Notes under the pieces: generated by a model
Databases searched by the model: none
What the model saw: the letters and a program-made list of their open reading frames with translations, nothing else
Told to the model about the DNA's origin: nothing
Part shown: piece after piece, positions 1 to 64,000 of the stretch
Layout of the letters: each line of letters begins with the position of its first letter
Numbering within the stretch: position 1 is the stretch's first letter
Position numbers and translations under genes: made by a program
Source of the DNA: Eledone cirrhosa
Taxonomy: Eukaryota
Direction: 5' to 3'
DNA: 64,000 bases
Assembly (NCBI GenBank): GCA_964016885.1
Contig: CAXHJY010000702.1
Coordinates: 131,428-195,427, forward strand

Positions 1-463
1 TTCTAGTACCAAACCCATAGCCTCCATGGATTCCGTCATAGCCGTCACAATGTTGTCCAACGTGACCATTTAGGTCGCCAGCAATAATTATATAGTCACT
101 GTCGGTTATTTGGGAGGTAGTGAGCATCAGTGTCTCATAGAATCTGTCTTTTATAGCGCCAGGCAGTCCGGATCGGGGTGCGTACGCAGATATTACTGTC
201 ACAGTAGTTCTATTTAGAACAAGTCTTATTTTAATTATTCTGTCGTTCACTCTATTTACGTCTATTATCTTATCCACCCATTTTTCTGCTAACATGAATC
301 CTACCCGACCCAGCCGATTGTCATTTCCCACCCAGAAATGCTTATAGCATCGTTTTTAACACACAATGAATCTAGCAGACCCGCCACTCCAACTGGTCTC
401 TTGGATACAGCAAACATCAACCTCCTTACGTTCAAGCATTTCTACAACCTCGTTAGAGTGACC
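1..463 (-). mobile_element. RTE-clade LINE fragment (APE endonuclease region), runs off window start
   Basis: Minus strand encodes ...KGHSNEVVEMLERKEVDVCCIQETSWSG (APE QET motif). Bases 1-105 nearly match 50012-50115 of the RTE copy. Abuts a TA tract at its truncated 5' end. Confidence 0.85.
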
Positions 464-586
464 TTTATATATATATAGATATATATAGATATATGTATAT
501 ATATAACGAAGGAAATGTGGTAAGGAACCAGATGAACCATAACGCACCAAAGAACTCAATACTAGAGTGGGTAATATGATCAAGTA

Positions 587-647
587 GGAAACCGACGGCT
601 GAGCTCAAGCCGTTTCGACGGCTAATTTTAGTCCAGAATTAGCCGTC
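587..647 (-). ncRNA. Partial type I hammerhead ribozyme motif (5' CUGANGA box missing)
   Basis: Minus strand: 11-bp stem II GACGGCTAATT/AATTAGCCGTC, GAAA, stem III ACGGCT/AGCCGT, GUC triplet. The 5' core is replaced by an (ATC)n tail. Confidence 0.6.
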
Positions 648-662
648 AAATGATGATGATGA

Positions 663-677
663 TATATATATATATAC

Positions 678-754
<77 letters not shown>

Positions 755-985
755 CATATATATATATATACATATATATATATATCTACATATATATACA
801 TATCAATATATATACATACATATACATATATATATGTATATATATGTATATATATATATACATATATATATATATACATGTATATACATATGTATATATA
901 TATATACATATATATATGTATATATATATATACATATATATATATACATATATATATACATATATATATACATATATATATATAC

Positions 986-1032
<47 letters not shown>

Positions 1033-1249
1033 CATATATATATACATATACATATATATATGTATATATATATACATATATACATATACATATATATATG
1101 TATATATATATACATATATACATACACATATATATATGTATATATATATATACATATATATATGTATATATATATACATATATATATGTATATGTATATA
1201 TATATGTATATATACATATATATAAATATACGTATATATATATATATAC

Positions 1250-1296
<47 letters not shown>

Positions 1297-1367
1297 CATA
1301 TATATATAGATATATATATACATATATATATACATATATATATATGTACATATATATATATATGTAC

Positions 1368-1398
<31 letters not shown>

Positions 1399-1436
1399 CA
1401 TATATATATATGTATATATATATATATATGTATATG
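663..1436. repeat. (TA)n microsatellite with TACA/TATG interruptions
   Basis: Directly visible. Similar tracts at 1780-2736, 7741-8952, 11640-12816, 18178-18708, 50116-50543, 51797-52241, 54810-55133, 59200-59703, 60311-60637 and 60983-61436. Confidence 0.98.
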
Positions 1437-1437
1437 T

Positions 1438-1780
1438 GGAGGCACATGGCTTAGTGGTTAGAGCATTGGCCTTGCAATCGAAAGGTTGTGAGTTCAATTC
1501 TCAGACCGGGTGATGTGTTGTTTCCTTGAGCAAGACACTTTATTTCACATTGCTCCAGTTTACTCAGCTGTAGAAATGAGATGATAGGGACTGGGGTCCA
1601 TATCATTCCACTGCAAAGTGGTCGTGGAGGTGCCACGGCAAAAAAGCACCCAGCACTCACTGTAAATGAGGTTGGTGTTAGGAAGGGCATCCAGCTGTAG
1701 AAATCAAGCCAGAATCAGTTCCCGTCCCACCCTTGCAAGCAGGGAAAAGTGGACGTAAAATGAAATGATGATGATGATGA
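1438..1780 (+). mobile_element. tRNA-derived SINE with RTE-derived 3' tail
   Basis: A box TGGCTTAGTGG, B box GTTCAATTC, body CCTTGAGCAAGACACTT. Tail CACTGTAAAT..GGTTGGTGTTAGGAAGGGCATCCA matches the RTE 3' UTR at 11472-11520. Ends in (GAT)n. Confidence 0.9.
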
Positions 1781-1814
1781 TATACATATATATTTATATA
1801 CATATATATATATG

Positions 1815-1896
<82 letters not shown>

Positions 1897-1950
1897 CATA
1901 TATATATATATACATATGTATATGTATATACATATATACATATATATATG

Positions 1951-2015
<65 letters not shown>

Positions 2016-2024
2016 CTGTATATA

Positions 2025-2090
<66 letters not shown>

Positions 2091-2096
2091 CATATA

Positions 2097-2147
<51 letters not shown>

Positions 2148-2208
2148 TTCATACGGATTGGACACTACCGTAAACTCTTGGTAGATTTATCTACATATAT
2201 ATATATAC

Positions 2209-2321
<113 letters not shown>

Positions 2322-2336
2322 TATATATACATATAC

Positions 2337-2433
<97 letters not shown>

Positions 2434-2434
2434 C

Positions 2435-2579
<145 letters not shown>

Positions 2580-2592
2580 CATATATATATAC

Positions 2593-2643
<51 letters not shown>

Positions 2644-2657
2644 TATATACATATACA

Positions 2658-2731
<74 letters not shown>

Positions 2732-2832
2732 CATATATAACTTTATAACTTTGAATAACTTTGAAATGTTTTGGCCAGTATTGGCCCAGGCCATGTCTAA
2801 CTTAATAGCACCACCTGGCGAAGTCTTTCAAT

Positions 2833-5800
2833 TCAGGATTTGGGCACCATGGCCCATTCGAGAAGAGAATTACTGTTTGCGGAGACATATCCGGGTGTGG
2901 GTGGTTTGTCCGGGATTACTTGGAGGAATTTGTCCAAAGACTTCTTGAATTTTGTGTGGTCAGTTTCTGTTTTGACGTGTCCTGGTGTGATGTTGAAGAG
3001 AGCAGGGCCGATTGAGGTGAAATAATTGTGCCGTATTGATGTTATGAGTTGCGATTTAGATTTTTGAATGGGACGGATAGCACGGGGCCCAAGCCTTGGG
3101 TGTATCTTGAAGGCGATGCCAACATCATTTGGGCAGTGATGATGGAACATTTTCCACATCATGCAGATAATATAACGCTCACGGCGACGTTGGAGTGAGT
3201 AAAGTTTCAGGTTTTCCAATCGACCCCAGTAGTCAAGGTCTGACATGCCATCTATCTTTTTCGTGATTGCCCTTTGAGGAGCTTCAAGTTTCATGATACT
3301 TTGTTTCGTGTGGGGAGACCACAGTGGACAACAGTATTCAAGGTGTGGTCGGGCGAAAGTAGAGAAGAGAAGGATAATGGTGCGGGAATCTCTCGACTGG
3401 AAGGTTCTGAGGATCCAGGAACACATTCTGCGGGCCATGTCAACTTTGCTGCTTATATGCGTGGTCCAGCTTATGTTGCTGTCCACGGTTACTCCCAAGT
3501 CTCTGATGTTGTTAGATGCCACGAGAGTTTCCCCGGAGGGAAGGGAGTACGGGAGTTTCAGAGCATCCTCTTTTCCAAAGTGGATCAGTTCGAATTTGTC
3601 TTCGTTCAGTAACATGTTGTTCTTTTCTGCCCATTGGGTAACAGCCAGTAGGTCTGACTGAAGGCTTATCCGGTCATCCACGCCATTGATGACCTTTTGG
3701 AGCTTGGAATCATCAGCGAAAATTTTAATGTTGCTGTGTTTGATGATGTCAGTGATGTCATTAATATAGATGATGAAGAGAAGTGGGCCCAACACAGTGC
3801 CTTGTGGGACTCCACTACTGACTTTGGCTGGGCTTGATTTGACTCCCTCAACTACAACATGTTGGGTTCTGTTTGACAGGAAGCTCTTGATCCACTGCAG
3901 CAGCTTTCCAGTGACACCAATATTGGACAGCTTTCTCAGTAGAATGTTATGATCAACCCTGTCAAAGGCCTTGCTGAAATCAAGGTAGATAACATCAGTG
4001 TTGGAACCCTCTCCCAAGGCTCTCAAAATGTCATCAAAGTGATGCAGTAGTTGCGTCAGGCAATCCCTTCCATTACGGAATCCATGCTGGTTGGAGTTCA
4101 GCATATTGTTACTCTCAAGGAAGTGGGTCATTCGCGATCTCACCACTCGCTCAAATACCTTAATGATATGAGAGGTGAGTGAGATTGGACGGTAATTCAC
4201 GGCAAGGGATTTGTTTCCCTTTTTGAAAACTGGGACAACAGACTGGGATAGAAGGTTTTCTGGCACATATCCAGCATCCAGTGAGTTCCGCCACAGATTG
4301 GCAAGAGGAGAAGCAAGTTGGTGTTGACACGCCTTCAAGACACAAGCAGGGAACCTATCGGGACCTACTGCTGAATTATGCTTGATTTCCTTTATTGCCG
4401 CCAAGACATCAGGGGCGCCAAACGTTATGTCCGATAAGGTGTAATGGGGAGTAACATCGCCGATACAGCCCAGATCGGCCATATCAGGATTGCTGAAAAC
4501 AGAGCAGTATTGTTTCTGCAGTATCTCACCCATGGTTTTAGCATTGTCTTGAAGAGTGCCATTTTCATCAATTAGAGGGCCAACAGTAGAGCCAGTGATT
4601 TTGTGTTTTTTTGCAAATGAAAAGAACACTTTGGGATTGAGTTTGATCTTCTCAATGGCCCAGGCCTCTTCAGCTCTTCTCTGATTGTTGATGAGGGACA
4701 TTATGTTGTTTTGGAGGTTATGTTTTTTAATCTCTAGTGATGAAATGGCAGTCAAGTTGATGTGTTGCTGCTGACAGTATTTCAGATTGTTGATTTTTTT
4801 GTTCGTTCTCTTAATTTTTCTGATGAGCGTTTTTCTATTTCTAGGGATTCTGCTCTTAGATTTGTTTATAGTTCTTAATGGGGTGTGTTTAGCACATATG
4901 TTTGTAACAGTGTCCACAAATGTCTGCCAGGACTTTTTGATGTTAGTGGGTGTATGAGTGTGCGTGAAGGACCAGTCGACATGTGCAAGATCATGACTGA
5001 TCGCTTCCCAGTTTGCATTGTGGAAATCCATAGCGTCAAACGGATGGACAGGAGAAATGACATTGGGTTTGTATATTGGACGGTGGAATCTCAGATCACA
5101 GAGAACCATGTCATGATCAGAGAGTAGAGTTTTCTCCACTGCAATATTGTGGATATTGTCAGTGTGATTGCTGAAAATTAAGTCTAGGACGTTTTTGTGG
5201 CACCTCGTTGGTTCGAGCACTAGTTGGGATAGGAAGAAATCATCCATGAAGTCAAGAAGCGATTCCACAGCTTCCCTGTCAGAGGTTGAGGCAGAAGAAC
5301 CTGGTGGCAGGGTGTTTGTGGACCAGTCAACTCCGGGGAGGTTGAAGTCCCCCATCATTAAGATATTGTCAGGGTGACACTCTTGGATGAAACACTTTAT
5401 GCTGTTGAGGCATTCCTTGAAGCATGGTACAGGCGTTTGGGGTGGCCTATAGAGCCCAACTACTAATAGGTTGTTGGTTTGACTGAATACAGTGACTGCC
5501 TCACAGTATCCATTAGTGAATATGTTCATAGCCTCTGTTGAGAAAGAATTATGGACATAAATGGCAGTTCCGCCCTTTCTTCTGCCAGCGCGATCAGCAC
5601 GGATGGCTTTGAAATTTTTCACTTTCACCTCGGCTTCCAAGTGGAGGTTACTGAGATGGGTTTCAGTGAGGACGAAGAAAGGGATGTGGTTTGGATGGAC
5701 ATCAATCCAGTCCTCCAGGAATTTGATCTTCCATTTTTGAGTATTGGTGGAAGGGCTGATGCCTTGGGCGTTAAGTAAAAATGTAGAGGCGAGAGTGGAT

Positions 5801-5853
5801 GGTTTTAATTGTTTTGGTGTGTTGTTAATTTGTTTGTTTGTTAATGGCAGCAA
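2833..5853 (-). CDS. LINE ORF2: APE endonuclease + reverse transcriptase (1006 aa)
   Basis: EN motifs LTETH, YRPP, GDFNLP, LDLIF, SDH. RT motifs [42 protein letters not shown]-terminal RPHLEY..WSP and [10 protein letters not shown] typical of the CR1 group. Confidence 0.95.
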
Positions 5854-7001
5854 TGGGAGTTTGTGCAGTGGGGTGATAGTGGAGGGTGGTGCTGGGTGAT
5901 AGCTCGAATGTTTTTTTCCAGTTCTTTTGCCAGATTCATTATGGCTAAAAAAGAGGAAGAAGTTTCCTGTTTAGAAGACTGTTGGTGACTGTGGTAGTGG
6001 TTATTTTTATGTAGGTTATGGTTTTTGTTTTTGCTTTTATTTTTAATTTTATTTTCATTTATCCGACGGGTCCCCGGGAGATGGGTAAAGGGACAATCCC
6101 GGTCTAAACACAATCTGTCTCGCAGGGAAAAACGGCAGATTTGTGGATTCCTTGTTTGAGTTATTGGTGGTTGTGTTGGTGTTAAATTAGAGTATGTATT
6201 ATGGTGGTGGCTGTTTGTGGGGATAGATCGTTTTGTCCTAGGTAAATGGGTGAATTTGCAGCCACTATCCGTACATATTCTATAGCGTAGAGAGTAGCGG
6301 CAAATGATGGGGTTTCGAGTGGGTGGGTATATGGGTGTGGGTGTTGTGAGAGGTGTAGATGATGGTTTGGGTAGGATTTGACGACCTTTGTGGACTGTGG
6401 GAGGGAGAGTTCTTGTTCTGGTATTAGAAGGTAAATTCCTTGACATAGCAGTAGACAAAAATGTTGTAGTAGTAGTAGTAGTAGTAGGCAGAGATGTTGG
6501 CAGTGGTGATGATTGGACTGCTGGGCCAGAGAAAGGATGTGGCGTTTCATGCTGTGAGACAGAGGCTACTGGGGGGTCAATAGTTTCATTTAGTAGATCG
6601 GCCATTGTTGATGAATCAAGGAGTGGTTCACACTGTTGTTGTTGCTGTTGTTGATGTTGTTGTTGTAGCTGTTGTTGATGTTGTTGTTGTAGCTGTTGTT
6701 GTTGTTGCTGTTGTAGCTGCTGTTGTTGTTGTTGCTGCTGCTGGACAGCATTCGAAGAGAAAACACACCGTAGTTTATCCAAATGTTTATTGATTAATTT
6801 AAAAGCAATTTCGATTTGCTTTAATTTATTTTGAATCTGTTGTTCAGATCGAGTTTTCAAAAATTGAACTGTACGTTTAGCAATGTCGTTCAGAGATGAA
6901 GCATCTATATTTTCTGTTTGGGAAAGGCAATGCCATGTGTTTATTAGAATGTCGATTTCATTATCAGACCAGTTCTGTTTGGATTTTTGCTGGTTAGCCA
7001 T
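5841..7001 (-). CDS. LINE ORF1: Myb/SANT-like N-terminus, polyQ, P/T-rich linker, two CCCH zinc-finger-like repeats (386 aa)
   Basis: NWSDNEIDILINTW...RSEQQIQNKLK, plus CRYSLRYRICTDSGCKFTH and CRFSLRDRLCLDRDCPFTH. Lies directly upstream of ORF2, overlapping the called ORF2 start by 13 nt. Confidence 0.8.
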   Translation of the reverse strand: MANQQKSKQNWSDNEIDILINTWHCLSQTENIDASSLNDIAKRTVQFLKTRSEQQIQNKLKQIEIAFKLINKHLDKLRCVFSSNAVQQQQQQQQQLQQQQQQQLQQQHQQQLQQQHQQQQQQQCEPLLDSSTMADLLNETIDPPVASVSQHETPHPFSGPAVQSSPLPTSLPTTTTTTTTFLSTAMSRNLPSNTRTRTLPPTVHKGRQILPKPSSTPLTTPTPIYPPTRNPIICRYSLRYRICTDSGCKFTHLPRTKRSIPTNSHHHNTYSNLTPTQPPITQTRNPQICRFSLRDRLCLDRDCPFTHLPGTRRINENKIKNKSKNKNHNLHKNNHYHSHQQSSKQETSSSFLAIMNLAKELEKNIRAITQHHPPLSPHCTNSHCCH

Positions 7002-7013
7002 TCTAGTTTTGAG

Positions 7014-7629
7014 TGTGTGTGTGTTTTAGTTAAGTATTTCAATATATATATATTTTTTTTTTTTTAATTTATTTTTGATTTATTTTTGTTTTTTGTTTTT
7101 CTTGTGTGTGAGTGAGAAGCGTATATAAATAAATATGAGTATATATATATGTATATTCTGGTTATTTGAAATTAATTAAGTTAATGAAAAGACGAAAGTA
7201 TATAATAATAATTTGTAGTTAAAGGAAAATGTACTCACAAGTTCGTGTGTGTGTGTTTTAGTTAAGTATTTCAATATATATATATTTTTTTTTTAAATTT
7301 ATTTTTGTTTTTTGTTTTTCTTGTGTGTGAGTGAGAAGCGTATATATATAAATATGAGTATATATATATATATATATGTATATTCTGGTTATTTGAAATT
7401 AATGAAAAGACGAAAGTATATAATAATAATTTGTAGTTAAAGGAAAATGTACTCACAAGTTCGAAAACACGTGGTTTCAAATATATAATAATATAGATGT
7501 ATGAAAAATGTATTAACCGGTCAATTTTCAAATATATAATAATATAGATGTATGAAAAATGTATTAACCGGTCAATTTTCAAATATATAATAATATAGAT
7601 GTATGAAAATGTATTAACCGGTCAATTTT
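7014..7629. repeat. Tandem duplications within the LINE 5' UTR
   Basis: About 220-230 bp unit twice (about 7014-7244 and 7246-7463), then a 51-bp unit AAATATATAATAATATAGATGTATGAAAAATGTATTAACCGGTCAATTTTC three times (7479-7629). Confidence 0.85.
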
Positions 7630-7744
7630 TGTTTGTTTGGTTTTGTCTTGTGGTTTTGTTTTGTGGCTGTGTGACTTGCTGCTTACTCGGGGAGAGAAGT
7701 AAAAACACGTCCTTATACTTCAACTGCTCAACTGCTCAACTATA

Positions 7745-8149
<405 letters not shown>

Positions 8150-8210
8150 TTCGTACGGATTGGACACTACCGTAAACTCTTGGTAGATTTATCTACATAT
8201 ATATATATAC

Positions 8211-8384
<174 letters not shown>

Positions 8385-8445
8385 TTCATACGGATTGGAC
8401 ACTACCGTAAACTCTTGGTAGATTTATCTACATATATATATATAC

Positions 8446-8619
<174 letters not shown>

Positions 8620-8637
8620 ATATATATATATATACAC

Positions 8638-8928
<291 letters not shown>

Positions 8929-8952
8929 CATATATACATATACATATATATG

Positions 8953-11639
8953 TACTCGACAACAGAAGAGGACTATCCTCAGGAGGAAAATATGGAAGCT
9001 AAAGCACCCCACAGCCATGAATAAATTTCAAAGCATATTACTTGATGCTTTCGACAGTAAGGAAGAACATTTAGAGTCGGACAATATAGAGGGAGAGTGG
9101 GAATTTCTGAAAGCAAACCTGCTGTTGGCGACAGACGAAGTCTGTGGCTGGAGCAGGCCTGTAGGCAGGAGGAGAGTAACATGGTGGTGGAACAGTAAGG
9201 TGGAGGGGTCAATTAAGGCCAAAAAGCAGGCTTGGAAAGTATGGCGGGATGGGGGAAGTAGAGAGGACTATCAAGTGGCCAGGAGGGAAGCTAGGAGACA
9301 AGTGTACTTAGCAAGAAGGGAAGCTGAGGAAAGAAAGTTCAAGCATGTTCTACAACGCGATGACCAAAAACGTGAGGTGTTCAGGATTGCTAGGCAATGC
9401 GTCAAGGAAAACCGTGATATTGTCGGGGAGAAGTGTGTACTAAACGACGATGGCACACTTGCCATCACCGACGCTGATAAGAAGGTAGCTTGGAAGTGTC
9501 ACTATGAAAGGCTACTAAATGAGGAGAATAATTGGGAGAAAGGCAGTCTCCCCCATATCGACCCAATAGAGGGACCAGCAGTGTTAGTCGAGGGGAGTAT
9601 AATAAGTAAGGCAATCAAGGATATGAAGACTGGTAAGGCGGCTGGGCCTTCGGAAATAGTTGCTGAGATGCTGAAGGCATCTGGCACGGTGGGACACACC
9701 ATGGTCACCCGCATAGTTAACCAAGTCGTACAGAATGGGGTTGTTCCGAAGGACTGGCATAGCAGCATCATCGTTAACTGTTATAAGGGTAAAGGAGACG
9801 CCCTAGATAGGAGTAACTATAGAGGCATTAAATTAATCGACCAGGTCATGAAGGTCACGGAAAAAGTAATAGCGCAACTAATCAGAGAGAGAATTGACCT
9901 AGATGAAATGCAGTTCGGGTTTGTGTCAGGCAAAAGTACCACAGACGCTCTTTTCATAGTACGACAACTACAGGAGAAGTACCTAGCTAAAGGTAAACCC
10001 CTCTACTTAGCTTTTGTCGACTTGGAGAAAGCCTTCGACAGAGTCCCCCGCTCCATTATCTGGTGGGCTCTTAGAAAACTAGGCGTTGACGAATGGCTTG
10101 TGAGGGCTATACAAGCCATGTATAAAGAAACAGTCAGCAAGGTTAGAATTAACAACGAATATAGTGAAGAGTTTAGCGTAAAAGTTGGCGTCCATCAGGG
10201 CTCTGTTCTCAGTCCACTACTATTTATTATTGCCCTTCAGGCTATAACAGAGGAGTTCAAGACAGGCTGCCCATGGGAACTCCTATACGCAGACGACCTG
10301 ACACTCATAGCGGAATCAATGGCCGAGCTAGAGAAGAAATTCCAAACATGGAAGCACGGCCTAGAGTCAAAAGGACTTAAAATTAACCTGGCTAAGACCA
10401 AAGTACTAGTTTGTAGGAAAGAAAACAAGGCGGCGGTCCCTTCTGGGAAATGGTCGTGCTCGGTGTGTAGGAAAGGCGTAGGTAGAAACTCCATTTTATG
10501 TCCTAAATGCAAAGTATGGGTGCATAAAAGATGTAGTGGGATCACAGGTAAGCTAACTAAGAACATAGATTTTACATGTGGCCGGTGCTCTGGTGCAATA
10601 AGTAGCAGCAAGTGCCCACAAACTACTAGCTCTTTCAATTGCGCAGAGGGTTCTATAGAAATAGTGGACAGCTTCCGTTACCTGGGCGATAAAATCAGCA
10701 GTGGGGGAGGGTGCTCTGAAAGTACTGTAGCTAGAGTCAGAACTGGTTGGAAAAAGTTCAGAGAGCTTATACCACTATTAGCTGCTAAAGGGTTCTCACT
10801 AAAAATGAAAGGCAGGTTGTACGATGCCTGCATACGAACAGCAATGCTGCATGGCAGTGAGACCTGGGCATTGTGTGCAGAGGATATACGCAGACTAGAG
10901 AGGAACGAAGCTTGCATGCTCCGCTGGATGTGTAACAGTAATATACGTGAACGGCAAAGCATAAACGAACTAAGGAAAAAATTAGAGATAAGAGGGATCA
11001 GATGTTGTTTACTCGAGAGAAGGCTACGTTGGTATGGACACGTGATGCGCATGAAAGTCGATAGCTGTATAACAAAGTGCAGGGCAATAAAGATAGACGG
11101 TAGTCACGGAATAGGCAGACCTAGAAAAACCTGGGACGAGCTGATAAACTCCGACATCACACACTTACACCTCTCCAAGACAATGTCACTGGACCGAGAC
11201 CTTTGGCGGTACTCAGTAACAGAGAAGACCCGCCTTACCTAAATATATAGTAAAACCTACTCCAGCCAGTAGGCATCTCTAACAAAATACACCCCGTCCC
11301 ACCACCACCACCCCCACCCGATCCACACCACCCCGTTCTATGTAAAGTTATGTTGGTGCCGCGCCATCGAGGCCGAAACAAATGAGATCGTGTAGGTGTC
11401 ACGACAAAAAACACACAGTCCACGCTGTAATGTGGCCGTGTAGGCAACACGGTAAAAACCTCCCAGACCCACACTGTAAATGTGGTTGGTGTTAGGAAGG
11501 GCATCCAACTGTAGAAAACCTGCCAGACAGTCCTATGCGAGCAAGACAATCACTCTTGCCTCAAGTGGGACTACCCCCGTCCAAACCCATGCAAGCGTGG
11601 AACACGGACGTTAAACGTTGATGATGATGATGATGATGA
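8953..11639 (+). mobile_element. 5'-truncated young RTE-clade LINE
   Basis: Open 741-aa RT-containing ORF, about 400 bp 3' UTR, (GAT)n tail, TA tracts on both sides. Confidence 0.93.
9017..11242 (+). CDS. RTE ORF (EN lost): RT with embedded PHD-like zinc finger
   Basis: [65 protein letters not shown]4HC3 insert at 10457-10588. Confidence 0.9.
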
Positions 11640-11658
11640 TATACATATATATATATAC

Positions 11659-11703
<45 letters not shown>

Positions 11704-11810
11704 CATATATATATATACATTTATATATATACATATATATATATACATATATATATACATATATATGTATACATATATATATATACATATATATGTATAC
11801 ATATATATAT

Positions 11811-11939
<129 letters not shown>

Positions 11940-11952
11940 CATATATATATAC

Positions 11953-12015
<63 letters not shown>

Positions 12016-12142
12016 CATATATATATACATATATATATATACATATATATATATACTTATATATATACTTATATATATACATATATATATACATATATAT
12101 ATACATATATATATACATATATATATATACATATATATATAC

Positions 12143-12196
<54 letters not shown>

Positions 12197-12816
12197 GTAT
12201 ATATATATATACATATATATATATGTATATATATATGTATATATATATATACATATATATATACGTATATATATATGTATATATATATATACATATATAT
12301 ATACATATATATATATGTATATATATATATACATATATATATACATATATATATATGTATATATATATATACATATATATATACATATATACAAATATAT
12401 ATACATATATATATATGTATATATATATATACAAATATATATACATATATATATATGTATATATATATATACAAATATATATACATATATATATATGTAT
12501 ATATATATATATACAAATATATATACATATATATATATGTATATATATATATACAAATATATATACATATATATATATGTATATATATATATACAAATAT
12601 ATATACATATATATATATGTATATGTATACATATATATATATATACATATATATATATATGTATATGTATATATATATATACAAATATATATATATGTAT
12701 ATATATATATATATGTATATGTATATATATATATACAAATATATATATACGGACGTTAAACGTTGATGATGATGATGATGATGTATATATATATATACAT
12801 ATATATATGTATATAT

Positions 12817-14876
12817 ATCATCATCATCATCGTTTAACGTCCGTGTTCCACGCTTGCATGGGTTTGGGCGGGGGTTTTCCCACTTGAGGCAAGAGTGGTT
12901 ATCTTGCTCGCATAGGACTATCTGGCAGGTTTTCTACAGCTGGATGCCCTTCCTAACACCAACCACATTTACAGTGTGGGGCTGGGAGGTTTTTACCGTG
13001 TTGCCTACACGGCCACATTACAGCGTGAACTGTGTGTTTTTTTGACGTGACACCTACACGATCTCATTTGTTTCGGCCTGCATGTTGTGGCACCAACATA
13101 ACTTTACATTGAAAGGGGCGGTGTGGATGGGGTGGGGTGGGTGGGACGGAGGTGTATTTTGTTAGAGATCCCTACTGACTGTAGTAGGTTTTACTTTGTA
13201 TTTAGGTAAGGCGGGTCTTCTCTATTACTGAGTACCGCCAAAGGTCTCGGTCCAGTGACATTGTCTTGGTGAGGTGTAAGTGTGTGAGGTCGGAATTTAT
13301 CAGCTCGTCCCAGGTTTTTCTGGGTCTGCCTATTCCGTGGCTACCGTCTATCTTTATTGCCCTGCACTTTGTTATACAGCTATCGTTCTTCATGCGCATC
13401 ACGTGACCATACCAACGTAGCCTTCTCTCGAGTAAACAATATCTGATCCCTCTTATTTCTAATTTTTTCCTTAGTTCGTTTATGCTTTGCCGTTCACGTA
13501 TATTACTATTACACATCCAGCGGAGCATGCAAGCTTCGTTTCTCTCTAGTCTGTGTATATCCTCTGCACACAATGCCCAGGTCTCACTGCCATGCAACAT
13601 TGCTGTTCGTATGCAGGCATCGTACAACCTGCCTTTCTTTTTTAGGGAGAACCCTTTAGCGGCTAATAGCGGTATAAGCTCTCTGAACTTTTTCCATCCA
13701 GTTCTGACTCTAGCTACTGTACTTTCAGAGCACCCTCCCCACTGCTGATTTTGTCACCCAGGTAACGGAAGCTGTCGACTATTTCTATAGAACCCTCTGC
13801 GCAGTTGAAAGAGCTAGTATTTTGTGGGCACTTGCTGCTACTTATTTCCCCAGAGCACCGGCCACATGTAAAATCTATGTTCTTAGTTAGCTTACCTGTG
13901 ATCCCACTACATCTTTTATGCACCCATACCTTGCATTTGGGACACAAAATGGAGTTTCTACCTACGCCTTTCCTACACATTGAGCATGGCCACTTCCCGG
14001 AGGGGACCGCTGCCTTATTTTCTTTGTTACAAACTAGAACTTTAGTCTTAGCCAGGTTAATTTTAAGGCCTTTTGATTCTAGGCCGTGCTTCCATGTTTG
14101 GAATTTCTTCTCTAGCTCGGCCATTGATTCAGCTATGAGCGTTAGATCATCTGCGTATAGGAGTTCCCATGGGCAGCCAGTCTTGAACTCCACTGTTATA
14201 GCCTGGAGGGCAATAATAAATAGTAGGGGGCTAAGAACAGAGCCCTGATGAACACCAACTTTTACGCTAAACTCTTCACTATATTCGTTGTTAATTCTAA
14301 CCTTGCTGACTGTTTCTTTATACATGGCTTGTATAGCTCTCACAAGCCATTCATCAACACCTAGTTTTCTAAGAGCCCACCAGATAATGGAACGGGGGAC
14401 TCTGTCGAAGGCTTTCTCCAAGTCGACGAAAGCTAAGTATAGGGGTTTACTTTTAGCTAGGTACTTCTCCTGTAGTCGTCGTACAATAAAAAGAGCGTCT
14501 GTGGTACTTTTGCCTGACACAAACCCGAACTGCATTTCATCTAGATCAATTCTCTCTCTGATTAGTTGCGCTATTACTTTTTCCGTGACCTTCATGACCT
14601 GGTCGATTAATTTAATGCCTCTATAGTTACTCCTATCTAGGGCATCTCCTTTACCCTTATAACAGTTAACGATGATGCTGCTATGCCAGTCCTTCGGAAC
14701 AACCCCATTCTGTATGACTTGGTTGACTATCCGGGTGACCATGGTGTGTCCCACCGTACCAGATGCCTTCAGCATCTCGGCAACTATTTCCGAAGGCCCA
14801 GCCGCCTTACCCGTCTTCATATCTTTGATTGCCTTACTTATTATACTACCCTCTACTAACACTGCTGGTCCCTCTC
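12817..14876 (-). mobile_element. 5'-truncated RTE copy with frameshift, tail-to-tail with the 8953-11639 copy
   Basis: ORFs 13714-14862 and 13202-13627 match the + copy protein. (ATC)n tail at 12817. Confidence 0.92.
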
Positions 14877-15115
14877 ATGTCTATGCCCAGGTCTCGTATC
14901 GATTTTGATACGGGGATATCGGTCCCTCCTGGTCCTGTGTAGTTGTGTCGTACTATATTTGTGTTTGCAGGTTTGTTTGGAGGTTTGTATTGTAGGGCTT
15001 GGAATTTGCCAGCATTAAACTGCATGTTGTTTTCTTCCGCCCATTTGTATATCGCATCCAGATCCTGCTGTAAAAGGGCAGCGTCATTGGGTTTTTGATT
15101 GCCTGTGCTACCTTA
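14874..15115 (-). mobile_element. Fragment of a different CR1-group RT
   Basis: Minus strand translates to ...LLQQDLDAIYKWAEENNMQFNAGKFQAL...SIRDLGIDM. Confidence 0.75.
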
Positions 15116-15743
15116 GTGCATGAAAGACGACAGCTGTATAAAAAAGTGCAGAGCGATCAAAATTGATGGTAGTTATGGAGTAGGTAGACCCAGAAAAACC
15201 TGGGACGATTTGATAAATTCCGACCTTACACACTTGCACCTCTCTAAGACAATGTCACTGGACCGAGATCTTTGGCGCTATACAGTAATACAGAAGACCC
15301 GCCTTGCCTATGTACAAAGTGAAACCTACAGTCAGTAGGCACCTGTTAACCAAATATACACCCCAATCCACTACCCCTACCCTATCCTCCCACTCCCACT
15401 CATATTATCCTCTCTCTGTAAAGTTGGTACCCCAACATCCAGTCCAAATAAATGAGATAATGAGATCGAGATCATGTAGGTGTCACAACAAAAACAACAA
15501 AAAAACACACAGTCTACGCTGTAATGTGGCGGGTAGTTAACACAGTAAAAATTTCCCAGTTCCACACTGTAAATGTGGTTGGTGTTATGAAGGGCATCCA
15601 TCCGTAGAAAACCTGCCAGATAGTCCTATATGAGCGAGATACGGTCACCCAACCAACCTTGCCTCAAGTGGGACAACTCCCATCTAACCCATGCTCGCTT
15701 TGAAGATAGATGTTAAACGAAGAAGATGATGATGATGATGATA
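15116..15743 (+). mobile_element. Older, diverged RTE 3' fragment
   Basis: ORF 15120-15338 ([10 protein letters not shown]...DRDLWRY), diverged 3' UTR, (GAT)n tail. Confidence 0.85.
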
Positions 15744-16287
15744 TATATAAATTTTCATGTTGAAATTATAACGTACTAATTTCAATAATGATATAATGTG
15801 GAAAAGTAGTTGAATTGGTAATCATTTGGGCATTGGATTAAATGACATGGTATTCGTTCCAGCTTACTGCTCTGAGTTCAAATTCCTCCCAGACGGACTT
15901 TTTATTTCATCCTTCATAAATAAAGTTCAAGTCAAATAACGACGATGAATTTTCCTCTTTTTCTATTTTTCTCACTTTCGCATCCTATTTTCGTCTCTCT
16001 GGAAGAAATCGATTATATCCAAACCTGGAGAGTGTTGGCTGCCTCTACAAGGGCCATTCCCTTTTGTAACATGCTGGCAGGCAGGCAGACGAGTGGGCAG
16101 GCAGGCAGGCAGGGTCTAAAACTAGTTAGACCATTACTCAACAGTTTACTTGGAATAGTAGAGCATTGCTATACTATAAAATGTGTGTTCCTGATGGTTG
16201 ATCTCTTGCCATTTCCAGGGTTTGGATGAAACTGTTGAAACACAAGAGCTCAGCTGCCAGGCCCATTCTTCATAATATATATATATA

Positions 16288-16697
16288 TGGTGGCTGCCAA
16301 CTCGTTTTCGAGTACGGCCACTACTTTATATCCATGTAGGAGAACCCCTACTGATGCGCTGAAAGAGTGTGATTTTTTAGTCCAACCAGCGACTTGAAAA
16401 CTCTGGTACAAACACTACACTTGTGACAATTATTGACACATAGTGCTGGGCCCATGGTACCATGTGATGACACGTGCAGAGAGATCTCCAGATATAAAGC
16501 AATGCCTGTGCCGTGAAGCTTTTATAGTGAGCAAAGGCACTGCACAAAGCCAGTCCCACTCTCTTAACCAAGATGATATTTACCAAAAAGAAGAACAAGT
16601 CAACATCATTGGATACCATCAGGGTTGCAGGTGTTATATCAGAGATTTCCTTCTCCTAGAATTCTGCCTTGACAAAGGCTAAGGGGTCATCTCTCCA
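16288..16697 (-). mobile_element. 5'-truncated non-autonomous element built on an RTE 5' UTR
   Basis: Reverse complement of 59903-60310. Its 3' end ...GAGTTGGCAGCCACCA abuts TA, as in the copies at 40431 and 59704. Confidence 0.8.
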
Positions 16698-16784
16698 TAT
16701 ATGTATGTATATATATATATGTATATATATATATACATACATATATATATATGTGTACATACATATATATATATATACATACAT

Positions 16785-17261
16785 ATATATTGGTAAACGG
16801 AATAGAAAATGCTGACAAATTTTTCACAGTTGAAAAATGGTTTAATTAGGAATAAAAGAGTATTAGTAATTGTATGGGTTAGTATTCAGTTGTGGTTTTA
16901 AGTTTTTAAGTTTTTACCGGTTGCGCATTTCTAAATGCTTTTCAAAAATAATTTTGAGATAGAGTGTCCGTGTTGTTTGCTCTGATCTGATTAGTTTTGG
17001 GAATTCTACCACTTTTTATGTTAAAAAAGTGGCTCCAGCGCTAGTTTGGTGTTGCAAAAATTCTTGTGGTCAAAACAATTTTGATTGGTCGGTAGAGGTC
17101 ATGTGAATGTAAACAATTGATTTTGCGCCAAGACTGTTTTTATGTTAAAAAAGTGGCTCCAGCACTACTTGGTGTTTGCAAAAATTCTTGTGGTCAAAAC
17201 AATTTTCTATTCCGTTTACCAATATATAATAACTTGTGTGTTACACCTCTATTCTTTTAAC

Positions 17262-17262
<1 letters not shown>
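16785..17262 (-). mobile_element. TA-flanked Penelope-like terminal module with short inverted repeat and hammerhead-like motif
   Basis: Inverted repeat 16790-16810 / 17202-17222. Internal direct repeat about 17013-17082 / 17137-17206. Minus-strand motif TTT-TTGAAAA-GCATT.TAGA.AATGC-GCAA-CCGG-TA-AAA at 16911-16948. Confidence 0.6.
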
Positions 17263-17298
<36 letters not shown>

Positions 17299-17345
17299 CG
17301 AGAGAGAGATGTGAGAAAAACCACAGACCCTCCATCTCAACTCAC

Positions 17346-17381
17346 CTTTTGAAAAGCAGAAGAACTGCGAAACCGGTAAAG
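17346..17381 (+). ncRNA. Minimal type I hammerhead motif, U3-A8 core variant
   Basis: CTT-TTGAAAA-GCAG.AAGAA.CTGC-GAA-A.CCGG.T-A-AAG: 3-bp stem I, 4-bp stem II, palindromic stem III. Confidence 0.65.
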
Positions 17382-17571
17382 AAACCAAATAAATATATAT
17401 ATTTTTAAAAAAAATAAGACTCCAGTTGCATTTTCGATTTCATCTCTTTTTCTTTATACTTTCACTCGTGTAGGACACCTCGGTTATTTTTCATTTTGTA
17501 AAAAAAACCTCACTTTCTAATATAGATATATATATATAGATATATATATATAGATATATACATATATATAG

Positions 17572-17642
<71 letters not shown>

Positions 17643-17772
17643 CATGGAAAGTTATATTTAAATTGTTGGGTTAACAACGAGTAAATATTTATAACTGATA
17701 TAAAAGCACTCAAGTATTTGGAGTATATTTATGATATTAAATAAATGGAAACTATATTTATAAAACCATATT

Positions 17773-17838
17773 TATTTCATTATATATATTTCAGGGATAT
17801 CATATTAACAATATGTTATGCCTTCATCAGACAAAATA
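17773..17838 (-). ncRNA. Type I hammerhead ribozyme motif (mirror copy)
   Basis: Reverse complement of 18070-18135. Confidence 0.72.
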
Positions 17839-18069
17839 CAATATAAACAGTCTTATAAATAAATAGATATGACATACCTTTCAATCGACTTGCATTTGGG
17901 AAGTTGATTTGGCAGTAAAAAATATTGTGGACAGTTGTAAAAAGAAAGAGAGAAAGAAAGAAAGAAAGAAAAACTGTCCACAATATTTTTTACTGCCAAA
18001 TCAACTTCCCAAATGCAAGTCGATTGAAAGGTATGTCATATCTATTTATTTATAAGACTGTTTATATTG

Positions 18070-18135
18070 TATTTTGTCTGATGAAGGCATAACATATTGT
18101 TAATATGATATCCCTGAAATATATATAATGAAATA
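18070..18135 (+). ncRNA. Type I hammerhead ribozyme motif
   Basis: Stem I TATTTTGT/ATGAAATA (2 wobbles), CTGATGA, stem II AGG.c.ATA.a.CATATT-gtt-AATATG.a.TAT.c.CCT, GAA, palindromic stem III ATATATAT, H17=A. Confidence 0.75.
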
Positions 18136-18172
18136 AATATGGTTTTATAAATATAGTTTCCATTTATTTAAT

Positions 18173-18322
<150 letters not shown>

Positions 18323-18709
18323 CATATATATATATAGACATACATATATATATATAGACATACATATATATATATAGACATACATATATATATATAGACA
18401 TACATATATATATATAGACATACACATATATATATACATACACATATATATATACATACACATATATATATACATACACATATATATATACATACATACA
18501 CATATATATATATATACATACATACATACAAATATACATATATATACATACACACATATATATATATACATACACATATACATATATATACATACACACA
18601 TATATATATATACATACACATATATATATATATATATACATACACATATATATATACATACATATATATATATATACATATATATATACATACATACATA
18701 TATATACAT

Positions 18710-18738
<29 letters not shown>

Positions 18739-18743
<5 letters not shown>

Positions 18744-19437
18744 GTAGAATAATCGAGTATCGAAAAATCGGCGCACGAGTTCACGATAAACAAAATTCGA
18801 CATGAGTGGCAGAGGGCTCAATAATTCAGATAAATCAGAGCTATAACTATCGTTAAAATACCAACACACATAGATTATGTCTAAAATCAACCATACGACC
18901 GAAAAATTACGATCAGGAAGATTCGGGTCACTCAGATAAAATATCAATAAATCAATAAATCATGTGAATGTAAAAAGCTTACCCGGACCCACTAGAAAGA
19001 TGGTAAATCTAGCTTCTTGGGCTTCTGTAAATCCTTAAACCGCCCACTATCAGCCCACATAAAAATATATAAGACTTCTAGAGAGCGGCGGACAGGAAAT
19101 ACTTTATCAACGAGCTTTGTCCAGACGAATAAAAAAGCCAACCCTAGCTGAAAACGCACATGGAATCCAGCAAGGGAGATAACCTCTATATCCGCGAAAA
19201 ATATTCGGTAATGTGGAAAATCACATATCGAATAAGAGTGCTCAATAGACATGTTAAAATAAACAGGAGCTATTCATCATTTAATAGAATCGACAAAAAA
19301 TGAACAATAAAATTAACTGGTCAATAGCTAAGTCTAGAGCTAAATATAGTAGAATAATCGAGTATCGAAAAATCGGCGCACGAGTTCACGATAAACAAAA
19401 TTCGACATGAGTGGCAGAGGGCTCAATAATTCAGATA
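18739..19437. repeat. About 700-bp module with 94-bp terminal direct repeats, flanked by TA/GA microsatellites
   Basis: 18739-18832 equals 19344-19437 (offset 605). Confidence 0.88.
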
Positions 19438-19505
19438 TATATATATATAGAGAGAGAGAGAGATAGAGAAATATAAACGGGTGTGTATGATTGCGTATAG
19501 AAGAT

Positions 19506-19872
19506 TATATTAATAAAATGAATTCCAACTTTGTCTGATTTACTCGTTTTATTTACAATCCTTTAAAATTTATAATGGTATTAGAATGAAATAGGATGGT
19601 AAGTGTTAATTGAACAAGTACTTTTATGCTTTTGCAATCTTCAGGTACATATTGTGTGGTGACAGTCAAGTTTGCAACTTTCACAGTTGAAAATTGCACA
19701 CTTGACTGTCACCACACAATATGTACCTGAAGATTGCGAAAGCCTGAAAGTACTTGTTCAATTAACATTTAATATTCTACCCTACTATTTCATCTAATAC
19801 CATTATAAATTTTAAAGGATTGTAAATAAAACGGGTAAATCAGACAAAGTTGGAATTCCTTTTATTAATATA
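19506..19872. repeat. Imperfect foldback (about 180-bp arms) carrying degenerate hammerhead motifs
   Basis: Arms pair almost to the centre (about 19685). Plus motif GTAC-CTGAAGA-TTGC.GAAA.GCCT-GAAA-GTAC-TT-GTTC at 19722-19760, mirror at 19611-19649. Confidence 0.8.
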
Positions 19873-19890
19873 TATGTATATATATATATA

Positions 19891-21197
19891 TAATGCTCCA
19901 AATGCCAGGTAAATATTGAAAAAGATAACTTCGTATATTACTGAATCTTTCGAAATTTTTGTTTATTTTCAACATTATTTGAAAATCATACACAATATCT
20001 TTCATATATATCTATATATATATATAAAATTAAGTATGTGTGTCTGTGTATTACCTATAGGGGCCTACTCTTACGACCGATTTTCCTTTAAACTTAGTCA
20101 TCGGGGAGTGTTTTCTAAATATCAGCGTATCGTTTTTTTTTTATTTCGGGGTCATTCTGCAGATAAAAATAAGATTTTTGGCTCTAGCTACCACATTTTG
20201 CCACCAATCTCGTTCAAATTTTAAAGCAAAATAGAGTTTATCATTGCACATCCTGTAAGGGCTTTATATTTTGCATTTGTTGTTCAAGGACAGCGTGGCA
20301 GCCGCTTAAATATTCAAAAATAGCACTTTTAGACTCAAATTTCCACTTTTTCGGCTCTAGCTCCTACATTATTCAATCTACTTTGTTCAAATTTTACACT
20401 ACGCTAGATCAGATTGTTTCACGTCTTAAATAGGCTTTACATTTTGGATTTTTTGTTCAGGAACGGCGTGGCCGCTGCTTAAATATTCGAAAGTACCACG
20501 ATTTCGCTCAAATATCCGCCTTTTCGCCTCTAGCTCCCACATTTTTCAACCGATTTCGTTCAAATTCGAAACTTCGGTTCCACCTCACACATAAATCAAT
20601 TTATTTGGTTCAACTTTTATACTACGATAGATCCTATCATTAGCTACCACATTTTTCAACCGATTTCGTTCAAATTCGAAACTTTGGCTCCACCTCACAC
20701 ATAATCAATTTATTTGGTTCAACTGTTATACTACGATAGAACCTATCATTGCACATCTTATAGATGGTGAAAGGCAAATCGATGGCACTGACGTCGTCTG
20801 AGCTTTTAGTTGTGTATTTCAGAATTCATCGGTTTCCAATCAAGTAGCGTGAGGAAATTTGGTTTAGTGTTAGAAGTCATTACCTCCCTTCCCCAGCATG
20901 CCCCTTCGTCAGTCACCCGCGTTTCTCAGTAATAGAAGTCTTCACCACCCTCCCCCATGGCCTGTGTGTGGCCATAGATGAGTCATCGAGAAGCAGTCGC
21001 TAAGATCAACACCTTTTCATCAAAGCAGATATTATTTTACCTGCCCAATCAACGCTGGGTACTGCTGCTAGTATATATATATATGAAAGATAGTGTGTAT
21101 GATTTTCAAATAATGTTGAAAATAAAAAAAAATTTCGAAGGATTCAGTAATATACGAATTTACCTTTTTCAATATTTACCTGGCATTTGGAGCATTA
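19891..21197. repeat. About 115-bp inverted repeat arms (19891-20005 / 21083-21197) bracketing the Helitron
   Basis: TAATGCTCCAAATGCCAGGTAAATATTGAAAAAG... and its reverse complement. A related, more diverged copy lies at 21744-21858. Confidence 0.85.
20011..21071 (+). mobile_element. Non-autonomous Helitron-like element
   Basis: 5' A|TCTATATATATATATAAAA, 3' imperfect hairpin (CCCA..TGGG) then CTAG|T, no TSD. Internal diverged repeats of TAGCTNCCACATTTT...TTCGTTCAAATT near 20185, 20357, 20531 and 20641. Confidence 0.75.
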
Positions 21198-21616
21198 TAT
21201 ATATATATTATATTATATTATATTATATTATGGTCTTAGCAATAACAAAAAAAATTAATGAATTATGGTTTAGATGACCTTTGGAAGGAAAATGAAAATG
21301 TAAAAAAAAAAATGGAGAAATAATACATTTTCTTTTTATAAATTACCAATCTAAGAGTAAATGCTAAGAACATAAGACTAAACTGGAACATCATTAGCAC
21401 AGTGCTGTCTAATGTGAAACTCAATTTACAGTGAACTGTAAAAGAAGAACGAAAACATCTATGGATAATCTTTAAAGACACTTTCTTTTCTAAATTGAAT
21501 TTCTCTTAAACATGCAAGTCAGCCATATAGCTTTAGTGTGTAAAACTTCCAGGTTATTTTTGTATTTACATTTAAAATATTTTCTGCTGTTTTTTTTTTT
21601 TAAACACATAAAGCAT

Positions 21617-21883
21617 TTAACCCCTTTGATTCTAAATTACCTGAAAACATCCCTGCGTTTGTGATATAAAACTATTTTTAAGTGTTTATATTGATCTAAA
21701 CAATCTTCCATCATAATTTTATCAAAGAATCTTTGTTAATGTATGATGCTCCAAATGCCAGCTAAATATTGGCGGAGTTAACCTTGTATATTACTAAATC
21801 TTTCAAAATTCTTATTTATTTTCAACATTATTTGAAAATCATACACAATATCTTTCATTAAATGTATGGTGTTAAAAGGTCAA
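21617..21883. mobile_element. Degraded piggyBac-like MITE
   Basis: Starts TTAACCCCTTT and ends AAAAGGTCAA (degenerate AAAGGGTTAA). Confidence 0.45.
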
Positions 21884-22785
21884 ATTTTTCTTCAACTTAC
21901 TGAAATTAAATTCCTTTTTTTTTTTTTTTTTTTTTTTTGCTGTATCAGTTTTTTGCCTTTGAATTTAAATTAATATCAGACATGTATCATGTAGATTACA
22001 TTACACAAAGGAATTAATTGTTAAACCTCATGCAATTTTAAATGATAGTAAATATTTAAATATTAATTATTTTGAAAATGCTTTGAAAGTAATAGGCAGT
22101 CATGGGTTGATAGATGCTATATTCAAAAACATACAATCTTGAACACATTGATTAGGAAAAATACAAGATGTCAGTCCAGTCATTGGAATAACACCTATTG
22201 GGTCATAGTAAGCATTTTGTCCTGTTTTTTATGAAAGTACTGAACTCTGAGCTCCAGTTCACCAAGCTGAGAAAATTAAGTATTAGTTCTTTAAGATGCA
22301 TTATTAAGCTTCATCCTTATTTTACAAAAAGCCAATCCGGTGCATGATTTCTTGTGTAATATTTATTTTAGAATACTGGCAGCGATCTTAATGGCATTTA
22401 TCATGTGAGTTTAAATCACATAAGAATAATTGTTTCTACAAGTTGAATTGGTTACCGTGCATATTTCCTTGTGTTGTGATAAAGCACTAAAAAGACAAAG
22501 TAGATCGATTTCACTTTCTCTGTACATAGAAAGATAGAAACCTGAGGTACAAACAATTTAAAATGATGAGGCTATCGGTATGTGTGTGTATGTATGTATA
22601 TATATATATATATATATATAAGGGATAACAAAATATTGTTATAGGTAATCCAGTTAGAGGTTGTGAATACTTCGTATTATGGATAGTTTTAGTGTACGAC
22701 GTTGTTTGACACAACAAGAGGTTTACGTAGGTGGCGAGTTTATGACTTCTCTTGCATTCCTATGTAAGTTTATCTTGGAGTAATA

Positions 22786-23058
22786 ATATTGAAAGAGTGA
22801 AGAATAACATGGTCAACAGTACACAAAAGGGTTTTATTTACAGTCTACCAATTGTTTCATTGATTAAGTTGTCTAAAAATTGCTGAACATTTGGTGCTGT
22901 GCCACTCAATTTTAAATACGTTGTTAGCTTAACCAGATCATCTGAGAAATTGTTATATGTTCAGTTTTTTCGAATTCAAATTACAGCATCATTAATATTA
23001 TTAATGATGCTGTATTAATATATACTGTTGACCATGTTATTCTTCACTCTTTCAATAT
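22786..23058. repeat. 36-bp inverted repeat module, Penelope-terminus-like
   Basis: ATATTGAAAGAGTGAAGAATAACATGGTCAACAGTA (22786-22821) is inverted at 23023-23058. Internal minus-strand decayed motif CAGATGA..TGGTTAAG/CTTAATCA..GAAACAATTGGT. Confidence 0.7.
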
Positions 23059-24330
23059 ATATATATATAGTTGGCAATATCATTAGATCATCAGATACAA
23101 TGTTTTCTGGTATTAGTTCCAGATCTTTGAGTTCAAATCCTGCTGACGTCAACTTTGCCTTTCATCCTTTTGAGGTCAATAAAAAAAATCCAATCTAGTA
23201 CAGGGATCCATTCTTCCATTATATCTCTTTCTAATTTCCTCTCTCATTTCTACTCTTCTCTGGAAAAATATGCTGTACTCAAGCCTGGTGAGGGATGGGC
23301 TTCACCTAGAATGAAAGGTCCAAGAAATGCTGTGTGCCCCTAAGGCACCCTACAGCTCAATCAGATGCTATAGGACCATAGTATACCATATCTGTATATA
23401 TCTAGTTTAGATTAGGTACATAAAAAGGGTTAGTGAATTGATAAGCATAAAATGTTGCCTCAAAAAGAACTCCATGACAAGTATAAAACCTGTCATGTGG
23501 CCCACAATGCTAAACTCTGTTTTACCAGAGCCAATGGCCATAAATACTTATTGTTGATTACAACCAAGAGCGAAGAAATATACTCACATCTCTGTTGCTA
23601 TCATTTTCTTACATCTATTTCCTACATCCATTTAAAATGTCAGCTGTTAGATAAATACAAGTTAAGTAAATGATATATAATTCAAGAATGTTCATCTAAT
23701 AAGTACATTGAAGGAAAGTTAATGTGAACATTTTAGTGACAATTGATATTTTAATGTAAAGATAATGCAATTTTGATAATAAGAACATTTTATTTTTATT
23801 TTCTCACTCAACCCTCAATGATATGTCATATAAACAGATAAAGTTATTGGATAAGTCCTCTGGCTATAATTTCTAATTAAATATATGGGTGAATATTTAA
23901 AATGAAATAGCTTAGTGTAGACGTAGTTATTGAGATTTTCATTATCATTTTTATAACATTCATTGTTATTAGAATATGGATGCTTTTCTTATTCAACACA
24001 ATTATACACACTCACATGATATATATATATATGCATATGCATATATATATATGTATATATGTATAGAATGAAATATATTTTCTTTTATTCTTTTGGTGGT
24101 TTCAGCATTGAGCTGCAGTACTGCCTTCAAGGGTTTTAGATAATTTTATCGACCCTGCTACTTTGTGTGCTACTTATTTTATCGATCTCTATCTGTCAAA
24201 TGTTCAAGACTGCCTAAGGGACATAACTCAGCAGACTAAATACCACAAGGTGTTTTTGTTAGATGCACAGATTTGTCATCCCTCTCCTTCTTGATATACT
24301 CATACCACCCTCTCTCTCTACACACACATG

Positions 24331-24392
<62 letters not shown>

Positions 24393-24564
24393 AGGATCGG
24401 AATTAGAGATTCCGCAGTTCACAGTAATAATAATATTAGCTCAAAGAAGAACAGCATTTTCAACTGAGCTCAAATATTCATTTATATTGGAACAGTTATA
24501 TTTCAGCATGTATATTTGCGTTCTCTCTTTCCATTAGGCTAGATGTGTGGCGGGCAATTCCACA

Positions 24565-24640
24565 CTTGCTGACTGAGGAACCTGTGGACTTGTACGCTAC
24601 ACATTTCAGTGGCGAAACGAAATAGATTTGTATCAGCAAG
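24565..24640 (+). ncRNA. Type I hammerhead ribozyme motif with full stems I and III
   Basis: Perfect 8-bp stem I CTTGCTGA/TCAGCAAG, CTGAGGA, imperfect stem II ending CAGTGGC, GAA, stem III ACGAA/TTTGT, GUA triplet at 24630-24632. Confidence 0.78.
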
Positions 24641-25239
24641 CTTATAGTTATAAGGTTGGTAATTTAAAACTCTACTTCGGAGATTTTATTCTGACTTAGA
24701 GTTCTTTCTATTTAATTGCTAACCTGTAGGTGCTGTTTTCCATACAGTAACGGTTAAACCCACATGTAATAATTCTTTACACACATCTCACTGTGTAACA
24801 CACTTCTCTCTGTGTAATATATTTGTATATATATATATATGCATGCTTACACAAACACACAGTTCGATGTTGAGTGCTCCAGTTCTATCAAGATAACTGC
24901 TGGCTTCAGAAATTAGCATGCAAGAAGCTGAGCAGTCCATGGGCATATGTACCCTTAAATAGAATCAGCATGACTCGGTACAATCCAGTTCACAAATAAT
25001 TAAACAAATCAGCCAGAATGAACCAGTATGTGATGCATAATTGCATCATGAATAGCGATTGTTCTTATTATACTATAGCAATATTTCAACTCTATTTCAT
25101 TGAATTCTCATCTTAAAATGGCAATGATGACATATATATATATATAAACAACCAGTTGACTTAGGTAATATAGGAAAAATCTGAAATATAACTGTTCCAA
25201 TATAAATGACTAAAACAATAGTCAGTCATTACAAATATC

Positions 25240-25665
25240 ATCCTCATTATCATTTTTATGTCAGTTTTTCCAGTTACATGGGTTGGATGGGCCTTTTTCA
25301 GCACAGCATCTCTCCACTCATTGTGATTCTTCATCATCTCCACTGAGTTTCAGCATTTTGAGATCAGATCTCACTACCTCTGCCCAGATCTTCCATAGCC
25401 TTCCTCTACTGAGACTTCTTCCCAGTGAGGTTTCTTGCACATCTTCTCCCAGTAAGCCCCATCCATGCACTTCACATGTCCATACCAATGTAGTTTTCTC
25501 TCTTGCACAATATTCAGTTTCTCTCTCAATTCATCCAAAATCTGTCATTCTCTAACATTAACATTGCACATTGATCAAAGCATGCTTGCTTCACTTTTTT
25601 GCCACCTGTGCATATCTTCTACAGTCACTGCCCATGTTTCAAAGCCATGCAGCATAGCACTTTGT
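25240..25665 (-). mobile_element. Old degraded RTE 3' fragment
   Basis: Decayed similarity to the RTE C-terminus and tail (CATGGGTTGGA, CACATGTCCATACCA, CACTGCCCATGTTTC). Confidence 0.6.
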
Positions 25666-25671
25666 ACATAT

Positions 25672-26575
25672 CAATCATCATCATCATCAACGTTTAACGT
25701 CCATGTTCCACGCTTGCATGGGTTTGGACGGGGGTAGTCCCACTTGAGGCAAGAGTGATTGTCTTGCTTGCATAGGACTGTCTGGCAGGTTTTCTACAGT
25801 TGGATGCCCTTCCTAACACCAACCACATTTACAGTGTGGGTCTGGGAGGTTTTTACCGTGTTGCCTACACGGCCACATTACAGCGGGGACTGTGTGTTTT
25901 TTTGTCGTGACACCTACACGATCTCATTTGTTTCGGCCTGGATGGTGCGGCACCAACATAACTTTACATAGAATGGGTGGGGTGGGGGTGGTGGGGGTGG
26001 GACGGGGTGTATTTTGTTAGAGATGCCTACTGGCTGTAGTAGGTTTTACTATGTATTTAGGTAAAGCGGGTCTTCTCTGTTACTGAGTACCGCCAAAGGT
26101 CTCGGGCCAGTGACATTGTCTTGGAGAGGTGTAAGTGTGTGAGGTCGGAGTTTATCAGCTCGTCCCAGGTTTTTCTAGGTCTGCCTATTCCGTGGCTACC
26201 GTCTATCTTTATTGCCCTGCACTTTGTTATACAGCTATCGACTTTCATGCGCATCACGTGTCCATACCAACGTAGCCTTCTCTCGAGTAAACAACATCTG
26301 ATCCCTCTTATTTCTAATTTTTTCCTTAGTTCGTTTATGCTTTGCCGTTCACGTATATTACTGTTACACATCCATCGGAGCATGCAAGCTTCGTTCATCT
26401 CTAGTCTGCGTATATCCTCTGCACACAATGCCCAGGTCTCACTGCCATGCAACATTGCTGTTCGTATGCAGGCATCGTACAACCTGCCTTTCATTTTTAG
26501 GGAGAACCCTTTAGCAGCTAATAGTGGTATAAGCTCTCTGAACCTTTTCCAACCAGTTCTGACTCTAGCTACTGT
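25672..26575 (-). mobile_element. 5'-truncated young RTE copy
   Basis: ORF 26057-26632 matches the RTE C-terminus from VARVRTGW. 3' UTR and (ATC)n tail present. Confidence 0.92.
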
Positions 26576-29500
26576 AATGAGGTAAAAACCCTGGAAACAA
26601 AAAAGTGAATAGAGGTGCCTGCAAGGAATCAAACCCCATATCTCATATGCTGGGTGAGTACATTATCCAATACACAAAGTGTTACATGACCACCAGTTTC
26701 TGGTTTTCAGATTCTAAGCCGGCAGCTAAATGTATAAACATCCAGTTTGACTTAATAATCATTGGGAAAATTTGAAATCTGAAATGTAGTCATCCCAGTG
26801 TAAATGACTATAACAAAAGTTCATCACTCACCATGCATCCCCCTCTTTCCATATCCAAAGATTCTTTACCTGATTTTTATTTCTCTATTGTTTATGATCA
26901 ACTATTGTTATAGCTATTTATAGTGTGGTGTTTATATTTAAAATACATGTTGACAAAGAAATCCAAATATAATTTTCTAAAAAAAATTGTAATAAATGTT
27001 AAGGAAATAGGGATGGTTATTGCATAACTAAATCATATATTTCATAATTGTTGTATTTTGATATAAACTTTATATATATATTGTATATATATACTGGCTG
27101 CATTATATATATTGTATATATGCTAGCTTCACTGTCATGACTCTAACAATTTTCAATTATTTCATTTTATGCTGGGATATTGAAACATGAGAGTGGTGAA
27201 TTGGCAGAGCTGTTACAGTGTCGGATTATAAATGCTTCAGGTTGCTTTAGCTCTTTGCACTCTGAGTTCAAATTCCACTTTGCCTGTCTTCATTTCAAAT
27301 CTTCTACTGAGGTTGATTCTTCCTCTATCTCTATTTATCAATTTCTCTCTATCTTTACACTCTCTCATATTCTGTCTCTCTCTTTCCCTCTCCTCTCTCC
27401 CCCTCCCTTCCCCTCTCTCCTCTTGCTCTCTGCACACTTTCAAATTCCATTGTTTTCAACTTCGTCATCATTTAATGGTCAATAAATTACCAGTCCAGTA
27501 CTGGGTCTAATTCTTCCTTTATCCTTCCGCCTCTCTCTCTCTCCATAACAAACTTGGACAGAGAAAGACTCAACCAGTTTTAAATGACTAATACAAGCAG
27601 TATGTTATGACAGCAGTGTTACATCTCCACCAGAATTTCAGCGATCAAAACCGGATGAATGAGCAGGGATTAAAAATGTTTTTAGAGTTTTCTATTATTT
27701 ATTAAATCTAATTTTATTTGGCTTAATTGCTTAAAGTGCCTAGCTGTTACCTATATGGTATGGGGTTCGATTCCTCATAGCAGTTGATTGCAACTCCTTT
27801 CTGCCAGGAATTGGGACCAGTAGATTGGATCAGCAATTTGAAATACCAATGGAAACATTGTATCCTCAGTTCAATCTGACGAATCCCACCTCACTCGGTA
27901 AGCAAATAAGGTCTGCGATCTTGTCAATTCAGTTCAATTTTATTTGTAATTCATTGAAATGGAACAGTCTAGGGTTGTACATCAATTACTAATGGAGAAC
28001 AGATTCTATTCTGCTTACGGACAAATAATGCAGCTATACTTGATTTTACATCATTCCCAGCTTACAAAGAGACCTTGCTACTAGTATTAAATAAGTCATC
28101 CAAATGTTTAATACTAATTTCCAGTTAGAATTACTGAGGTAATTTAATATGAACACTTAAACATTTGTTACGTATAGTAAGTTACTTCATCAAGCAATAA
28201 GTGTTTATTGTATACATTGGATGTAAAATTTTGTATATATGAAAACATCATAAATCTATAAGAGCTTATACAATGGTTATGCAAAATATATATATTCGCT
28301 CAGTGAATTCCTCAGTTATCCCATTCAAGATCTTATCTACATTTATGATCTTAATTTCATTTCGCAGTTATTTCTCTACCACCCATAAAATGATAATGTT
28401 CACATATATGTTTTTAGATGAGGTTCTGGAAATGTTAGAGTAATTTTCTTCTCACATAAAAATTATTACTTGACTTTCATAAGGGATGCTACATTGATTA
28501 CGATGATTCTCTATAGATTTGAATTGATACTAAAGAAATGTACACACACACACTGTCATACACACTGACGATCTTTGCCACAATAACATAAACCTTCCTG
28601 TAGAAAATGTCACCACTCAACATTTAATGTTTTGTGCTTCAGACAATAAACTCTGGGCAATCTTTACAAGTTGAACAGTCAGTATTATTGAATAAATAAA
28701 TACAGTAATACAACCATGACATTTTCAGTTTTTGGTATGAATTTCATTTACAAATGTTGAGTTCATTTTCTACCTTGGAATTGTTTTGGTGGGTTCAATA
28801 ATAATTTTTTACTTTTGGTACAAGTCCAGCAATTACCCCAGTACATTACTGGTGCTTTATTTTATCGACTCCATAAGGGTGAAAGGCAAAGCTAATCTGT
28901 CAATCCACTGCTTTGAGAGGGGGGGGGGTCTATAATAATAGTGTTTCTTGGTTTAAATCATGGTAAATTTAGGAAATTAATAGTAAATTGATTTGCTTTG
29001 AATTAGTATCATACTGTTACATATTGTACTAAAACGAGCAAAAGTATAGTCAATAATAAAAAGACTACAGATCAAATAAATCAAACTTTACCAAAATACA
29101 TTATAGAGAAAACAATTCACCAGTGATGCACTCTATTGTAAAGTTAATTAAAAATTATAAATTGAAAATTATATTCTAAGAAGTATTTAATAATCTATTT
29201 AAGCTTATTTTGAATAACTGAAGGTAACAATTTATGAACAACTACTAATTACTATTCGTTGACCTTTCATACCCTCAATGTTCCTTGCCCTCCAATGACC
29301 TCCCTACACTCCCATACTTTCCAGTACCACCTTTGAATCTTCTGGAAAGCCCAGAAATGCAACAGCACTCACTTTGAGAAACAGTAAATTAAATACTGAA
29401 AGCCATTATTCAAGAATGTTGTTATTTCTTTTAACTCACTCTTCGTTAATGATTCATAATAATTATAACAATTTCTAATTTTGGCATATTGTCACAAATT

Positions 29501-32076
29501 TGTGGGAATGATATAATCAAGTAAATTGGCCTACATATTTAGTAAATAATTGGTTAATATTCACCAACAGAAGAAATGAAAAAATTACTAAGTCACAAAA
29601 TAATAAAGGCTGGATTTACATAAGTTAGAATTGTTCTAATTATCAAAGCCTGAAAACAAAAACATGTTTGCATGTTTACCTCATTAGGTAGAAATTGTTA
29701 TCTAGAGCTAGAGTTGATACCATATATAATAATAATAATATCTACAGAGAGAGATAGAGTGAATGCATGTGGCCAAGTGTTTAGGGTGTTGACACACCAT
29801 CACAATGTAATAAGTACAATTCCTAACTGGGTAGCACATATTCTTCAGCATGATACTTCATTGTACAATAGGACTGGTGACACTGTCACTAAAACATCCA
29901 AGAAACCAACTAGGAGATGAAATCCTATTTGTGGCCAGTTAAACCTGCATAGGTGAGAGAAGCGGAAAGAGATCCTTATTTTGAGTCTATTTTTCATGCT
30001 GGCATGCATTAGGCATTCTGCGTCAGTTCTTATATGGAGTTATTTGAATATGTCTTACTCATACATCCAATTTAGGGCATGGTTTCTACAGCTGAATGCT
30101 CTTCTTACAACCAGCTACTTTAAACATTGTACTAGATTCATTTTATCATAACACCAACTCTAGAAAAGTTGTCATACATTTGATGTGACGAAATAAACCT
30201 CTATACCTTATGTTGTTATTATTTACAGGGGCAACACAATTAATTTTATCATGGCAACAAAATTAGAGTAGGTACCATGTCCTTAACTTAACTGGAAGTC
30301 TTTTCTACCATCTATTCTCACTGTTAAGTCATTAATCATATGGTATACAAAGTTGGCAAATTTAGAACCAATTACTAACAGTTTGTTTAAAATTGCAATT
30401 TATTTAGAATAGCGGGGATTGGTTATAATGATTCCTTACAATTCCTCATTAATATATTGTAAAATGTATAGACATAAAAAATGAAGTAAATCCAAAAATA
30501 GAAAACTGCTTGTAAAATATATAGGAACTTCTAGAAGACTACACTACTCTTCTTAGGTGAAGATTTAGGAAGTATTAAGTTCTGCTGAATATTACAGAGC
30601 ATTAACTTGTTTCCTTCATGGAGAGATATGCAATGTAAAGGTTAGATGTATAAAATCACTTATCTTGTATTTATTGTTTGTTAACAGTGGAGATTAAATA
30701 TATGCTACAGAAAATAAATGGATTTATTGAAGATGTTTGGTGCCACAGCAAAACTCCTCCAGTCAACACAGTAAAGTGTTTTTATTTGTGACATGACAAA
30801 ACGCAGCATGGCCACACTGAAAAGTGCTCATGTTGGTGACGCAACAATAATGACGAATGAGCAACATCAATTTTTCCCATTTTAGTATTAACCCCTCTTA
30901 CTAATACCGCTCCTGGAAACAAAGGGATACTTTGCCCAAGTGAACAACAGATTGTATGATGGCTGCTTATGTAATGTGATATTGCATGGTAGTTAGATAT
31001 GAATATTAAATTCAGACGATGTGTGAAAACAAGAGGATATGAATAGAGAGTGATTAGACTCTGAAAGGCAAGGTTTACCACAGCAGAATTGAACACAGAA
31101 TGAAGAGAGTTTGAACAAATACAAAACATTTAGTCCTATACTGTACTATAGAACAACAAATCAACACATATTCTCTTTTTTTTAAATAGTCATAAAGAAA
31201 TGAATTCACATCGATTGTAGATTTGATCTTGAAACCTTTTATTAATGAACCCACAACGTATGATCTCATCTAAATTCCACTTAACTTAGGTCATTCTGCC
31301 TGGTTTCTTGTGAAAAGATCACATATATTTAGTATATACATGATAGGTTTGTTATTTTTAAAGATACCATATATAACATATGGGTCAAGCTGATGAAGCT
31401 ATTAGTGTCATGAACAAACTACAATTTTTGTATAATTCTCTTTTTCTGCTTACTTTGGTAACTGCTTTTAGGGGTCTCTTGGGCTTTCTTCCAACAATTA
31501 TGCTGACCCAATCTTTCCTGAGGTCATTTCTGCCTTGGCATGAACCAAAACCTCAAACCACATAATTATCTATTAATTATCCAAATCTTTTGGTGTCCTG
31601 CCATTAACCCCCTTGCCTTTGTTATCTAATTTCTGGCTAATTATACTGGCTCAAGTAGAGTTAAGTATCTGGTTTCAGGGTAAGGCACAATACATGCCAG
31701 TAATGTGATAACAATTTTCTAGCCAAATATTCAATATGTTTATATACTCAAGTTTATAGAATTTGTAAATACTTTGTTTTGAGCCTATCAACCTGTATTC
31801 CAATGTTTGAATATAGCCAATCAACTCTATATTTTTATGTTTGACTATATCATGCCAACCTAATATTCCAGTGTGTCCCACCAGCCTGGCATTCCAATGT
31901 GTAAATAAATCTCACCAACTATTTAATATGTTCGACTTATATTCCAATATTAGACTATATATCTCTAACATTGACTGAGAACTAATGACAAAGCAGCTCA
32001 AGTTAAGAAAAATGTTTTACACGCAGTTGAGCCACTGAACAACAGAGCCTGTCCTTGTGAGATGAAACCAACTTAC

Positions 32077-32188
32077 CAATGTGTACCACATGCTCTCTCT
32101 CAGCCCTACATAATGCCTCCCCACTGGCTCCAGTGGTGCCTGGCCTTTCTGGTTCTGCCTGAAATGCCTCCAAACTGCTGTTCATCAT
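32077..32188 (-). CDS. Candidate first coding exon of an unidentified host gene (MMNSSLEAFQAEPERPGTTGASGEALCRAEREHVVHI, phase 1)
   Basis: GC-richer unique island, ACAATG start context, open frame ending at a consensus donor TTG|GTAAGT (32076-32071). No homology recognised. Confidence 0.35.
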
Positions 32189-33667
32189 TGTAGAGCCAAC
32201 CTTCAGAAATGGGGATATAACACTGATGCTTCTAACTGCCAATACAGGCAATTACAAACAATGAATCAATTTCTATTTTGCCCGAATCTTTAAGATTCAA
32301 GCAGACTTAACGATCTTGAAACCTTAACACCCAGGCCAGGATGGGTGTGTTGTAACAACTCGATAAGAAGAATCCCACTAGCATTTCCCTTGTTTCGCTA
32401 TATCCTTACCAACTGAGTATTCTGTTCTGTTACATACTTCTGTTTATTCCTGTTATATACCTTCATTTCTGCCTGAATCAGTGATCATTCTACATAATTG
32501 CTTTTGCCTAAGTTCTACATTGTTTTTATTTTTGTCAAGTTTAGACATTTGTGATCTACCATATATATTTGTATACAAGTTGAGAAATATGTGACAAAAT
32601 TCCACAGTAAAATGGTGTCGGCTTATATTCGAGGTCAACATTTTGCCAATTTACACTACCTTCAAATTTTACATAAATGAAGTGCTAAAATATTTTTTGC
32701 TTTGAAGGGGAATATTACACCAGTTGCATTTTAGAGGTGAATATTATACATTGGTTTTACTTTAACTTTTTGCTTGTCCTGACATTGGTTGGATGGGAGC
32801 TGTTGAGACAATGTTTTATAACTGGTTACCTTTCCTGATACCAACATTTTTAGTTATTATGATATACTGTGATATAATGTACCAAGTTTAGAAACCAGAA
32901 TACACACAGTAGATTTAATTATTTAAGGAAGATCGTAAACAGATCAACATTCTTGTTTCCCTACTACCTTTTTCATTTTCCATATAAATTTAAATACAAA
33001 GTGATTAGGTTTGATTCATGGACTTGCTTGTATAGTATATCCTTAATCAAACACATCTTTTCACATTGCTTCAGTTCATTTGGCTAAGAAATGGGTTCTA
33101 ATAACAGCTGCATTTTACACTGCATATTGTACTTCCTGTCACTAAATGTTTTCAACACCAAGATAAGTTGCTGCTAGGCTCTAGGTTTGGAATAAACTTT
33201 AACTAAAACCTATTCATCAATAATAAGATAAATTGGTACTGTGTAGGTTTTTATATTCTCAGCTTATATAATTAAAATCATGTGATGATAACATATGTTC
33301 ATATTTTTACTGTTATAGAAAATAAGAGAATTGATCATACTATTAAGAAAAAAGAATTATGTAATTATAATGTTTGTCAGATGAAATATTTTCTTTCAAC
33401 ATATCTTTCTTGAAATCAGGTGTTATTATGTAAGCCTTCATTTTTAGTCTTCAGTATGTTTCACTTACAACAAACTTTAACAACAAACATATTATAAGAT
33501 AAACTACTTTTAATGCAATTGCTAGAGAATAACAGAAATAAATGCTGCTAACAAAAACAAATCTTTTCTTTATTTGGTTATTTGCCATGGAGTATAATCA
33601 AGTTCTCAAATATAATACTGCTTGGTGTTGTGTTCAATGGCCAATAGATCTAACTTTTATTTTACAC

Positions 33668-33705
<38 letters not shown>

Positions 33706-35029
33706 GAGCTGACCTTCAGAGGTCATGTGCAGTTAGTTGCCAAAAATAAAAGATAAGAATATGTGGGAGAAACAATGAGGCTATTTTTAAGTAGGTACTC
33801 TGGACTGTAATATCCTGCTTCTGGCTGACAGATTGCCCACTTCAAAAAAAATCCAAGAGCTTAAATGAAATTTAAGGTTACTGAGTGGTAGCTGATGTGC
33901 CAGTATAACCCTTTTCTTTCCAAAACTGTTTTGGCAGAAATATGTGGCTTCCAGTTGAGTCATCTTAACTCAATGAAGTGAACACAAGACAAAATGACAA
34001 AAAATTTAAAAAAACAAGAAAACTTCCTTCTATTCTTGAGAATTCAGAATTTATGCCCAGTAAAATGTTTTAAATACTTTTTATTCCAGCTTTCCAAAAA
34101 CAGTCCCTGGTTCTATGCAAAAATACAACCCATTTTCAGGGGTTGCGGATTTATATAAAAATCTGCCAACATAATTTTATGTATGAACCATTTTAATACA
34201 TTTGATATCAGCCTAGTCCAAACTTGCTCAGATTCTATGAAACAAAACTAGCCATTTTAAAGGGTTCAAACATAATGTTATCGAAGAAACATATGTTAAG
34301 TTTCTATCATGGTCATGAAACAACTAATAGTGTTAGTAAATCCCTCAAAATTCTTCCTTAAATTATTCAAATACCTCATTTTTCATTAAAAATACTCACA
34401 CACAAAGGATTAATAATATTGTCAAAGAGGATGTGCAACACCTATTCGCCTTTTCATGTCTTCTGGAACTAGTGGAAGGAGGGGCAAATATTTTCCTTGA
34501 CATGCATACTTATAATAAAGTTGGCAAAAAAGCCTAATTGTCTAAATCTTTAAATTTCAATATTGCCTAAATCTTTAAATTTCAATATGCTGGAGGAATA
34601 ATGGGGAGCATTAATATTTTTTTTTTAGGATCATTTATGTACATATACTTGCAAAAAGGAGTATTTGTTATGTGCTACGATGACAAAGCTAGAATGTATG
34701 ACTTTGGCTTTTTTTTTTTTTATTCAGATATTTTAATTTCATTCACAAATAGCTGGTGCATTATAGTAGTTGTCTTCAGTTTGTACATGGAATTATATTA
34801 GGAATTCTACTATTTTCAATAGGTTACAATCTATAATACAGGATTTTTTTCAGGCCATTCATTGTACCTTAAAAATTGATGTTCAATGAATTAAGTTTAA
34901 TACTTAAACTATTATAAAATCATTAGAGAAATAAAGTTCAATTTTGCTTTTTTACATATTGTACATTTACTGAGGGGCAAACATCTTGTTCTTCTTTAGT
35001 TCTGAGACTTTGTCGTCATTATTATTATT

Positions 35030-35210
35030 ATTGGCAGTATCGGTAGAGGGTCGGACGCCATGCTTTGACGCATAGAGTTACGGCCATTGCCATTCTGAGT
35101 TCAAATCCCGCTGAGGTTAACTTTGCCTTTCATCCTTACGGGGTAGATAAAATAAAGTATCAGTAATGACTGGGTAATTGCTAGCCTTGTGCCAAAAGTA
35201 GAAACAATTA
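35030..35210 (+). mobile_element. SINE of a second family
   Basis: TGGCAG..CGGTAGA and CTGAGTTCAAATCCCGCTGAGGTTAACTTTGCCTTTCATCC. Close inverted copy at 44820-45003, decayed copies near 15870, 23125, 27260, 28850, 31070 and 45090. Confidence 0.7.
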
Positions 35211-35389
35211 TTAATATTTTATACTTACTTTCCATGCTCAAATGGCTTGGATGTATTATCATTGTCCAAGGCTAGACATTTAAGATTACCATGTCTTGAA
35301 CATACCTTCCAATATTTTGCATAGTTTCTATGACTGGATGCCCTTTGCAATGCCAAGCACATTGCAAGAGAATTCTGTCCATGTCATCA

Positions 35390-36980
35390 TAGTATTTTTA
35401 CTGTTGAAAACCATAATATACCATCTCCACCATCTCTAACATCAAATTCGATAACAACTATGGAATTTACACCTGCAATGTTGCAACGTGACCTTAAGAA
35501 TAAGCACAACTATGCCTCCCCTGGTCTTGATGGTTTTACATACCTGCTTCTCAAACGTGGCGGGTACTTCCTTTTGCACCAGCTTTCTTTCTTCTTTCAA
35601 TACTGTCTCAACAATGGTGCTACTCCGGAGCAGTGGAAAACTGCCAGTGTCATTCCCCTGTTCAAAAAGGACAACTGCATGTCACCTGTCAACTATCGTC
35701 CAGTCAGTCTTACTAGCTGTATTGCCAAACTGATGGAATCCTGTGTCAGAGAAACACTTTGGAACTTCTGGAGCTCTCACAGCCTCATCCGGCCCTCGCA
35801 GTTTGGATTTATCCCTAACTCCAGCTGCTGTGATCAGCTTATCGATGTGAGGGATGATCTTTTTAACTGGTTGAAATCCTTCATTCTCAGCTGAAAAGAG
35901 GTAGTCACGGTTCTAGGACAGCATTCTTCACTATATCAGATGTCATCTGGTGTACCACAGGGATCTGTTCTTTGTTCGTGGCATATATTAATGACATAGA
36001 TGCCAACTTAAAGAACTCCATGGTACTGAAATATGCAGATGACATGAAGCTGTACCTTGAAATCTACAAATCTTTCCTACAATCAGACCTGGACACAATG
36101 CAGCAATGGATCACAGAGTGGCAACTGAAGCTGGCTGTGGACAAGTGTACCACCATGCATTTTGGGAGGAAAAATCCAGCGTCCACATACTCCCTCCACA
36201 ACACTGATATCAAGAAGTCCTCTTGTGAACGTGACCTGGGCATTACTGTCAGCAGCGATTTATGTTGGACAAAGCATGTCTCTAAGATTGTCAAGAAGGC
36301 CGAGGGTGTCTTGGCATCACTCAGCAAGACCTTTGTTAGCAGCTCTCCAGCCATCTATTTAAAGCTGTATACAGCTATGGTACGACCACACTTGGAATTC
36401 GCATCATCAGTCTGGAACCCCTATCTTGCTCAGAACATTGACCTCCTGGAAACTGTTCAGAGATGTGCAACCAAGCGCATACCCTCCATCAGATACCTAC
36501 CATACTCTGAACGCCTTGCTTCCCTGGGCATGGATTCATTGAAGCTCTGACGTCTGGCAATGGACTTGGTAAACACCCACAAAGTTATTAACCATCTCGC
36601 CAACAACAACCCTGACCACCTTTTTGATCTCCATGTGTCTAACACACGTGGACATGCCTACAAAATCAGAAAACAGCACAGCTCCCATGACTTTCGTAAA
36701 CATTTTTTCACGTTCAGAGTTGCTGAAGCATGGAACAAACTGCCTGCGTCAGTTGTTAGCTGCCGAGACACTGCATCCTTTAAAACCCTCATGCTTCCCG
36801 AAATACGCCAAAGCTACACCTGATGTACCCCTTCCATACACATGCACACATGTGTATATCATGACTCATGCACTGTTCATTTTCCTGACGTTTGTACATT
36901 ACCCTATGTACTATACATACACTTTTTGATGAGTTGTAGTGCACCTGAGCACTGTACACAATAGTTCATTATTATTATTA
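35390..36980 (+). mobile_element. 5'-truncated, internally deleted CR1-group LINE
   Basis: NYRPVSLTS, QFGF, GVPQGSV, YADD, RDLGI, VRPHLEFASSVWNP, TRGH, RVAEAWNKLP, with stops and deletions. 3' hairpin GTAGTGC/GCACTGT and (ATT)n tail. Confidence 0.9.
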
Positions 36981-38269
36981 TAGCACCAACACTAGTGGAA
37001 ATACTATGTAATCAGCAAGACTGAAGACTCTTCTCTCTGCTATACTGTCTGTTTAATCACCAACCATTTTACAAAATATATCGAGTGTATATTATCATCA
37101 TACTGAGTGGTTACCATTGTGATAATAATACTAGAATGGTTGTCTTCTCCATAGTATGTTTAAAAAGACTCTTCCTCTCCCTGCAGTCACCAACCTCTTG
37201 CCACTTTAAATGAGTCATAAATTTCCTGCAACTATATATAAAATTATACGATTTTTTATATGATGTATCAGGGCCATTTGATAATGAAAACAAAAGAACA
37301 CATTCCCATGTATGTTACTTCATTCCATGCACTATTGAACCGAGAAATCAGTGCCCAATGATATAAAGATGGCTTTATATATTGATTACTTCAATTTTAC
37401 TGTGGGTCCTACATCAAACTCTAATTACTAGCTTATTTCTGGCTATATAAACAAACACGGCTAGAATAAATTATAGTCTAATCTTCTGTATGTGCTAACC
37501 AGGAATACAAATTCAGACAGGTGGTTTTAAATTACTCCCTCAGATTGACAATTTTGTATTCAGTCTAGCAAGTAGCGTTATACAGGAAAAGAAAAAATTA
37601 ATGAAGATAAAAGTTAATTACAATTGAAAGAAAATGAAATTTCTTAACATGGATTGATAAACTGTTATCAATAAACAAGTGTTTCCAAATAAGAAAACAG
37701 GCTTCCTCTATCCATATCAATTATGTTTTGTTTCTTGAATAATTTTGGTGAGACTAAGCTTTTAATTTTAACTGAGTGCAAACAGAAAAACATGTCTTCC
37801 ATAAAAATGAGGAGCAAGGACAAAACATATTATTTGTCATGAATATCATTGCATGAAAAGAGAATATCAAAACACAAAGCTTGAGAGATGGTGGGTGGGA
37901 GAATAAAGAAACATAAAAATCCAATTTAAATTTGAACAAATTCAAGAATTATTGTTTTTAGTTCTGTTTCTGGTTTGTCATTTTTATTGGAGAAATTTGG
38001 GTTCTGTGACAATTTTATTGATTTCTAGGCTTTTAAGAAGCACCATGTCAGCAGCTTGTTTTGTTATTGAATTGAAACAGATCAATATAACTTTGCATAT
38101 TGATATTTTTACAAATAACATATGAAGTAACTGTATTTCAATATTATAGTAAACTACTCTGCTAGGTATTAAAATACAATACTTAATACAGCTTTATTCT
38201 ATTTTACTTGATAATATTAAACACTATCGCTTTTAAACTTAATACATCAATATTTAGTATTTTGTGTGA

Positions 38270-38353
<84 letters not shown>

Positions 38354-38456
38354 GTGTATGTATATGTATATAGGTGAAGAATAAACAAGACAAACATAGT
38401 GATGCAAAACAAAAAAAAGTCTCAATTTCACATTTAAGAAGAAACAAATAAAGGTT

Positions 38457-38489
38457 TTAATGTATCGGACATAAGCCCTTCTTCAGGAA
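38457..38489 (-). ncRNA. Degenerate Penelope-type minimal hammerhead motif
   Basis: Minus strand TTC-CTGAAGA-A-GGGC.TTAT.GTCC-GATACATTAA, with the GAAA box mutated. About 100 bp from a TA tract. Confidence 0.4.
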
Positions 38490-40430
38490 ATCGTAATTTC
38501 AGAGACAGAAAATACTGGAACAATAGTGTTTGGAATTAATCTGGAAGATGTCATTCTCAATAAAAATTGAGTTAGACAGATGAATACAAACTCAATGCCC
38601 CTCCTTTGTTAGGCATACACCTACCAATGTAACTTAGTTATAAGTGACTTTAGAGTTAGAGCCAGCCAGATGAACATGCAGACAGTAGGCATTTTGGAAT
38701 AAAATATGGAAGTTACAGGAGCCATCAGATGGTCCACGACATTTAAGACAATAAATTCAAAGAGAAAGAGATTTTCAATATAGAAAAGCAAAAGTTTCTG
38801 AGAGATAATCTTCTGAGGTTTGCAGACAAGATCTATGGCTGGAACATGGTGACATGGTAGTAGAATAGTAGGTTGGACAAGGCCAAGTAAATCTAAGAGA
38901 GAGGCATGAAAAAACTGGCGGGATAAGGAAAGCAGATTTCTCTACCAAGAAACTTGGTGTCGGGTAAATTCTGAAAAGGGGAAATGGAAAATATAAAGTT
39001 TGTACATGCCCTATGCTGTGAGGATTAAAATCATGAGATATTCTGAATTGCAAAGCAGTCTGTTAGAGAAAAGATTCTGTAATTGAGATGTTTGTCTGTA
39101 ATAACAATGGTTCACCTGCCCTCACAGATGCAGAAATAGAAAGGGTGGAAATGACAAAATACATGGGAGAAGGAATTCTTACTCTAGGTTGGCCCAACTG
39201 AGGAACTTGCCGTCCAAATTAACATATGTATGGTTAGTAAGGGAATGAAAGAGATGTGAAATGGTAAAGCAGCTGGACAATGAGGGATAGTTTTTCATGA
39301 ACACAGTATGCCCCTGCTTTGCAAATTGAATTAACAATGTTATGATCATGAGTTCACTATCCTACACATTGGGCCATCAGCCTTCACAAATAGTAAACCA
39401 GCATTTTGTTTATTCTTTGTGACTGTAGTACATTCTTATGTGGGCACCTAACAAATCTATGCCAATAGATAACATTTTTGAAATATTTGTGTATAAATGC
39501 TTTATCAAATCACAATAAAGCAAGATATCTATAGGAGTTAATCTGTGTTCATCTTTGCATCTGCTGTGGGCTGCTTTTGTCTTTTGGCTTACAGTTGTAT
39601 ATAATTCATTCATATTATTGTTACTTTTTAGATACATCTTCATTTAGAAACTTAGTGAAATGAAACTTTGTAAATTAATTACTTAATGACATTTACATAA
39701 TATTCATAGCTATTCAGCTTCAAATGTCAAGCCCCTTGGAATACATTACTTCAAGAAAGATTGTTTTTGAAGCCTTTTGGCAGTATCTAGATTTATAGAT
39801 CTACTCTCAATTGCTAGAAGATAAATTGAAAACTGTTAATAGCTTTCATTCTTTTCTACCAAATTCTACATGTACATTTGCATACACACATGTTCATTTT
39901 GGCATGAATTATTTTTCCTGTTCATGTAGTTATGAAAAAAAGCTATAGGTTAATTTGGCTTGTTGAATATTGAGATTTCCAAAATGCAGATATATTCCTC
40001 GGTTAAAAATACAATTTCCATGATTGTGTCATTTCCAGTGATTCAAATGTGTTAAAGGAATTTTCAAATATATTTTGAGAGAATATTTACATAAAAAAGA
40101 ATTCTTTGAAAAAGTGTTGGAGTGTTGAAAAATGTAAATATGTATGAGCATAGATGTAATAGTAGACATTTCATGTTATTGCTGCCACATACACATGCAT
40201 ATAAACAAGCATCATCATTATCATTTTTGCATCTGCATTTCCATACTGGCATGGGTTGGATTTGCATGTGCATATCAGTCTATATCTGTGTGTGTATATA
40301 TATATATATACGATATATATATGTTTTCACATACTTTATATACATACACATATACATATATATATATATGCACACATATATATATATATATATATACATG
40401 TATATATATATATATATATATACATATATA

Positions 40431-40690
40431 TGGTGGCTGCCAACTCGTTTTCGAGTACGGCCACTACTTTATATCATGTAGGAGAAACCCTACCGATGCG
40501 CTGAACGAGTGTGACTTTTTAGTCCAGCCAGCGACTTGAAAACTCTGATACAAACACTACACTTGTGACAATTATTGACACATAGTGCTGGGCCCATGGT
40601 ACCATGTGACAAGTGCAGAGAGATCACCAGATATAAAGCAATGCCTGTGCCGTGAAGCTTTTATAGTGAGCAAAGGCACTGCACAAAGCC
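40431..40690 (-). mobile_element. More strongly truncated copy of the RTE-5'UTR-derived element
   Basis: Matches 16288-16551, TA tract on both sides. Confidence 0.8.
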
Positions 40691-40712
40691 ATATATATAT
40701 ATATATACACAT

Positions 40713-41020
40713 ATCATCATCATCATCATCAACGTTTAACGTCCGTGTTCCACGCTTGCATGGGTTTGGACGGGGGTTTTCCCACTTGAGGCAAGAGTTT
40801 ATGATTCTAGGCCGTGCTTCCATGTTTGGAATTTCTTCTCTAGCTCGGCCATTGATTCAGCTATGAGCGTTAGATCATCTGCGTATAGGAGTTCTAATTA
40901 GCAGCCGGTCTTGAACTCCTCTGTTATAGCCTGAAGGGCAATAATAAATAGCAGGAGGTTAAGGACGGAGCCCTGATGAACACCAACCTTTACGCTAAAC
41001 TCTTCACTATATTCGTTGTT
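40713..41020 (-). mobile_element. Internally deleted RTE fragment
   Basis: RTE 3' tail (40713-40797) fused directly to mid-RT sequence matching 14073-14293. Confidence 0.8.
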
Positions 41021-44000
41021 AAAAGTCAATATTAATAGTTTCCCATTCAGGGATCATTTAAAATCCATTATCTTAAAATGTTGAAAGGGGCATCTAAATA
41101 GGTTGGTGCCTATGGCTCTAAATCATTGCTTCAGAAAGAATAGCATGTTGAACATAGATTCATCAGGCCCACAATATTAACCTCTTCTTTAGTAAAAAAA
41201 AATAAAATAAAATAAATCAGATGCAATTAATAGCCTTAAAACGTTTGTTACTCAACATCCAAAGCTTATTACAAGATTTTTATGGAATGTCAATAAGCAC
41301 TTGGCTGGAGCTCCTTTGTCTTCAATGACTGCTGGGTTATGTTGTATCAAGGAAAAACAAATATGTGATTCTGCTTAAGCCTGATGTGATATTAGGTTGT
41401 CTTCATAGCAGCCTATACCTCATCATTACTTTTTAAACTATACTCTATAGATTATCTATACTTTATACATTTTCTATGGTATGTAGATCATGTGAATTAC
41501 CTGCATTAATGTGATGAGTAGCAAACCAGACATTTTTTTTTTGGGGGGGGGGGGGTATCGTGTGAGCCAGAACATAAATTCCACATCACCTAATTAGTCA
41601 GTGTTAGATGCTTGTGGAGCCCCAATATTTCTTGGTAGGCTGCTGCATTGAACACGATGACTTTGACTAAATGCCGTGATCTGGCACTTGTGAATGACAT
41701 GGCCCCACAAATCATCACTGACGAGGAACTTCATGTTAAAATTCAAACACTCCTTCAAATTGTGTGAGCCCTACAAAGCTAGTCCCTACTTTAGTAGGGA
41801 AAATAGGCTTGTGTGCTTGTTATTCATATGACACATTACCTTTGTGTTTCAATGCCTCCATAATTAAATCATTCAGTTTAAAACAGACTTATGCATATGC
41901 AATTGTTTATATAAATGATTATATATAGCAATTGAGAATACTGAGAATGTATTCCCAAAAATTTGACTGTTTTATTCTATCAAATCTTTTCGATGTCCTC
42001 AGATTCATTTTCATAATTCTATCCCATAATCTGCATTTTGTAATGCAGCACAGAATATTTATATAGAAAGTAAATTGATTGGTATATTCAACATTTTGTT
42101 ATGCAAGTTGTTTTTACACTCATACTTGCAGGCATAGCCATGTGGCTAAGAAGTTAGTGGTGTAAACATGTGGTTCTGGTATTATTCCCATTTTGAAACA
42201 CATTGGACAAGTGTCTCCTCCTTCTATGACCTTGGATTGACCTTGGTTTGTGAGTGGAATGTTGTTGATTGAAACTGTGTAGAAGCCCATCATGTATGTA
42301 CATTCCTCTTTCTGAATGTGTGCTTAAGTTTACTGTTGTTAACTGACATCAGTATGCCATAAACAGAACTTAGTGATTCAAAAATGACGATCTATAAAAG
42401 AAATATTCGCCAGTGTAAAAAGTACTTGTACTAACATGATTGGATAAATCCCTTTATAACCTCTGTCATGTTCAGAAACTGAGAAATAATACAGAAAGCC
42501 ATTCTTTCTGTTCAGAAAGTCATTACACATTTATATGGAGTCTCAAAAAGAATCTAGACCAAAAAATATAATAGTTGGAAATAAACCTGCTAAAATTGAT
42601 TAAATCTTTTGGTTTTCAATTTTCCGTAATAAACTCAAAATTTTCTGCTATTTTTTTTATTGATATCTTTACTTATTTTACTTTAAAGACATTCTTTTCT
42701 TCTTTATCTTTAATAATTGCTTTGAATTTTTTAACTTAGGTAGAAAATTGCTGTCAATGTAATTTATCAGATGAAACGTAGGTTGAAATTTTTATATTAA
42801 TAATTTCCACATGGCTTGCATTTGCCTAATAAGAATTTTCTTTCATTTTTTCCCATCAGAATACTCTAAAAAGTTTGTAATTAGGTTAAACTAAACAGGT
42901 TTTGCTGTCCCTAACTCTCAAGACTACATTATCATATTTCATACTCATAGACACCATCATCCACATTCCTTCTAATATTTAATCCCATGTGTGAATTAGT
43001 TTCACATAACACAACAATAAACTCCAACTATACAGTCTGTATTGTGAAAATGTGAATTGTTGGGGAAATCATATTCATATCTTTAATTCATTTTATACCA
43101 AACTGCTTGAAACAACACTTGGTTCTATGATATAGAACTTTATTTTTTGGAAGTGTTTATACTTTTCTAAAAATCTCACTTCATAATTTCATATAAGAAC
43201 CTTTATGGAGCTATGTTCCAAACAGCAGCTTGAAAATAAAAAATGTTAGTTATATTACTGAATCCCTCAAGTTCTTCATTATTTCTTAAATATCTCAGGC
43301 AGTGTATTTCATTAGAATTATTGTCAAGAAAGGGTTGAAAGACTACAAAAATATGACAAACTGTAAATCTTTAAGTCCAACATCTTGTTTATTATTGTTA
43401 TTGTTATTATTAATAATAATAATATAACCACAAAAATAACAACTGCTTCTGTGTGGTGTCATCATGCAAGCGAAAAGATACTTGACAGAAACATATCTAA
43501 ATCTTTTTCTGAGTTATTGGGAGAAGAAATCAGACAGAGATAATTGAGACTTTTATATGCAAATAGCCTATTTATGGTTTCCTTTGAAGTTTGCTGTGAT
43601 TAGATTAAATTAAAATTGTTTCTGAAATGTTAAATCGATACTACAAACATATTTCCCCCTTACTCTTTGTCAAAATTCAATTACATATCTGCTTCTATAA
43701 AATCTTCCAAATTCCATTTTGTAATGGAATTGTATATAGCAGTAGCATTGATGTGTAGTTGATTTATTTCCCTACTTATTTGGTGAAAGGAGTCATTTAT
43801 TTGAATGTTCCCTTCATTCCAGATGTTATACCTAAAAGAAATTGAACTTCTAGATGTAGTATAATTTCTTTCCTTCCAGCCTTTAACTCATTACATCAAC
43901 AACTCACTCTTTCTATATCTCAGTAATCAAAAGATATGGATCAATAAACTTGTCCTTGATCCAATATTCTCTGTTGAAATTTTCAAAGCTCAGTATTTGC

Positions 44001-44819
44001 ATTTGAAACTTCTATGCACTTCTAAAGAAAGTATTTTATTTCATTCATCAAATATGAATATGGCTGTGTGGTTAGGAAGCTTCATTGGAACCATGTGGTT
44101 TGTGTTTGGTCCCACAGTGTGGCACCGAGAGCAAGTGTCTTCTGCTAAAGCCATGGGGTTGACCTATACTTTGTGAGGCAAATTGGTAGACAGTGTGTAT
44201 GTATGTATATATATATATATATGTGTGTGTGTGTGCATTCTTTCCTTCTGAATGTCTTCAAATTTGACCTTGCCTGGGCAGTTGATGATGTTTATGTTAA
44301 GCATAAGAGATATATATCTTACAGCTCAGTGGCTCAAAAATATCAAGGGTTGGCACCAGGAAATACATCCAGCCAAAGAATATTATCTAAAAAAAAAAAC
44401 ACGAAAACATTTCAATAGGCATCATCCACATCATTACCAGTACTACCTCCATCTTTACAATCATTAGAACTCCCTCACCATAAATACTACAGCCATCACA
44501 ACTATCATCACTACCAACCAGCATCATCCCAACTAGCACCACCTCATCCAGAACTATTACCTCCACCAGCACCACCACTAATAGCATTACCTTCAATACC
44601 ACCAAAAATATAATCAATATAATCACCATCACCAACACTACAATCACTACCACCACCACCATCATCATGAGGAAATGTCTACATTCATATAGAGTAGAAT
44701 ATTCTGACTAAGCATGGCTTAAGATAAGGAAATCTTACTTTCATTATGAATGCAGTAGCCATTTAATTTGTTAAACAAGTGCAAGTGAAACAAATGTTTA
44801 GTGGATAATAGTTGTTTCT

Positions 44820-45003
44820 ACTTTTGGCACAGAGCCAGCAATTACTCACTGCATTACTGGTACTTTATTTTATCGACCCCGTAAGGATGAAAGGCAAAGT
44901 TAACCTCAGCGGGATTTGAACTCTGAATGGCAAGGGCCGTAACTCTATGCGTCAAATCATGGCGTCCGACCCTCGACCGGTACTGCCAATCCACCGCCAC
45001 ATT
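44820..45003 (-). mobile_element. SINE, same family as 35030-35210
   Basis: Reverse-complement match to 35030-35170. Confidence 0.72.
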
Positions 45004-45299
45004 AGTGGATAATAATGGTTTCTAATTTAGGTACAAGGCCAGCAATTCAGAGAGGAGAAAGTATAGATTAAATTGACTTCTCTACTTGACTGGTGCTTTA
45101 TGTTATCGACCTGAGAAAGATGAAAGGTAAAGATATTCTTGGTGAAATAAGCCCCCCCCCTTCCCCCCCTCAAAAAAAGAAAACAAAATGAAATAACATT
45201 AAGCATTGTCTGACATTCTAATGATTCGCCCAGTCCAACATCTGTAGTTAGATAATAAGGAAATATACAAGGAAAGAAATATGTGTGTGTTATACATCT

Positions 45300-45705
45300 C
45301 TCTCCCCACTCCCCTAGGACTCCCCTGCTTCTTCTTTAACACTGGTCCCTACATATCAATCCTCACCACTCTCAGAGGTATGAACCATTCTTTTCGCATT
45401 TACCACTCCTTCACTAGCACTTCCACCAACATCATCTATGCCCTGTGGTGTTCCCTTTGTGGGTCCATTTACATCAGAATAATGGACTGCCGTCTGGAGC
45501 ACAAGTTCGCCGTACACCTGAGGGACATATGACTAGGTAAAGACACTGCTGTCGCTCATCACTTCCATTCCCCCAACCACTCTACTCAACACCTCACTGT
45601 CTCAGGCCTCATTTTACACCACAGATTCACAGCCACTTACACCAGACCAAGCAGATTTTAATTTTCTGCCTTGGAACTACTTTTCCGGATGGACTCAATT
45701 CTCCT
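45300..45705 (+). pseudogene. Decayed Penelope-like (probably Neptune-type) GIY-YIG endonuclease fragment
   Basis: SFTSTSTNIIYALWCSLCGSIYI..RL.HKFAVHLRDI*LGKDTAVAHHFHSPNHS...LIFCLGTTFPDGLN resembles the PLE N(L/I)IY-CxxC-YIG...EH...HF...PxGLN pattern. Stop and frameshift present. Confidence 0.75.
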
Positions 45706-46514
45706 CCACAGTTCCTATGACATAAACACATGCATATACACACACAACTCCAGCCACCACACAATACACACTCACATTTATAATATACATATATGTCAAC
45801 CAACATCTGCTTCAATATAACCAATTAATCTTACACTTTCTGATGCATGAACACTTATGTGCATATGCCCACACACACCGCCCTCACATATTCCAGGGAT
45901 CATGTACATGTGTGTTTGTCCATTTGTATCTCTAGTGAGTGCATCTGTGTTCACGTGATACTCAATGCCATGGATGTGGTGCCGTCAGCATTGAATGTTT
46001 CCTAACATTTACTCTGTCCCCCAACACACCCTGGTACTATCCACCTTCACACTTTGTAGCTTAGCTATTTATAGTTGCACCAACATATCGTCGTATCCGA
46101 AGTGAAACAGCGTCTCATACAACCATACCATTTAATGAAATATAAAGACAACGATCATATTCGCTCCCACCTCCTTTCTACGCAGCCTCCTATTTATATG
46201 TGTGTATTTATATGTAGAAATTCATATACAATCTTCTACACCCCTTTACGTTTGATAGTTCACTCGTTCATGCTTACTCACACATCCACACTCTCACACC
46301 GGCCAGTCTGGATCGCTCCAATGCCCATTCTTTAAACTCACCTATACTTGCACACATACATGTCCACCCCACATATACGATGATTACCACCCTTCCTAAA
46401 CCCCTCTAACACATAAGATACACCTTGCCTGGCACAACTTCAAAATGGCTAACTAAATATGTACGTGTGTTTTTCCCCCAATTCCAGTCTTTAACTTTCT
46501 ACTATTTTTATGTT

Positions 46515-46786
46515 TATCTTTTGATGGAGGACAGGTGTCTGAAATGATAATATTATATAGTCTTTTACAATTAAATAGCTCAGAGAAAGGAATATTTCAG
46601 AACCGTGTGATACAAATGAATATATGATAGGGATAAACACTGATACAAGTATACATGTGTTCGAACTTGTATACATTGCGAACACATGGATACTTGTATC
46701 AGTGTTATATCCCTATCATATATTCATTTGTATTACACGGCTCAGAAATATTCCTTTCTTTGAGCTATTTAATTGTAAAAGACTAT
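46515..46786. repeat. 107-bp inverted repeat preceded by a decayed hammerhead-like motif; probable PLE terminus
   Basis: Arms 46557-46663 / 46679-46786. TTGATGG-A-GGAC.AGGT.GTCT-GAAA at 46521-46544. Confidence 0.65.
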
Positions 46787-46896
46787 TTGAGTTTATAATA
46801 TATGTAATATATATAATATTCTCGGCTATATACGTAGAGTTAATTTTTAGTCCCATAAAACCGGCTGCTATTTTTAGCAGCACGAGTGTGTATATA

Positions 46897-49800
46897 TCAT
46901 CATCATCATCATCGTTTAACGTCCATGTTCCACGCTTGCATGGGTTTGGACGGGGGTTTTCCCACTTGAGGCAAGAGTGGTTGTCTTGCTCGCATAGGAC
47001 AGTCTGGCGGGTTTTCTACAGCTGGATGCCCTTCCTAACACCAACCACATTTACCGTGTGGGGCTGGGAGGTTTTTACCATGTGGCCTACACGGCCACAT
47101 TACAGCGTGGACTGTGTTTTTTTGTCGTGACACCTACACAATCTCATTTGTTTCGGCCTGGATGTTGTGGCACCAACATAACTTTACATTCAAAGGCGCG
47201 GTGTGGATGGGGTTGGGGTGGTGGGACGGGGTGTATTTTGTTAGAGATGCCTACTGACTGTAGTAGGTTTTACTTTGTAAGGCAGGTCTTCTCTATTACT
47301 GAGTGGACTGTGTGTTTTTTTGTCGTGACACCTACACGATCTCATTTGTTTCGGCCTGGATGTTGTGGCACCAACATAACTTTACATAGAACGGGGTGGT
47401 GTGGATGGGGTGGGGGTGGTGGGACGGGGTGTATTTTGTTAGAGATGCCTACTGGCTGTAGTAGGTTTTACTATGTATTTAGGTAAGGCAGGTCTTCTCT
47501 GTTACTGACTACCGCCAAAGGTCTCGGTCCAGTGACATTGTCTTGGAGAGGTGTAAGTGTGTGAGGTCGGAGTTTATCAGCTCGTTCCAGGTTTTTCTAG
47601 GTCTGCCTATTCCGTGGCTACCGTCTATCTTTATTGCCCTGCACTTTGTTATACAGCTATCGACTTTCATGCGCATCACGTGTCCATACCAACGTAGCCT
47701 TCTCTCGAGTAAACATCATCTGATCCCTCTTATTTCTAATTTTTTCCTTAGTTTGTTTATGCTTTGCCGTTCACGTATATTACTGTTACACATCCAGCGG
47801 AGCATGAAAGCTTCGTTCCTCTCTAGTCTGCGTATATCCTCTGCACACAATGCCCAGGTCTCACTGCCATGCAACATTGCTGTTCGTATGCAGGCATCGT
47901 ACAACCTGCCTTTCATTTTTAGGGAGAACCCTTTAGCAGCTAATAGTGGTATAAGCTCTCTGAACTTTTTCCAACCAGTTCTGACTCTAGCTACTGTACT
48001 TTCAGAGCACCCTCCCCCACTGCTGATTTTATCGCCCAGGTAATGGAAGCTGTCCACTATTTCTATAGAACCCTCTGCGCAATTGAAAGAGCTAGTATTT
48101 TGTGGGCACTTGCTGCTACTTATTGCACCAGAGCACCGGCCACATGTAAAATCTATGTTCTTAGTTAGCTTACCTGTGATCCCACTACATCTTTTATGCA
48201 CCCATACTTTGCATTTAGGACATAAAATGGAGTTTCTACCTACGCCTTTCCTACACACCGAGCACGACTATTTCCCAGAAGGGACCGCCGCCTTATTTTC
48301 TTTCCTACAAACTAGAACTTTAGTCTTAGCCAGGTTAATTTTAAGTCCTTTTGATTCTAGGCCGTGCTTCCATGCTTGGAATTTCTTCTCTAGCTCGGCC
48401 ATTGATTCCGCTATGAGTGTCAGGTCGTCTGCGTATAGGATTTCCCATGGGCAGCCGGTCTTGAACTCCTCTGTTATAGCCTGAGGGGCAATAATAAATA
48501 GTAGGGGGCTGAGAACAGATCCCTGATGGACGCCAACTTTTACGCTAAACTCTTCACTATATTCGTTAATTCTAACCTTGCTGACTGTTTCTTTATACAT
48601 GGCTTGTATAGCTCTCACAAGCCATTCGTCAACGCCTAGTTTTCTAAGAGCCCACCAGATAATGGAGCGGGGGACTCTGTCGAAGGCTTTCTCCAAGTCG
48701 ACAAAAGCTAAGTAGAGGGGTTTACCTTTAGCTAGGTACTTCTCCTGTAGTTGTCGTACGATGAAAAGAGCGTCTGTGGTACTTTTGCCTGACACAAACC
48801 CGAACTGCATTTCATCTAGGTCAATTCTCTCTCTGATTAGTTGCGCTATTACTTTTTCCGTGACCTTCATGACCTGGTCGATTAATTTAATGCCTCTATA
48901 GTTACTCCTATCTAGGGCGTCTCCTTTACCCTTATAACAGTTAACGATGATGCTGCTATGCCAGTCCTTCGGAACAACCCCATTCTCTACGACTTGGTTA
49001 ACTATGCGGGTGACCACGGTGTGTCCCACCGTGCCAGATGCCTTCAGCATCTCAGCAACTATTTCCGAAGGCCCAGCCGCCTTACCCGTCTTCATATCCT
49101 TGATTGCCTTACTTATTATACTCCCCTCGACTAACACTGCTGGTCCCTCTATTGGGTCGATATGGGGGAGACTGTCTTTCTCCCATTTATTCTCCTCATT
49201 TAGTAGCCTTTCATAGTGACACTTCCAAGCTACCTTCTTATCAGCGTCGGTGATGGCAAGTATGCCATCATCGTTAAGTACACACTTCTCCCCGACAATA
49301 TCACGGTTTTCCTTGACGCATTGCCTAGCAATCCTGAACACATCACGTTTTTGGTCCTCGCGTTGTAGAACATGCTTGAACTTTCTTTCCTCAGCTTCCC
49401 TTCTTGCTAAGTACACTTGTCTCCTAGCTTCCCTCCTGGCCACTTGATAGTCTTCTCTACTTCCCCCATCCCGCCATACTTTCCAAGCCTGCTTTTTGGC
49501 CTTAATTGACCCCTCCACCTTACTGTTCCACCACCATGTTACTCTCCTCCTGCCTACAGGCCTGCTCCAGCCACAGACTTCGTCTGTCGCCATCAGCAGG
49601 TTTGCTTTCAGAAATTCCCAGTCCCTCTATATTGTCCGACTCTAAATGTTCTTCCTTACTGTCAAAAGCATCAAGTAATATGCTTTGAAATTTATTTCTG
49701 GCTGTGGGGTCCTTTAGCTTCCATATTTTTCTCCTGAGGATAGTCCTCTTCTCCTGTCGAGTACGTCTCGTCCTGACTATGAGGTCGCTAATTATCAGTC

Positions 49801-50115
49801 TATGTTGGGAGGTGCATTCTTCATGGGGGAGGGATTTAGTGTTTACAACAGACACTCTCTCACGTCTTCTGGTAAGGATATAATCTACCTGGCTTGTGTG
49901 TTCCCCGGATCTATAGGTGATCAGGTGATTGTCACGTTTTTTGAAGTTAGTGTTACAGATAGTTAGGTTATTTGCATCACAGAATTCCAGGATTCTGGAG
50001 CCTTCCTCATTTCTAGTACCAAACCCATAGCCTCCATGGATTTCGTCGTAGCCGTCACAATGTTGTCCAACGTGACCATTTAGGTCGCCTGCAATAATTA
50101 TATAGTCACTGTCGG
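46897..50115 (-). mobile_element. Longest young RTE copy (partial EN + RT), inactivated, with duplicated 3' region
   Basis: ORFs 49520-49855, 48268-49593 and 47716-48258, with a frameshift near 49620 and in-frame stops. Confidence 0.93.
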
Positions 50116-50161
50116 ATATATATACATATATTTATATACATATATATATATATATATAAGT

Positions 50162-50208
<47 letters not shown>

Positions 50209-50210
50209 TG

Positions 50211-50250
<40 letters not shown>

Positions 50251-50252
50251 TG

Positions 50253-50336
<84 letters not shown>

Positions 50337-50337
50337 A

Positions 50338-50393
<56 letters not shown>

Positions 50394-50543
50394 GTATATA
50401 TATATGTATATGTATATATATGTATATATATATGTATATATATATATGTATATGTATATATATATGTATATGTATATATATATGTATATATATATATGTA
50501 TATATATATGTATATGTATATATATATGTATATATATATGTAT

Positions 50544-51795
50544 ATCATCATCATCATCATCATCATCAACGTTTAACGTCCGTGTTCCACGCTTGCATGA
50601 GTTTGGACGGGGGTTTTCCCACTTGAGGCAAGAGTGATTGTCTTGCTCGCATAGGACTGTCTGGCAGGTTTTCTACAGTTGGATGCCCTTCCTAACACCA
50701 ACCACATTTACAGTGTGGGTCTGGGAGGTTTTTACCGTGTTGCCTACACGGCCACATTACAGCGTGGACTGTGTGTTTTTTTGTCGTGACACCTACACGA
50801 TCTCATTTGTTTCGGCCTGGATGGTGTGGCACCAACATAACTTTACATAGAAGGGGCGCTGTGGATGGGGTGGGGGTGGTGGGACGGGGGTGTATTTTGT
50901 TAGAGATACCTACTGACTGTAGTAGGTTTTCCTATGTATTTAGGTAAGGCGGGTCTTCTCTATTACTGAGTACCGCCAAAGGTCTCGGTCCAGTGACGTT
51001 GTCTTGGTGAGGTGTAAGTGTGTGAGGTCGGAGTTTATCAGCTCGTCCCAGGTTTTTCTGGGTCTGCCTATTCCGTGGCTACCATCTATCTTTATTGCCC
51101 TGCACTTTGTTATACAGCTATCGTCCTTCATGCGCATCACGTGACCATACCAACGTAGCCTTCTCTCGAGTAAACAACATCTGATCCCTCTTATTTCTAA
51201 TTTTTTCCTTACTTCGTTTATGCTTTGTCGTTCACGTATATTATTATTACACATCCAGCGGAGCATGCAAGCTTCGTTTCTCTCTAGTCTGCGTATATCC
51301 TCTGCACACAATGCCCAGGTCTCACTGCCATGCAACATTGCTGTTCGTATGCAGGCATCGTACAGCCTGCCTCTCATTTTTAGGGAGAACCCTTTAGCGG
51401 CTAATAGTGGTATAAGCTCTCTGAACTTTTTCCACCCAGTTCTGACTCAAGCTACTGTACTTTCAGAGCACCCTCCCCCACTGCTGATTTTGTCACCCAG
51501 GTAACGGAAGCTGTCCACTATTTCTATAGAACCCTCTGCGCAGTTGAAAGTGCTAGTATTTTGTGGGCACTTGCTGCTACTTATTGCCCCAGAACACCGG
51601 CCACATGTAAAATCTATGTTCTTAGTTAGCTTACCTGTGATCCCACTACATCTTTTATGCACCCATACTTTGCATTTAGGACATAAAATGGAGTTTCTAC
51701 CTACGCCTTTCCTACACACCGAGCACGACCATTTCCCAGAAGGGACCGCCGCCTTATTTTCTTTCCTACAAACTAGAACTTTAGTCTTAGCCAGG
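50544..51795 (-). mobile_element. 5'-truncated RTE copy
   Basis: ORFs 51447-51719 and 50940-51377 separated by a stop, (ATC)n tail, TA flanks. Confidence 0.92.
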
Positions 51796-51819
51796 CATAT
51801 ATATATGTATATATATGTG

Positions 51820-51886
<67 letters not shown>

Positions 51887-51909
51887 ATATATATATGTAT
51901 ATATATGTG

Positions 51910-51940
<31 letters not shown>

Positions 51941-52045
51941 GTGTGTATATATATATAGGTATATATGTATATATATGTATATATATATATATATGTGTGT
52001 ATATATATAGGTATATATGTATATATATATATATATATGTGTGTG

Positions 52046-52077
<32 letters not shown>

Positions 52078-52099
52078 TATGTGTATATATATATATATA

Positions 52100-52152
<53 letters not shown>

Positions 52153-52241
52153 ATATATATGTATATATATATATATATGTGTATATATATGTATATATAT
52201 ATATATATATATATGTGTATATATATATATATATGTATATA

Positions 52242-52603
52242 TCATCATCATCATCGTTTAACGTTCATATTCCACGCTTGCATGGCTTTGGACGGGAGTT
52301 TTCCCACTTGAGGCAAGTGTGGCTGTCTTGCTAGCATAGGACTGTCTGGCGTGTTTTCTACGGCTGGATGCCCTTCCTAACAGCAACCACATTTACAGTG
52401 TGGAACTGGGAGGTTTTTACCGTGTTACCTACACGGCCACATTACAGCGTGGACTCTGTTTTTTTTGTCGTGACACCTACACGACCTCATTTGTTTCGGC
52501 CTGGATGTTGTGGTACCAACATAACTTTACATTGAAATGGGTGGTGTGGATGGGGTAGGGGTAGTTGGACGGGGGTGTATTTTGTTAGAGGTGCCTACTG
52601 ACT
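52242..52603 (-). mobile_element. RTE 3' UTR-only insertion
   Basis: Matches 12817-13180, TA flanks. Confidence 0.88.
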
Positions 52604-52635
52604 AGATATATATATGTATATATATATATATATAT

Positions 52636-53996
52636 TATATATGTATATATATGTATATAACTTTGAATAATTTTGAAATGTTTTGGCCAGTATTGGCCCA
52701 GGCCATGTCTAACTTAATAGCACCACCTGGCAAAGTCTTTCAATTCAGGATTTGGGCACCATGGCTCATTTGAGAAGAGAATTACTGTTTGTGGAGACAT
52801 ATCCGGGTGTGGGTGGTTTGTCCGGGATTACTTGGAGGAATTTGTCCAAAGTCTTCTTGTATTTTGTCTGGTCAGTTTCTGTTTTGACGTGTCCTGGTGT
52901 GATGTTGAAGAGAGCAGGGCCAATTGAGGTGAAATAATTGTGCCGTATGTTGTTATGAGTTGCGATTTATATTTTTGTTTGGGACGGATAGCACGGGGCC
53001 CAAGCCTTGGGTGTATTTTGAAGGTGATGCCAACATCATTTGGGCAGTGCTGATGGAACATTTTCCACATGATGCAGATAATATAATGCTCACGGCGACG
53101 TTGGAGTGAGTAAAGTTTCAGCTTTTCTAGTCGACTCCTGTAGTCAAGGTCTGACATGCCATCTATCTTTTTCGTGATTGCCCTTTGGGGAGCTTCAAGT
53201 TTCATGATACTTTGTTTCGTGTGGGGAGACCACAGTGGACACCAGTATTCAAGGTGTGGTCGGGCAAAAGTGGAGAAGAGAAGGATAATGGTGTGGGAAT
53301 CTCTCGAATGGAAGGTTCTGAGGATCCAGGAACACATTCTGCGGGCCATGTCAACTTTGCTGCTTATATCCGTGGCCCAGCTTATGTTGCTGTCCACGGT
53401 TACTCCCAAGTCTCTGATGTTGTTAGATGCCACGAGAGTTTCACCGGAGGGAAGGGAGTACGGGAGTTTCAGAGCATCCTCTTTTCCAAAGTGGATCAGT
53501 TCGAATTTGTCTTTGTTCAGTAACATGTTGTTCTTTTCCGCCCATTGGGTAACAGCCAGTAGGTCTGACTGAAGGCTTATCCGGTCATCCACGCCATTGA
53601 TGACCTTTTCGAGCTTGGAATCATCAGCGAAAATTCTAATGTTGCTGTGTTTGATGATGTCAGTGACGTCATTAATATAGATGATGAAGAGAAGTGGGCC
53701 CAACACAGTGCTTTGTGGGACCCCACTACTGACTTTGGCTGGGATGGATTTGACTCCATCGACTACAACATGTTGGGTTCTGTTTGACAGGAAGCTCTTG
53801 ATCCACTGCAGCAGCTTTCCAGTGACACCAATATTGGACAGCTTTCTGAGTAGAATGTTGTGATCAACCCTGTCAAAGGCCTTGCTGAAATCAAGGTAGA
53901 TAACATCAGTGTTGGAACCCTCTCCCAAGGCTCTCAAAATGTCATCAAAGTGATGCAGTAGCTGCGTCAGGTAATCTCTTCCATTACGGAATCCAT
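52636..53996 (-). mobile_element. 5'-truncated copy of the 2737-7740 LINE
   Basis: Near-identical to 2747-4086. 1-bp deletion near 52949 frameshifts the C-terminus. TA flanks. Confidence 0.93.
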
Positions 53997-54147
53997 GTAT
54001 GTATATATATGTATATATATATGTATATATATATGTATATATATATGTATATATATATGTATATGTATATATATATATATGTATGTATGTATGTATATAT
54101 ATATGTATGTATATATATGTATATATATATATATATATTATTTATAT

Positions 54148-54808
54148 ATATAAACAAGGTTTAGTAAATAATGAAAAAGTTTCAAAATAAATTTTTAAAA
54201 ATTGACTTTACCTACTATAGTTACCTTTACCGATCGGTTTCAAATCCCAAAAATAAAACGGAGACCATACGGCCTTCGTTGCAAAGAAAGATTCTCGTCA
54301 GAAGGTTCTTTTCATTCAAAGAATATAAAATTCCTGAATTTAAATCACAAACTAGCGCTATCAAAAACTGTTCCTGGGATGAGAGTGGATGATGTAGAAC
54401 AGGTTTATCAAGGGCCGTAGCAAAGATAGAGGCAAAAGGAGGTAGGTCAAACTAGCCACCGCTATTGCTAGCAGCACTCGGAATGACCCGGTTTGTTCTC
54501 AACGTTAGTGGAGGTAGTAGTAATATGAAATACGTCCCTTCACGCACAAGGCGCCAAGGTACGCATGTATTGTCCAACCAAGTGCCAATGTGGTTTGGGA
54601 TTTGAAACCGATCGGTAAAGGTAACTATAGTAGGTAAAGTCAATTTTTAAAAATTTATTTTGAAACTTTTTCATTATTTACTAAACCTTGTTTATATTTG
54701 TTCTGGCTCGTTAATTTATTAACCCGCCATTGAACCACATTGGCACTTGGTTGGACAATGCATGCGTACCTTGGCGCCTTGTGCGTGAAGGGACGTATTT
54801 CATATTAT
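54148..54808. mobile_element. TA-flanked module with two interleaved inverted repeats (Penelope-like terminus)
   Basis: About 54148-54251 is inverted at about 54594-54697, and about 54521-54595 is inverted at about 54734-54808. Confidence 0.75.
54223..54306 (-). ncRNA. Type I hammerhead ribozyme motif
   Basis: Minus strand ACCTT-CTGACGA-GAATCTT...GGGATTT-GAA-ACCGATCGGT-A-AAGGT: canonical core, palindromic stem III, GUA triplet. Confidence 0.8.
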
Positions 54809-54860
54809 TATTTATATATATGTAGATATATGTATATATGTATATATATGTATATATATG

Positions 54861-54923
<63 letters not shown>

Positions 54924-55700
54924 GTATATATATGTATATATGTATATATACGTATATATATATGTATATATATGTATATATATGTATATATGTATATATA
55001 TGTATATATATGTATATATATGTATATATATGTATATATATGTATGTATATATGTGTATATATGTATATATATGTATGTATATATGTATATATATATGTA
55101 TATATATATATATATATATGTGTATATATATGTGTAGGAGGTGAGTTTTATTGTAGTACAATAAAGCAATGCAGATATCCCTTTCATCTAACTCATCTCA
55201 ATATTTCCTTACTTAAATAACCTGTTATTCCTTTTAATAATACATATCAACATTTTCTTAACATCGCACATATTATTAAACCTTAAATATTATTATTCTC
55301 AATACATATTAACATTTTCTTATTCATCGCACATATTATCAAACCCCTCAATATACAAACCTTAACTTTACATTATTTTTCTCTTCGTTAATTTTCAAAT
55401 TCTTTTAATTTATACATTATCTTCCAACAGTTTTCAACCTCTCTATGTAAAACAATATATCTTTCTCAGTTATAAAAGCTATCTCTCTCTCTCTATCACC
55501 CATCTCTCCTCCTATCTCATCCTTCCTCATTATACTCCTCCCTCTCCACTTTTTACTCTCATCTCCTCCTCTTTTTCACCCCCCCCTCTAAATAAAATAT
55601 TTTTCCCAATATCACACATCAATCTAAAACTACTTTTCATATGTTGATTTAAAACTGAACTATCCACAAGTGTTTTTTAACCTTCATATCATATCTTCCT

Positions 55701-55767
55701 GTTTTATCTGATGAAAACAAATATTATTGCATGATGATATTTGTTTTTGAAATGCGCATAATAAAAT
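55701..55767 (+). ncRNA. Type I hammerhead ribozyme motif (tandem copy 1)
   Basis: GTTTTAT-CTGATGA-AAACAAATATTATT.GCAT.GATGATATTTGTTTTT-GAA-ATGCGCAT-A-ATAAAAT. Confidence 0.78.
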
Positions 55768-55846
55768 ACATGGAACGCTTTTAACCATCTTTTGTTCTTA
55801 TATATTATGTATATATATATGTATATATATATATATATGTATATAC

Positions 55847-55918
<72 letters not shown>

Positions 55919-56071
55919 GTAGGAGGTGAGTTTTATTGTAGTACAATAAAGCAATGCAGATATCGGATAAGAAGCACTCTACAGTTTGTAGGACTGGAGT
56001 ATACTTTTCATATGTTGATTTAAAACTGCACTATCCACAAGTGTTTTTTAGCCTTCATATCATGTTCTCCT

Positions 56072-56141
56072 GTTTTATCTGATGAAAACACAAATATTAT
56101 TGCATGATGATGTTTTATTTTTGAAATGCGCATAATAAAAT
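56072..56141 (+). ncRNA. Type I hammerhead ribozyme motif (tandem copy 2)
   Basis: Same core, stem I and palindromic stem III as copy 1, with a diverged stem II. Confidence 0.72.
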
Positions 56142-56180
56142 ACATGGAACTCCTTTAACCATCTTTTTATCTTATATATG

Positions 56181-56211
<31 letters not shown>

Positions 56212-56218
56212 GTATATA

Positions 56219-56272
<54 letters not shown>

Positions 56273-56280
56273 TATATCTG

Positions 56281-56311
<31 letters not shown>

Positions 56312-56398
56312 GTATATATTATCAAGAAAACGAAAAATCAGTGATGTATCTTTACTTAGTTTATTTCGTGTTACCAATGTTTCGCCGGCATGTACATT

Positions 56399-56450
<52 letters not shown>

Positions 56451-56452
56451 AA

Positions 56453-56749
56453 TGTGTAGGGAATGTTTATGTACGTATGTGTTCGTATGTGTGTGTGGAC
56501 ATGTGAGTTTAAGTTTGTGTATATATGTGTGTCTATGTATGTATGTGTGTGTATATATATATGTATATATATACTTATAGTTATGTAATGAACAACATAG
56601 GATAGTTATTTCATTTACCAGTGGTTTCTTGAAAGCAAACGATATTTACTTTCATTTATCAGAATGAAAAAATCCTAGGTGTGTATGTATATGTGTGTAT
56701 GCACTTGTGCGTATATATGTATGTATGTGAATGTATGTGTGTATGAGCC

Positions 56750-56807
<58 letters not shown>

Positions 56808-57104
56808 GGCTCATACACACATACATTCACATACATACATATATACGCACAAGTGCATACACACATATACATACACACCTAGGATTTTTTCATTCTGATA
56901 AATGAAAGTAAATATCGTTTGCTTTCAAGAAACCACTGGTAAATAAAATAACTATCCTATGTTGTTCATTACATAACTATAAGTATATATATACATATAT
57001 ATATACACACACATACATACATAGACACACATATATACACAAACTTAAACTCACATGTCCACACACACATACGAACACATACGTACATAAACATTCCCTA
57101 CACA
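56453..57104. repeat. 652-bp near-perfect palindrome centred on a pure (TA)n tract
   Basis: The ORF track gives identical peptides on both strands (56675-56878 - and 56679-56882 +). One mismatch seen between arms. Confidence 0.93.
56888..56948 (+). ncRNA. Hammerhead-like motif with G8A core change (mirror copy 56609-56669, minus strand)
   Basis: TTTCATT-CTGATAA-A-TGAAAGTAAAT.ATC.GTTTGCTTTCA-A-GAA-ACCACTGGT-A-AAT(A/G)AAA. Confidence 0.6.
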
Positions 57105-57944
57105 CGCACCTACACACACACACATATATATATATATTTTTATATAAGTATATATATATAGATATATACACACAAAAGAAAAAAGGACAACTTAACATGC
57201 ATACGCATATCCACACATATCCATAAAAATACCCACGCATAGGCCGAACTACATACATCTACACAAGCGTTCGCATACATGCTGTCGCATGTATACACCA
57301 CCACACATGCACATCCGCCTACCCACACAGAAGTGCCACTACATGTACATATATAAACACACCTGTAAGTAAACAGTTGAAAAGACATTATGCAATAGAA
57401 AACAGTATAATAACATAAAACTGTATAATAACAAGAAAAATATACAATGAAATATAATATACAATGTGGTATATATATACACACACATATATATATATAT
57501 ACATACATATATCCCCCTATTATACATATATACACACACATACACATACGCACACATATATACACATGCGCACACATATATACACACACATACACAGACG
57601 CATACGTACACAGACTCATACGTAAATATACGCATATATATATGGTTATGTATAGAGGGTATGTGATAAAATAATACAACATGAATAATATTAATAATGA
57701 AAAAAACATATATAGTCCATATATAAACATCCGCACACTTTCCCAAGAGATGCACATAAACACATACATGTATGCACAAATACATATACACACATATAGA
57801 GGCCCGTGAATGCATACACCTGCACCCACACACACAACGACATATGTACACCCATACACATCCACACATATATACACACACTTACCCGCCCGCACACACA
57901 CGCACCTACTTATATGTGGCTATGCGTACTTACTCACACATATA

Positions 57945-57981
<37 letters not shown>

Positions 57982-58077
57982 ACACATATATGCTCATATA
58001 TAGACACACGTATACACACACACCCTCACAAACACACATACACCCATATTCACCCACATTCTGTCAAATATGTATAT

Positions 58078-58341
58078 GCTCAAAAGTGACACAGAGGAGA
58101 CTGAGGTTGGCTGGACATGCTCACCGACATCCAGAGTTGACATTGCACTCAGTGCTCCTTTGGGAGCCCCTACATGGACACACTAGAAGAGGAAGACCAA
58201 GGTTAACATATGTTGATGCCCTAAGGACAGACACTGGTCTGTTGGAGATGCAGGATATGGCAGCGATAATGAGGGACAGAGACCGCTGGAGAGATCTCGT
58301 CCATGGATCTCGGGAATTTTACCCGCCTTAGATAGATAGAT
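58078..58341 (+). mobile_element. 3' fragment of a further RTE-like LINE family
   Basis: QRRLRLAGHAHRH..VLLWEP..RRGRPRLTY..DRDRWR, then stop and (TAGA)n tail. Confidence 0.8.
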
Positions 58342-58480
58342 GTGCACATGTCTGCACGTACATACGCACATAAGCTCGTGCACCCACGCACCCATGCCCA
58401 TACACACACCCCAATACCCACCCACGTATATATATATACACATACATACGCATCTCACACACACACATGCGCACATATAT

Positions 58481-59164
58481 CCACACACATGTGTGCACAC
58501 ATAAAATAAACTCGTGAACATAAACACAATATGATAATAAAATAAAATATGTAAATAAATTTACAATATTATAGGGTACATTAAATCTGTATGTAACAGG
58601 AAAAGAAGGGGTAACATAAAGGAACGAGTAAAATAAAGGAGAAAAAAAAAGGAGAAAAAAATAAAAGAAAAAAAGAAACGGCGGTGGGGTATATGAGAAG
58701 GTGCGTGTGTCCATGTGACGTACTACACGCAGGCATTATGAGATGCAGGCTCGTGTCCGTGTATACAACAGGTAACAGTAACAAAACAATGATATAACAA
58801 TATTAACAATCACTTTTCCAAAGTGGAGTAGGTGTAGAGTATATAGTCACGATTGACGCTGTATAGATTCAATGTGATGCCCGCCACGGTCGCCACTGGG
58901 CATGGCACCGTGTCTGGGTGTGCTGTTCTAAACGTTTAGTGCACAGGTCCGGGCGGCAGTGGGCCCCCTGTCAGACGGTGCCGGTCCATGCAGTGCATCT
59001 TACCCGCTCCTTTATTTTACCCCTTCTTTTCCTGTACCTTTATGCAGTTACATAGATTTAATGTACCCTATAATATTGTAAATTTATTTACATATTTTAT
59101 TTTATTATCATATTGTGTTTATTATGTTCACGAGTTTTTTTTATGTGTGGACACATGTGTGTGG
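58481..59164. repeat. About 130-bp imperfect inverted repeat enclosing a GC-richer core
   Basis: 58481-58611 is inverted at 59020-59164. Confidence 0.8.
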
Positions 59165-59213
59165 GTATGTCTGCGTGTGTGTAGATGCGTCTGTATGTGT
59201 ATATATATATACG

Positions 59214-59258
<45 letters not shown>

Positions 59259-59657
59259 GTATATGTATATGTATGTATATATGTATGTATGTATGTATAT
59301 ATATATGTATGTATGTATATATATATGTATATGTATGTATATATATATGTATATGTATGTATGTATATATATATGTATGTATGTATATATATATGTATAT
59401 GTATGTATATATATATGTATATGTATGTATGTATATATATATGTATGTATGTATATATATATGTATATGTATGTATGTATATATATATGTATATATGTAT
59501 ATATATATGTATATATGTATATATATATATATATATATGTATGTATATATATATGTATGTATATATATATGTATGTATATATATATGTATGTATGTATAT
59601 ATATATATGTATGTATATATGTATGTATGTATATATATATATATGTATGTATGTATG

Positions 59658-59690
<33 letters not shown>

Positions 59691-59703
59691 ATATGTATGT
59701 ATG

Positions 59704-60310
59704 TCGGGTCACCAGTTGGTGCTACTGGTAACATGTATCCCAGTACAACCTGTCTCATGGTCGGGTCGTTGGCGACTAAACTGGCAACCCCACCAAGGTT
59801 TCTTGGTGAGGAGGGTGACTTTGGACATCCTGCAGGACTAAAAACAAGACCTGTCAAAGGGCAAAGGAGCTCTTAAGAGTCAATGGCCATCCAAAATCAC
59901 AGGGAGAGATGACCCCTTAGCCTTTGTCAAGGCAGAACTCTAGGAGAAGGAAAACTCTGATATAACACCTGCAACTCTGATGGTATCCAATGATGTTGAC
60001 ATGTTCTTCTTTTTGGTAAATATCATCTTGGTTAAGAGAGTGGGACTGGCTTTGTGCAGTGCCTTTGCTCACTATAAAAGCTTCACGGCACAGGCATTGC
60101 TTTATAGCTGGAGATATCTCTGCACTTGTCATCACATGTACCATGGGCCCAGCACTATATGTCAATAATGGTCACCAGTGGGGTGTTTGTGCCAGAGTTT
60201 TCAAGTCGCTGGCTGGACTAAAAAGTCACCCTCGTTCAGCGCATCGGTAGAGGTTCTCCTACATGGATATAAAGTAGTGGCCGTACTCGAAAACGAGTTG
60301 GCAGCCACCA
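59704..60310 (+). mobile_element. Longest copy of the non-autonomous RTE-5'UTR-derived element (about 600 bp)
   Basis: Contains CTAGGAGAAGGAAAACTCTGA, a motif I recognise from RTE 5' UTRs. 59912-60100 is homologous to 61530-61737. No ORF, TA flanks. Confidence 0.75.
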
Positions 60311-60416
60311 TATATATATGTTTGTGTATATATATCTTTGTATGTATATATATATATGTATGTATGTATATATATATGTATATATGTATATGTATGTATA
60401 TATATATGTATGTATG

Positions 60417-60483
<67 letters not shown>

Positions 60484-60492
60484 GTATGTATG

Positions 60493-60579
<87 letters not shown>

Positions 60580-60588
60580 GTATGTATG

Positions 60589-60621
<33 letters not shown>

Positions 60622-60637
60622 ATATATGTATGTATGT

Positions 60638-60980
60638 ATCATCATTTCATCATTTCATTTTTACGTCCGCTTTTTCCCTACTTGCAAGGGTGGGACGGGA
60701 ACTGACTCTGGCTTGATTTCTACAGCTGGATGCCCTTCCTAACACCAACCTCATTTACAGTGAGTGCTGGGTGCTTTTTTGCCGTGGCACCTCCACGACC
60801 ACTTTGCAGTGGAATGATATGAACCCCAGTCCCTATCATCTCATTTCTACAGCTGAGTAAACTGGAGCAATGTGAAATAAAGTGTCTTGCTCAAGGAAAC
60901 AACACATCACCCGGTCTGAGAATTGAACTCACAACCTTTCGATTGCAAGGCCAATGCTCTAACCACTAAGCCATGTGCCT
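60638..60980 (-). mobile_element. tRNA-derived SINE, near-identical to 1438-1780
   Basis: Reverse-complement match over the whole length. Confidence 0.9.
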
Positions 60981-60989
60981 TCATGTATG

Positions 60990-61023
<34 letters not shown>

Positions 61024-61169
61024 TCTTTATATATATGTATGTATGTATATATGTATGTATGTATATGTATGTATATATATATATATGTATGTATATATAT
61101 ATATGTATGTATATATATATGTATGTATATATATATATGTATGTATGTATATATATATGTATGTATGTA

Positions 61170-61202
<33 letters not shown>

Positions 61203-61284
61203 ATATATATATATGTATATATATGTATGTATATATATATATATGTATATATATGTATGTATATATATATGTATGTATGTATGT

Positions 61285-61322
<38 letters not shown>

Positions 61323-61323
61323 G

Positions 61324-61380
<57 letters not shown>

Positions 61381-61462
61381 GTATATATATGTATATATAT
61401 ATATGTATATATATGTATATATATATATATGTATGTATTTTTTTTCTTTATTTTTTATTTTT

Positions 61463-61799
61463 GTGCCGGGACATAGAAATAATCGGGCTGGATGCCCGAT
61501 CGCGCAGTTAAACCACTGGGAGTGAAGAACCCCTAGCCTTTGTCAGGGCATTCTTCTAGGAGATGGCATCTCAGGAAACTGGGTTAACTCCGACATAAAA
61601 CCTGCGGCTCAGTAGTTACCGATGATGTTGATCTTTTCTTCTTTTCGGGTTATAGCTACTGTCGCTCAGAGAGTGGGATTGGCTCAGTGCACAGTCTTTC
61701 CTCACTTTAAAAATATTCGTCACGCACAGGCATTGCACGAGTGCATTAATAATTATTAATAGTGTACTATTATTATTATTATTAATATTACTATTATTA

Positions 61800-61830
<31 letters not shown>

Positions 61831-64000
61831 CTATTCAATGATGTTCCAGAACAATATAAAAGAGATAATTGGCAATTTAGGTTCTGGAACAAAAAAGATC
61901 ATTGGCAATAAGGGCAGGGGCCCCAGGTTATCACAGCCTGGGCCCGCTAGTCATCGTGCCATTGTAATAGAGCCAAACAAGGCATTTAGTCTTGGCTGCT
62001 GAAACGTACGGACGCTGCTTGACAGGGATTCCTTGGGGCGTCCTGAACGAAGGACCGCTCTTGTTGCAAAGGAGCTTCGACGTTACGATCTTGACCTCGT
62101 GGCTTTATCTGAGACAAGGCTAGCTGGAGATGGTCATCTTACGGAATTTTGTGGAGAATATACATTCTTCTGGAAAGGAAGAGATGAAGGAACCAGAAGA
62201 GAGGCTGGGGTAGGATTTGCTGTTAAGACTGTGCTTGTGAACAAATTAGAAGAATTCCCAGTAGGGATTAGTGAGCGTCTTATGTCCATGAAAGTTCTGC
62301 TGGACAAGGGAAAATATGCTACCCTGGTGAGTGTGTATGCTCCAACTATGAGTTCTGTCGATGAGGAAAAGATGTCCTTTTACCATGCCTTGAAAGGTGT
62401 TTTAAGAAATATCCCTCAGGCAGACAAATTCATCATGCTTGGTGACTTTACTGCTAGAGTGGGTAGAGATTTTAGCACATGGAATGTAATCGGAAGGCAT
62501 GGGGTGGGAAAGTGTAACAGCAATGGTATGCTCCTGCTGCAGATGTGTGAGGAGCTGGATCTGTGTTACCAACACCATGTTCCAACAAAAGAACAAATTC
62601 AAGACCACATGGATGCATCCTGCATCTAAGGAATGGCATATTTTGGACTACGTCCTAGTCAGGATGCGTGACAGACAGGATGTGCAGTGTGTTCGTGTTC
62701 TTCGTGGAGCTGAGTGCTGGACGGACCACCGCCTGGTACGCGCAATAGTGAAACTAATCACTAAACGTAAAATTCGGGCTCCTGGTGTTGCCCTGCCCAA
62801 AATATTGAATGCTGCTCGTCTTAAGGATACAAATGTGAAGAGGACATTGGAAGAAGAGATGCAGGCTGCAGATCTTGGTGAGGATTGGCCGACCCTTAAA
62901 AAGTCGGTTTATGATGTAGGCAGGCGTGTTCTGGGATTGGCGCAGAGGAAACATCAGGACTGGTTTGATGTAGAGATAGAAGACTTGTTGGCTGATAGGA
63001 GGCGTGCTCTGTCACGCTACTTGACGGCAAAACCACAGGAGAGGAATACGTTGCATGAGGAACTCAGGGATGTAAAATCACGTGTTAGGCGGAGTCTTTC
63101 TCAGATGAAGGATCAGTGGTGGAGTGAGAAGGCTGGTGAGATACAAACTGCGTCTGATTCCAATAACACAAAGCTGTTGTACAGTCTCTTGCGTGAGGTT
63201 TATGGACCGTCTTTTTCTCTGGTGACACCGCTTCGCAGCAAGGATGGCAAAGAACTTCTTCATGACTCACAAGGAATTCTACGAAGGTGGCGAGAGCACT
63301 TTGATGATCTTTTGAATCAGCCATCTGTCGTCAGTGAAGATTTCCTCAATCTCATTCCAGAAAGTCCTGTGAAAGTAGCTCTCGCAGAATCTCCGACGCT
63401 TGTGGAGGTTGCAGTGGCTATTTCGAAGCTGAACAGTGGAAGATCTCCAGGTATGGATGGCATACATGCTGAGCTCCTACAATATGGTGGTGAGAGACTC
63501 CTGCAACATCTTCACTCTTTGTTTGGCAGGATATGGGCTAATGAATCCGTACCTGAGGACTGGAGAGATGCAGTAATGGTGGTCTTGTACAAGGGAAAGG
63601 GTAACAGGAACGATTGTGGGAACTACAGAGGTGTATCATTGCTTTCTGTCGTAGGGAAAGTTTTATGTAGGGTGCTTCTGGACCGTCTGCTGATACACAT
63701 TGCAGATTGTGTTCTTCCTGAAAGTCAATCTGGTTTTCGTGCTGGACGCGGCACTACTGATATGATCTTCTCAGCTAGACAGCTCCAGGAGAAGTGCATG
63801 GAACAAGGCTTGGATCTGTATCAGGTTTTTGTCGATCTGACAAAAGCTTTCGATACTGTTAACAGAGATGCATTATGGAAGGTTCTCCAGAAACTTGGTT
63901 GCCCTGATAAGTTCCTTGCTTTAGTTAGGTCTTTCCATGACGACATGAAGGCTTGGGTTAATGTCGAGTGTAACATGTCGGAGCCTATCTCAGTAAAAAA
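61463..64000 (+). mobile_element. BovB-like RTE LINE, 5' UTR + EN + start of RT, frameshifted; continues beyond window
   Basis: GC*NVRTLLD..RPERRTALVAKELRRYDLDLVALSETR, VSVYAPT, TTWMHP, ILDYVLVR, WTDHRLV, QDWFD, NYRGVSLLS, ESQSGFR, FVDLTKAFDTVNR. Confidence 0.9.

What the first reader, a model, noticed from the sequence alone, without database searches (positions are those of the whole stretch)
55134..56178. Tandem hammerhead pair that would release a 374-nt, microsatellite-containing monomer
Seen: two head-to-tail units share a 46-bp start (55134-55179, 55919-55964) and a ~175-bp hammerhead-bearing end (55631-55803, 56001-56178), one long and one short, separated by TA. Predicted cuts fall after 55760 and 56134. 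Cores, stem I and ATGCGCAT are identical while stem II diverges. Established: tandem minimal hammerheads cleave via dimeric stem III, and non-LTR retrozyme monomers of a few hundred nt circularise. Inference: a retrozyme-like RNA carrying about 115 nt of (UA)n could both target and spread TA tracts.
Basis: partly seen in the sequence, partly recalled or inferred. Interest (0 to 1): 0.75.

Follow-up and report, generated by a model that had tools for sequence, protein, structure and literature searches.

The report
Two Penelope retroelement ends in TA
These are two truncated ends of a very abundant Penelope-type jumping gene, each carrying the predicted self-cutting RNA motif normal for such genes, which likely landed one after the other in the same TA repeat; the locus is ordinary, but the family's thousands of copies record where copying of its RNA likely starts and stops.

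Summary
Observation confirmed: two hammerhead-bearing units, identical 46-bp heads, predicted cuts 374 nt apart. The retrozyme reading is mostly not supported. Both units are 5'-truncated ends of a Hydra-clade Penelope-like retrotransposon (19,489 exact hammerhead 20-mers in the genome; 800-aa telomerase-like ORF; 3.66-kb unit). The head is the element's own tail, inverted. The units belong to different subfamilies, both head-to-body junctions are unique in the genome, and neighbouring hammerheads under 1 kb apart are inverted (18 of 18), not tandem. The TA is the target site, not part of the unit. A read-through RNA could still form the dimeric stem III, but both copies carry private stem II lesions; no RNA holder was listed. 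Of more interest is the family footprint: two fixed 3' ends 90 nt apart, used one per arm (27 of 29 pairs); a fixed 5' end 124 nt before the cut (37.5% of copies, extra G enriched); no such break at the cut (1.3%). This suggests twin priming on a capped, uncut sense RNA. The scan noted similar PLE footprints before, in this genome and in others. New member of a known kind.

The parts
54809..55133 (.). (TA)n target tract left of unit 1
55134..55179 (-). Inverted fragment of the element's tail (about +132 to +87 counted from the hammerhead cut); the '46-bp start' of unit 1
   Evidence: reverse complement of the sequence that follows the pLTR and precedes the ORF
55180..55638 (+). 5'-truncated 3' UTR of the element, subfamily B
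   Evidence: 95-99% matches in the 40 scored places, preceded by the ORF end in L047, L048, L049
55639..55803 (+). pLTR end of unit 1, from the family's fixed 5' break (-124, likely RNA start) to the short 3' end
55700..55769 (+). Hammerhead 1 (core 55708-55714, GAAA 55749-55752, predicted cut after 55760); private 2-nt deletion at the base of stem II
55799..55918 (.). (TA)n spacer, target DNA between the two insertions
55919..56001 (-). Inverted fragment of the tail (about +132 to +50); head of unit 2
56002..56178 (+). pLTR end of unit 2, subfamily A; starts 8 nt before the fixed 5' break (56010)
56071..56143 (+). Hammerhead 2 (core 56079-56085, predicted cut after 56134); private 1-nt insertion in stem II
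56173..56319 (.). (TA)n target tract right of unit 2

Best explanation
The two units are 5'-truncated ends of a Hydra-clade Penelope-like retrotransposon that likely inserted independently into the same TA microsatellite, so that their hammerheads lie 374 nt apart by accident. How one insertion likely forms: the element's GIY-YIG nuclease would nick both strands of (TA)n; the two DNA ends would prime reverse transcription on one sense RNA at two fixed inner sites, about 46 and 134 nt behind the hammerhead cut; the two cDNAs stop at variable places, often at the RNA's likely capped 5' end 124 nt before the cut, and are joined head to head. When the cDNA primed at +134 stops inside the 90-nt tail, the result is the layout seen twice here: TA, inverted piece of tail, direct piece of element, TA. 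Shown: family, layout, end points, subfamilies. Inferred: order of events, priming, cap, template strand.
For: Upstream of the same 3' end other copies carry an ORF; 12 of 20 selected full-length candidates have an open 795-800 aa frame whose model (pLDDT 80) matches telomerase RT best (first five hits, E 1e-7 to 5e-7) and has DKT, YRDD, CxCx5C, YFGST, CxxC and CxH. The head is the reverse complement of the 90 nt that follow the pLTR and lead into the ORF. First 100 listed hammerheads on C1: 53 end at +38..56, 42 at +128..140, 4 run into the next ORF, 1 other; TA follows 40 of 53 and 37 of 42. 27 of 29 inverted pairs have one long and one short end (read; p 6e-7); arms share the subfamily label in 19 of 24 pairs against 0.23 by chance. 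At least 9 of 65 surveyed loci have the window's tail-only inverted arm; read contigs show many different tail-to-56010 joints. Unit 1 is 3-5 changes from subfamily B copies, unit 2 2-3 from subfamily A copies, 14 from each other. Both junctions are unique. A like pair in L134/L248 joins a 97.6% and an 84.5% copy across 26 nt of TA. 5,377 of 14,353 exact 18-mers break at -124 against 221 of 17,157 at the cut.
Against: Pfam finds no RT in the ORF and only a weak GIY-YIG (E 0.01, under the cut-off) in the C-terminal piece; PDB sequence searches gave nothing; clade rests on motifs, not on a tree with published Hydra proteins. The pLTR tree does not resolve subfamilies A and B with support; the split rests on distances and diagnostic sites. 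All 3 loci with a neighbour within 400 nt, the window included, are head to tail, a small hint that tandem order may not be random. Arms could look alike through conversion after insertion. The extra G is 47.6% of breaks against 22% expected, but in 30 loci read, 12 are ambiguous (partner arm ends at the same place), 4 fit the partner by my test and about 5 more by eye. No RNA data.
Confidence: 0.88

Rival explanations
1. Nascent retrozyme: a transcript from the pLTR of unit 1 is cut by a dimeric hammerhead into a 374-nt RNA with about 115 nt of (UA)n that circularises and is copied by the element's RT in trans.
For: Unit 1 keeps the putative RNA start (55639) and 460 nt upstream; inter-copy stem III has probability 0.85 and the crossed stem I 0.54 and 0.12 in the fold model. 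pLTR promoters and dimeric cleavage are known (PMC2377424, PMC4209133, passages); retrozymes are proposed to derive from pLTRs (10.64898/2026.07.22.740005). Contig C610 holds three copies of another short unit with one shared junction in TA.
Against: Junction of the short unit occurs once; no direct pair under 1 kb among 100 hammerheads; the active-like fold costs 9.4 and 8.0 kcal/mol against 3.9-5.3 in seven of eight other copies folded; the stem II base pair next to the core has probability under 0.003 in both; two of three C610 copies have a broken core (CGGATGA) and lie 818 and 1,657 nt apart, which fits DNA-level duplication. PLE hammerheads cleave poorly in vitro (PMC4209133).
Confidence: 0.06
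2. One complex insertion: a single event copied two RNAs of different subfamilies in turn, with TA added between them by slippage.
For: Identical 46-bp heads; TA filler occurs at inner junctions of some copies (L022, L025); 3 of 3 close neighbours are head to tail.
Against: Each unit is a complete two-arm insertion with its own long and short end; the first 46 nt of the tail are nearly invariant in the family, so identity says nothing; arms of one event share the subfamily; tandem units made in one event have no TA between them.
Confidence: 0.05
3. The layout arises by self-priming on an antisense template, as proposed for Adineta Penelope elements, or as a MITE-like DNA element.
For: Head-to-head inverted arms and a CATATG palindrome at many junctions; model in PMC3846280 (Discussion passage).
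Against: Arms end at the same sense-strand position, at an initiator-like TCA, with an enriched extra G; arm lengths vary and inner linkers differ from copy to copy; ends are asymmetric in 27 of 29 pairs.
Confidence: 0.08

Closest known systems
Hydra clade of C-terminal EN+ Penelope-like elements (Craig et al. 2021, PMC8557442; section 11 whole, passages, supplement part 2)
   Same: Single ORF with C-terminal GIY-YIG, DKT, CxCx5C, CxxC and CxH around E and N; hammerhead in the 3' end; insertion into (TA)n; inverted 5'-truncated copies; one-sided tail.
   Different: RWK motif reads RWT; unit 3.66 kb against under 3 kb (3' UTR about 1 kb, N/T/P-rich insert of about 75 aa); tail about 90 nt against 30-40; hammerhead with 15-16 bp stem II and ATGCGCAT, unlike the 25 or so Hydra-clade motifs listed in File S2; about 20,000 ends.
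Poseidon_Ac, internal initiation of reverse transcription (Frangieh et al. 2024, PMC11167929; parts 1-2 of 4, the whole main text)
   Same: Two inner RT start sites behind the hammerhead whose interval is the tail; both target strands extended; uncut RNA as substrate.
   Different: Here read from genomic copies, not in vitro; sites lie 5' of the ORF in UA-like words (UAUAUUAU, UACAU) that could pair with the TA primer; one site per arm; fixed 5' end.
Non-LTR retrozymes (Cervera and de la Pena 2020, PMC7229834, passages; Li et al. 2026 preprint, part 1 of 5 and passages)
   Same: Type I hammerheads in tandem, spacing inside 150-450 nt, low GC, pLTR origin.
   Different: Not a repeat of one unit, no family with this junction, protein-coding parent, no RNA shown.
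Adineta vaga Penelope elements (PMC3846280, passages)
   Same: Inverted pLTR with optional tail, initiator-like word in the pLTR, N-rich insert between RT and EN.
   Different: Low copy there; antisense self-priming was proposed, which the ends here do not favour.
L1 twin priming and cap-derived G (PMC4859970, passages)
   Same: Two primers on one RNA give an inversion; an untemplated G marks the capped end.
   Different: Here both start sites are fixed and both arms often copy the same stretch.

Membership tests
Penelope-like element (EN+) | Single ORF with telomerase-like RT | tested here: met
   795-800 aa open in 12 of 20 candidates; fold matches TERT first; Pfam silent
Penelope-like element (EN+) | C-terminal GIY-YIG endonuclease | tested here: inconclusive
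   PF01541 E 0.01, below cut-off, on the C-terminal piece; motif aligned with 6 homologues; no domain-level fold search run
Penelope-like element (EN+) | pLTR with hammerhead, partial tandems, inverted 5'-truncated copy, one-sided tail | tested here: met
Hydra clade | DKT, CxCx5C linker, CxxC and CxH, no CCHH, no N-terminal EN | tested here: met
   against the definition
Hydra clade | RWK motif | tested here: inconclusive
   RLRWT here; RMRWK or RIRWK in 3 of 6 aligned homologues
Hydra clade | Insertion into (TA)n | tested here: met
   77 of 95 fixed ends followed by TA
Hydra clade | RT phylogeny with published members | not tested
   published proteins were not in hand as sequences
Non-LTR retrozyme | Tandem repeats of one 150-450 nt unit, each with a hammerhead | tested here: not met
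   units differ (670 and 260 nt, two subfamilies); junctions unique; 0 direct pairs under 1 kb in 100
Non-LTR retrozyme | Non-coding family of its own | tested here: not met
   pieces of a coding element
Non-LTR retrozyme | Expressed linear and circular monomer RNA | not testable with these tools
   no RNA holder listed
Type I hammerhead ribozyme | CUGANGA, GAAA, UH, three stems | tested here: met
   stem II closes with A-U rather than G-C
Type I hammerhead ribozyme | Self-cleavage | not testable with these tools
   needs in vitro transcription

The most novel reading that the evidence does not exclude
This family's copies give a genome-scale read-out of the Penelope transposition cycle: a capped sense RNA starting 124 nt before an uncut hammerhead is primed by both strands of a (TA)n target at two fixed inner sites, one site per strand; over a third of cDNAs run off the cap as strong-stop-like pieces, so longer copies, and a five-unit 3.66-kb tandem made in one insertion, need a jump to the 3' pLTR, a tandem transcript or a hammerhead-made circle of the whole element. 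That would replace the antisense self-priming model for inverted PLE ends and fix testable coordinates for promoter, RT start sites and circle size.
Probability: 0.55. Interest if true: 0.55.

Novelty: new member of a known kind. Interest (0 to 1): 0.3.

Why it matters
The locus itself is ordinary. It shows how repeated insertion into TA can place two pLTR hammerheads at retrozyme spacing, a possible raw material for retrozymes but not one yet. The family is a young, very abundant Hydra-clade element with intact ORFs, and its end points make the open question of how Penelope elements form inverted and tandem ends directly testable.

Tried and rejected
Rfam gathering scan: 0 matches. The look-up of sequencing runs: no RNA holder listed, 4 runs of unknown kind from 1 study; they were laid only as contigs and say nothing on expression. 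A genome-wide count of TA-spaced neighbours by orientation could not be had; the count on held loci (247 outer ends, 3 loci) is too small to decide, and those loci are partly chosen by similarity. Pfam and PDB sequence searches did not recognise the RT. The pLTR tree left most forks open. Single-sequence folds of the hammerheads are not clearly better than shuffles (z -2.0, +0.7, -1.1), so the fold rests on family variation. A hairpin behind +46 is predicted but weak (z -1.1), none stable behind +134. 5' ends at the hammerhead cut were sought and are rare (1 of 252 in held loci; 1.3% genome-wide). Earlier findings by sequence: none. Rejected: 46-bp identity as evidence of one event; (UA)n as RNA cargo; C610 triple as an active array. 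The host organism was not worked out. Supplements of the bioRxiv preprint were not seen and may list related families. Paper searches for a strong-stop, untemplated-G or twin-priming account of PLEs listed none, in a library that lacks most subscription journals.

Full report
Observation. The sequence is as described. The 46-bp starts are identical, the ends 92% alike, and the hammerhead cuts fall after 55760 and 56134, 374 nt apart. Both motifs read stem I, CUGAUGA, a long stem II, GAAA, UGCGCA, UA, stem I. Rfam has no match at its thresholds. Across 233 ungapped copies from the genome, 8 of 9 common variants at paired positions keep the pair (all one-sided) and three loop positions vary, so the fold is real for the family. 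The two window copies carry private changes in stem II; forcing the active-like fold costs 9.4 and 8.0 kcal/mol against 3.9-5.3 in seven of eight other copies folded, one of which, an old copy, also cost 9.0.

What it is. The window lies in an animal genome of 3.0 Gb. The short unit's end has 480 candidate places, 40 scored; an exact 20-mer across the cut occurs 19,489 times and the tail end 12,332 times. Upstream of the same end many copies carry about 1 kb of UTR and an ORF. Of 20 copies chosen as best matches to the tail-ORF join, 12 have an open frame of 795-800 aa. Pfam and PDB sequence searches do not recognise the RT and give only a weak GIY-YIG, but the model (pLDDT 80) matches telomerase RTs in its first five hits, and 22 homologues of 30-37% identity were found. 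The motifs DKT, CxCx5C, CxxC and CxH, the hammerhead and the (TA)n target fit the Hydra clade of Penelope-like elements as defined in PMC8557442; the RWK motif reads RWT. A tandem array on C6 has five units of 3,656-3,664 nt from cut to cut with no TA between them, an inverted arm at one end and the tail at the other. That is the family's natural hammerhead-to-hammerhead monomer.

The head. In full-length copies the pLTR is followed by about 90 nt and then the 5' UTR and ATG (212 nt after the cut). The window's heads are reverse complements of 46 and 83 nt of this stretch. It is the PLE tail, which PMC11167929 showed to be the interval between two RT start sites.

Family footprint. I fetched the first 100 listed hammerheads on C1 (65 loci). 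53 end at +38..56, 42 at +128..140, 4 run into the next ORF, 1 is broken; TA follows 77 of the 95 fixed ends. Of 34 neighbour pairs within 6 kb, 29 are head to head (18 under 1 kb), 4 direct (3.3-4.4 kb), 1 convergent. 27 of the 29 have one long and one short end (read; p 6e-7). Arms of a pair share the subfamily label in 19 of 24 (chance 0.23); four of the five misses had an arm too short for the comparison. At least 9 of the 65 loci have the window's layout, a tail-only inverted arm. 5' ends pile up at -124, window position 56010: of 14,353 exact 18-mers starting there, 8,976 are preceded by the templated C, 2,557 by G and 2,820 by A or T. G makes 47.6% of the breaks against 22% expected, though many single cases are ambiguous. 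The site reads TTC-A-TATG, an initiator-like word (recalled consensus). At the hammerhead cut only 221 of 17,157 break. Contigs from unassembled reads show the same three borders and many different tail-to-56010 joints (one study, possibly the source sample).

Two events, not one repeat. Unit 1 is 3-5 changes from subfamily B copies, unit 2 is 2-3 from subfamily A copies, and they differ by 14 over the pLTR (diagnostic sites; the tree itself is unresolved). Each head-to-body junction occurs once in the genome. Among 247 outer ends in held loci, three loci including the window have a neighbour within 400 nt; all three are head to tail, too few to judge. One joins a 97.6% to an 84.5% copy across 26 nt of TA, the other has 270 nt of other DNA between. 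PLEs are reported to insert next to earlier copies (PMC6765202, passage). C610 has three short units with one shared junction, 818 and 1,657 nt apart, two with a broken core: likely DNA-level duplication.

Mechanism. Shown: family, layout, end points, subfamilies. Inferred: nicking of both strands of (TA)n, priming at +46 and +134 on one sense RNA, run-off at a capped end at -124 (an untemplated G marks the cap in L1 and SVA, PMC4859970; the Penelope promoter lies in the pLTR, PMC2377424), and head-to-head joining. An uncut hammerhead in the template agrees with PMC11167929. How copies pass beyond -124 is open: 3' pLTR priming, tandem transcripts, or a circle as proposed in PMC4209133. The antisense self-priming model of PMC3846280 fits these ends less well.

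Unit 1 keeps the putative start, and a read-through RNA is modelled with the dimeric stem III at probability 0.85, but with the stem II base next to the core under 0.003 in both copies. A 374-nt piece is possible, a mobile family is not seen, and retrozymes as defined in PMC7229834 are repeats of one unit. TA lies outside the unit; TA filler at some inner junctions leaves a small part in seeding TA open. No RNA holder was listed.

Verdict. Real, explained, a new member of a known clade. Interest 0.3. Earlier notes of this scan describe similar PLE ends and twin-priming layouts; I saw them after reaching this reading and take them as leads only.

Noticed in passing
window 17643-18170: Another TA-flanked head-to-head pair with a different hammerhead (CTGATGA, long stem II, GAAA-TATATA-TA; 18078 on +, mirror on -): likely the ends of a second Penelope-like family.
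   Followed up: partly
window 19510-19870: Inverted pair with a short CTGAAGAT-TGC..GC-TGAAAGTAC motif resembling the Hydra-clade hammerheads in File S2 of PMC8557442; one arm has a broken core.
   Followed up: partly
window 56390-57167: 389-nt arms, 95% complementary, around a central TA tract; not family-related.
   Followed up: no
window 54153-54808: TA-flanked repeat with internal inverted arms; a 98% copy with a tandem-inverted layout in L183.
   Followed up: partly
window 2836-5970, 8411-11239, 13717-14874, 48271-49626, 52831-54141: LINE-type RT frames, three with a PHD finger after the RT.
   Followed up: no
G000:C6:38068900-38089500 (L126-L128): One insertion of about 20 kb with five tandem 3.66-kb units, 99.6-100% alike, sharing one frameshift; fits rolling-circle copying or later amplification.
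   Followed up: partly
L244:1321-1569 and 2870-3117: Two older short units 1.55 kb apart, 92% alike, with the same tail-to-start junction; microhomology with the extra G or a small derivative family.
   Followed up: partly
L225:595-2994: About 75 aa N/T/P-rich disordered insert between RT thumb and linker, absent from six homologues, as in Adineta Penelope elements.
   Followed up: partly
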